Source: Mobula hypostoma
Taxonomy: Eukaryota
DNA length: 64,000 bases
Assembly (NCBI RefSeq): GCF_963921235.1
Contig: NC_086097.1
Coordinates: 52,144,001-52,208,000, forward strand
Reading direction: 5' to 3'
Shown: one piece after another, positions 1-64,000 of the stretch
Layout of the letters: every line of letters starts with the position of its first letter
How positions within the stretch are numbered: position 1 is the stretch's first letter
Program-made: the position numbers and the translations under genes
Notes under the pieces: model-generated
The model's database searches: none
What the model was told of the DNA's origin: nothing
Seen by the model: only the letters and a program-made list of their open reading frames with translations

Positions 1-3000
1 TGGGAAGAATTTCCCCTATTTATTTGTGTTGGTTGTTACTGGTTTTGGGTGTTTCTAACTTCCAGATCACATGAAAATTATGATTCCCAGGCTTGCCAAA
101 ATTTTTATTTCTTGTCAATTTGTTGGTACGTTCTTGTTCTCCCAATTGATACCAGATCAAAAAGAGCATTGTTGCTGTAGTTTCTTTGGCACACTGGATG
201 AAGAAGCAGCCGGGCATTAAATCCATTAGCTCTGCCCAAAGCACTGTGTGTGAAACAGGCCTTATTACCAACACAGACTGTGGCGTAAGCAGAGGTACTA
301 GGATAGCTTATGAGGCAGTGAGGAGAGGCTTGGGATGTGGATCAAAGCGTAAATCACATTGAGCATAGGAAACTCCAGGAAAAGGCAGTGTGTTAGGGTG
401 AGCAGGATCAAGGGCATCGCAATCTGAAGTTCATATCTGGATTACTTGGTGGTGGCCACAGGAATGGGATTTTGGTTGGTGGTCATGAATGAACTCCCAT
501 TTACAGAACTCGGAGGATCCAAGAACAAGCAAATCTCTCAATGTGTCATGGTACAGTTCCAAGGGGAAAGCATTCTGTACTCTGAATCTTGTACTCATTT
601 CCCTTCTTAGGATTGGATTGGAATTTTGCCATGCTCTTGATAGACTCAATTAGTGGTATGCCATGCTGATGGTTATGGTCCTGCCAAGTTATTTTTTAAC
701 ACTCTTACTATGTATCTGCATTATAGAATGGGTGTCTTTCTTCAGTTTCCGCTTTACTTACAGCTCTCCACAGATTCATGTTACTTGCTGAGTTTTTCTG
801 TCCATGGAGACATTATCCAGCTCTACTTCTCATTGTCTCAAATAGTTTCCTCCCTTACTTCTTTCAATGAATGTTGAATCAATCCAATTTGCATGCCTAA
901 ATATTGAAAGAGGAAATTTCTCATCAGAAGTAATCAGTAAATTGGCATCTCGTTCAGCTCCATCAGTCTGAGAAGGACTGAATATTGTGCAAGAATGCCG
1001 GAAGATACCAATATTATCAGGTCATTTAACGTGGACATCATAGGGGAATGACAGTTCCCTTGTATTTTTGCAGTACTCGTGTGCCTTTAATGTATTAGTT
1101 ATCTGCACTGCGATCCATGAAGTGCGATGATATTATTTACTTGGGTTTAGTTTTGACGAGTAGTATTTTCAAATAGCACTTCTAAGTATTATTCTCTGCA
1201 AAAAAAAATTAAGAAGTTACTGAACATTGTGACAACAGCAATATACCAATTGTAAAACAGGCTCCAAATCAATCCAATACTTTGGATAGGAACAGGAAGT
1301 ATAAAAGGAAATACTCTAAAGGAAATTTGACCAAAGCTGGGGTCAGAGATAAATTGGATGTTGCTTTGTAAGTCTTTTAGTGATTGAAACTGTAGTAGTG
1401 AATGGATCAATCAAATGAAAAAGAGAATACAATGTTTAAAAAGAAAATAATTTGAACAGATTTAAAAATCTAAATTGAAGCATTTGCATAAAATATTGTA
1501 TGACCATTATATGATCCAATTTGCTTTGCAACCCAGGTTGTGTTTGTGAGGTGTGGTCACCAGATTATTGTACGAAGTGAGGCAATTCATTCAATCAAAG
1601 AATCTACATCTCATGTTCTCACTATTTATTGTTGTCATTATTTCTATTCTCTTTTTTGCATTTGCACAGTTCATTGGTTTTTCATACAATGGTTGTCCGT
1701 CCTGTTGGGTATAGTCTTTCATTGATTCGAATGTGATGTTTGTGTTTACTGTGAAAACAATAGATCCCCCATTGAACTTGACCTTGAGCCATATTTAGAG
1801 GGTGAAAGAGCAGCACAAGCTGCAGATTTAGAGAGCAAAATTATCTTTCATTTTAATTGTGTGTTACAATCACTTTGGTATTTGGGTAGCTAACTTCTTG
1901 CCCACTTTCTGGGTGAGATAGTGGTTGTTTAAGGAAAGGAACTTAAGAGGAGCAAATAATTTTTTAGTAAGAGAGGACATTCCACCAACTAAAATTTAAA
2001 ATTACAATACCTTAGGAGGATTTTAATTTAAATAAAAAGTCATTGAAGCCTGTTAAAATGTAGAGTACTATACAAGGTGACGATAGCATGTTACCCATTT
2101 AGATTATCATTATCCATAGCATATCTCTCATGAAAATTAAATTTCATGATAAATATAGAATAATGTGTGGAGTTCACGCCAAGTTATTAAAGCACAAAAA
2201 ATGCAACAAATGGAAGGCTGGAAAAGTAGAGATGAGAATTGCCTCCAAGTGCTAGACAATTTGTGTTGTGCCCTGCCATCTTTACTAAAGCATGGGGCCA
2301 GCCTCAAGCCTTCCCTTGAGTGCTCTGAAATTGCTGCTTTTATATGGCTAGCACCAAGGGGAAATTATAAAAATTGAACTCTTTGTATAAAAACTAAAAG
2401 TATTAACAAATTCATTTAAATGAATGAACTGAAAGTAAAATGAAGGATGCCCCAAAAAAAAATTGTTTTACTGGACACAAATGTCACTGGTTAAGAAATG
2501 CTGTTAATGACAGTATAATAACGAAAACATGTTTCTGCCTTGGAGAGGAAACTCATCCAATTTATTCGTCTACTTAGCTATATAATGTATAGCTTTCAGT
2601 GAGAATTGAAAACCAATTTGAATCCTGGACCACTGAAATTACTAAAGAAAATTCAACCCTCAATCCTGAGTGTTAGCATTGAGCAGGAACCCAAGTGAAA
2701 TGACTGTGTTAATTTTGTGTAAGAGTAGATCAGAGCCCCTGACGCCCCAAATCCTTTTCCCCGTGTTGTAGAGTGCATAGTGAGAGATTCTCTTTTTGCC
2801 TGGATGAGTGCAAACTCAAAGCTTGATACCATTCAGAACAAAGCTGCCTAGCTGATTGACATCCCATACACTGACCTAAGCATTAATTTCTTCCATCATA
2901 ACTACAAAGTACACTTTACTCAGACGCCATCTCCCAAGCTCAACTGCCAAGAACGTGGTGGGTAATGCATGCAAGTGAACACTGCTATTGCTGTTGCCTC

Positions 3001-5710
3001 TTGAGTTGCTTATAACTGCTGGTCTAAAACTGCTTTCTCGACAGAATTGTTGGAGTAACCTTCTCGGAATGTTGGATGGGATCATTGACCTTTTATTTTT
3101 CCCCAATTCATGGTGTCTTGCCCTTATTCTTTGGTTATGAGTATGATTATAACCGCAGGCCGATTATGATTGTCAGGCAGACACTCATTTTATAACATTG
3201 AAAATGCAGTATGATAAGGCTTCGTTACTTTAATTTAATAATATTGGTAATAAACTAGTAGAGAAGGGCAATTTGCTTGGAGCAAGTTCCATGATGACAA
3301 CTTTCCATAGCGTCAGTTTCCATTTTAAAAATACAGACGAGAATTTGCATTGATAATAGTGTTATGCCAAATAGTAGCAGAAATATGAGCATGATAAGTA
3401 GAATTTTGTTGATGGCACTGTTATATTATATGATATCTAAGATACTGAGGTGATAGGTATAAAATACATGGGAATCTGTAGAGCAGTGTCTGTAAATTAC
3501 CTGAGATAAGGCAGCCAATGAACCTATCAACATCACATAGCATTATGCATGGCCTAAAGACACAAACAGGCAAACCTAATCCTTGAGCATTAAACTGAAG
3601 AAGCTTGCTAGTAAGGCAGCTGTCAAATGGCGTTGGATTTCTGTAATCTTTCCGAGAAGAAATTGAATGGACCATATACTGTGAGTAAGGTGTGGAACTG
3701 GTTTGGAGCTGGTAGTCAGGGAGCATTCCTACTCCCCATGCCTCTACAGGAACTAGGTAACTTGTAACTTCTCTTCCTTCACAGCTTCCGAAGAATCTGG
3801 GGTGCAGAGGGCTTGGAATGATTCACTTTGAAAAGATGCCCTTAAGGAGGGAACTGCTGACGGCACCAAATTGACGAGTCTCTTTACTTCAGCAGTGTGA
3901 TGGGGAAAAAGGACATAGTTTTCTGCTTTGATGTCTCTGCATAAATGCAGATTGTGAGATTAATTAAATCACAAAATTATGTATTACGATGACCAAGTTA
4001 TTTGACTTTTCGTGGCATGGCCTGTGTGGAAAGCTGTTGTGCTCTGAGGCGATCAAATTTGATTGATTTAAATGGTTTACACTGTGACCTTCCTTTGTAT
4101 AATGATGAAAGCATTGCACAGTGCTGACAGCCTTATCACTGTCTTATTGCCAATGATTCAGACTTTCATGAAATTATTTTGTTGAATTCTAAGATTAAAA
4201 GATAAATTATGAGTTTATGATTAGTGTGTAGTGATATGATGGATCTTAAAGTTCTTTGTGTAGCAATTTGCAGCTGCAGTGTGTGGGGGTATGTACATCA
4301 ATAGCTTCTTTGCAGAGTTTAACATTATGATTAACTAGCTTTGAGTTTACTCAAAGATGTTTTCTCCATTGACATGTTGTGCAACATTTTTGTAAAACTG
4401 CCTCTTTTCCAAATCATGAGACTTCCTATTATCTTCTGGCCAAATACTGCCTGACAGATTAACCTCCAATGCTGTGATGAGGGCAAGACCACATCCAGAG
4501 CTCTCACAGAAAGCTCAGAATTGCGAATGCATACTACTCTGGAGTATTTAAAAAGCCAGTTATTATTTCAATCTGATGAGATTGCTTAGACCAAGGGAAA
4601 GCAAAACTACTTTGTCAACCAAACTCATTGTCTAGTAAATGAAAATCTTAAGTACTACATTCTCTGAAACATCTGCATGACTTCATTCTAATCTCTTAAT
4701 CATCTCAAATGTGGGTGTTATTCTGCTGGCTGCTGGGACTTCAACAACCAAGCCTCTGACCTCTGACGTTCCTGGCATCAATTTGCCTTCCTTCTTGTGA
4801 AATCAATGGATCTTTGACAGAAACATTATTTCTGTTTCAATTTCCACAGGTGCTGCTTCACCTTGTGAGTGTTTTCAGTACAAAACTATGTTAATTAATA
4901 ATGATTTGATATTGAAGACTCTCTAATCTTGTATTATAATCACATTTATTTGAGGTATTGTGGTAGTGCAAAGGGGGAGTTTCCCATCATTCCAAATAAG
5001 ATAAGATAGTTCTTAGAAAAATCCCTAATAATGGAAGAAAACTTGTAGATTGAGGATATTTCTATGAATATATTAAATAAATGCTTATGAATGGTGGAAG
5101 CTGGACTTTGATATATTAATGTATGAAATGTTCTGTTCATTTTAAAGAAAATGAAGATACCATCCCTGTGAATTCAGAATCTCAATACAGTATGATATTA
5201 CTATCAGATCCACATTGTCAGTAGAGGTTAAAGTTTGACATTAACAATTGGAATTGGAACTCATTTATTATTGTCACGTACTGAGGTATAGTGAAAAGCT
5301 CGTCTTCCTTACTGAACACACAGATCAGATATTACACAGTGCATTGAGGTAAAACAAGGTAACGCAATAGTATAATGCAGAATGAAGTGCAACAGGTACA
5401 GAGAAAGTGCAGTGCAGGAAGGCAATAATGTGCAAGATCATAATGAGATAGATTGTGAGGCCAAGAATCCACCTTATCATAGTAGGGAACCATTCAACAG
5501 TGGGGTGAGAGGCTTGCCATGGATCACCTGAGGTGGGTAGGGACTCTTATTATGCTGGCTGCTTTGGCGGATCAGTGAGTGGCGTGGATAGAGTCCATGG
5601 GGGTGGGGGGGGGGCTGGTTTCCATGATGTGCTGAGCTGTGCCCATAGCTCTCTGCAGTTTCTTGCAGTCATGGACAAAGCAGTTGCAATTGTGTTTTAA
5701 TGTTGTTTGA

Positions 5711-5917
<207 letters not shown>

Positions 5918-7386
5918 TGACCTAATTTGCATTACAAAACATAATTGTTGAAGGTGATTGCAAATAATAGCAAAAGGAGGTTTGAGTGGTTTGTGAATAG
6001 TAACTGACATGAAAATTACCATAGATGCCTTTCATTACACAGACTGAATTAGAGTTAATATGGTTACTGTATGCTTATGGTAGTAAAGCGCATGCAATTG
6101 ATGCATTCATAGAACTTTCAATTGTCCAATTCATACGTGACACTTTTAGAATGAACCAGGTTCAGTTTCTTATACAAGGAGGAGAAAAGGGGTCATGAGG
6201 GATTCTAATATGCAGGGAGATTGGGGAAAACCAGGTTGGTGCTGGATCCCAAAAGAAGGATTATGTGGAATGCCCGTGAGGTGGCTTTTTACAGCAGCTT
6301 ATGGTCAAGCCCACCAGGGAAAAGGCAATTCTGGATTGGGTGTTGTGTAATGAACCAGATTTGATGAGGGAGATTAAGGTAAAGGAACCCTTAGGAAGTA
6401 ATGATCATAATAATGATAGAATTCACCTGACAGTTTGAGAAGGAGAAGCTAAAATTGGATATAGTGGTATCACAGTTGGGTAAAGATAACAACAGAGGCA
6501 TGAGAGAGGAGCTGGCCAAAATTAACTGTAATGAGACACTAGCAGGGATGACAGCAATGGCTGGAGTTTCTGGAGGTCCATCCGCAAGAAAAAGAATCAC
6601 TCTAAAGGAAGGATGAGGCTGACAAGGGAAACTAAAGACAGCATAAAAGCAAATGGGAGGGCATACAATAAAGCAAAAAAAAAAGTGGAAAGTTAGTGGA
6701 TTGTAAAGTTTTTAAAAAACCAACAGAAGGCAACTAAAAAACAATAAGTAGAGCTATGATTAAATACGAAGGTATGCTAGCCAATAATAGGATACCAGAA
6801 GTTGTTTCAGATATATAAAGGGTAAAAGAGAGGCAAGAGTGGACATTGAACCACTGGAAAATGATGCTGGAGAGATTGTAATAAAGAACAAAGAAATAGC
6901 AGAAAAACTGAGTAAGTATTTTGCATCCGTCTTCACTGTAGATGACACCAGCAGCATGCCAGAAATTTGAAAATGTCAGGGAGCAGAAGTGAGTGTAGTC
7001 GTTATTACTAAACAGAAAGTGCTTGGGAAGCTGAAAGGTCTGAAGGTAGGTAAGTTACCTGGATCAGATGGACTACACCCTAGTGTTCTGAAAGAGGAAG
7101 CTGAAGAGATTGTGGAGGTTCTGGAGGACTGGAACATTGCAAATGTCTCTCTGATCTTTAGGAAAGGAGGGAGACAAAAAAAGGAAATTAGAGTCAGATA
7201 GCTTGACTTCAGTGCTTGGCAAGGTATTAGAGCCCTTTGTTAAGAATGAGTTTTCGGCATATTTGAGGCACACAATAAAATAAGCCAGTGTCAGCTTGGT
7301 CTCCTTAAGGAGAAATCTTGCCTGACCAATCTGTTGAATTTTTTAAAGGAGATAACAGGTAATATAAACAAAGGCGAGTCAGCAGA

Positions 7387-7537
7387 AGCACAAGGAAATC
7401 TGCAGATGCTGGAAGTACAAATAACACACACAAAATGCTGGTGGAACGCAGCAGGTCAGGCAGCATCTATAGGAAGAGGTACAGTTGACGTTTCGGGCCG
7501 AGACCCTTTGTCAGGAAAAAACGTCTTGGCCCGGAAT
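7387..7537 (-). mobile_element. Short Penelope-like insertion with degenerate hammerhead motif
   Basis: Flanked by 9-bp duplication GTCAGCAGA (7378-7386, 7538-7546). The minus strand reads CTGACAAAGGGTCTCGGCCCGAAACGTC, homologous to the 47012-47243 element. Confidence 0.75.
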
Positions 7538-7591
7538 GTCAGCAGATGTTGTTTACTTGAAAGGCCTTTGACAAGATGCCACACATGAGGC

Positions 7592-8120
7592 TAGGGTTGC
7601 CAGCTGTCCCTTATTAGCTGGGACATCCCGTGTATTGGGCTAAATTTGGTTTGTCCCATACGGGACTGCCCTTGTCCCATATTTCCCCCGCTAAGGTAGA
7701 GCGTTCCTATGAAACCGTTCGTAAGTCGAAATGGTGTAAAGCGCAGAAGCAATTGCCATTAATTTATATGGGAAAAATTTTTGAGCATTCTCAGACCCAA
7801 AAAATAACCTACCAAATCATACCAATAACATATAAAACCTAAAATAACACTAACATATGGTAAAAGCAGGAATGATATGATAAATACACAGTCTATATAA
7901 AGTAGAAATAATATATGCAGAGTGTATTAGAATCGAGAAGATTAAGCCAAAACCGATTTGTAGAAAAAAATCGGCACGTACATGCATGCGCACGTCACGC
8001 TTGTGCACACAGGTGCCCGCGCAGGGCTTCATGGTCATGGTAGTCTTTCTCAGGGTAAACACAAGTGTCCCGTATTTGACTGCTACTTTTGTCCTTGATT
8101 TGGGAGTGAGAAAGTTGGCA
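7592..8120. mobile_element. Non-autonomous DNA transposon, hAT-like MITE
   Basis: Starts TAGGGTTGCCA and ends in a partial inverted TGGCA. Flanked by duplicated TGAGGC(T) at 7586 and 8122. Interrupts the CR1 RT at the DKMPHMRL motif. Confidence 0.6.
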
Positions 8121-8610
8121 TTGAGGCTGTTAAACAAGCTGAAAGCCCATTGCATTATGTGAAAGATACTAGCATGGACAGCAGGTAGGCTAACTGGCAG
8201 ATGGAAAAGAGTCGGAATAAAGGGGGCCTTTTCTGTTTGGCTGCTGGTGAATAGTGATGTTCCACAGGGGTCAGTGTTGGGACCACTTCTTTTCATGTTA
8301 TATGTCCATAATTCATTTGATGGAATTGATGGCTTTGTGGTCAAGTTTATGAAGGATACAAAGATAGGTGGAGGGGCAGGCAGCATTGAGGAAGCAGGGA
8401 GTCTGCAGAAGCACTTTGACAGATTAGGAGAGTGGGCAAAGATGTGGCAGATGGAATACAGTGCTGGGAATGCTCAGTCAACCGCTTTGGTAGAAGGAAT
8501 AAAAGTGTAGAATATTTTCTAAATGGAGACTGAATTCGGAAATTAGAGATGCAAAGGAACATGGGGAGTCCTAGTGCTGGGTTTGCCAAAGGTTAACTTC
8601 TAGGTTGGGA

Positions 8611-11600
8611 TAGAAACATAGAAAACCTACAGTACAATACAGGCCCTTCGGCCCACAAAGTTGTGCCAAACATGCCCCTACCTTAGAAATTACTAGGCTT
8701 ACCTATAATCCTCTATTTTTCTAAGCTCCATGTACCTATCCAAAAGTCTCTTAAAAGACCCTATCATATCCACCTCCACCACCGTCACTGGCAGCCCATT
8801 CCACACACTCACCACTTTCTGAGTAAAAAACTTACCCCTGACATCTCTGTACCTACTCCCCAGCACCTTAAACCTGTGTCCTCTTGTGACAACTATTTCC
8901 GCCCTGGGAAAAAGCCTCTGACTATCCACACGATCAATGCCTCTCATCATCTTATACACCTTTATCAGGTCACCTCTCATCCTCCGTCACTCCGAGGAGA
9001 AAAGGCCGAGTTCACTCAACTTATTCTCAGAAGGCATGCTCCCCAATCCAGGCAACGTCCTTGTAAATCTCCTCTGCACTCTTTCTATGGCTTCCACATC
9101 CTTCCTGTAATGAGGCGACCAGAACTGAGCACAGTACTCCCAAGTGGGGTCTGACCAGGGTCCTATATAGCTGCAACATTACCTCTTGGCTCCTAAATTC
9201 AATTCCACGATTGATGAAGGCCAATACACTGTACGCTGCCTTAATCACAGAGTCAACCTACACAGCTGCTTTGAGCGTCCTATGGACTCGGACCCCAAGA
9301 TCCCTCTGATCCTCCACACTGCCAAGAGTCTTACCATTAGTACTATATTCTGCCATCATATTTGACCTACCAAAAGGAACCACTTTGCACTTATCTGGGT
9401 TGAACTCCATCTGCCACTTCTCAGCCCAGTTTTGCATCCTGTCAATGTCCTGCTGCAACCTCTGACAGCTCTCCATACTATCCACAACACCTCCAACCTT
9501 TGTGTCATCAGCAAACTTACTAACCCATCCCTCCACTTCCTTATCCAGGTCATTTATAAAAATCATGAAGAGTAAGGGTCCCAGAACAGATCCCTAAGGT
9601 TCTCCGCTAGAGACTGACCTCCATGCAAAATATGACCCATCTACAACCACTCCTTGCCTTCTATGGGCAAGCCAGTTCTGGATCCACAAAGCAATGTCCC
9701 CTTGGATCCCATGCTTCCTTACTTTCTCAATAAGCCTTGCATGGGGTACCTTATCAAATGCCTTGCTGAAATCCATATACACTACATCTACTGCTCTTCC
9801 TTCATCAATGTGTTTAGTCACACCCTCAAAAAATTCAATCAAGCTCATAAGGCACGACCTGCCCTTGATAAAGCCATGCCGACTATTCCTAATCATATTA
9901 TACTTCTCCAAATGTTCATAAATCCTGCTTCTCAGGATCTTCTCCATCAACTTATTCTTGAATAAAGGAAAAACATCCGCAACCCTCCAATCCTCCGGAA
10001 CCTCTCCCGTCCCCAATGATGATGCGAAGATCATCGCCAGAGGCTCAGCAATCTCCTCCCTCGCCTCCCACAGTAGCCTGGGGTACATCTCATCCGGTCC
10101 TGGCAACTTATCCAACTTGATGCTTTCCAAAAGCTCCAGCACATCCTCTTTCTTAATATCTACATGTTCAAGCTTTTCAGTCTGCTGCAAGTTATCAATA
10201 CAATCACCAAGATCCTTTTCCATAGTGAATACCGAAGTAAGGTATTCATTAATTACCACTGGGATTTCCTCCGGTTCCATACATACTGTCCCACTGTCAT
10301 ACTTGATAGGTCTTATTATTTCACGCCTTATCTTCTTGCTCTTCGCATACGTGTAGAATGCCTTGGGGTTTTCCTTAATCCTGCCCGCCAAGGCCTTCTC
10401 GTGGCCCCTTCTGGCTCTCCTAATTTCCTTCTTAAGCTGCTTCCGATTAGCTTTATAATCTTTTAGATCTCTAACATTACCTAGCTCTCTGAACCTTTTG
10501 TAAGCTTTTCTTTTCTTCTTGACTAGATTTATTACAGCCTTTGTACACCACGGTTCCTGTACCCTACCATAACTTCCCTGTCTCATTGGAACGTACCTAT
10601 GCAGAACTCCACACAAATATCCCCTGAATATTTGCCACATTTCTTCCGTACTTTTCCCTGAGAACATCCGTTCCCAATTTAAGCTTCCAAGTTCCTGCCT
10701 GATAGTCTCATAATTCCCCTTAATCCAATTTAACGCTTTTCTAACTTGTCTGTTCCTATCTCTCTCCAATGCTATTATAAAGGAGGTAGAATTATGATCA
10801 CTAACTCCAAAATGCTCTCCACTGAGAGATCTGACCAGGTTCATTTCCCAATACCAAATCAAGTACAGCCTCTCCTCTTGTAGGCTTATCTACATATTGT
10901 GACAAGAAACCACCTTGAACACACCTAACAAACTCCACCCCATCTAAACCCCTTGCTCTAGGGAGCTGCCAATCGATATTTGGGAAATTAGAATCTCCCA
11001 TCATGACAACTCTTATTATTACACCTTTCCAGGATCTGTTTCCCTATCTGCTCCTCGATATCCCTGTTACTATTGGGCTGCCTATATAAAAAAAAAACAC
11101 TCAGTAAAGTTATTAACCTCCACCCACAGAGACTCCATACACAATTCCTCCACGGCGTCCACCTTTTCTACAGCCGTGACATTATCTCTGATCAACAGTG
11201 CCACGCCCCCACCTCTTTTGCCTCCCTCCCTGTCCTTTCTGAAACATCTAAAACCCAGCACTTGAAGTAACCATTCCTGTCCCTGAGCCATCCAAGTCTC
11301 TGTAATGGCCACTGCATCATATCTCCAAGTACTGATCCACGCTCTAAGCTCATCTGCTTTGTTCACAACATTACTTGTGTTAAAATAGACGCATCTCAAA
11401 CCTTCAGTCTGAGTACGTCCCTTCTCTATCACCTGCCTATCCTCCCTCTCGCACTGTCTACAAGTTTTCTCTATTTGTGAGCCAACCTCCTCTTCCCCAG
11501 TCTCTTCAGTTCGGTTCCCACCCCCCAACCATTCTAGTTTAAACTCTCCCCAGTAGCTTTAGCAAACCTCCCTGCCAGGATATTGGTCCCCCTGCGATTC

Positions 11601-12083
11601 AAGTGCAACCCATTCTTTTTTACAGGTCACACCTGCCCCAAAAGAGGTCCCAATGATCCAGAAATCTGAATCCCTGCCCCCTGCTCTAATCCCTCAGCCA
11701 CGCATTTATCCTCCACCTCAATCTATTCCTATTCTCACTGTCGCATGGCACAGGCAATAATCCCAAGATTACTACCTTTGTGGTCCTGCTTCTCAGCTTC
11801 CTTCCTAACTCCCTGTAGTCTGTTTTCAGGACCTCATCCCTTTTCCTACCTATGTCATTGCTACCAATATGTACCACGACTTCTGACTGCTCTCCCTCCC
11901 ACTGCAGGATATCTTGGATACGACCTGAAACATCTCGGACCCTGGCACCTGGCACCTGCATCCACAGAATCGCCTGTCTGACCCCCTAACTATAGAGTCC
12001 CCTATCACTGCTGCCTTCCTCTTCCTTTCCCTACCCTTCTGAGCCACAGGGCCAGACTCTGTGCCAGAGGCACGGCCACTGTT
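8611..12083 (-). mobile_element. Near full-length CR1 LINE (ORF1 SGNH-esterase remnant, APE endonuclease, RT), pseudogenised
   Basis: ORF1 motifs VIGDSIVRG and VVHIGSND; EN motifs AITETW, MGDSNFPNIDW and SDHN; RT motifs YMDFSKAFDKVPH and KFADDTK; TTTCTATG-type tail at 8611-8625; multiple stops and frameshifts. Confidence 0.93.
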
Positions 12084-13071
12084 GATAGGAGTAAGGAAAG
12101 CATATGCAATGTTAGCATTCATTTCTAGAGGAGTAAAATATAAAAGCAAGATTATAATAAGGATTAATGTAGCCTTCGTCAGACCACATTTGGAATAGTG
12201 TGAGCAATTTTGGGCCCCATATTTTAAAAAATGATGTGCTGGCATTAGAGGTTTATGAGAATGATCCCAGTAATGAAAGGGTTAATGTTTGAGGAGTGTT
12301 TGATAGCTCTGGGCCTGAACTTGTTGAAATTTAGAAGAAGGAAGAGAATCTCATTGAAACCTATTGAATATTGAAAGATCTAGATAGAGCGGATGTGGAG
12401 AGGATGTTTTCTGTAGTGAGAGAATCCAGGATTAGAGGGCAGAGCTTCAGAATACAAGGACTACCTTCAGAACAGAAATGAGGAGGATTTTCTTTAGCCA
12501 GTGGGTGGTGAACCTGTGGAATTTGCTGTCAGACGTCCGTGGAAGTCAGGTCATTGTAGAAGATGATAGGTTATTAATTAATAAGGGCATCAAAGGTTAT
12601 GAGGAGAAGGCAGGAAAATGGGTTTGCGATGGAAAATAAATCCGCCAAGGTTGAATGGCAGAGAAGGCTGAATGGGCTGAGGGGCCCATCTGCTGGTATG
12701 TCATATGGAAAGGACACACATCAACACCCTGGTGATGGTAATGTATGTTACGTTGAGAAAGCACAAAGCTGCCGCAAAAGACAAATATCAGCCTGTCTGC
12801 ATTTGAACATGTGCAATCCATAATATGTGAGCTGAATGCACTCCAGTTCCAGGAATTCAGATCAGATGGAATTGGACCACAAAATGAGTTAGCACCACGT
12901 TAGATGTCGGTTTACTCTACCCAATTGACTTAATTCATCAACTTTTGGATCCTAATTTAGGATGTGGAGATTTATTTTAGTTAACTTGGCATGAGAAAAT
13001 GAATTTTCCTTGTTTATTTGTTTTGGTTTCATGCATAAGGCACACAATCAGAAATTCTGTGGAAAATCTGA

Positions 13072-13188
<117 letters not shown>

Positions 13189-13519
13189 TGAGACTAAAGT
13201 GATGGAAGATTTTTTTTTTAAGCTTTAGCTAAGATGATAAGCCAATAATAGTTTTTAAGGATGCACATATTTGTAAAGTGGTTTTGATTAAATTACAGTG
13301 TCCATAAATATTCAGTAATTAAATTGTTTACAGCGTGTGCACAGATGTTCTCAATGCTTCAGTGAATTTACTTGTGTCTTTCGCTCAGGATGAAGTCAAT
13401 CTATTTTATCATTTCCATTTGTTCAGCTTTTTTTCTGCATTATTGCTTTAAGCTGCACAATTCACAAAGTGCAGGAGAAATCGGAGAAATGATAGAAAAG
13501 AGTTCTGTCTCCTTGTCTA

Positions 13520-13960
13520 ATATTAGAATCAGGTTTATTATCACTGACTTGTGTTGTGAAATGTGATGTTTTTTGACAGGAGTACAGTGCAACATAAAAC
13601 ATTACTACAAGCTAGGGTGAATGATGAGGTGGTGCTCGTGGACTGTTCAGTAATCTGATGGTAGAGGGCAAGAAGCAATTATTAAACCTTTAAGTGTGGG
13701 CCTTCGGGCTCCTGTACCTCCTTCACAATGGTAGAAATGAGACGAGGGTATGTCCAGAATAGTGAGGGCACTTAATGATTGATGCTGTCTTCTTGAGGCA
13801 CTTTCTGAGGATGCCTTTGATGGAGGCTTCTGCCAGTGGTGGAGCTTGCTGAGTTGACACCCCTCTGCAGCCTCTTTCCATCCTGAACATTGGAACCTCC
13901 ACACCAAGCAGTAATGCAGCCAGTCCAAGTGCTGTCAACGGCACATCCGTCCTAAACCTT
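13520..13960 (-). repeat. Decayed Rex1/L2-type LINE 3' fragment
   Basis: Translation remnants CLKKTASIIK.PHYSGH.L.S.LP resemble those at 39840-40525; AATAAA-containing tail. Confidence 0.6.
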
Positions 13961-14719
13961 TCATCAATCGATTCATTAATGTATATATCAATGCCTCTCC
14001 CAACACACGCCTTCACAATAATGCCTCTGAAAGGGAAAACTTTACAAAAATACCTTATCAGGCATTCAGAAGCAGGAGCAGGGAATCCAACCCATCGAGC
14101 CTTCTCTGCCATTTACCAAAATCATGGTTGATCTTCTACCTCAGCCCCATTCTCCCATGCTCTCCTACATTATAGGTTTCTGCATTTTTGTCCACGTCTG
14201 ATATTCAGCTATGTATTACAGCGTGGCTTGTTGGTAGAGTATCTCAGTTAAGTGCATGTTGAGTATAAAGACAATCATTAACAAAGAAATAGTGCAAGTC
14301 CACAGCTAGGTATTCCTTGAGTCTGAAAAGAGAGCTATCATGTGCAAATTAGAGGTTTAATGGTATCCATTTGGCTGAAAAAATAGTCCTCTGCCTGTTG
14401 TGTATTGGGGATGTAATGACACTGTTTACTTGTCTCTCCAACCAGCATTTGAAATCATACTCTCTCCACTGCTGCTACATTTTGGCAGCTGTCTGCATCA
14501 TCCATAGAATACACTGTGGCTGCTTGCAAATGTTGCTCCGATAGCACCTCTGAAGTACTCTGACCTCTAGCATTGAAGAACTCAGGGGAAATTTGCCACA
14601 CCTCTAGGTTTAGCTCCATCATACTGAATTCAAAACCTCAAAATTTTCCCATAAATTACAGCGTTGAAGTAATTTTAAGCTCATGACTATAGCAGGTCGA
14701 GGGATTCTCTCCACAAGAC

Positions 14720-15195
14720 GATAAAGCATACAGTAGGAGCAGAATTAGGCTATTCAGCCCGTCACATCTGCTCTGCCATACCGTCATGGCTGATTTATGA
14801 TCTCTCTCAAACCCATTCTCCTGTCTTCTCAGTAACCTTTGCTCTGACTAATCAAGAACCTGTCAAACTCCTCTTTAAATATACTCAATGACTTGGCCTC
14901 CGCAGCTGTCCGTGGCAATGAATTCCACAGATTCACCATCTTCTGGCTAAATTCCCCCTCATCTCTGTTCTAAATAGATGTCCCTCTATCCTGAGGCTGT
15001 GCCCTCTGGTCCTAGACACCCCCACGATGGGATGCATCCTCTCCACATCCAGTTTATCTAGGCCTTTCAATATTCGATAAGCTTCAATGAGATCCCCCTC
15101 ATTCTTCTAAACTCCAGCAAGTACAGGCCCAGAGCCATCAAAAGCTCCTCATTCATTAACACTTTCATTCCTGTAATCATTCTCCTCTGGACCAT
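14720..15195 (-). mobile_element. CR1 3' fragment
   Basis: Same 3' ORF2/UTR sequence type as the other CR1 copies (reverse complement of GLYLLEFRRMRGDLIE, NLWNSLP). Confidence 0.8.
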
Positions 15196-15864
15196 AATCT
15201 CTTAGCTGGGGGTGGAAGCTGTCAGGGATGAGGAAAAACATTGGCCTTACATGCTCACATCCCGTAAAATAATAAAACAAAACATTGAGCTCAAATTTAT
15301 TGTTAAAGAATTAGAAGTGGAGGAATTTACCAAAAGGAATTTGAGAGTACTGGATGTTTGATGGGAAAGCTAACTCTGAGTCAGGGCTCCAAGGAAGACG
15401 TTGGAGAGGGTTGTGATGTTGGAAGAAGGAAGGGGTAATGTAAACATTTAAATACAGGAATGTGTTGGGGAATGTGAGCCAAAGCAAGGCAGCAGTAGCA
15501 GTGTGGAGTGTGACCTGAGACTAATCTGTAGGTGTGAGCTGACACAAATGGAAGATGGAGTAAGAATCTTCCGCTGCAGAGGTACAAAGGGATTTCTGAG
15601 CTTCTCAGTGCTGATGGGATAAGATCCGAGGAAAGATATGTGGGTAATAAAATGAAATGGATGTACTGTTCGGCGAGCGGGAGAGGCATTCAGCCCTGAT
15701 TTAATCATCACATTCAGCTGTGTAAACTTCAGATATAGCTAAGACTAAGATTAAATTAGTAACATGGACATTAGGGACTCTGTGACCACATAATAAAACT
15801 CCAGTCTCCCCAGTGTTTATCTGAAAGAGCTTACCAACACTCCTTAAAAACAAAGAGGGAGTGA

Positions 15865-16137
<273 letters not shown>

Positions 16138-18152
16138 TGAACTTCAATTTTTTTTCTCTTTATAAATAAAGATGTGAGCCAAAACTCCAGTGTAAACTGT
16201 AGCTGGGGTAAGCTTACGAATTTGGAACATAAACAAGATTCTTCACTTTGAAACCTTTAAGTTTCATTCAAAATTCCCTTGAAATTTGGAGAAGGTTTCA
16301 ATAATCTTGTAACTGAATGCAGGTTATTTGTGAATGATATTTCACCATTTACATCCTGGAGGAGGGTCTTCAGAGACTGAAAGGAGTTATGGATTTGGGC
16401 GTAACCTGATTTGAGAAAACTGGAAAATAAAACTTATGGGGCTTATAAAGAGGATGATATTTTCTCAATCCATTCTGTAACTTGAGAAACTGACTATCAG
16501 TTGCTTGGGGTCCACCAGTGTCTCTTCCTTGGTTGTGGATTTGTTTGATGTGAGTGGGAAATAGTAAAAAAAGTACCTCCCATTATTGACCTTGTGATTA
16601 TTCTATAGAAATGTCAAGTTTGTGTGTTTTTGAGTTAAGTGCAGGATTTTTACATTCTATTGTGTTGAATTACTAGAAGCAATTCTTGGGTTTTAGGCTA
16701 CAGTGACCTAATATAGTCAAATGAATTGCAAATGGTTGATTGGGGCCTATCCTGCTAAGGAATGTGGGGAGTATTAACCTTATGCTGCCTACTAAATATC
16801 ATGTTGCCAGTGGTTCTACACAGAACATCCAAGTTATTAAGATATATCACAAACAAGAAGGGTCCTAGCATCAATCCCTGTGGTGCACCAATGCCTGCAG
16901 TCAACAAAGCATCAATCCACCATCACCCTCAGCCTCCTGTCAACATGCCCTTGTTTGGATTCAATTCATCAGTTCACCTTGGAGTAAGGTAGAAAGTTAC
17001 TGCCAGAATGGAGTTTGTATGTTTTCCCAGTGACTGCATGGATTTCCTCCCACATTCCAAAGACATATGGTTAGGGTTAGTAAGCTGTAGGCATGCTGTG
17101 TTAGCACCGGACTCGTGGTAATATTTGCCGGCTGCTGCCCAGCACAATACTTGCTGATTTGATTTGATGCAAATGATGCATTTCACTGTATGTTCCAATG
17201 TACGTGTGAGAAATAAAGCTCGTCTTTGACCCTTCTGGACCTGCGCGCCATGCAGGACCTTGTCAGTTGCCATACTGCCCTCTATTTAGATAACACCTAC
17301 CACCCTGCTTTCATCAGTCTTCATTACCAGCTCAGAAAAGCACAGTGTTATTAGTGAGGTGGGATTCTCCCTGCACAATGCCATGCTAACTTTCCCTAAT
17401 CAGCCCCGTCTTTCAAGTGTGCATAAGTACTATCCCTCAGCATTTTCTCCAGTATTTTCCCTACCACTGACAGAAGGTTCACCGGCCTTTTGTTACCTGG
17501 GTTATGCATGCTGCACTTCTTAAATAATGGTATCAGCTATCCTCCGCTCTTCTGGCACTTCACTTATGCCTAACAAAGTTGCAAAAATCTCTCTGTCAAG
17601 TCCCCAACTACCTCCCCTCTTGTTTGCCATTGCATCCTAAGATGGGTCTCATCTGGCTTTGGGGATTTAACAACCCTTACAAATTCAATGATATTTAACA
17701 TCTCCCCCTTTATAATACTGACCTTCTCCAAAGGATCAACACACCCTCCCTGAACTCACTATCTTCCATTCAGAATATAGATCTGAAATATTCAATTCGG
17801 ACCTCACGCATGTTGCCTGGTTCAATCATAGATTAAAATTTGGTCCGCTCTTCCCTTGACTACGCTCTTGCACCTGATATTATAGAATATCTTGAGATTC
17901 TCCTTAATCTACTAATCATGGGTATGTTGTGGCACCTTTCTGCCCTTTTTGTGAAGACTACTCACTTTTAGAAGCCTACACACTCAGTATTCCTCAACAG
18001 ACCCCTTTGATCCCATTTGCCATGTTTTCTTTATTTTCCTCATTAAAGCCTTTTATATTCTTCATTGTCTGAGGTTTCCTAATCCAACAGAGCTTCACCA
18101 AATGTGCTGGCCCTGTACTCTTAATAACTCTCTTTTTAATAGACTCTCACTT

Positions 18153-18409
18153 GACCCAGCTGGTGGCATAGTGGCATCAGTGCCGGACTTCGGGACGAAA
18201 GGTCCCCAGTTCAAATCCAGCCGGCTCCCCTGCACGCTTTCCATCCGTGCTGGGTTATGAGCTGGTGATCTCTTTGGAAACTCACCCAGCAGAAGGCAAT
18301 GGCAAACCACTGCTGTAACTTGCCTCGTACGCGGCTCCCCACTACGTCAGTGAGGCGTGGAGGGAAATCGTCCGCTAACCGGAAAAGCTCTGGATGTGAC
18401 GTACCTTTC
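18153..18409 (+). mobile_element. tRNA-derived SINE, full length
   Basis: A box TGGCATAGTGG (18164-18174), B box GTTCAAATCC (18209-18218), 7-bp TSD CTCACTT (18146-18152, 18410-18416); CpG-rich, so probably young. Confidence 0.8.
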
Positions 18410-18793
18410 CTCACTTATCAACTGTTGTTTTACCAAAGGTATCTGCTCCCAATCTACTCTCAACAGGTCCTCTCTAATGCCATTGATATCAGCTTTTCCT
18501 TACTTCAATACATTAATTTGAGGATCAACCATTTCCCTTTCCAAAACTACCTTGAAACTTACAGAATTATCGTCACCATTCTGAGTGCTTCCCCGTTAAG
18601 ATTTACACACCTACCCAGTTTCACTTTCCAGGGCAAGATCAAACAACGCCCCTCTGTAGTACCTCTATCAACATATTGTCTTCACAAACTCTTGATCGCA
18701 ATTTAAAAGATAAAATCTCGCGCTGCTATAACCTTGTTGAACTGTACGTTTCTGCAATTTGTTTACATACTTGTTCATCCAGTTCCCAATGAC

Positions 18794-18833
18794 TGTGTTG
18801 AGCTTTCGAGCCGAGACCCTTCATCAGGACTTT
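18794..18833 (-). mobile_element. 40-bp hammerhead-core-only Penelope-like insertion
   Basis: The minus strand reads AAAGTC-CTGATGA-A-GGGTCTCGGCTC-GAAA-GCTC-AACACA, flanked by CAATGAC (18787-18793, 18834-18840). Confidence 0.6.
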
Positions 18834-19984
18834 CAATGACCTCATGGGTCCAATTGTAACCAAGCATTCCAGTGAATGGATCATAAAGTGCTATGTTCTG
18901 TCATCAGCAGCACTAGCCCCAGCCACAGTCCAATTCTGCATCCCCCCCCCCCCCGTTCACTAAGGAACAAGAGTGATCACTTGGGATTCATACTTCGTCC
19001 TGTGTTCCACAGACATCTTTGTCCCTGGTACTGTTGCATAGCCAACAACCACATCCTCCCCTTGTACACACTGCCAGCCAGTCCTCAGCAGACCCACTGC
19101 CCAAGGATGTTAGATGCCAGCCACTGATCAACTTCCTCTCTACTGCAGGGAGCATTGTGCACAATAGCAGAAAGAAAAACAAACTGCTGGGGATCTCTGT
19201 GTCAGGCGGCGTCTACGGAGGAAAAGGACAGTTAATGTTTCTGGACAAAGACCCTGCATCAGCCCCTCAGTAATTTGTGCTTTTTCGCAAATCATGCTGA
19301 CTGTAGATTCCTGTGTCTCCCTGGGCACAATGGAGGCAGCAGCAAATAAGCAAAGGATCAAGAATCCTGCATGTCCTGGCCCCTAAGAGGGGCCATTTCA
19401 AGAAGCTTAGTGGCTTAGGATGTGGCCATTGGTAGGCTGGAAATATTCATTGTGACTATCCTTGTGTCACACCTTCCCCTCACAACATATTCTTCCCTAA
19501 TTTATGAGGTACAAATCATGTGAATGTGTGGCTGTGGCTCCCCTGTCCCATCTCTGGACAACTGCATCCAGATATTTATTTCAGACCCCCTAGAAGCTTA
19601 GCCTGGTCAGTGCAGGACAGCTTACAGGGCATCCTGCATAGAAGGCATTATCTTTATGGTAGTCAAATCCATTCAAAGATTCATGGTCCCAATCATGATG
19701 TCTTGTGTAATGGCTGATCTTGCTGTCTCGCAAGTAGCTGCCGCCCAGTGTCTCAGGGCCCAACCAGAAATCTGGACCTGCTATCGTGTGATTACAGAGT
19801 TAAATTAGGTTTACTATTACCCATTGGCTTACTAGATCCAGTGATTCAGACCTGGAGCTGGTCAGGACTATTCTCCAAGGCCACTTACTCTCTTCTCCAC
19901 GAAGGAAGCATGGATGAGCAAAAGCCAATGGAAGACAGGTGATTAGCTGAATGGCACTTGGGATGAATTAATTCCAAGTGTTTA

Positions 19985-21100
19985 TAGAGTCATTGAAAAG
20001 TACAGCACAGAAACACTGGCCCAACTTGTCTGTGCTGAACCATTCAAACTGCCTACTCCTGTCGACCTGCACCAGCCCCATAGCCCTCTGTACCTCTATC
20101 ACCCACGTACCTTTCCAAACTTCTCTTAAACATTGAAATCAAGCTCGCATTTTGCACCACTTGTGGTGGCAGCTCATTCCATGCTCTCACAACCCTCTGA
20201 GTGAAGAAGTTTCCCTTCATGTTCCCTTTACATTTTTCACCTTTCACTCTTAAGCCATGACCTCTGGTTATAGTCCCACTCAACCTCAGTGGAAGAAGCC
20301 TGTTTGCATTTACCCTACCTATACCCCTCATACTGTTGTATACCTCAATCAAATCTCCTCCCAATATTCTACATTCCAAGGAATAAAGTCCTAACCTATT
20401 CAATCTTCCCTTATGACTGTAACACTCAGCCTTATCAATTCACGTTCGTCTAGGGGAAACTGCTGCCTGCCGGCCCAACTGTTTCTCACATTGGCGTAGA
20501 TGCTGTGTAATTCACCCCAATACAAACCCACAACGTAAAACAGCAGACAGTACACAATATGCAATTAAGTGATTACATTTTATAACTCTTATTTTGTGAT
20601 GTGGTTAGTAGAAACAAATAAAATAAATTTATTGGGTGGCGCCTTTTATCAGTTCTGTGCACAAAATAATTCACTGGAGCTCATGCTTCTCTCGTTTGTC
20701 CTTAAATGACTTCCGAACCTCCGAACTGTCGAATTCTGGTATCGGCCATCCTGGGACCGCTGAACGCTCCTGTACTTGTCCTTCCACTTCACTCGCCTCG
20801 CCGAGAAAAGACTGCAAACTCTCCCCGGTTCCCACCATACAAGATAGCATAACAGGTCCTTCGTTGGTTAGTTTCCCCATTATCTATAGTTATAACCCAA
20901 ACATCGCAGCTACAGAGAATTATTACCTCATCAGTTAACATTACAGAGAAGCCATTTCATTGTAACACTACAGAGAAGCCATTTTGTTAGCCTTAACAGT
21001 TAACATTACAGTTAATATTACTGAGAACCCTACGTAACTCGCGTCTTCCAGTCATGGCAATATCCTTGCAAATTTTATCTGTACACTTCCAACCTTATTT
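19985..21100 (-). mobile_element. CR1 3' fragment interrupted by an LTR-like insert
   Basis: ORF 20053-20403 carries RLGLYSLE...GDLIEVY...FFTQRVVRAWNELP; the CR1 sequence resumes at 21035. Confidence 0.8.
20418..21034. mobile_element. Probable solo LTR (Gypsy-like), 617 bp
   Basis: Termini TGTA...TACG (one mismatch from TGTA..TACA); imperfect 4-bp flanks TGAC/TAAC; splits a CR1 cleanly; short internal repeats ACAGAGAAGCCATTT and GTTAACATTACAG. Confidence 0.6.
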
Positions 21101-21932
21101 AATAGGTTCAGTAGGTACATTTAATGTCTGAGAAATGAATACAATATACATCCTGAAATTCTTTTTCTTCGTAAACACCCACGAAACAGAGGAGTACCCC
21201 AAAGAATGAATGACAGTTAAACGTTAGAATCCTAAAGCCCTAAAGCCCCCTCCTACAAATTACATCTTTACATCTTTTAGTAAAACTTTTTTGAAGTGTA
21301 CAAATGTATAATATGATGGTGAGGACAAAGCAAAAGAACATTGTCATTGTCAATCAACTAAGAATTACAGTGATTCCTTGATATATTTTCTTGGACAGGG
21401 TGAACACTGGGGGTCTTTTCTAGGGTACTGCTTCTATATTCCCTTTCCTCCATTTCAGTTTCCTTGTCCTTCTTGGCCTTATGTTGTTCCTTCTCGGCTG
21501 CTGACTGTGTAGGTGGATAGAGGGAAGCGAGATTGTGCAGCATGCCATGAAACAGGCCTGTCCTTTGCCAAGTAGTGCAGAGCAGCTAGACATTAGAAAC
21601 AGTTTCCAAACACCAGGTGCCTGGTAAAGTCATTCCTTGGCATATATAGATATCCCTTGTTGATCAGTAGCTATTGGTTTGGTTTGCTATAACTCTAATG
21701 CAGTTGGCTCTAACTCTATTATTAACTGTAAACCAAGAAAGATTTTAGTGTATAGCCTGGGGAAAAAAAAGCACCTGAACACAGAAACCACTAAATAATA
21801 GGGGTCTTATGCAGCTATATAATTACAAGTATCTGAAGGGTTTATAAATGATGTTTTGTGTTACTATATATTGAATCTTGCGTAACTTATTTGAAAGACC
21901 TGCAGAATAAATCACATATAACTTTGCTTTGT

Positions 21933-22833
21933 ACATAGACATAGACATACACATACACATACTTTATTGATCCCAAGGGAAACTGAGTTTTGTCACAGCT
22001 GCACCAACCAAGAATAGAGCATAAATATAGCAATACAAAAACCACAAACAATCAAACAACAATATGCAAACTATGCCAGATGGAAATAAGTCCAGGACCA
22101 GCCTATTGGCTCAGGGTGTCTGACCCTCCACGGGAGGAGCTGCAAGTTTGATGGCCACAGGCAGGAACGACCTCCAATGACGCCCAGTGTTGTTTCTCGG
22201 TGGAATATGGCCGGAGTCCAACAGCAAAGAGTTCAATATCCAGGCTACAAACACGTTCCTTGATCGTAATATGACCAGGATTGCACCATCCATTGTTAAC
22301 CAGAACAGCAAGCCCCCAACTCTTTTACGCTTACCACTCTCAGTACACTTCTGGTCAGCCTGAACGGTCTGGAAGCCCTCCATGGAAAAGTTTTGGTTGG
22401 GTATGTTCACGTGCAGTCCAAGTGGAGAACTCCTCTTCTCCATAAGTCTCTGTTGTCCCGACCCGGACCTCTTTCCTCGCCTTTTTGATCCCCCTCTGCA
22501 TCCTCTGTGTGTTTTCCTCCAGATTTCAGCAGGGGTGTCCGCCGCTCTGCTTGGTAAACCGGCCGGCATAAGCGCAATCAGCTGGTTCCTGGAATAAACA
22601 ATGCGACCATACTGCTGCCACGCTAATGCGACGTGTCCGAGTGTAACTATTTCCAGCGCTAGAAAACCAAATAAAACTCTCTCCACCAGCATGTTAGAGA
22701 GGGTGCAGCTTCAATGTATTACCGTGAAAAAAAATACAACAAATAACTTAAGTTAAAAAAAGTAAGAAGTATAAAGTAAGAAAACTAGTCGGAGCAGCTG
22801 TAACAGGCTGCATGCACGACCAGCGCATGCGCA
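21933..22833 (-). mobile_element. Internally deleted non-autonomous LINE derivative (Rex1/L2-like)
   Basis: 5' UTR, ORF start with HRGCRGG, and endonuclease remnants (LHVNIP, GFQTVQAD, ESGKRK) are fused directly to the 3' end with AATAAA and a (TATGTC/TATGTG)n tail. Confidence 0.6.
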
Positions 22834-23419
22834 CTAGTTTTGCACCCTTCATCCTCATTGGTGCCAAGTACTGTTCATTCATTCACCTCTCACCCAACTT
22901 TTCCCACCCCCCCATCTTAACACCCCCTTCATCCCCACCTTCTTCCACCTCATCCCCACAAACACTCATTGACTGCCTCAATGATCCCCCCAAAAATGGT
23001 CCTAGTTTTTTGGCCTGCTCAATAATGCTGGTTAGCAAAATGCTGGATAATAGTTTTTAATATAATTATGAAACTCGGGGATTTTAGGCTAATAAGTTTG
23101 CAATTTTGACTATTTTATGAAAGTTTTGTCTGAAAGACCTGATCCAAATAACAAATTAAGATTTTTGAACCAAATTAACTTGACAGTGGGTGTAAAATGG
23201 GTGTTCCAGAGTAGAAACAAAATGAAGCAGGAACTGGGGAGAACTAAAGTTGCATAATGAAAATATCTCTTAAGTATCAGGCCATCAGTCTATGGGCCTG
23301 AAGTGTAACTTCTTGTGCTCCCATTTACTAATACCAATGTATTCTGATATGATTCCAATACTTGCTCTTTTCATCTCAGTTTCTCTCTCAGCTTCTGGGC
23401 TCTGCTCTTAAAAGGAGGC

Positions 23420-23790
23420 ACAGTTTTATAGCTGCTAGAGCACCAGAGATCTGGGTTCAATACTGACCTTGGGTGCTTACTATGTGGAGTTTGCACTTTC
23501 TCTTAGAGACTGCGCGTGTTTACCTTAGGTTCTGCAGTTTCCTCGCACGTCCCAAAGTCATGTCGGTTGGTCGGTTGGTCAGTTAATGTCGCTTGGTCGG
23601 TTAATGTCGGTCATGTCGGTTGGTCGGTTAATTGGCTGCTTCAAGTTGCATCTTGCATGTAGGGAAGTCATAGAATCTGGGGAAAATTAGAACGGAATTG
23701 GTGTAGGAGGAGTATAAACAGGTGGTTGATGGTTACTGTGAATTTGGTAAACTGAGGAACCTCTTTCTGTGCTGTATACCTCTAAAGAAT
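23420..23790 (+). mobile_element. V-SINE-like SINE with internal GTCGGTTG tandem expansion
   Basis: B-box-like GGGTTCAATAC and core TGTGGAGTTTGCAC...GTTTCCTCGCAC; tandem repeats at about 23562-23632. Related copies lie at about 17005, 31850, 32350, 35950 and 51640. Confidence 0.65.
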
Positions 23791-24047
23791 AAGTCAAGCA
23801 ATAAATTCTAAGTAAAATGTAAGTCCTCCGTGCTTATACCTCCTTACCCATTTTTGAACTTTGTGCTTTTCATTCAAAGGGTACTGAACATGACGTGACT
23901 CATCTTGGGTGCTGAAGTTGGGTTGGGAAGTGCAGAAATTTGAGAATCATTACACAGTATAAGGGGAACCAATTGTTTCTAAGTATTTTGCTATTTGTTT
24001 GCCATTTCTCCAGAGCTCTGCCTCTCATTACATTGAAATAAGTGAAG

Positions 24048-25483
24048 ACTTTTTAAAAAAGGAGGGAGAGAGAAACTGGGGAATTATAGACCAGTTAGCC
24101 TAACGTCGGTGGTGGGGAAACTGCTGGAGCCAGTTATCAAAGATGTGATAACAGCACATTTGGAAAGCGGTGAAATCATCGGACAAAGTCAGCATGGATT
24201 TGTGAAAGGAAAATCATGTCTGACGAATCTCATAGAATTTTTTGAGGTTGTAACTAGTAGAGTGGATAGGGGAGAACCAGTGGATGTGGTATATTTGGAT
24301 TTTCAAAAGGCTTTTGACAAGGTCCCACACAGGAGATTAGTGTGCAAACTTAAAGCACACGGTATTGGGGGTAAGGTATTGATGTGGATAGAGAATTGGT
24401 TAGCAGACAGGAAGCAAAGAGTGGGAATAAACGGGACCTTTTCAGAATGGCAGGCAGTGACTAGTGGGGTACCGCAAGGCTCAGTGCTGGGACCCCAGTT
24501 GTTTACAATATATATTAATGACTTGGATGAGGGAATTAAATGCAGCATCTCCAAGTCTGCGGATGACACGAAGCTGGGCGGCAGTGTTAGCTGTGAGGAG
24601 GATGCTAAGAGGATGCAGGGTGACTTGGATAGGTTGGGTGAGTGGGCAAATTCATGGCAGATGCAATTTAATGTGGATAAATGTGAAGTTATCCACTTTG
24701 GTGGCAAGAATAGGAAAACAGATTATTATCTGAATGGTGGCCGATTAGGAAAAGGGGAGGTGCAACGAGACCTGGGTGTCATTATACACCAGTCATTGAA
24801 AGTGGGCATGCAGGTACAGCAGGTGGTGAAAAAGGTGAATGGTATGCTGGCATTTATAGCAAGAGGATTCGAGTACAGGAGCAGGGAGGTACTACTGCTG
24901 TTGTACAAGGCCTTGGTGAGACCACACCTGGAATATTGTGTGCAGTTTTGGTCCCCTAATCTGAGGAAAGACATCCTTGCCATACAGGGAGTACAAAGAA
25001 GGTTCACCAGATTGATTCCTGGGATGGCAGGACTTTCATATGAAGAAAGACTGGATGAACTAGGCTTGTACTCGTTGGAATTTAGAAGATTGAGGGGGAA
25101 TCTGATTGAAACATATAAAATCCTAAAGGGATTGGACAGGCTAGATGCAGGAAGATTGTTGCTGATGTTGGGGAAGTCCAGAATGAGGGGTCACGGTTTG
25201 AGGATAAAGGCGAAGCCTTTTAGGACTGAAATTAGGAAAAACTTCTTCACACAGAGAGTGGTGAATCTGTGGAATTCTCTGCCACAGGAAACAGTTGAGG
25301 CCAGTTCATTGGCTATATTTAAGAGGGAGTTAGATGTGGCCCTTGTGGCTAGGGGGATCAGAGGGTAGAGGGAAGGCTGGTGCAGGGTTCTGAGTTGGTT
25401 GATCAGCCATGATCATAATAAATGGCGGTGCAGGCTCGAAGGGCCGAATGGCCTACTCCTGCACCTATTTTCTATGTTTCTAT
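24048..25483 (+). mobile_element. Young 5'-truncated CR1 LINE with open RT/C-terminal ORF2 (419 aa)
   Basis: Uninterrupted ORF 24109-25368 with QHGF, YLDFQKAFDKVPH, GVPQGSVLGP and SADD (from FADD); 3' UTR and TTTCTATG tail. Confidence 0.95.
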
Positions 25484-26053
25484 AAAGAAATGGAGATACT
25501 CTGCATTTTATAGGAACTGAAAATACCACTGAGATGTCACTTTCATATTGGATATGTACATTGATGTAATCTATATCAAAGTTAACATTGACTTTTAGTA
25601 TCATTTTAGTAAAATGTGGTTTATTTCTATGGATGTAAAATGCATTCAAGGTTACAATTTACTTTGGATATTATATTCTCCCTTGAACAGCAAAGCTTTG
25701 TCAAACTATTCATGGCCTAACAGGCTCTGGTGTCTCCTGTCACTTGTAAATTGGAATACAAGTTGAGCCTGTTGAAGATGTTGAACCTGTGATGCATGAG
25801 AAGTATATTGATTCAACTCCTCGGTGCAATGAGCCTGCCTTCTGGATTTTGTACATTCAACACACACTATGTAGTGTAGAGTTTCTTGACTGTGAAAGTG
25901 TGTCTAATATTACAAAAAGACATGTACTGAACAAATATTGAGAGGCTTGCACCCTTTCTGACTTATGTGAAAAGTGCATGGATGTCTTGTGGTTGTGGCA
26001 ATTTAATCTTATGGAATATTAAGTAATAAGCTGCAAACGAAGGCTCACTCTAA

Positions 26054-26284
<231 letters not shown>

Positions 26285-28853
26285 TGAAAGCACTGACTGA
26301 AAGAATTTTCTATTTACTGAGATTTCTTTTTGTCTGACTGCTTTCATAGCCTGGGAAGGTTGCCAGTGACCAGGTTAGTGGAATGGTTACCTGCAGCCAT
26401 ATTGGCATGGTCAACTATAGTTTGGGGAAATCGGCCTAGGAAAATGATGAGGCCACACATGATATTTTAGAGAAGAAAGAACTGCCGGAACTCTGGTTCA
26501 AATGTGTTTCATGACCTTATAACAAGTGTTTGAGGGTTGGGGCTGGTTAGCTGAGTTTTCAGCCAGAAGATGAAGGCTCAGAGAGCGAGCACCATTACTA
26601 CAAACAGTAATCATGTGATCCAGAAGAGTCAGCTCACATCTCTAGTCCATGGCTTTCTTCCTTATTGTTTTTTGCATGCCAAATTAGCAGTGAATGTACA
26701 GCATGGTTCCTGTACAAACAGAAGACATTTGCCAACTCAAATCAGCTCCTTCAGACTGTGGTTTACCTATCACCCATGTGAATCTTTATTCTCACCATCC
26801 ATTCTATTAGTTCTGAGTGAAGTGCATGAGAAAAGACGTTCCTGGCCCATGGCTTTGACTGAAAGAAGTCAAATAACGGTGGGGCTCTTGCGCGACCCTT
26901 GCTCTTTTTCAAAATGCTTAAGGACAGATTAATTTTCAGTAACATAATTTCAGTGTTTGATTCAGTACCAGATTGATTTCTGCAATGGCAGTTTTATCTA
27001 ATGAGAAATTAGGCTGGAGTTCTCTGCTTTTAGAAGTATGAAATGTGATTTCATTGTGATGTGCACAATTCTTAAAGTTTGACAGCGCAGATGCAAATTA
27101 TGTGTTTTTCTTGTTGTGGTGTCTGAACCAGGGAAGCAGTTTCAAAGCAAGGGGTCAGCCGCAGTGGACACAGACGAGAAGAAATTTCTTCACCTGGTGG
27201 ATAGAGAATCTTTGGAATTCTCTGCCCAAGCAGGTTGCAGAGGCTTAATCACGAGGTACATTCAGGGCAGAGGTAGATAGATTTGTAGCTATTGTGGATG
27301 GTGGCTTTGGAATATCAAGAGCTGCAACCCTCACTGCAGGATACTCGGTCTCTGATCTATTCTTGTGGCTATGTGGGTGGTTCAGCTGAGTCTGTGGTCA
27401 ATAGTTATTCCCAAGCCTTGATGATGGGAACTTAATGATACTAATGGCAAGGGTAGGTGGTTGGACTTCCTCCTGTTGGAGATGTAATTGTCTGGCACTT
27501 TTGTGATGTGTGTACTTGCATTTATTGGACCATGTCCGATTATTGTCTAGATGTTTCTTACGGTAGGAGCATCTTTTTTTCCTTATCAAATAAAGCACCG
27601 TGGTTTGTTCCGAGTTCACGAGGTGTTTTTGGAGATTATTGAATCTTGTACGGCCATTATTGTATATCTATATTTCTGACCTTAAGATGAAAGGAAGAGG
27701 TTGATTTGGTCTTGAGGAACAAGAAATGATAACCAGGGTTGGGATGGTGGACTTTCAACAACCTCAACTCTCTTCCCTGTGCAAGGTATGACTCCAACTG
27801 TTGGAGTACTTTCCCTCTGATGCCCATTGACCTTAATTTTCCCAGGGCTCTTGAAGCCACACTGAGTCACATACTTCTTTACTTGTGTGGGGAAGTCATT
27901 CTATCCTTACCTCAGAATTCAGGTATTAGGTTCATGAATTTGCAGCCGTTTCTAGAAAGGATTTGCTGTAAATTAAGTTGGTCGTGGACTTGTTTCTGTG
28001 AATGCTGCTGTCATTGTTAATCTACTCGCAGGTTTGTAAATTAATGTCACAACCATCTTCTGAGAGTTACTGGGAATACCACCCACCATGTTGCCACACT
28101 CAGGATGACAGTATTGGTAACTTCATCACTGGCACACCACCAGTTCCCCTGTAATTGCCTGTTAACAAGCAGCATGGCACTCCCTATGCAAAATATCCAC
28201 AGTTTGGATCTTCCAAGCACAGCTGGCCTTGAGGACAACCTCAAGTATCTCTGCGTTCTCCTCCACTGAAAGGTACATGGGTGATTGAAAAATGGAGGAC
28301 TATGTAGGATGGAAGGGTTAGATTGATCGTAGAGTACAGAAGGTTAAAAGATTGGCACAACATCATGAACCAAAGGGCCTGTACTGTTCAGTGAAACTCT
28401 CCCGATAAGAACATGTCATGTTCCAGCCATTGGAACAGCACTGTGCAAGGACCTAAGGTAGTATGTTGCATTGTGTTACACCACACACAACTATCGGGGT
28501 GATTCTGCCCAGATCATCTCACACCCATAGCACTGACTGGCAACTGGGCCTCGCTTATTCATGCAACAGGTTTAAATGAATGGCCATTGATCAAAATATG
28601 TGGCCTGAGCTGGTGTGTTGTCATAGCTCGCGACTCTTGTGTGGCAGAATTGGAGACATCTGAAGCGTATTAGGAAATATGGTAGTGGCACTTGTTCATT
28701 TGAATTAGCACTATTAGAAGGTATTGTAGCAATGTCCACTTTGTCTCTTGGCGCAGCCAAAAGCTAATGAAACACCCTTTCACTGTCATAATAACTCTGA
28801 ACTTTGCAGCACAGGAATGTAACCTGATTTTACTTGTGTTTTTTTATGTTTAG

Positions 28854-28919
28854 GATAAAAGAGAGATTGAGGCCTCACTGATGCTGGGCTTGACTCTTCA
28901 AGGACTTCAGATATTTCAG
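28854..28919 (+). CDS. FRMD6: FRMD6 coding exon (FERM F3 lobe): DKREIEASLMLGLTLQGLQIFQ
   Basis: Acceptor ttttatgtttag|, donor CAG|gtgaga; 66 nt, phase 0 to 0; absent from the ORF track. Confidence 0.94.
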
Positions 28920-30820
28920 GTGAGACTCAAAACAGTTCTATGCAAACCCAACTCACTTGCTGTCTTTCATTGTTGGTAATCACGATCCGAACCATCTGTC
29001 TAGAAAGAGTATTGTGCAAGTGGCAAAATAGTTCAGTTACTTTGCCATGTGCTACTTTGTAAGGAGCTGATCATTCCAGCAGCTAAAACCTCAGCTGTGT
29101 AGTTCATCTTTATGTACACCATGCGGTTGAATGAAATGCAAATCAATCACACAATGCAATCAGCACTTCCATCCACACATCACAGTGAGAAACTGAATCG
29201 CTGCAGTCTGTCTGTGTGCTGTCCCTGCTAGCGGACATTGCTGGCTGCGTGGCCTAAGATCAGTTGTTCTGCAATGTATATCTGATATTGTTGGTGCAGC
29301 TTTGAGCACAAATAATTATTATTGTAGACCATACCATGAAAAGCAGGCCTTAAAGGGGAAATGAAGCTGTGTAAAAGAGGAAGTCCTCAGACGGGCGGTA
29401 ATCATTCAGTGCGAGTTGGCATTACCTGTGGCACAGAGCTTATAGGTGGTTACAGTGCACTACTATAAGAAAGAAGCTCTTGTCCCCATTTTTGCATGAT
29501 TGATTAATTGGAAAAGTTACGCAGAAGGAACCTCAATGGTTAAATTTTTAATAAACAGCATTAATGTATAGTAACTGCTTTGTAGCTATATTTCACTACA
29601 TTTGCAGCAGCCAGAGGGAAGGGTCTCTGCATGTTAACATTGTTTATTGGCTCACGATGAGCGTAGTTCCAAACGTTATAAAGCAGTAACCAGTGCATTT
29701 TAAATAATCTACAAAGGCTAGTTCATTGGGTAGAAGAATGGCTTCAGTGTACCACAAACAGTATTTCATACTATCAGAAACGAAACAAGCTGCATTAATT
29801 AGGTTTCGATCTAACTCAGAATGATGGCGAATACTCTATCAAAATTTTATGAGCTGAAAAAAAACACAGACACGGGCTTCATGATTCCACATATATTTTG
29901 TTGGAACCAGTTTTTAATCTTTTGTGTTATAATATAAAGGTTAATAATCATAAGTTTGGTAAAGGTGTATGTAACTTGTGTTATGGTGAAATTTTAATAC
30001 TTTCATTTCCTCTTAACTGAATAAGAGAGACAATTTGTCTATTATACCTTTTACCTTGATTTTATTTCATTGCCCTTTTTATGCTTTTCTTTTGCCTCGT
30101 GTTACTTTACTGGGAAGTAACAAACTCAGCTGAATTTCATTGAAATTCCTTCCACTTCCTGCTGAGGATGAGGCTCTGCCAATGTCAGTAAAGGGAAAGG
30201 CCTCATAGTCGGTCTGCAGAAATGCCTCTGGTCTGGATATCACGGTTTATTTAAAAAAAAGCTTGAGCACATGCCCATTTGGCAGCAATGTGATCCAGGC
30301 ACTGAAAATGGTCAATAGCCCAGTCCATCTGGCTGTAATAAAGTACTTCTAAAGTTAACAGATTTATATTGTTCACAAAGTAGGTAGTTTAGATTGTGAA
30401 AGACCGAACTGGCTTTGGACTGTTACAAGTTTTTCCCCTGTGTGATTCAGCAAAAGGAAAGGGAATGCTGACATGGAATATAATTGCATGGTAATGACTG
30501 TAATTTTTGTTCTGGAGAGACTACTGTACCATATCCTAAAATAGAATGTGATTGCAATGCTCCAGTTTTGTTTTTTGAGCAACCCAGAGTAACTAGAAAC
30601 ATCTTTCAGCTGTCTGTGGTTTATTTTCACATGTTTGCAGAATTCAGTCACTGGGTTGCACTTTGATTTCCATTTACTAAAACAATTTGGGCTAGGAAAA
30701 TGGTTTAACACAATAACTTACAGTATATTGACTCTAGTATGACTTCAAACAATAACCAGAACTACACCTAGCACTCTTCAATTTTTGTGCTCGGTGCTAA
30801 CAAAGGAGGGGTCAGGGTGA

Positions 30821-30970
<150 letters not shown>

Positions 30971-32928
30971 TAACTTTTATGAGCAAGGGAATCTGTTTCC
31001 TCCCATTAATATTTAACTGACACTGTAGAAATCTGGGTCTTGAAGTGGGGGCCAGAAATCAGATCCACAATACAGAAACAATGCTTTAGCATAGTTTGCT
31101 GTTTATGGTTTTGCATGAGAAATCTGACATAGAGGAAAAATACAATCTTTATTATCGGCCTCTTATTATCTAGATTACAGAATAAGGAAACATCGATAAT
31201 AATAATAATTTGTAAAGACGACAAAATTATTTTTCTGCTCTTTTAACTTCATGGAATTAGATTGGATCGTTGTTGAGATAAATGCATTTAAAGGAGCCAC
31301 TCATTTACTCACATTAAATTCAGTGTAATTTTGCCATCTCCTCCACGTTAAATCACACCAATGAATTGGATTTTCACACTCCCCCCCCCAACCACCAGCT
31401 CTCACACATCTTTAAAAAAAAACTCTGTGTAGTAGACAGCACTTGCACTTTTTATGTTATTCTCGAACTTGCCTTTTACAAGTGTGCAAGTGATGCATGC
31501 CTGTGCCTTTACTTTCACTGTGTGTAAGAATGCTGGTAAGAGATTTTTGTATGCATAAATATGCAATAGCTATGTAAAATGCACGATTTGAAATCAATTT
31601 CTAAAAGCTGTAGCAAATGTGGACAACCTTGAATCAAACATGAATGATCCATTATGATTTTAATTTTAATTTTGTGACAAAACTATTTTCTTGAACACTT
31701 CTGTACCTTACACTCTGAATAATTATAGCCTGATGAAACTTCATTTGTGAGAACAGTGAAGCATGACAAAACTCATGTCATCTGCTCTTTATTGAGAGAT
31801 ACAGGCTCTTCTAGCCCAACGAGCCCACACCTCCCAATTAACCTACTTCCCCGTATATCTTTGAAATGTGGGAGGAAACTGGAGCACCCGGAGGAAACCT
31901 ACACAGTCAGAGGGAGCATACAAACTCCGTAGGGACAGTGACGGGAATTGAACCTGGGTCGCTGGCTTTGTAATAGCATTCTGCTAACCCTGTTCCCACA
32001 CTACTTTTAAACACACACTAGGGCTTTATTCCGAAATCCTTTTTTTGAAGTCACTGAGGCCTCTGCTTCTTTCAAGTACATCAGGACCCAGTTTTTGCAT
32101 CCTTGCAAATGTACAGACCATCTTCTAACACCCCCTTTAAGCATAATGGTGTATTAATAGGAGTAAAATCCTGAATATCTGCCATTCAGGGTGCCAAATT
32201 ATTAGAGTTTTACTGTAAATGTAGTTGCCTTGTAGACAAATTAATTCAAAATATATATATTTATTTCAGTGATACAGCACAGAGTAGGCCCCTTCAGTGC
32301 TTCAATCTCCAACAAACCCGATTAACACTAACCTAATCACGGGACAAGTTACAATGACTAATTTACCTTTGGCCTGTGCAAGGAAAGTGGAGCACTGGGG
32401 AAAACCCAGGCATTCCACGGGGAGGGTGTACAGAGACTTCTTGCAGAATGGCCCCAGAGTTGAACTCCGAACCCTGGAACACCCCAAATTACAGCAGTGT
32501 CTCACTAAACGACACGCTGCCATAGAGATTATGTATACTCTAACATAACCTTAGTGGTGACATTCCATCAAACCACAAATGATTTAACTAATTTGCCCAG
32601 CTGGCAGGTTTCTAGCAGAGAAAATCATTGTCAGATAGCTGCCAATAAAAGCACAACCATGAAGATTTAAATACCTGCGTGACACTGTGATTCGAGAAAA
32701 TTGCTGTTCATCTCCACACATCTGCATAGCTGTGCTGCCAAGTTTTTATTCCCACAGTCTGAAAAATAATTCACCTTGCGTTCAAAACATTAAGTGCTAA
32801 AGATCTGCTCCAGAGCTAGCCAGTCCTCTTCTTAAAATATTTCATGTTAGTTACAACATTGCAAATATAATGCTTCCAAGGTAACACCCACAAACTACTG
32901 AGGGAACTCAGCAGGTCAGGCAGCATCT

Positions 32929-33599
32929 ATAGAAAAACATAGAAAATGGGTGCAGGAGTAGGCCATTCAGCCCTTCGAGCCTGCACCTCCATTCAGTATG
33001 AGCATGGCTGATCATCCAACTTAGAACCCTGCACCAGCCTTCCCACCATACCCCCTGATCCCTTTAGCCACAAGGGCCATATCTAATTCCCTCTTAAATA
33101 TAGCCAATGAACTGGCCTCAACTGTTTCCTGTGGCAGAGAATTCCACAGTTTCACCACTCTCTGTGTGAAGAAGTTTTTCCTAATCTCGGTCCTAAAAGG
33201 CTTCCCCTTTATCCTCAAACTGTGACCCCTCGTCTGGACTTCCCCAACATCGGGAACAATCTTCCTGTATCTAGCCTGTCCAATCTCTTTAGGATTTTAT
33301 ATGTTTCAATCAGATCCCCCCTCAATCTTCTAAATTCCAACGAGTATAAGCCTAGTTCATCCAGTCTTTCATCATATGAAAGTCCTGCCATCCCAGCAAT
33401 CAATCTGGTGAACCTTCTTTGTACTCCCTGTATGGCAAGGATGTCTTTCCTCAGATTAGGGGACCAAAACTGCACACAATACTCCAGGTGTGGTCTCACC
33501 AAGGCCTTATACAACTGCAGTAGTACCTCCTTGCTCCTGTACTCGAATCCTCTTGCTATAAATGCCAGCATACCATTCGCCTTTTTCACCGCCTGCTGT
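32929..33599 (-). mobile_element. Young CR1 3' fragment, same subfamily as 24048-25483
   Basis: The reverse complement is near-identical to 24816-25483 (KKANGMLAFIARGFEYRS...KPFRTEIRKNFFTQRVV). Confidence 0.93.
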
Positions 33600-33699
33600 T
33601 CATGTCCCTCCATCTTCCTCACATCCATGTGCCTATACAAACATAATTTAAAAGTCTCAAATGGGACCAGACAGCATCCATCAGAATAGGAGGAGAAGT

Positions 33700-34290
33700 A
33701 AGTGAGTGTGTGAATATCATGAGAGGAGTCAGGCAAGGTTGTGTCTTTTCGCCAGACTTATTCAACCTGTATAGTGAAAATATCTTGAGAAGTATCAAAG
33801 ACATCAAAGGATTCACAATTGGAGGCCATAATATAAATAACATCAGATATGCTGATGACATCGTACTAATAGTTTACTCAGAAACAAAACTTCAAGAACT
33901 ACTCACTACAGTGGCAGCAGAAAGTAATTGCAGAGGCCTCTCAATCAACACCAAGAAGACAGAAAAAATGGTCATCTCCAGAAAGACAAACATCCCACAA
34001 CGTGTGATCAAGATCGGAAATACAAACATCAAACAAGTTAACAAATTCAGATACCTTGGCAGCCTAATAACAAGTGATGGCAGGTGCGACACAGATATCA
34101 AATACAGAATAGCAATGGCGAAGGAAGCTTTCCAAAAAATGGCGACCATATTAACAGACAGAAAGATGAGCATGTACACTAAAAACAGAATACTGCAGTG
34201 CTACATTTATTCTATCCTGACTTATGGAAGTGAACGCTGGACCATTTCCCCAGCAATGGAAAAGAGACTAGAAGCAACTGAATTATGGTA
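33700..34290 (+). mobile_element. RTE-clade (BovB-like) RT fragment
   Basis: Open 193-codon frame with GVRQGCVFSPDLFNLYSE, INNIRYADD, FRYLGS and LTYGSE.W. Confidence 0.85.
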
Positions 34291-37200
34291 AGAATGAAGA
34301 GTCAATGTTTTGGGGCAAGACACTTCATGAGTTCTGTGACGACCTTCATTTCCAAGATGTGGCCTGTTCTCAAAAGTCAGGGTAAATCCAGTCTGGCCAA
34401 TTACCGCTCCATTAATCAACTCTCAACCATCAGCACAGTGATGGAAGTAACATTGACAATGCTATCTAATAGAACATTGCTCTTTCTTTGGCTTCATCAT
34501 GGGCCAATCACTCAGGATCTCATTACAGCTTTGGTCTAAGCTTTGTTAAATTAGGGTGATTTAAAAATGACTGACTGCCATGTTTTCAAGGCATCCCTTT
34601 GCTGAGTGTAACATCAAAGGAAGTCAAGGGAAATTGGGTTAAGCTATTCACTTGTCCAAACTGTACACAGCCCAAGCATTTTCTCATGGTTGTGCAAGTC
34701 CAGTGACAATGCAGGAGTTCCTCAGTAGAACCATGTTAATTTCTTCATCAATGATTGTCCCTCCATTGTACGATTGGAAGTAATATTGCTTGTTAATCAC
34801 TATGATCAGTTCTATTCATAATTCCATTGATAATAAGGGAGTCCCTTTGTGTAGCAGAATCTGGGCAATGTTCAGGCGTGGACAGGTAACTGGAAGTAAT
34901 TTTTATGCTACATTGTGTCTGACAATGGCTTTCTCCAACTAAGGTGAATCTAGCAACTCCTCTTGACATTGTCTAAGGCTTCACCATCAGCATTCTGGAA
35001 AGTTATCATTAGTTAGAAGCTAAATTGGACCAGCCACATAAATGCTGTGGCTACAAGAGCAAGCAAGATTCTAAATATTCAGCAGAATTGATTCAGACTA
35101 ACCAAATCTCTATTGAAATACTTTCCCCTTGTCCAAAGCAGTGCTGTTTTAGCAAAATTCAGGGTATCTGATATCATCAAAGGCAAAGCCTTTTGTTTGA
35201 CTGGCACTCCATTCACACCCTACACATTTATGCCCTCCACTGCTACTGCACTCTCTCTCCAATGTGTACCAACAAGATGGACTGTGGCAGCTTAGCAAGA
35301 CTTCTTCACCAGTTCCTCCATGATGTAGAAAAGGAAAGCCAGCAAGTGACCTTCCATCAGTATGTTTCCTCAGAGTCATGGCATGGAAATACGTCTCCTT
35401 TACTTTATTGACGCTGCATCTAATTCCTGGAATTTTCTGCATAGCAGTGCTGAGGGAGAACCTTCAGCAGTTTATGAAAGTGATTTGTAAGGGACAACAA
35501 ATGCTGGTGATGTGCTCATCCTCTGAATGTTGAATATTCATCATGCTGAATACATTGGACTATTAGGCGTCAAAAGGCTGACAAATAGCAGAAGTTGACC
35601 TTGGAGAGGAAGAAACAATCAATTTGTCAGGCTGAGAATCTCGGGCCAGAACTTCGACTGTTTATTCCTTTCCATAGATGCTGACTGACCTGCAAGTTCC
35701 TCCAGCATCGTGTGTGTGTGTGTGTGTGTTACTCTGGATTTCCAGCACCTAAAGACTCTTGTGTTTAGGAGTTGACTGCTTTTGGCTGGTTATTTCATTT
35801 TTAATGTTTTCTTACAGTGAAGAAGGAGGCCAATCCTCCCAACCCATCTATGTTAGCTCTTGCAATGTTCCCATTCCCCCACAATTTATTCTCCCTCATG
35901 CTCCCATCAACTCCCCTCCCATTTTCTTGCCACCCATCAACTCAAGGTGCAAGTCACAGCAATCAATTAATGTGTCAACACTTCTTTGGCACGTGGGAGC
36001 AAGCTACCCAAAGGAAATCTAGGTAGCCATCGGAAGAATGTAGCTATTTAGAAAAATAGAGGGCTATGGGTAACCCTAGGTAATTTCTAAGTAAGGACAT
36101 GCTCGGCACAGCTTTGTGGCCCAAAGGGCCTGTACTGTGCTATAGGTTTTCTATGTTTCCAATGTGCTGGGCCCACACAGGTTGTATCAGAGGTCAGGAC
36201 CGAAGGTGGACCATTGGCCTATGTGACAGAAACGCTTACTACTGCATTACAGTGCCAGTCTTGTCTTCAAATATTTTAACCATCTCAGCAAATGAAAAAT
36301 AATTTTAATCTAAATGTACATGCCAAAATTGTGGTCCCACCAGTGCCAAAATTATGTGATCCTTCCTGTACCCTTCTGTGGAATTTCCAATGAGAGTGCA
36401 GCTAAAGAACCAGAAAACAGCTTGGACCTTGGTTTCTGCTTACTTTTCCTGTCAATACCCATAGGGCCTGAGGGCGCTCCCTATGTCCACTCATACTCAA
36501 GAAACTGGAACGCCATCCTGGTGTTTCCACATCCTAGATCTAAATGATTCAAACTCTTTAAGGTCAATAGACTCTAAACTTTGGCTGCCAGCACTCCAGA
36601 TGTAGTGGTTTTTCCTTGTATACACCTCCACACATCCATAAAAACATACTGTATAATGTGTCCGGTCTCCTGTATGATACTTTGTCCTTTCAGGCAAACA
36701 ACTAGGTGGTCAGTCATTGGGCCATTTATTCAGTCTGTTGGGAAGCCGTTGGCTTTGGCTCTCTTTGAGAGACAGCACTTGAGATCAGAAACTTTATTCA
36801 AATGTATTGACCCAACAGTATTTCATGCAACTATTCTAAAAGTATCCATATAATACCTTTACTTTAAGTGCTCACAGCTGGTCACTGTGATATACTTTAG
36901 CACAGTGCTTGATTCAATGGTGCACTACTATGTCTCCCGGGCATGGCAAAATCTCAACAAGCAAGGCTTGTATGATGGAAATTAACCATTTTCTCAGCAG
37001 AGAAACTTGATTAAAAGTAGTACTATATTTCTGTATAATCATTTGCACCAAATTTTCTCTTCACAAGTGCATATCTTGGGATTGTGTACATACTGAAATG
37101 TTCTTTTTGAGTTCTCGAAGAATGGTTTTAGTTATAGGTAATTCTTTAGAAAGTTTTGCAAGTACCATTTATCATGAAGGATCATGTTTCCCTCTCCCAC

Positions 37201-37371
37201 CCTAATGCCGCATCCACGCTAGGACCACCAGACTCAAAACCCGTTACTGCCCTCAAGCCATCAGGCTGATCAATACCTCCACCCATTAACCCATCACCAC
37301 CACAGCATTATCATTCCTTATCAGACTCGCCGTGTGCACAAATACTCCTGTACCTAGTGTCACTTTATGTA

Positions 37372-37817
37372 CGGGGGTGATTAATAAGTTTGTGGCCTAA
37401 GGTAGAAGGAGCCCATTTTAGAAAACCCCTCCTGCATGTACACACTTAGTCCAGCGGACGTGAAGCATACGGATCTTGGACCTCCAGAAGGTGCCCACAG
37501 CAGGGGTGATTGGTAAGTTCGTGACCTAAGGTAGAAGATGTGTTATTAACTTCAAACTTTCTGCATAATCACTCAAAGAGTTGACCTGCATGTGCATGTA
37601 ACAAGAGCTGTATAACTCATCTCCTTCTACCTTAGGCTACGAACTTATCAATCACCCCTGCTGTGGACACTTTCTGGAGGTCCAAGATCCGTATGCTCCA
37701 TGACCGCTGGACTAAGTGTGTAAATGTAGGAGGGGACTATGTTGAAAAATAAATGTGCTAGGTTTCCTAAAATTGACTCCTTCTACCTTAGGCCACAAAC
37801 TTATCAATCACCCCCTG
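37372..37817. mobile_element. Mariner-derived foldback MITE
   Basis: TA flanks (37370-37371, 37818-37819); long inverted termini GGGGTGATT.ATAAGTT.GTGGCCTAAGGTAGAAGGAG; mariner C-terminal remnant RWTKCVNVGGDYVEK* at 37705-37752. Confidence 0.85.
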
Positions 37818-38062
37818 TATATGCAATCTCTCTATGTATGTAAGTAACATTTATATTTATGTTTTTAATTGTGTTCCTTTAGGCTTATTGTGTTTTTCTA
37901 TTGTGCAGAAGATCCAGACTAACAATCCTTTTGTTCTCCTTTTCACCTGTTGTTTATTGTCAAGAATGACAATAATCATTATTGAATCTTAAACTTCTAT
38001 TGTTAAATTGATTGACTGTATAATTCATTGCAAATGGTATTGAATTGATTACCCAAGTTTAA

Positions 38063-38335
<273 letters not shown>

Positions 38336-38650
38336 TAGCTGAGCTTGAAATTTCATGGAGTGTACCTATTCTGTTTGCCAGGTTGAGTTTGACATGTGCA
38401 CACGTATGGTGAGGTTCAGGTGAAATGAAAAACTTGCTTGTTGCCCATGGGTTCAGACAGCACACAAAACATAAATTATACAGGACTATGAAGAGAAAAA
38501 CAGCTGTTGAAAACGTGTAATCAGTGCAAAAATAGAGACAGGATATAATAATGCAAGAGGTAGGAATATGGTTGTGTCAAGAACCTGACGTTTGCAGGAA
38601 ATTAGCTGTTTCTAAACCTCATGGTGTGGGGCTTGATGCTTCTGTGTCTC

Positions 38651-38794
38651 ATCAAGTCAGGACTGACTAAGGATCTCAGCTCGAAACATCGACTGTTTAT
38701 TCCCTTCCATAGATGCTGCTTTGCTTGATTTGTTGTTCCTGCAGTAATGTGTGTGTGTGTGTTGCTCAATATTTCCAGCATCTCTTGTGGTTAG
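38651..38794 (+). mobile_element. Older Penelope-like insertion with degenerate hammerhead
   Basis: 13-bp TSD GCTTCTGTGTCTC (38638-38650, 38795-38807); reads CTGACTA-AGGATCTCAGCTC-GAAACATC-GACTG. Confidence 0.7.
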
Positions 38795-40529
38795 GCTTCT
38801 GTGTCTCTTGCTCGACATGCTGAACAGTAGGCATAGCCCACTTGGTGGGATTGTTGATGATAAATGGTACCTTCTTCAGGCAGTGCATTTTGTAGATGCT
38901 GTCAGAGGTCGACCAGGCTGTGTCCACTACTCTCTGCAGATCAACGAAATGGCTGATCGGCTCTTGTTGCTTTTTCAGTTCTGCCAGGAGGAACGTGAGA
39001 AGTCGCATATCATTTGCCTTCAGTGAGACAATGCTATAGTTTTCTGCTCTAAACTGAGTCATGCTTGGACCACTAACCTAAAATTATTAGTATGTTAGTT
39101 TTTTTTTAAATTACAACAAAACCTATAGTACTGTGAAATTTAATGAATTAGGCAGAAAATATTAGACATATTTTAGGTGTGATAGATGTTTGAATTTCCA
39201 GGTGACACCATCTAGAACATATTGTTGTTTCTAAGTTTACAAAGGGAAACAGTTTGTAATTCTGCCACCTGATGTGGTGGTCTGTACACTGTGCAGGTGA
39301 TTTGATCTGAAACTGGATCACTAAGATGCCTTCAGATGCTCGTAGAGGACACGTGCTTGAACTGGAACGTGAGTGTGCATGGTGTCATCAGGCTGTGTGT
39401 AGCGCATATCTTCTCATCACTTGTACATTATTCTTGTGAAGGACCAGGCTGATCACAACGAAGCACGCCTTAGCTCCAGAACTCAGCCACCTTTGTTTCT
39501 CAACCTTATCAGCTTTACTGTTGTAGACTGTAGAAGAATACAGCATTGAAACACTGTCCACGCTGAGCATCAGACACTCATTTACACCGTTCCTACATAG
39601 TTACTCTTTATTCTGCACATTATCATCTTGCAGGCATATGGTTCTTTGCATTCACTCCAACCTGTGTCCCCCTCTTTGCTGATATCTTCAGCATATTCAG
39701 CAAATTAGTTGTTTGCTGTTGGTGGACACCAGTTTGTACCTCTCCGTATCGCCTCCTCACGGAGCTTGTTACTCTACCTGGGCCCAATGCCAAGAGGAAT
39801 CAACTCCAAGATGGAGACTGTGGTGGCAGAGCTGACGGTGGAAAGGTTTTTGCCCAGGTGTCCAGTATATATTTAAGTAGTGCAAAAGGAGAGCAAAATT
39901 TAAAAGTAAAATGGTGTGGTCTACATGGGTTCATTGTCCATCCAGATAGCTCATGGCAGTGGGGGAGAAGCTGAAACACTGAGTGTATGTCTTCAAGCTC
40001 CTGTGCCTCCTCCTTGATGGTAGCCATGAGAAGAAGGCATGCCCTGTGTGATGGGGGCCCTTAATGACGAATACCATCTTTTAGGTGCATCACTTTTTGA
40101 AGATGTCCTGGATGCTTCAGAGACTCGCGCCCATGATGGAGCTGCTGAGTGCAGTTTTCACCAGCTTTTTCTGATCCTGGGCAGTGGCCCCACCATGCCA
40201 GACAATGATTCAACCAGTTGGAATGTTCTTCATGGTACATCTGTAGTAATTTGCAAGAGTCTTTGGTGACGTACCATGTCTCCTCAAACTTTTCATGACA
40301 TCTAGCCACTGTTGTGCCTTTTTTATAATTGCATCAATTTGTTGGGCCCAGGATAGAGCAGAGATGTTGATACCCAGGAACCTGAAACTGCTGTCCCTTT
40401 GCACTACAGATCCCTCACTGATGGCTGGCGTGTGTTTCCTCGACTTTCCCCGCCTGAAGTCCACAATCATTTTCTTGGTCTTACTGATGTTGAGTGCAAG
40501 GTTGTTGTTTTGACACCACCCAATCAGCT

Positions 40530-42912
40530 GGAGACCAGAAGATGTAAGAGCAAAATTAGGCCATTTGAGCCATCAAGTCTGCTCTGCCATTTCATCATGA
40601 CTAATCCATTTCCCTCTGAGCCCCATCTCCTGCCTTCTCACTGTATTCCTTCTTGCTCTGACTAATCAAACAAATATCAACGTCTACCTTAAATATACCC
40701 AATGACATAGCCTCCACAGCCACCTGTGGCAACGTATTCCACGGATATACCACTCTCTGGCTGAAGAAATTTCTTCTCATCTCTGTTCTAAATGGATATT
40801 TCTCTATTCTGAGGCTGTATCCTTTGTTTCTTTGACTCCCCTACCATAGGAAACATCACTCTATCTAGGTCTTTCAACATTTGATAGGTTTAAATGAGAT
40901 TTCCCTCCCCGCCCCCTGATTCTTCTGAATTCTAGTGAGTATAGGCCCAGAGCCATCAAATGCTTCTCATATGATAAACCTTTCAATTCCAGAACCTCCT
41001 TTGAACCGTCTCCAATGTCAGCGTGTCCTTTCCTGGAGGCCTCAAAACTGCCCTCAATACTCCGTGAAGTCTCGACAGTGCCCAAAAAGCCTCAAAATTA
41101 CATCCTTGCTTTTATTTTCCAGTCTTCTCGAAATGAATGTTAATATTGTATTTGCCTTCCTCACCACTGACTCAGCCTGCATATTAACCTTTAGGGAATC
41201 CTGCACAAGCACTCGCAAGTCCCTTTGCACCTCAGATTTTTGAATTTTCTCTCCATTAAGATAATAGTCCAAAGTACACGACCATACATTCCCCAACATT
41301 TTATTCCATCTGCTATTTCTTTGCTCATTCTCCTAATCTAAGTCCTTCTGTAGCCTCTCCCTTTCGTCAAAACTACCTGCCCCTCCACTTATCTTCGTAT
41401 TGCCTCCAATCTTGGCCACAGAGTCATCAATTCCGTCATCCAAATCATTGACGTATAATGTAAAAAGTGCAGGTCGCTACACAGACCCCTGTGGAGCACC
41501 GCTAGTCTCTTGCAGTCAACCAGAAAAGGCTCCCTATATTCCCATTCCTTGCTTCCTGCCAGTCAGCCAAAGCTCTATCCATGCTTGTATTTTTCCTGTA
41601 ATATCATGGGCTCTTAACTTGTTAAACCACCTCACGTGTGGCACCTTGTCAAAAGCCTTCTGAAAATCCAAGTATATAACATCGACCAATTCTCCTTTGT
41701 CTATCCTGCTTGTTATTTCTTCAAAGAATTCCATCAGATTTGTCAAGCAAGATTTTCCTTAAGGAAACCATGCTGACTACAACATATTTTATCATGTGCC
41801 TCTAACACCCCCAAAACCACATCCTTAACAATCAACTTCAACATCTTCCTGAAGTCAGACTAACTGGCCTATACAGTCGGCCCTCCTTATCTGCGAGTTC
41901 TGCATGTACAAATTCAACCAACCGCGAATCCAGAAAACCCGGAAGTGCTCTTCCAGCACTTGTTGTTCAAGCATGTACACTTTTTTTCTTGTCATTATTC
42001 CCTAAACAATGCAGTATAACAACTATTTTACATGGCATTTACATTGTATTAGGTATTATAAGTAACCTAGAGATGATTTAAAGTATACGGGAGGATGTCC
42101 GTAGGTTATCGTGGATCGAGATCGAAAAAAAAACGTAAGGTCTCTTACTAAGTAAGTCGGAACAGGTACATCCGGTATTATTTAACGTCAGTTAGTCAAA
42201 TGTTTGTCTTAATATATAGTATATATTTTACCTTCCTATGCATATAAGACACTTAAGAAACGTATGTTTCAGTGCCGGGCTCGGGAACGGAAGTTCTTGA
42301 GTTCGATCTGGTGACAGACCACTCCCAAGCGCGCTCTCCATCTGTGCCGGGTTGATGTGCTGGATCAAAAACCCAAAACCTCAAAACCCAATAATTAAAC
42401 CACTGCGTTGCTTAGTAATAATTGTAGCTTTCATCGGGGCAGGGCCTTTCTCACTTTATCCTTTAAAATTGTTCCGATCGTTGACCAACTGTAGCCTAAT
42501 GCTTTTCCAATGACCGATGGCATTTCACCTCTTTCCGATCGCTTTATTATTTCCACTTTATTTTCAATCGTGATCGTGATTATTTTTGTGAGCAGAAACA
42601 CTGCAGACTCAGAGCTCTGCTGCCGGGTCCTAATGTCCACCGCACTGAGACAGGTTAAATAAGGTCCAGGGTTCCGCTGGGTCCTAAGGTCCACCGCATT
42701 GAGACAGGTTGAAAGAGGTACTTGAGTATCCGCATTTTTTGGTATCCACGAGGGGTCCTGGAACCAATCCCTTGCGGATAAGGAGGGCCGACTGTAATTT
42801 CCTTTCTTCTGCCTCTCTCCCTTCTTGGAGTGACATTTGCAATTTTCCATGCCAGAATTCATTGATCCTTGAAATATCATTACTAATGCCTCCACAATCT
42901 CTTCAGCAACTC
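40530..42912 (-). mobile_element. Decayed CR1 RT to 3' UTR, interrupted by a Tigger derivative
   Basis: Motifs TNLMEFFEEIT, YLDFQKAFDKVPH and LGLYSLEFRR; CR1-type 3' UTR. Confidence 0.85.
41874..42794 (-). mobile_element. pogo/Tigger-family non-autonomous DNA transposon
   Basis: TIR CAGTCGGCCCTCCTTATC (18 bp perfect) with TA flanks (41872-41873, 42795-42796). CENP-B/psq-type HTH remnant ITIENKVEIIKRSERGE..SVIGKALGYSWSTIGTILKDK. Confidence 0.9.
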
Positions 42913-43787
42913 TCTATTTCACTTCTGTACGGTGCCTCATCACCATCTGAAATTCTGCTAGCAATAGTTGTGTCATTGACAGATCTATAGATGCCATTTG
43001 GGCTGTACTTAGCACACAGTTGGGCATGTAGAGAGAGTAGAGCAGTGGGCTAAGCACGCATCCTCAAGGTGTGCCAGTTTTGATTGTCAGCAAGGAGGTG
43101 ATGTTATCAATAAAGTATGACTATGACTATTTCCAATCGGCACTGACTGTGATCTCCCGATGGGGGAAGTCAAGGATTGAGTTGCAGGGGGAGGTACAGG
43201 GGCCGAGATTCTGGAGCTTCTTGATTAGTACTGAGGTGATGGTGTTGAACTAAAACTGGTGCTGTTTATTCCATAGTGTGCTGCTTGAGCCTGGGTTTTT
43301 AGCTATGGTGGAATTTCGTATAAAGCTCATTACACAGAGAATGTATGTGGTCAAAAGCTTCACACAGTTCCCCAAAGTGCTTTCCAAACATTTTTGTTCA
43401 GTGTTTGGCTCACCCAGTCAGTGGACTTGTGTGATTAATTTAATTCATTGCATTAGTCTTTGAATATTTTTAATGCATTCAGTGGTGTTCTTATTTGAAG
43501 ACCATAACCATTCTCAGTGTTGATGTGTTTTTGCGGAGATGTGACAATGAGATTAATTGTGTTATCAGGGTATTTGCTTAAAATTCATATCAGAGGCTGC
43601 ATCAGCACTGACATGAGCAGCTAAGAAAGAAATGTCCTATTGGGTTTTTGCATAATTTGTTCAAGGGTTTTAGAAAAGCACACTGCTTGAACACTTTTTA
43701 ATTGATTTTAATGCTATAATTGCTCTCAGATTTAATTATCTATTTAATTCACCGTTTAAAAATGAGCTTAATACTGTGTCAGCCTAG

Positions 43788-44240
<453 letters not shown>

Positions 44241-47011
44241 TAGTGCTGCAAGCTACCATTGCATCCGCTTCATTTGCTTGTTATTACTATCGTAAAACCT
44301 AACACAGACACTTCTGTACAAACAGATATGATTAACAAGTAAAATAAGAGAGCAAATATAATGGCTTCTTTGCATGCCAGGCATTCTGCTTTGAGAATGG
44401 AAAAGAGAATTTCAAACAGTTTGCCTTTGTAAGACTTCTATTTGTCAAGAATGGTGTGACATGTTCTGTTCCGTTTGCAGAGCACGCCTCTGAGGGAGTG
44501 TTTCTGAGAAAGCGTAACACCTATTGCTTAATTACACTTTCAACAAACCATGGAACAAATCACTTTTTGTGCAAGGCTGAACTGCGGAAATTTTCACTGC
44601 AGTTCTTGCGAGGAAGTGGTGGTGGAATAGAGGGCCTGGAAGGCTGTTGATTGAATCACCTTTGAGAATACCCTCCCATTGTCATGGGGTGGTGGAGGGT
44701 CACAATGGACATAGTAGCTTGATAAATGCTTTCAATGGAGAATTATTTCTGATTTACAAGTTTTTTTGCAGCAATATACTTTTTAAAGAATAAATTTGTA
44801 ATATTTTGTAACATACTTCTCTGGTACAAGGAATTGTTCTTAAAACAAAATAGACTTCCCTTTAGTCAGAAACAGATAGCTTGTATAGCCATCTGATTGA
44901 CCTGTTTGTTCTTTACCCATTTTTTTTACAATGGTCAGTTTACTTTAATTGTTTTTTCAGAGTCTGTGCAAAACATTTAACATGCACAAGGAGACGGCCA
45001 TGTAGCTGGACAAGATTTGAAATGTGAGATACTGTAGGTACGTCAAGTGAGCTCACAGAGGAAGAGGCCAACGTCTCTTCAACCTTTTGGAAATATTTCA
45101 AAGGCAGTTCCCCCTCAAAATTTTGGGGGCAGGGGGGTGGCCAGAAACAACAGTCAAATGTAAAAAAGCAAAGAGACGAGGCAACGAAGAGGAAGGGCTT
45201 TAGTTTCCAACCTTGTGCTTGAAGGCACCTGTAATGGAGGTGGCGCTGCATGAGGTGATTGCACAGAGGGTTTTCAGTTTGAAATTGTAGCATGTCTTCC
45301 CCACAGATTGTCTTTGCAACATGTCTTATCCAAGATGAAGGCAGGTGAGAGGAGAAAGCTGACTGTTGCTGAGGTGACCATGTCTTGTGATTAATGTTAG
45401 CTGCGGGTGTCTGTTGCAGTGAATGGTAAAAGTCTGTGTCTGGCTCCTTGTTGCTGTGTTCTAGATATAAATGTAATTAATGACACCTCGGGTATGACCA
45501 GTGAATTGACTGCCAGCTGCTGAGCTGAACACCAGAAACCAGTGTGCAAGTGATCATGTCTGTGATATCAGGTACACTCTCATTGCTGCTTTTTGCAGTT
45601 AGAGCCCTCGGTAGAAAGTAAATATCAGAGGACTCTTAACAAATGTGACTCTGAGGATCTTGGTAGGTGGCCATTGGATGCAGCCTGATCTGTTTGTTAT
45701 TCTTAAAAATCAACTTAAATAGAGAAAGGTTCTCTTTAGGAAACCTAATAGAGAAATAGAGTATTGATTCGGGAGATGTATAGCCTAGGCTGATTCCTCA
45801 GTGCATACTATGTGACTTGTTGCAAGTGCCATCTGTCACTTAGTGATGAAACTGTGATTAGACTGATCTCTAAAGTGAATGTAAAGGATCACACATCTGC
45901 TTAGCATTGAGGGAGTAATCCCTTTGTCCTGACCAACAATAATTCACTAAACATTGTGAACCTGATCATCTGGCCCTACTGTTTGTGGAAGACTGGTGTA
46001 CACTTCTTCTCTGCTGCATTCCTTTCGAACGGCTGTTCAGAAATTTGTTTTCCGCAGCACTCTGAAGTTGGGAAAGAATCGTCATAAATGTTTTTCATTC
46101 CCTCAGAGTACTAGGTGTGTAATGAATAATGATAAAAGCCTCAGACTGCTAGCAACAACCTAATCAAAAGGGATAAATAACTGAAACTGAACTGAACTTT
46201 CATGTTTTGTGTGTTACATACTGGCCTTTAACGTGAAGAATATTCTAAGGTGGCCTCAAAAAGTGAAGGAAAATGGGAGTCTGGAAAAGGGAGGGGAAAA
46301 TTTGCTGCTCAGAGGAGCTCCATTGTTCCTCTGATCAGCTTTGGATCATCCATTTTGCACAATCCTCAGGAAGGACACTGTTGTGTTTATCCTTAATGTC
46401 AGCTGGTCTTCGCCACCCTCTACCTCTCTTCCCACTGAACTTGTCTCTTAATGGCTCCAAATCAGGATCCCAACCCATGTCCAAGTCCCTTTCCACCTTG
46501 TTCATACATGCATTTTGTAACATCTTTCAGGTCTACTTGAAGAAGTCACCTCTACTGTCATTATCTTCACCCATTCATTGGCCATTCCTTCAACCAGTTT
46601 GGCTCCCTAAACAGTTTACTCCCTGTTTAGATTACCACTTGCCCAAGTGTATACTTGGCTGCCTAGTACTGCCTTCTGAAATTCAGCATCACCTTTTTCC
46701 TGATTGAAGCTGTGTGAGGACCCTTGGGACTTTTTTCCTGCAAGCTGCTGTCATTGTTGCTGAGGTAACAGCCACAGAGTACTCATGCCATAATGCAGAC
46801 TTCACTGCAATCAAATCAAGGGAGAGAAGTTCAAAGCAGGTCAGGCAACATTGTTGGAAAGAAGACCAAAGTTAACATTTCAAGTTGATGACTTTCCATC
46901 ATGCTTCGTCCAGGATAGTCTGAACACTGTTTAGCTAGACCACATTGTAGTGACTGATAGGACCAGACATTTCAAAAGCAAGTGTACCAAAGTAATCATC
47001 TCCATGTTTTC

Positions 47012-47243
47012 GCAACATACATCAAAGTTGCTGGTGAACACAGCAGGCCAGGCAGCATCTATAGGAAGAGGTGCAGTCAACGTTTCAGGCCGAGACCCTT
47101 CGCAGTCCTGACGAAGGGTCTCGGCCTGAAACGTCGACTGCACCTCTTCCTATAGATGCTGCCTGGCCTGCTGCGTTCACCAGCAACTTTGATGTGTGTT
47201 GCTTGAATTTCCAGGATCTGCAGAATTCCTGTTGTTTGCGTTT
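47012..47243 (+). mobile_element. Penelope-like palindromic insertion, 232 bp
   Basis: 14-bp TSD ATCTCCATGTTTTC (46998-47011, 47244-47257); 91-bp inverted arms at 47012-47102 and 47112-47202. Confidence 0.85.
47102..47141 (+). ncRNA. Minimal type I hammerhead ribozyme motif (Penelope-type)
   Basis: GCAGTC (stem I), CTGACGA, A, GGGT/CTCG/GCCT (stem II), GAAA, CG, TC, GACTGC (stem I'); predicted cleavage after C47135. Confidence 0.75.
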
Positions 47244-50221
47244 ATCTCCATGTTTTCTGTGATTTGGTCATGTTTGATCAGTTTCCCTGTTATTTTACTC
47301 ACTCTTTAAAATTAAATTGTGCTGATAACAAGCCAATAAGCCGTAACTCAACACTTTATTTAAGGGATGTGGACATCCCTGGCAAGGCCAGCAATTATTT
47401 CCCACCTCTAGTTGCTTGTGAGATGATGATGGTGAGCCATCTTCTTGAACGACTGTGGTCCTTCTTGTGAAGGTACTTCACCGTACTGTTGGATAGGATT
47501 TAGGCCCACAGGTGATGAAGGACGGCGACGTATTTCCGAGTTAGGATAGTGGGTGACTTGGATGGAACCTGCAGGCGGTGGTGTCTCCATGTGCTTGAAG
47601 ACTTTGTCATTCTTGGTGATAGCGATCACGGGTTGAGAGATGGTGTCAGATTAGTCTAGGTGAGTAATTGTAGTTCATTTTTGGAGTTCACTGCAGCCAT
47701 TTCACACCGGTGGTGGAGGTGTTTTCCTCATCTTTCTCAATCTTCATTGTGTTCTACAATTTCAATCTTGGGAACTCAATTCTAATTTCGGTATTTTTAC
47801 TTGATTGTCTTACTTTCAGACTGATATATAAATTTTGAAGAACTTAAATGTTTGGCTACTGAAATACTAAGATTATTTATTGCAAAGACCCAGGAGATCA
47901 TAATTTGAACTTTACAGTTCGAGCATTTCTTTAGTACACGTATTTTATAGGATATCCAATACCTTACAGAGAATGGATTGAAAAGGCTCTGACCATTGTA
48001 TTGAAAGATGATTTGGTGCTCAAAGTTATAAAAATCCTTCAAAAGAAATAAAACCTTTGCAAGGCATTTCATAAAATGCAGAGGTACTATCAAAACCTGT
48101 AGAATAATAAACCAAAAGTATCAAGAATTGGAAGTAATAGAAAAATCAGAAATATTTAGTTGGCCAGGCAGCATCTGTGGAGAAAGAAATTGAATCGACT
48201 CAGGTTGATGATTCTTCAACAAAATTCGAAAAGTGAGAAGAAATTGAAAAGCTGACTGCTTCTGGCATTTTCTTTGTTTCAGATCACTGGCATCTGAGAT
48301 TTTGATCCATTCTTGAGCATCTTACATGATTGGGATTATGTTGGCAAAATACATCATGATTTATAACACTGTTTCCGATAAAGAAACCATGCATTCAATT
48401 TGTCTTTGCAAGAACACAGGAAACGGCAGCAGAAATGGGCTACCAAACTCCTAGAGCCTGCTCCTTCATTCAAAAAGTTGGTAGCTGATCTGATCTTGGC
48501 CTCAGCTCCACTTAACTATCCTTTCCCCAATAGCCTTGAATCCTTCAACATTCCCAAATCTGTCTGTTTCAGCCTTGCATGCATTCTGCACCCAACTTCA
48601 TAGTTATCAAGAGTAGGGATGTCCAGATATTTTTTGCATCTTTCTGAGAGAAGAAATTCTGCTTTGTGTGCACCTAAAATGGGTGAGCACTTACGTAGAA
48701 AGTTCTAGATTCCCTCAGGAGAGGATACATCCAATATTTCATGTGGGTGAAGCAACCATCAAACTACTGCAGGAATTCAGCAAGTTGAGCAGCAACTGTG
48801 CAGGCTGGGAGTGAAGAATTGTTGACATTTTGGGTTTGAACCCTCCATGAGAATGTGTGTGTCCTGATACAGGGTTTTGACCCAATTTTAGTCATTTCCT
48901 TTCCCTTCCCCTCCCCACTCCAACAGATGCTGCTTGATCTGCTGATTTAATCTAGCATTTGTTAGTTGCTCCAGATTCCAGTATCTGCAGTCTCTTGGAT
49001 CTCCTGTGTTTTGATCTAGCTGAGCCTGCTGTAGGATTCATTCTTCCTTCAAATCGCCATCTCCATCAGCTCATCAATTCCTTTGCAATGGTAAACTTCC
49101 TTTCATTTGGCGTTAGCCTTCCCTCCAGAATAGTCTTGTTCTATTGACTGGAGGTGTCTGAAAGTCTGATGGCAGCTAAACCGATCATTTAAAACATATG
49201 ATTATTCTAAGCCTTTTCAAGGTGACATCAATACAAATTGAAGAGATGTTCATTTAAAACGGAGAAGTGTAGAAGTTGCTGAGGCTTGGGAAATCTCTGC
49301 AGTCCTCTTCCCAGCAGGTGGGGGAACCTGAATAATTAGAAGCATTTAAAGTGAAGATGAAGAAACATTGAATTTATTGAGGAATAGAGGGGTTTGGAGA
49401 AATGGCGCAGAAGAGGATTTGAGGCCAGCATAGATTAGCTATGATCATATTAAATAATGGAGCTGGCTTGAAAGGCCTGCCTCCTGTGTTCTTGTGTTTA
49501 TGTCTTTTCAAGTCTTAAAAAGAGCAACTGGGGGAAAAAAAAATGCAGTACTCTTTTCATACCTACAGGAGGAGAAATTTATCTGGTGTTCATGGTAAAC
49601 TGTGGCTGAGTATTGGCTTCTGGGTGTACTTCTCTTTCTATAGCTGCCTTGAAGTTCATCTCTTACTCTTTATGGCAGAAGATGCATTTCTCCTCCATAG
49701 GCACAGCATTCCTTAGGGAGGGACTTTTGTAACAACTTAGCAGCTGCTTTTTCATATGATATTGGAAGAAATGGTTGAATGTTATTCGACATCCACAATT
49801 ACTATATATGATCCATGATTTCCACTAGAACATAATTTTATAAAGAAAACAAAAATGCTGACCAATCCATAAAACTGCAAATGACAGATTAACTCCCTTT
49901 TCTGTGGACTATTGGCAAACAATTCTACAATTTCATATTCTTCTTTTGCCTGGCAGTCAGAAAATCTTCCACTGAAAGGAAGAGGTAAAAATTTGGCATA
50001 AGAGTTTGCACCCTATTCTGCCAGTAGAGTTAATAAAGAAGCCAACTAACCCCAAAATAATAAATGTGTTATGTTAGATCATTCCTAGACCGGAGTTGTC
50101 ATTTTAAGATTAAATTGGCTGAGACGATAGGTCTGCACCCTTAAAGCTAGTCTTGGTGGAGAAACTGCCACCCTTTCTCCAAAGTCATGTGAAATTGTAA
50201 TGCTGCAAAGTAGCTTACTAG

Positions 50222-50395
<174 letters not shown>

Positions 50396-51429
50396 TAATG
50401 GCGGGAGAGTTCCTACCAGCTTTCCTTTGTTACTGCAGAAAATCACACTATGTAGTATAGATACTTGAGAGGAGGTAATTGATTGATTTGTTTATACCAG
50501 ACTAAAAACAGCACAAGTTGAAATGATTGGTTTGTTATTGTCGCATATATCAAGGTGCAGGGCAAAGATTATTTGGCATACAGTCCATACAGATCAATTC
50601 ATTACACGGTGCGTTGAGGTAAAACAATAACAAATGCAGAATAAAGTGTAACAACTACAGTGAAAGTGCAGTACAGGTAAAAAAAATAAGCTGCAAGATC
50701 ATTGCAAGGTAGAGGAAGACTGTGAGGTGAAGAGACTATCTTATTACCCTAGGCAACCATTCAATAGTCTTATAACAACAGGGCAGAAGCTGTCCTTAAG
50801 CTTCAGTGGTATGTGCTTTCAGGCTTTTGTATCTTCCACCCGATCAAAGAGGAGAAAAGAGAGAACGTCCGGGGTGGGTAGGGTTTTCGATTATTCTGGC
50901 TGCCTTTCAGAGGCATTGAGAAATATAGGCAGTCGCTGGTTTCCGTGGTATGAGGGCTGTGTCCACAACTCCCTTCAGTTTCTTGTGGTCACAGGCAGAA
51001 CAATTGCCAAAACCAACTATAATGCATCCATATTGGGTACTTCCTGTGGTGCATCAAAAAATTTTAGTAAGGCTTGATGAGGACAGGCCAAATATCTTTA
51101 GCCATCCTAGGAAGTAGAACCGAGTTTTCTTGACTATGGCGTCTATATGAAAGCACGTGAAATGAGAAATTTCAGTTAGTTTTTTTGCTGATTGGAAAGC
51201 AAATTGACGTGCACTGAAAATATCAGGGCTGTACTTCCTGAAAGTGGAAATGGGTTCTACCAGGTACGTTCCAATGAAACAGATCCCAGTGTGGTTTGAG
51301 AAGTCTTCCTTCCAGCTTAGCTGTAGGATTCATGAATCAAATAGGCATTAAATAATCACTTGGGAAAGCTGAATACATTCAACCCTCAGCTGAAAGGTAA
51401 ATCATTGTCTGGGAGATTTGTTTGAATTT

Positions 51430-51620
51430 TGTTGTTCCTCTCCACATCTTGTGGTGCAACGGACGGAATCCATGCCCTTTCTTCAGCACTTGTCAATATT
51501 TTTTTTCATGAGGCTGGGTTGCTGGCTCAATACTCAACCCAGCACGGAAGGAAGGTGTGCCAGGAGCCGGCCGGGACCACTCACATCGAAGTCCGGTGCA
51601 GATGCCTCTACACCACCTGT
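51430..51620 (-). mobile_element. tRNA-derived SINE sharing its head with 18153-18409
   Basis: The minus strand GGTGGTGTAGAGGCATC..CACCGGACTTCG...CCGTGCTGGGTT matches the 5' part of the 18153 SINE; the 3' part differs. Confidence 0.6.
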
Positions 51621-51899
51621 GTGGATTTACATTGTCTGAAATTCAATCCTAACAATGGTGCTGTCTGTCGGGAGTTTTCGTGTTCATGTATCCTCCAGGT
51701 GCTCCAGTTTCCTTCCACATCTCAAACACAGGCAGGTCAATAGCTTAACTGGCTACTGCAAATTTAGTGCATAGGTGAGTGGTAAAATTTGAGGGGAATT
51801 GACAGAGTGGGATTAATGTCAGATTACATAAACAAGTGGTTGGTAGTGGACATGGACTCTGACCAAAGGGCCTGTTTTCATGCTGTATCACTCAATGTG

Positions 51900-53165
51900 A
51901 TGGGGTGACCTATAGAATTATTATAATTACAAAGTTTGTAGATTCCCAAAAAGGTATTTGAGAAGGTGCCACATAAGTGGCTGGTTCATAGATTAAGTGC
52001 CAGGGGTTTTGAGAAGGAGTGTTAGCATGGATTGAAAACTGACTGCCAAGTAGAAAATAGAGAGTTAGAATAAATGATTTGTTCAGGCTGGAGGGATGTA
52101 ACTAGTGCAGAATGCCACGGATTGAGCTTTGGTCCTCAGCTGCTAACAATTTACATTGATGACCTGCAAAAGGATACAAAATGTAAGTTTTCCAACTTTG
52201 CCAGTGGTATGAAAACAGGCCAAGGACATATTGTGATGTGACCGTTTCGATTCTACAAGATATGGAAAGACTGAGGGATCAGCCGCACACTTGGTAAATA
52301 GAGCTTAATGTAAGTATGAGGTCATGCGTTTTGGTAAGGGGAATCGAAAGACAGATTATGGTCAGAAACTACAAATGAGTGAACTTCAGCAGCATCTAGA
52401 TGTTCTCATGCATGAATCTCAGAAGGTTTGTGAGAAAGTATACTAAATTATGAGGGGTATAGATAGGGTAAATGCAAGCAGGCTTTTTCCACCTGAGGTT
52501 GGCTGAGACTAGAACCAGACGTCATGAGTTAAAGGTGAAAGGTGAAATATTTATGGGGAACTTTACCAATAGGGAGGTGAGTGTGAAATGAGTTGCCGGT
52601 GGAAGTAGTGGATGCGGGTTTGATTTCAGGATTAGAGAAATTTAGATAGGAACATGGGTGGGAGGGGTATGGTACAGGTGCAGATTGATGAGACCAGACA
52701 ATAACAGTTCGGCACAGACTAAATCAGCCAAAGTGCCTGTTTCTGTGTTGTAGTACACTGTGACATGAGTTCAGCAAGTTATCAAGAAAGGAAATGCTAT
52801 GTTTGCAATAATTTCAAAGGTATTAGCATTTAAAATGCAGGAGATTTTGTTACAGTTGTTCCGAGTGTTGGTGAGGCCACACCTGTAATGTTGTGTGCAG
52901 TTTTGGAATGGGGATGAAAAGGTTGTCCTTTCAGGAGAGAAAGAAGGTGGGTGACTTTATTCAAATGTATAAGATTTGACAGAGGAGATTTTGAGATGTT
53001 TTCACTTGTGGGAGCATCTAAATAAGAAGACTTAGTTACAAGCTAGGGGCTGGTCACTTAAACTGAAATGCATAGAAGTTTCTTCTCTCTGGCGTAAAAG
53101 ATCTCTGGAATACTTTCCCCAGCGGGATGTGGAGGCCAAATCACTAGATGTATTTAAGGTAGAGC
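51900..53165 (+). mobile_element. Decayed CR1 RT/3' region with a nested CR1 3' fragment (about 52430-52765)
   Basis: Degenerate motifs DSQKGI.EGAT (from DFQKAFDKVPH) and LVRPHL..CVQFW; the 3' UTR appears to continue after about 54790. Confidence 0.65.
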
Positions 53166-53199
53166 TACCAGGACTTGATGTTTCAATCCCTATGGTAAG

Positions 53200-54790
53200 T
53201 TGGCACTCTCGATGTTGGCAGTGGGTTTGGAGTGGTGACAAGGAGGGAGGGTAGGTACGTCATCGGGGTCATCAGGTGGGCACTCTCCTTCTTTGACGTT
53301 TCATTGATAAGCCCACGACATCTCCAGAGGGCTCAACGGTGCTACCTGGCGTCCCAGATACACCCCCCCCCCAGTTCCATACCCTCCCGTCTTCATCTTG
53401 CAGCCCAGTTGTTGTCTTTCCTTTTAATCCAAATCCAATTGCTGCTTCCTTCTGCTGCATTTGACAAGGATTTGATTGCTTGTTGGAGGGAGTCACCCCT
53501 CACCCCCATCTTCTTCAATAGACTGGTGGTAGATGTAGCAACGAATCTCCTGTATCCCACTTCTACATGGAAAATCTTGGTCTTCCAGCCATTCTGGGCA
53601 GCTTCAGTTGTCAGTTCAGAGTACTTGGTCTTTTCCCTCTCATAAGCTTCTTCGACATCATCTTCCCATGGTACTGTCAATTCCACAACATATGCCAGCT
53701 TGGCTGTTGTGGACCACAGGACCATGTCTGGCCGGATTGTTGTAGCTGCAATGTCTGGGGGAAACACGAGCTTTTTTTCTCAAGTCCACGTCCATTTTCC
53801 AATCCTGAGCAACCTGCAGAATGCTTACATCTTTTGATGTTATATGGTGCTCTGGAGGTTGGCCTGCTGGTACAAACCGTGTGATGTGGACATTTCCTGC
53901 CAATGTTTGTGGGAGAGCATTTGTGGTGACTAGCCTCTGTTCCAAGATTGATGCCAGCTGTCTGAGAACTTGGTTATGCTGCCAAGTGTACCGACCCTGG
54001 GTGAGGCTCGTGGTGCATCCTGTTAAAATGTGCCTTAGTGATCCAGGTGCTTGACAAAGAGAGCGAGCGGGGTCTTCTCCCCACCACTGGTTCAGGTTCT
54101 GGGGTGTGGGTAGGAGGTCATAAGTGGCTCTGATGACAAAACTTAGCTGAGATCCCTCCACCTCCCAGATGTCACGCCAGCTAAGTTTCCTCTTTTCCAG
54201 GCTTTCCCAGTTAGTCCATTGGCCCTGCTTGGTCATTGAGACAGCCCTGGCGTGTCGCTCTGCCTCCTCCTGTCTTCTCAACTCCTCCACCATGAGCCGT
54301 CCCTCCTGCACTGATGTTGCCTTGTGCCATTGAGGAGCCTTTGGGACGAGCCCGAGCCCGGCTCTCCCATGTTGGACTTGGCCAACCACATCCCTGAAGT
54401 GAAGAGCAGACTTAGCACTCTGAACAGCTTCAGATGGGCTCCACTTCCTCCCCGTTGCCACACGGGGGGCCACTGTTCGAATAACAGTATCTTCGGATTC
54501 AGTGAGGGTCATGACCACTCTTGCTTTGGTGCATTTGAATTCTTCCACAAGACTTGCAATTGGTAATTCCAATTTGCCGTTCCCGTACAGTCCAACAGGA
54601 CTTGAGCATCGTGGAAATCCAAGCCACTGTTTTACATGTGTGCTGATCATTCTTTTGAGCTTTTCAACCCTGCTGATGGGGATTTCATACACTGTCAAAG
54701 GCCACATGAGTCTTGGGAGTATGCCGAACTGGAAGCACCACAGCTGGAGTTTTCCTGGCAGCCAGGTCTTGTTGATGCAAGCTATCTACA
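53200..54790 (-). mobile_element. 5'-truncated Hero-like (R2 superfamily, RLE-type) non-LTR retrotransposon
   Basis: LPGKLQLWCFQFGILPRLMWPLTVYE; degenerate zinc knuckle RSLC..L.HIL..C; RYTWQHNQVL; restriction-like endonuclease RPDMVLW...VELTVPWE...K.KY; one frameshift near 53770. Confidence 0.85.
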
Positions 54791-55449
54791 TGATGGTATC
54801 CATATGTGTTTGAAAGAATGAAGAATTGAAGTTGATGGGGAACTGGTGCAGGAGTATAGAACATGATCATGTTGAATGTCAAAGCTAAGTCTGTCATATG
54901 GTCAAATACATCATTGAGAAACTTGCAGCAACATCACAGGACACAGCGTCATATCAGCAGCATTCAGAAGGAAACCCTAAATTATCCATAAATTGTACAC
55001 AATTAGAACAGAAGAAGTCAGGTCTATTTTAGCACTGGGTGATCAAAGTCGTCATGATTTTGCTAAACTGTAGTGATTACTGTCTCGTCAACTGGTTCAA
55101 GAACTGAATGGTTGAGGGAAGGTGCCAGTATTGAAGTGCCTCCTATTTCCTTGTGTTCTTGTATAAACCTCGTCAATAGTTGGATACCACTGACAGAAAA
55201 TTAATGTACTTGCTGTTCTCCTGTCTCCATTAATTTATCAGTGCTTAGGAAAAATATTAAATCGTTTTACTGCTTGAGATTAATTTGTATGGTGAAATAG
55301 AGATTTAATATCGAAAAATCAGAACTACTTTTTAGTTTTCAACAAGCAATTCTTCCTTTAGCAAATGCAATAAAAGTAAGTAAGTCAACTGGTCAATTAT
55401 CTTGTGATTGGAGCATCACTGGTAGAAGAATTTGTCGGCATGTAGTCAT

Positions 55450-55800
55450 GCATTTTGGAGTAGCAAATACTGAAAGGCCAAGATGATGTGGAGACGATGT
55501 CTTCTATAGTGAGGGAGTCTAAGATCAGAGGGCACAGCCTCAGAATAGAAGGGCATCCATTTAGGATAGAGATGAGGAGGAATTTCTGAAACGGGGCTGG
55601 TGAAGCTGCAGTTAATTGCCAAATCAATGGGTATATTTAATGTGGAGGTTGATAAAGTTCTTGATTAGGAAGAGCATCAAAGATAGCAGGGAAAAGACAG
55701 GAGAATGGGGTTCAGGGGGATAATAAATCAGCCATAATAATGCCAAAGCAGACTCAATTGGCTGAGTGGTCTGGTTCTGCTCCAGTCTTTTATCATCTCA
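55450..55800 (+). mobile_element. CR1 3' fragment
   Basis: GHSLRIEGHPFRIEMRRNF followed by a CR1-type UTR. Confidence 0.7.
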
Positions 55801-56792
55801 TAGTTTGTTGCTGCAAGATATTTCAAGATGATTTGATTAGATACAAGTGCATATTCGGGTAGTTCTTGATTTCAGAAATATTGAACGAACACTTCCTTTG
55901 TAATTTGTCACACATGAGCACCAATAAATAACATACAGGAAAATAACTGGACAGAGAGTAACGAATGCTTCACAAGGTTCTGGCCAAAGAACTAGATTGG
56001 TGGGCGAGATGAACCTTCTCCTTGGCAGACAATACTACAAACCAACTGGAAATCTGTTCAGTAATGGGCCAAGGCATCATTGCAGGACTGTGATACATTT
56101 CTCTACCAGATTACATAAAATGATAAAGAAAATGCAGCAAGCATCTAGAGTAAAACAAAGAAAGACATAGAAAGTGAGTGAATAGAATCAGAGAAAAGCA
56201 ACTGAACAAACAAGTAAGAAAGCAAGCAGAAGACATTGATCCTCAACTGTTAATAATGCTGGACAGGTTATGGATTATACAAACAGTAATGTTCTTATAA
56301 AATCTCAGCAGTATTTGTTCAATGACGTATATTTAGTTTGTACATCTGATTGTCAGAAAGTCAGATTTCATCTGAAAAGATTCCTTCTGACACCAGCAGT
56401 GATACAAATACAAAAATAGCACAGCGTATCACCAAGGCAGAAAAAGAACTCCAAGAAGAATTTATCACCTGGCCCAGCTGTTCATTTTCTGTGCCTCCAA
56501 GGCTGAGTATTCTTTGATCATAAATCAGATTATTGACAGGTTCCTTAAGATATGAGTTACTTGATTTATTTGGTAGTGGCAAGATTAATGTACGTTGAAG
56601 TATTTCAGGGCATGTCATGCATTTGAATAGAGAATCTTAAGTTTAGTTGAACTTACTTTATGGTTTCAATTCATCACAGTATTGGCAAGAGTTATTCTTT
56701 TAATTGTTTTCAAGAACTTATTGAAAGGTAAATCAATGTTTCCTCAGCCTCCAGCCCAACTCGTGTTTGTGGAAGGCTTTACAATATTTTAA

Positions 56793-56918
<126 letters not shown>

Positions 56919-57593
56919 TAGCCGAGAGCACTCTGTGTTCTCAATGTAAATCTTTGAATCTGCTAGTGCAACCATATCTTTCTATAATTGCAGAATATGG
57001 GAATAAAATTCTATCATTAGCCCATTTTATGTGAAACAGAATGACATTTAAAAATGTGATTGGGTCCTACATTTGTGATATCAGCTGGGTTGATTGATGT
57101 TTTGTCATTTTTACTATGACTGAATATTACTGAGCTCAGCTATAGGTCGAAAACTAACAGAACATCTTTCAGAGGGTCCAGAAATGAAAATTCTTATACT
57201 ATATGCTTTTCTACCTTTGGTTCCACTTCAAAGCTATGCTGTTTACAGTCTCAGTGTTTACAATCTCCATTCTTGGCTCTACCCTGGAGATTGGCCTCTG
57301 CTCAATTCTCTCATTTTCCACAGTTCCTTGGATCTTGCTTCCAACCCTCCAGCTGTTCCCACCCAGCCCACACCAAACTTGTCTCTGTGCCTAACTAGCT
57401 CTCAGCCCCAATTTGTATTACTTTAACATTAAATTATTCACATGATATCTTGCCAAGCTCACCTTAAAGGGTGCTTATTCCAATTAAAGGTCTCTCTTCT
57501 TTTCATGTGATATTTCCCCTCACTGTGTCAATTTAGCTCAAAGCTCACTGTGTTGTTCGTTGTCCTGCCTGTATCCGATTCCTCTGTCTTACT

Positions 57594-57630
57594 TACACAC
57601 ACACATACATACATACATACATACATACAA

Positions 57631-57683
<53 letters not shown>
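57594..57683. repeat. Compound (CA)n/(TACA)n microsatellite
   Basis: Directly visible in the sequence. Confidence 0.97.
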
Positions 57684-57685
<2 letters not shown>

Positions 57686-60600
57686 AATAGAGGGTGTCAG
57701 CAAAAGACAGATGAATTGTTCGCTGGCATTGGTGTTACATATTTAGAAAGGCCATTGAATTTTCTGGCAGGGCCCATCATTTCCTAGCCCTCCCTTGCAA
57801 CTTCCCCAAACTTCCAGACTTCCACTTCTCTCCTCCTCTCGAGCCCACCGGATTACTCGCCTCTCACTGCTCCTTTTATGGACTCCCTCCATTGCTCTGG
57901 TGAAACCAAGCTGAAATACAGGAGCAGAGACGGCCAATTGCAGTCAGAAGGACCCTGTATTACACACTGATCCACAGGGAAACATCCTCCCATTTGAAGA
58001 ATGCTCCCAGGGCAATCTTGAAGAGAGATACAAGCAGGTTAGCATGGTCAGTGGGTATGTTGGATCTAAATCAAAAGCATAATGGGGGAAAGTAGCCAAG
58101 CCCTGGTTTTGACTTTGCTTTGTAAGAGTATTGGAGCAAGCAAAAGCCACCTGTTAGGCTGCTGGTGTCCTTGTCTGCAGATTAATGAATGGGAGCCTAC
58201 GGGTGAGCCTGCTGAAGCTCACACATACACCATGGACTGCAGGATGTAATTTGATACTCAGACTTCCCCATTCAAGCAGATTTCTCGCTGTGGCTTTTTC
58301 ACTGCACCTGGTCCTCTGGGACCTGCCACAGCACGCTTCTGTCAGCAGGCTGATGTCAGACACCAGTGGGATGTGGCCTGACTTAACGACCTCGTCACAA
58401 AATACTGCTGAGGTCACGAGGCACACTCACTGGTGCAATGGTTCAGCAGAAAGCCTAGGTTCCGGAGTTTACTTAATAATTAAATTACTTGCTTTAACCT
58501 TTTTCCATGCCATCATTGAAAGTAAACTGTTTCTTAGTGCCATTGTACCTTGAGGTTGTGCTTTAATCAGTTGGGCCTCAGCATGAAGGACAGATGGTCT
58601 TGAGATACAGGCATGGCTGCTCCAGGCTTGGACACAATGAAAAGCAAGAAGGAGCGGCTGAGAGTATCCATCAGCAAGGGAGGAATATACCACATTGGCT
58701 TGAAAGGAGGCCCAGTGACTGAGAGCCTGCTTTGACAAAGGAACACATTGACTCATAAAATAGGGGTAAATCAGAACAATCCTGACTGGAGGTATTATTA
58801 AAATAATCTTCCACATCTGTGTCCTGAAAAAATTTGTTCTGAAGAAACTAGAATGCTGGACTTAATAGTTGAGAATTCCTATTTTTAAAATTCCCTTCAA
58901 TCACTACCATGTCTGTAATCATTTTGTTCAACCTTTTTTGTCCCTGTAGAATCTAATCTTCCTCTTCAGTTGTTTACTTTGAGGTCTATCCATTTTTCCT
59001 CCAAAATCTGTAGTCCAGCCCAGCCACCTACTTTAACAAAGGACCATCAGTCCATGTACAGTTCATCTGAGGTGATGCCTGCATTATCCCTATGGTGTCT
59101 GCAGCCTTTTGTGTTGCTGTTTGAGAGCTATCAGTGAAATGTCCCTTTATAGAGCTGAGTTAGTACTCGGCTATCAGCAGTGCCTTGTATAACTGTGTTC
59201 AATAATCATTTCTTAAAGTAACACTTGCAGTTATATAACCTACTCTGCTTTGAACTTGTATAAATCTGCACAGCAAGGTCCAGCCCTGACAACACAATGC
59301 AGCTGACAGACAAGCATGGTGCTGCTGTGGTTAGATAAATTGGTCTCCATCTCACAAGAGGCCAAATATCAACTCTTAGACACTTAGAAATGCCTTCCCC
59401 TGGAGCATAACCTCCACCAGTGAGCGTCAGGCCATTGGCTCCCAAACAACCATTAACTCATCTCCTCAAGAGATCTTTCCTCAGCACCCAGCCTTATCCC
59501 ATGCAGTCCAAACAGAATATCGACTTTCCTCCAAACTGTTTGCTATCAGCTCCATGAAGGTTGACATTGCACTGAAGATGCTAACTTACAGTCCAAGCAA
59601 AGTTCTTAATTTAAGACTCTTCAAAATGCTCATTTCAGGTCATCCCACAATAGTCCATCTTCCTGGCTGACCTGATGCTTTCCTTCATAGCTAGTTTTTC
59701 CACTTAATGGTTGTCTGCCCAGCTGCCTCTCCCCAGTGTAACTTTCCACCATGTAGTAATGTAGTAATGGCTTTGCTTGCTGTCTTTTGGCAAAATGTCT
59801 GCAGCTCTTGGTGGCAGATACCCACTGTGGTTTTCAGACAATACTCTCAATATTCTTTTAGCATCATGCAAAATGTACTTCGTTGGTATTAGCAATTTGT
59901 AGCATGGCTCTTCTGAAATGATCAACTTCCCATGCTCCTCTGTGTGATTCTACCACATTTCTTGGTTTTCATCACAGCTTTTTTAAATTTTGTTGTGCAA
60001 CCATAATATCTACTTGCCCAATTTCTGGCTTGGGTCCTCATGGGAAACTCTTAGATTTTGTTACTTTTCAGACCAGGCTTCCCATTGCTCTTCAAGTGGA
60101 CCGGAGAATGGTACCTGTATGTTGCCACCCACACTTTCACTTGTGGAAGGAGCTGTCAGCCGTTCTGTGCTGTGCTTTCTTCTTTCTCTTCAAGTGGTGA
60201 AACAATAAATACTGATCTCTTCTTCATCATGACTAGTTGTTAAAATTGTGGACTGTGGTCCTGGTCTGGTGGTGTCCATGAGCTACAGAATTCTTGTAAC
60301 CTCCTAACTGACCAGTGTGTGCACTTGGGAACCCCAAAGCATGAGATGCTCTTGGAACTCTGAATTTCTCAAAAAAACAGCCTATTAGTCTTAACTCACT
60401 TAGTCCCATCAACATCCATCGTCACTTTCCTGATTCTGGCTCAGCTTGGTAACTGGACCTGTTTGTCCCCCGTAGAAAGCTAACAATTTATCTTCAAAAT
60501 TTGGTGTTGCCAAGTTTCCAGGTCACTCTGTTTTCAAACATGTTTACTAGCTAAAACTTTAGAATTATTTGTCATATTTGACATAGAACAACAAACAGAG

Positions 60601-61754
60601 CACTCGTATCTTAAAAAGTTTTAAGTTTTAACAAGCAAATAGTGGGATGCCATATGTGATACTTCATTTCAACACTGAACTGATTCTGTTGTAAATCTGA
60701 GAGTGAAATGAGATTTAGAGCAGTGAATTATTCACGTATTAGAGGCAAAGGTCAGGCCTGGAATGGCAAAGCAATTCCTTGCTTTGAGAAAATCCTGTCG
60801 GATCTGGAATTCTTCATGCATCAGAGGGTTTTATGTTCTGATTCACTCAAAGATGGACAAAGGCATGAAGTAACTGTTACCCGTGGAGGTTGTAGTTTAT
60901 AAGTAAGGCAGAGTCACAAACAGGACTCTCAAGCTTTTGAGTGAAATTTTGCTTTAAAGGGACACATTTGTCTGGTAAACCGGTCAGTGGAACAGAGAAA
61001 CAGCGAAATGTTAAAATGTGGTCTGCAGCGCCATGGTCTCATCAAGGATCACCACATTGATAGCTAAGTTAAAATTTGCAAAGTGACAATCTGAAGCAAG
61101 GACCTGAGAAATGAAAATTATTTACAAACTACACAGCATGTGAGTGCCCCCAGAATAAACACCCAAATCAACTTTTCCAACAGAGGAATATAACTTCACA
61201 TAATTCCCATGAACCCTGCAATAGAAACAATCATAGGAACAGGAAGAATGTTCCTTAGATTTGTATCTTGTGATATTTGAAGGGTAATTAAATCAAATGT
61301 GTTTATAGTTTTCCTGCCAGTAATAATTAAAGCAATCCCTGCACTCCACCCTGACTAGGCCACAATGAGTTAGTACTTCAAGCACAATGAACCACTTCCT
61401 GCTCTCTTGCAAGGGGAGGGTCACCACTGCCCTTGATATTTATACATCATTAGCCTTCAAGAAGGCAAAGGCAGACATCATAAGAATTGGACACTGCACC
61501 AGAACAAAGCTAAATTGCTGGATTCCATTGGATTAAGAAATAATTTTGTTATATTAATGTGGTTTTGCATTTATTTCCCCTTGGTGTTGTGGAATTTGCT
61601 GAGTTCATGGAAGAATGCTCTTACAGCTAAGTGATTCCAGGGAAGTTTTTAGTTGTATGCCTTGTATTCGTACTACATTAACACGACACCTTATTCATCT
61701 ATGAATTAACACTCCACCCTGCCTCACCCAAATTGAGTTAGAACCTTGTGGAAC

Positions 61755-64000
61755 TTAAGACCATAAGACACAGGAGCAGAGTTAGGCCATTCAGCCCGTA
61801 ATGTGCTCCATTTGATCATAGCTGATTAGATTATGAGGACACTCAGTCCTCGTTTATTGTCATTTAGAAATGCATGCATTAAAAAATGATACAACGTTCC
61901 TCCAGAATGATATCACATAAAAAAGGACAAACCAAGACTAAAACTGACAAAACCACATAATTATAACATATAGTTACAACAATGCAAAAAAATACAATAA
62001 TTTGATAAAGAGCAGACCATGGGCACGGTAAAAAAAAAGTCTCAAAGTCCCAATGGACTCATCATCTCATGCAGGCGGCAGAAGGGAGAAACTCTCCCTG
62101 CCATGCACCTCCAAGCGCCGCCAACTTGCCGATGCAGCACCATTGGAAGCACCCGACCGCAGCGGACTCTGAGTCCGTCCGAAAATGTCGAGCCTTCGAC
62201 GCAACAAGCAAAGCCGAGGACAGGGCCTTCTCCTCCAGAGATTCTGGACCACACAGTGGCTGCAGCAGCAGCGAAGCAGGCATTTCAGAAGTTTCACCAG
62301 ATGAATCATTTCCCCCTCAACCCTATTCATTGGCCTTCTCCCCATAACCTTTCATGCCCTGACGTATCAAGAATCTATCAATATCTGCCCTAAGTACACC
62401 GCTTACTTGGCCTCCACAGCCACTTAGGAATGAATTTCACCGATTCACCACCCTCTGGCTTAAGAAATTCCTTTTCATTTCCATTCTAAGTGGATATCCC
62501 TCTATTCTGAGGTTGTACCCTTCGGTTCTAGACCTCCCCACTATAGGAAACATCCTTTCCACACATGCTGTATCTAGGCCATTGAAACATTCGATAGGTT
62601 TCAATAAGATTCCCCTTCATTGTTTTAAATTACAGCGAGTAGAGGTCCAGAGCCATCAAGCGCTCTTCATAGGACAAGGCTTTCATTCCTGGAATTATTT
62701 TAGTGAACCTCCTTTGAACCTTCTCCAATGTCAACACATCCTTTCTTGGATAAGTGGCCCAAAACTGCTCTCAGTACTCTAAGTAAGGCCTCACCAGTGA
62801 CTTATAAAGCATTACATTCTTGTTTTTTATATTCTAGTCCTCTCCAAATGAATGCTAACATTGCTTTCACCTTTCTCATAACTGACTCAACCTGCAAGTT
62901 AAACTTTAGGGAATCTTTCACGAGGTCCCCAAGTCCCTTTGTACCTTGGAGTTTTGAATTTTCTCCCCAGTTAGAAACTAGTCCATGCTTTTATTCCTTC
63001 TACCAAAGTGCATGACCGTACACTTCCTGACGTTATACTCCATCTGCCATTTCTTTGCCTCCTACTAATCAGCCAGTGCTCCATCCATGCTAGAATCTCT
63101 CCGGCACCTTGTCAAAGGCATTCTGAAAATCCAAGTACACAACATCCATCAATTCTCCTTTGTTTATCCTGCTTGTTATTTTCTCAAAGAATTCCAACAG
63201 ATTTGTCAGGTAAGATTTTCCTTTAAAGAAACCATGCTGACTTCAGCCTGTTTTGCCATCTGCCTCTAAGTACCCCGAATCCTCATCCGTAACAATTGAT
63301 TCTAACATCTTCGCAACCACTGAGGTCAGACTAACTACCTTATAATTTTATTTCTTTTGCCTCCCGCCCGTCTTGAAGAGTGGAGTGACATTTGCAATTT
63401 TCCATTCCTCTGGAACCATTCCGGAATCATGGTTCTTAAAAGATCATTATTAATACCTCCACAATCTCCTCAGCTACCTTTTTCAGAACCCTGGGATGTA
63501 GTCAATCTTGTCCAGGTGATTTGTATACCTTCAGACCTTTCAATTTCCCAAGTATCTTCAGAATAGCAACTACACTCACTTCTGTCCTCTGACGCTCTAG
63601 AGCTTACAACATTCTGCTGGTATTTTCCACAGTGAAAAATGATACAAAATACTTAATTCAGTCCAACTGCTATTTCCCTGTTCCCCTTTACTACCTCTCC
63701 AGCATCATTTTCCAGTGGTTGGATATCTACTCTGGGCTCTCTTTTACTCTTTATATATCTAAAAAAAATTTTGGTATCCTCTCTTTGATGATATTGGCTA
63801 GCTTACCTTCATATTTCATCTCTTCCTTTATAGGATTTTTTAATTGTCTTCTGTTGGTTTTTAAAAGCTTCCCAATCCTCCAGCTTCTCACTAAGTTTTG
63901 CTGTATTATATGCCCTCTGTTTGGCTTTTTTGACTTCTCTTGTCAGCCACTGTTGTGTTACGCTCCCTTTAGAATAATTCTTCTTTGGGATGTACCTATT
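61755..64000 (-). mobile_element. Decayed CR1 (tail TAAGACCA at the left end) running past the window end
   Basis: Reverse-complement RT/UTR motifs (KSYLTNLLEF, DFQNAFDKVP) homologous to 40530-42912. Confidence 0.85.
61828..62302 (-). mobile_element. Unclassified GC-rich non-autonomous retro-insertion within the CR1 3' UTR
   Basis: The CR1 UTR breaks at about 61827 and resumes at about 62303. The insert has a minus-strand AATAAA followed by a GAGGAC/GTCCTC hairpin near its 3' end. Confidence 0.55.

Follow-up and report, generated by a model that had tools for sequence, protein, structure and literature searches.

A lineage-specific insertion of an abundant ray repeat in an FRMD6 intron of Mobula hypostoma: a probable Penelope-like fragment with a hammerhead motif predicted to be locked in a hairpin

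The stretch of Mobula hypostoma DNA analysed here (64 kb, referred to below as the window) contains part of FRMD6, a Hippo-pathway gene that reaches past it. The FRMD6 protein of a stingray mapped onto the window as ten pieces, all on the + strand. The coding exon at 43887-44226 (+, residues ~333-445, followed by GT at 44227) matched FRMD6 proteins in a protein search, the best match being that of the stingray with 99% identity. The next coding exon lies at 50259-50413 (+, residues ~446-497, preceded by AG at 50257-50258), and protein mapping together with the GT/AG ends places an intron of 6,032 nt (44227-50258, +) between the two. A 232-bp insert at 47012-47243 falls between these two pieces of the protein, ~2.8 kb from the intron donor and 3.0 kb from the acceptor. 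The first-pass annotation had called the insert intronic and in sense to FRMD6, and this is correct since the gene is on the + strand and the insert is within the 6-kb intron. The upstream part of the same intron is covered by run X9, which is guessed to be an RNA run from another sample and consists of contigs only. One X9 contig (44197-44776) has a depth of 17, which equals that of the exon contig and exceeds that of the other intronic pieces, and its end lies 13 bases before 44789, the sole AATAAA/ATTAAA hexamer between the donor and the insert. These observations hint at a short FRMD6 isoform that is polyadenylated within the intron and whose reading frame stops five intronic codons past the donor; the site has no relation to the insert, which follows 2.2 kb downstream. 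No X9 contig across the insert was among the matches listed, none of the runs is recorded as RNA, and X9 is silent on cleavage or editing.

Comparison of the sequence with itself showed that the insert is bounded by identical 14-mers at 46998-47011 and 47244-47257; the computed probability that two given sites agree by chance over 14 bases is ~6e-9. Contigs from four sequencing runs (X1, X5, X11 and X9) were aligned to positions 43800-50500. Two of the four runs represent other species, X5 being from organism B and X11 from organism C, and both of these showed an empty site, in a single contig each (X5 record 16 and X11 record 12). In these contigs 46997 is joined straight to 47244, so that 246 bases (232 + 14) are skipped and the target sequence is present once. 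The empty sites prove that the 14-bp target site duplication is real, and the insert itself is lineage-specific, being missing in the two related species. The limits given in the first-pass annotation, a 232-bp insert with a perfect 14-bp duplication, were exact. Divergence of the flanks was 72 of 4,949 bases (1.5%) with respect to organism B and 84 of 2,232 bases (3.8%) with respect to organism C. Given these low values and the empty sites, the insertion is most simply dated after a recent split. An assembly artefact was ruled out because contigs of X1, possibly the source sample of the DNA, enter the insert from both unique flanks with no differences. An empty-site contig was not among the matches listed for X1; as contigs drop alleles, the source animal may nonetheless be polymorphic for the insert.

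The dominant feature of the insert is a 91-bp inverted repeat of 97% identity (47012-47102 and 47112-47202) that covers the whole ribozyme sequence and was given too little weight in the first-pass annotation. The left arm (47012-47102, -) is an inverted, tail-less copy of a pseudo-LTR fragment, which ends inside the hammerhead core and is complementary to 47112-47202 with three mismatches. It is followed by the inversion junction (47103-47111), the centre of a near-perfect palindrome that is one base short of a junction form recurring in other copies. The right arm belongs to a direct, 5'-truncated pseudo-LTR fragment (47104-47202, +), which carries the hammerhead. The direct arm alone is extended by a 41-nt segment (47203-47243, +) that corresponds to the 'tail' described for Penelope-like elements (PMC8557442, PMC3846280, PMC11167929). 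The insert is not pristine: two of the three arm mismatches are at CpG, and position 47215 is G where the family depth in the run contigs reads C in 5.10 of 5.23 million. This anatomy also bears on the copy of the hammerhead on the minus strand, which was said in the first-pass annotation to lack a core A, leaving only the sense copy competent. The missing A is the inversion breakpoint. In the mirror copy the motif breaks off at the inversion junction: there is no 5' stem I strand at all, position 17 is U, and the letters that look like its 'CUG' are merely complementary to the stem I strand of the direct arm. A selected asymmetry between the two copies is therefore rejected in favour of a breakpoint.

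Inspection, folding and comparison with the consensus in the supplement of PMC4209133 all identified 47102-47141 (+) as a minimal type I hammerhead motif. Stem I is formed by 47102-47107 and 47136-47141, the core by 47108-47114, followed by an unpaired A at 47115, stem II at 47116-47127, GAAA at 47128-47131 and ACGU at 47131-47134; C17 is at 47135, and the would-be cut lies after this base. The CUGANGAH core (47108-47115) and the GAAAN and NUH site (47128-47135) of the published minimal hammerhead (min-HHR) consensus are present, as are palindromic positions 15-16 in place of helix III, here the ACGU. By its letters, then, the motif fits the minimal Penelope consensus as given in that supplement, in agreement with the type proposed for it originally. 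It further resembles the metazoan min-HHRs set out there in the unpaired base before stem II, the order GAAA-C-GU-C, the short helix I and, in the family, the pyrimidine-rich 5' flank (PMC4209133). It differs from them in its short helix II, 4 bp that begin and end with a G.U pair, where most of the listed examples have 5-8 bp, and in being covered by its own antisense copy. The first pair of helix II, G10.1-C11.1 in the consensus, is G.U in both arms, while the family copies near 7.5 and 18.8 kb have C; a G.U pair at this place occurs too in Xenopus and cichlid min-HHRs listed in PMC4209133. The part of the supplementary alignment consulted contains no cartilaginous fish.

A chance origin of the motif was rejected on the basis of a pattern scan, in which the core pattern occurred once in the window and in none of 100 shuffles; this is a lenient control, as the pattern was written from this very site. 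The covariance models of Rfam did not recognise a hammerhead. There was no match at gathering thresholds, and none of the ten matches at E up to 10 was a hammerhead: nine were generic microRNA hairpins, all below their gathering scores, and one was an sRNA. The microRNA matches are explained by the long hairpin only, and hammerhead motifs that lack helix III would not be expected to score well with these models. The first-pass annotation was right about the letters of stem I, core, GAAA and ACGU and about their places; the stem I length of six pairs is accidental. In other copies of the family, a run of pyrimidines precedes 47103 (214 X1 contigs) or 47104 (302 X1 contigs), and instead of C47141 a T is read in 3.2 of 8.2 million of X1 depth (~40%) and in nearly all of the X11 depth. 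The outer one or two pairs of stem I are therefore a product of the inversion junction, and the part of the stem that belongs to the family begins at 47103 or 47104. The family copies aligned over the stems were the decayed ones of the window. Upstream variants in the run contigs keep the fifth pair as C-G or, by a one-sided change, U.G; the sixth pair is not kept.

The insert belongs to a very abundant repeat family. No fewer than 91,965 X1 contigs aligned to the 6.7-kb stretch, and the summed X1 depth was ~3.3 million in two bins over the insert as compared with 7 to 34 in most flanking bins. The same pattern was seen in all four runs. Summed depth is no copy number, and great abundance is the safe reading of these figures. 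Family contigs leave the sequence at 47202-47204 (142 + 167 contigs in X1, 188 + 176 in X5) and continue into unlike AT-rich DNA. These exits coincide with the end of the inverted arm, and their recurrence reads as the signature of the tail.

At least six older fragments of the family lie within the window. The window copies are single-arm and variably 5'-truncated, and BLAST found no inverted arm in any of the six other copies tested. None of the other window copies has the full hammerhead motif, and within the window the strict core pattern is unique to the insert. Leaving aside the mirror arm, five other places in the window are within 12 mismatches of this pattern; four of them have broken cores and one has an intact core without ACGU. 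Decayed fragments in FRMD6 introns, all without a full hammerhead, were located at 7393-7516 (-), 18804-18831 (-), 32882-32935 (-), 35628-35770 (+) and 48870-49004 (+). Ahead of an older, tailed family copy at 38654-38783 (+) the junction sequence stands in mirrored form, which would suit an insertion with its tail on the other arm.

A further observation concerns the right arm, which contains a 46-codon open frame that is predicted as an exon in two unrelated Mobula gene models (P0121 and P0122). Both models enter the arm at the same splice position and begin with V-S-P-D-E-G; cryptic exons may have originated from this family repeatedly. The shared entry would fit a parent element with a splice acceptor immediately 5' of the hammerhead, a site that the present copy has lost. 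The end of an intron is reported to be similarly placed in the Penelope element of Drosophila virilis (PMC4209133).

To which class of elements does the insert belong? A typical Penelope insertion comprises a pseudo-LTR and an adjacent inverted copy, with a 31-bp tail on one of them and a target duplication of 8-10 bp (Arkhipova et al. 2013, PMC3846280), and the same pattern has been described for all endonuclease-bearing clades (Craig et al. 2021, PMC8557442). The insert shows an inverted, 5'-truncated pseudo-LTR adjoining a direct copy, a tail on one side only, a target duplication with an empty site and a hammerhead within the pseudo-LTR. It shares with the insertion units of Penelope/Poseidon, Neptune and Nematis, as these are presented in PMC3846280 and PMC8557442, the head-to-head arrangement of inverted 5'-truncated and direct pseudo-LTRs, the junction palindrome, the tail at one end, the short target duplication and the hammerhead inside the pseudo-LTR. 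It differs in comprising the last 140 bases only and in having no open reading frame. Its tail (41 nt) and its duplication (14 bp) are also a little longer than the published examples of 30-40 bp and, in Adineta, 8-10 bp. A further parallel is the Poseidon element PAc of Anolis carolinensis (PMC11167929). There, too, the hammerhead is followed closely by two recurring 3' ends, between which the tail lies, genomic copies are made from uncut RNA and both target strands are used. PAc is, however, autonomous and has an ORF starting at stem II, where the insert has no AUG. Animal non-LTR retrozymes are also short, non-coding, derived from pseudo-LTRs and hammerhead-bearing (bioRxiv 10.64898/2026.07.22.740005; PMC7229834), and ~42-44% of the Xenopus copies overlap introns (bioRxiv 10.64898/2026.07.22.740005). 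They are head-to-tail tandem repeats in which dimers are possible in cis, whereas the insert is a single head-to-head palindrome, and a retrozyme was ruled out on these grounds.

Membership in the Penelope group rests on architecture and motif, as neither a reverse transcriptase nor a GIY-YIG frame could be tied to the repeat. Protein searches with the 46-residue frame of the right arm returned no Penelope protein, only the two gene models in which the arm is exonised. No Penelope-type ORF was detected in the window by a Pfam scan of 68 of the 108 long frames and a motif scan; the domains recognised by Pfam were reverse transcriptase, APE-endonuclease and CENP-B remnants belonging to other elements, with GIY-YIG absent. 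Pattern scans of metagenome and viral contigs yielded no copy of the family, and eight matches to a 20-mer in a prokaryote collection were taken as chance. Similar repeats are presumably labelled Penelope in the repeat libraries of cartilaginous fish. Taken together, the structural features indicate that the insert is very probably an endonuclease-bearing Penelope-like unit truncated to its last 140 bases. The view of it as a young, non-coding insertion of Penelope type, with a true target duplication and a minimal type I hammerhead motif, is upheld. It is a real feature of a known kind in a new host. The literature search brought up no publication that deals with this ray repeat's hammerhead, which is weak evidence that none exists because subscription papers and repeat databases were mostly outside the search.

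Several other elements were noticed in the window. A broken LINE at 9261-11985 (-) has GDSL-esterase-like, APE-endonuclease and reverse transcriptase pieces and is of CR1/L2 type by the order of its domains. Open frames of 375 and 128 aa at 53393-54785 (-) resemble, on visual inspection, the C-terminal portion of a non-LTR retrotransposon of the restriction-endonuclease type, with no Pfam match at E 0.001. A weak match to the CENP-B N-terminal domain at 42434-42913 (-) is likely a remnant of a Tigger/pogo transposon, and 37373-37815 is occupied by an unrelated, MITE-like element of 443 bp with terminal inverted repeats and 73% self-complementarity. Finally, FRMD6 contains two 675-bp copies with 94% identity in opposite orientation at 24816-25488 (+) and 32926-33599 (-), near reverse transcriptase-coding remains; pairing of the two in the pre-mRNA could give a long double-stranded RNA.

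Evidence on how the inverted arm was formed comes from the junctions of other family copies. A T inserted behind 47102 was found in 50, 33, 2 and 0 contigs of X1, X5, X11 and X9, respectively, and the omission of 3 bases at 47102 in 13, 8, 2 and 1. Both forms centre on short palindromes that stem I and the core contain in the family sequence itself. It was also observed that both recur at the same base in three species and that each, on inspection, is a perfect palindrome with a 2-base loop. Junction palindromes of Penelope insertions have been read as the result of self-priming (PMC3846280). In the anole element both target strands are cut and extended, the tail is delimited by two start sites of reverse transcription, and the template is mainly RNA that has not been cleaved (Frangieh et al. 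2024, PMC11167929). The endonuclease of the ray element would have nicked both strands 14 bases apart, and its reverse transcriptase would have started at the end of the tail and copied the RNA up to the 5' strand of stem I. Because the copy runs across the would-be cleavage site, this RNA was presumably uncut. The inverted arm would then have arisen by fold-back self-priming at the tiny palindrome in the 5' stem I part of the ribozyme sequence or, alternatively, by a second priming event in which the other nick was used together with the start site that leaves no tail.

It might also be argued that the palindrome is a mobile unit in its own right, a non-autonomous, MITE-like retroelement copied whole by Penelope enzymes, and was not made by a one-off fold-back at insertion. 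The unit has a clean target duplication, and the exact recurrence of two junction forms at 47102 in three species could point to a palindrome that travels as a unit. However, two perfect hairpin forms built on native short palindromes are just what repeated self-priming would predict in the light of PMC3846280. The single-arm state of all six other window copies tested also speaks against a palindrome that moves as a whole. Moreover, a 91-bp hairpin RNA is a poor template for reverse transcription. We therefore consider a mobile palindrome improbable and retain formation of the inverted arm at insertion as the preferred reading.

The inverted arm bears on the question of activity. In the original proposal the sense copy is a working hammerhead that could cleave the FRMD6 pre-mRNA behind C47135, either by itself or in dimeric form. 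All core letters are indeed present, the motif is in sense to FRMD6 and the isolated 40-mer forms stems I and II. The prediction for the complete insert is quite different. It folds as one hairpin with -193.3 kcal/mol, compared with a shuffle mean of -71.8 (z = -25), and a conformation in which stems I and II are imposed and the core is kept open lies 49.5 kcal/mol higher within the insert, with or without 200-base flanks, compared with 4.2 kcal/mol in the isolated 40-mer. The predicted probability of the open ribozyme in the insert is ~1e-35. During transcription the inverted arm is made first, and at seven of the eight tested nascent lengths that reach into the right arm, all of those from 47120 on, bases of the right arm were predicted to pair with the left arm with a mean probability of 0.91-1.0; only at length 47115 were they still unpaired with it. 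As a consequence, the ribozyme core is predicted to be captured before the cleavage site has been transcribed. These figures are equilibrium nearest-neighbour predictions for each length; they are neither a kinetic simulation nor an experiment.

Even in isolation the motif is predicted to favour an inactive fold in which the core is paired with the ACGU region, and a dimer held together by the four-base ACGU helix would gain only -1.7 kcal/mol. The motif requires a partner for dimer formation, and there is no intact partner copy in the window, which covers part of the gene only. About 10 bases of the left arm, as in a construct starting at 47092, suffice to remove stem I in the folding calculations. 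The construct 47095-47150 that had been suggested for transcription in vitro leaves out nearly all of the inverted arm and so represents the isolated motif, not the pre-mRNA. Published minimal hammerheads do not cleave in monomeric form, and their dimers are weak or depend on protein (PMC4209133, PMC11167929, bioRxiv 10.64898/2026.07.22.740005). In the minimal hammerhead assayed by Cervera and de la Pena (2014, PMC4209133) the monomer showed no cleavage and the dimer or trimer showed little. The anole ribozyme was inactive without the protein of the element and no RNA-seq ends fell at its site (PMC11167929), and one of nine Xenopus dimers was cleaved (bioRxiv 10.64898/2026.07.22.740005); cleavage as a dimer is the model stated in a review (PMC6765202). 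Since the inverted arm is predicted to fold over the ribozyme as one long hairpin, and since no intact dimer partner lies in the window, a competent hammerhead that cuts the host RNA is very hard to maintain, and the ribozyme likely leaves FRMD6 RNA intact. The idea that the insert is a DNA-transposon MITE whose terminal inverted repeats contain a hammerhead-like string by chance would suit its small size, its lack of coding capacity, the long inverted repeat, the target duplication and the very high copy number, but it was ruled out because the repeat is not terminal, the 41-nt tail lying outside it on one side, and it is further contradicted by the single-arm, variably 5'-truncated window copies and by the match to the Penelope hammerhead consensus.

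With a high degree of confidence, we thus regard the insert, 232 bp long and lineage-specific, as one copy of a very abundant ray repeat. It is likely a 5'-truncated Penelope-like copy that was dead on arrival, with a hammerhead predicted to be locked in a 91-bp hairpin and likely inert in the FRMD6 pre-mRNA. The left arm, being transcribed first, would pair with the ribozyme core during synthesis; the intron would then carry a neutral double-stranded stem and no working ribozyme, and the insertion would be near-neutral for FRMD6. A recent retro-insertion cutting the pre-mRNA of a Hippo-pathway gene would have been the consequence of the first interpretation, against which the inverted arm argues. 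The locus itself carries little weight: the repeat has very many other copies, close relatives lack this one, and it is predicted to be inert.

The meaning of the finding may rather lie in the family. The recurring inversion junctions would be good material for the study of the unsettled mechanism of second-strand synthesis in Penelope elements. A more far-reaching reading, which we put forward tentatively and consider unlikely, is that the ray ribozyme sequence serves as a fold-back primer, its short palindromes in stem I and the core causing reverse transcription to turn back repeatedly at two fixed positions in at least three species. Hundreds to thousands of perfect self-silencing hairpins would be formed in this way and, their ribozyme being blocked, tolerated in sense introns, and they would constitute either a genome-wide source of long double-stranded RNA (for A-to-I editing and small RNAs) or a mobile palindromic unit. 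If this were true, the formation of Penelope inversions would become testable at the level of single bases within one very large family.
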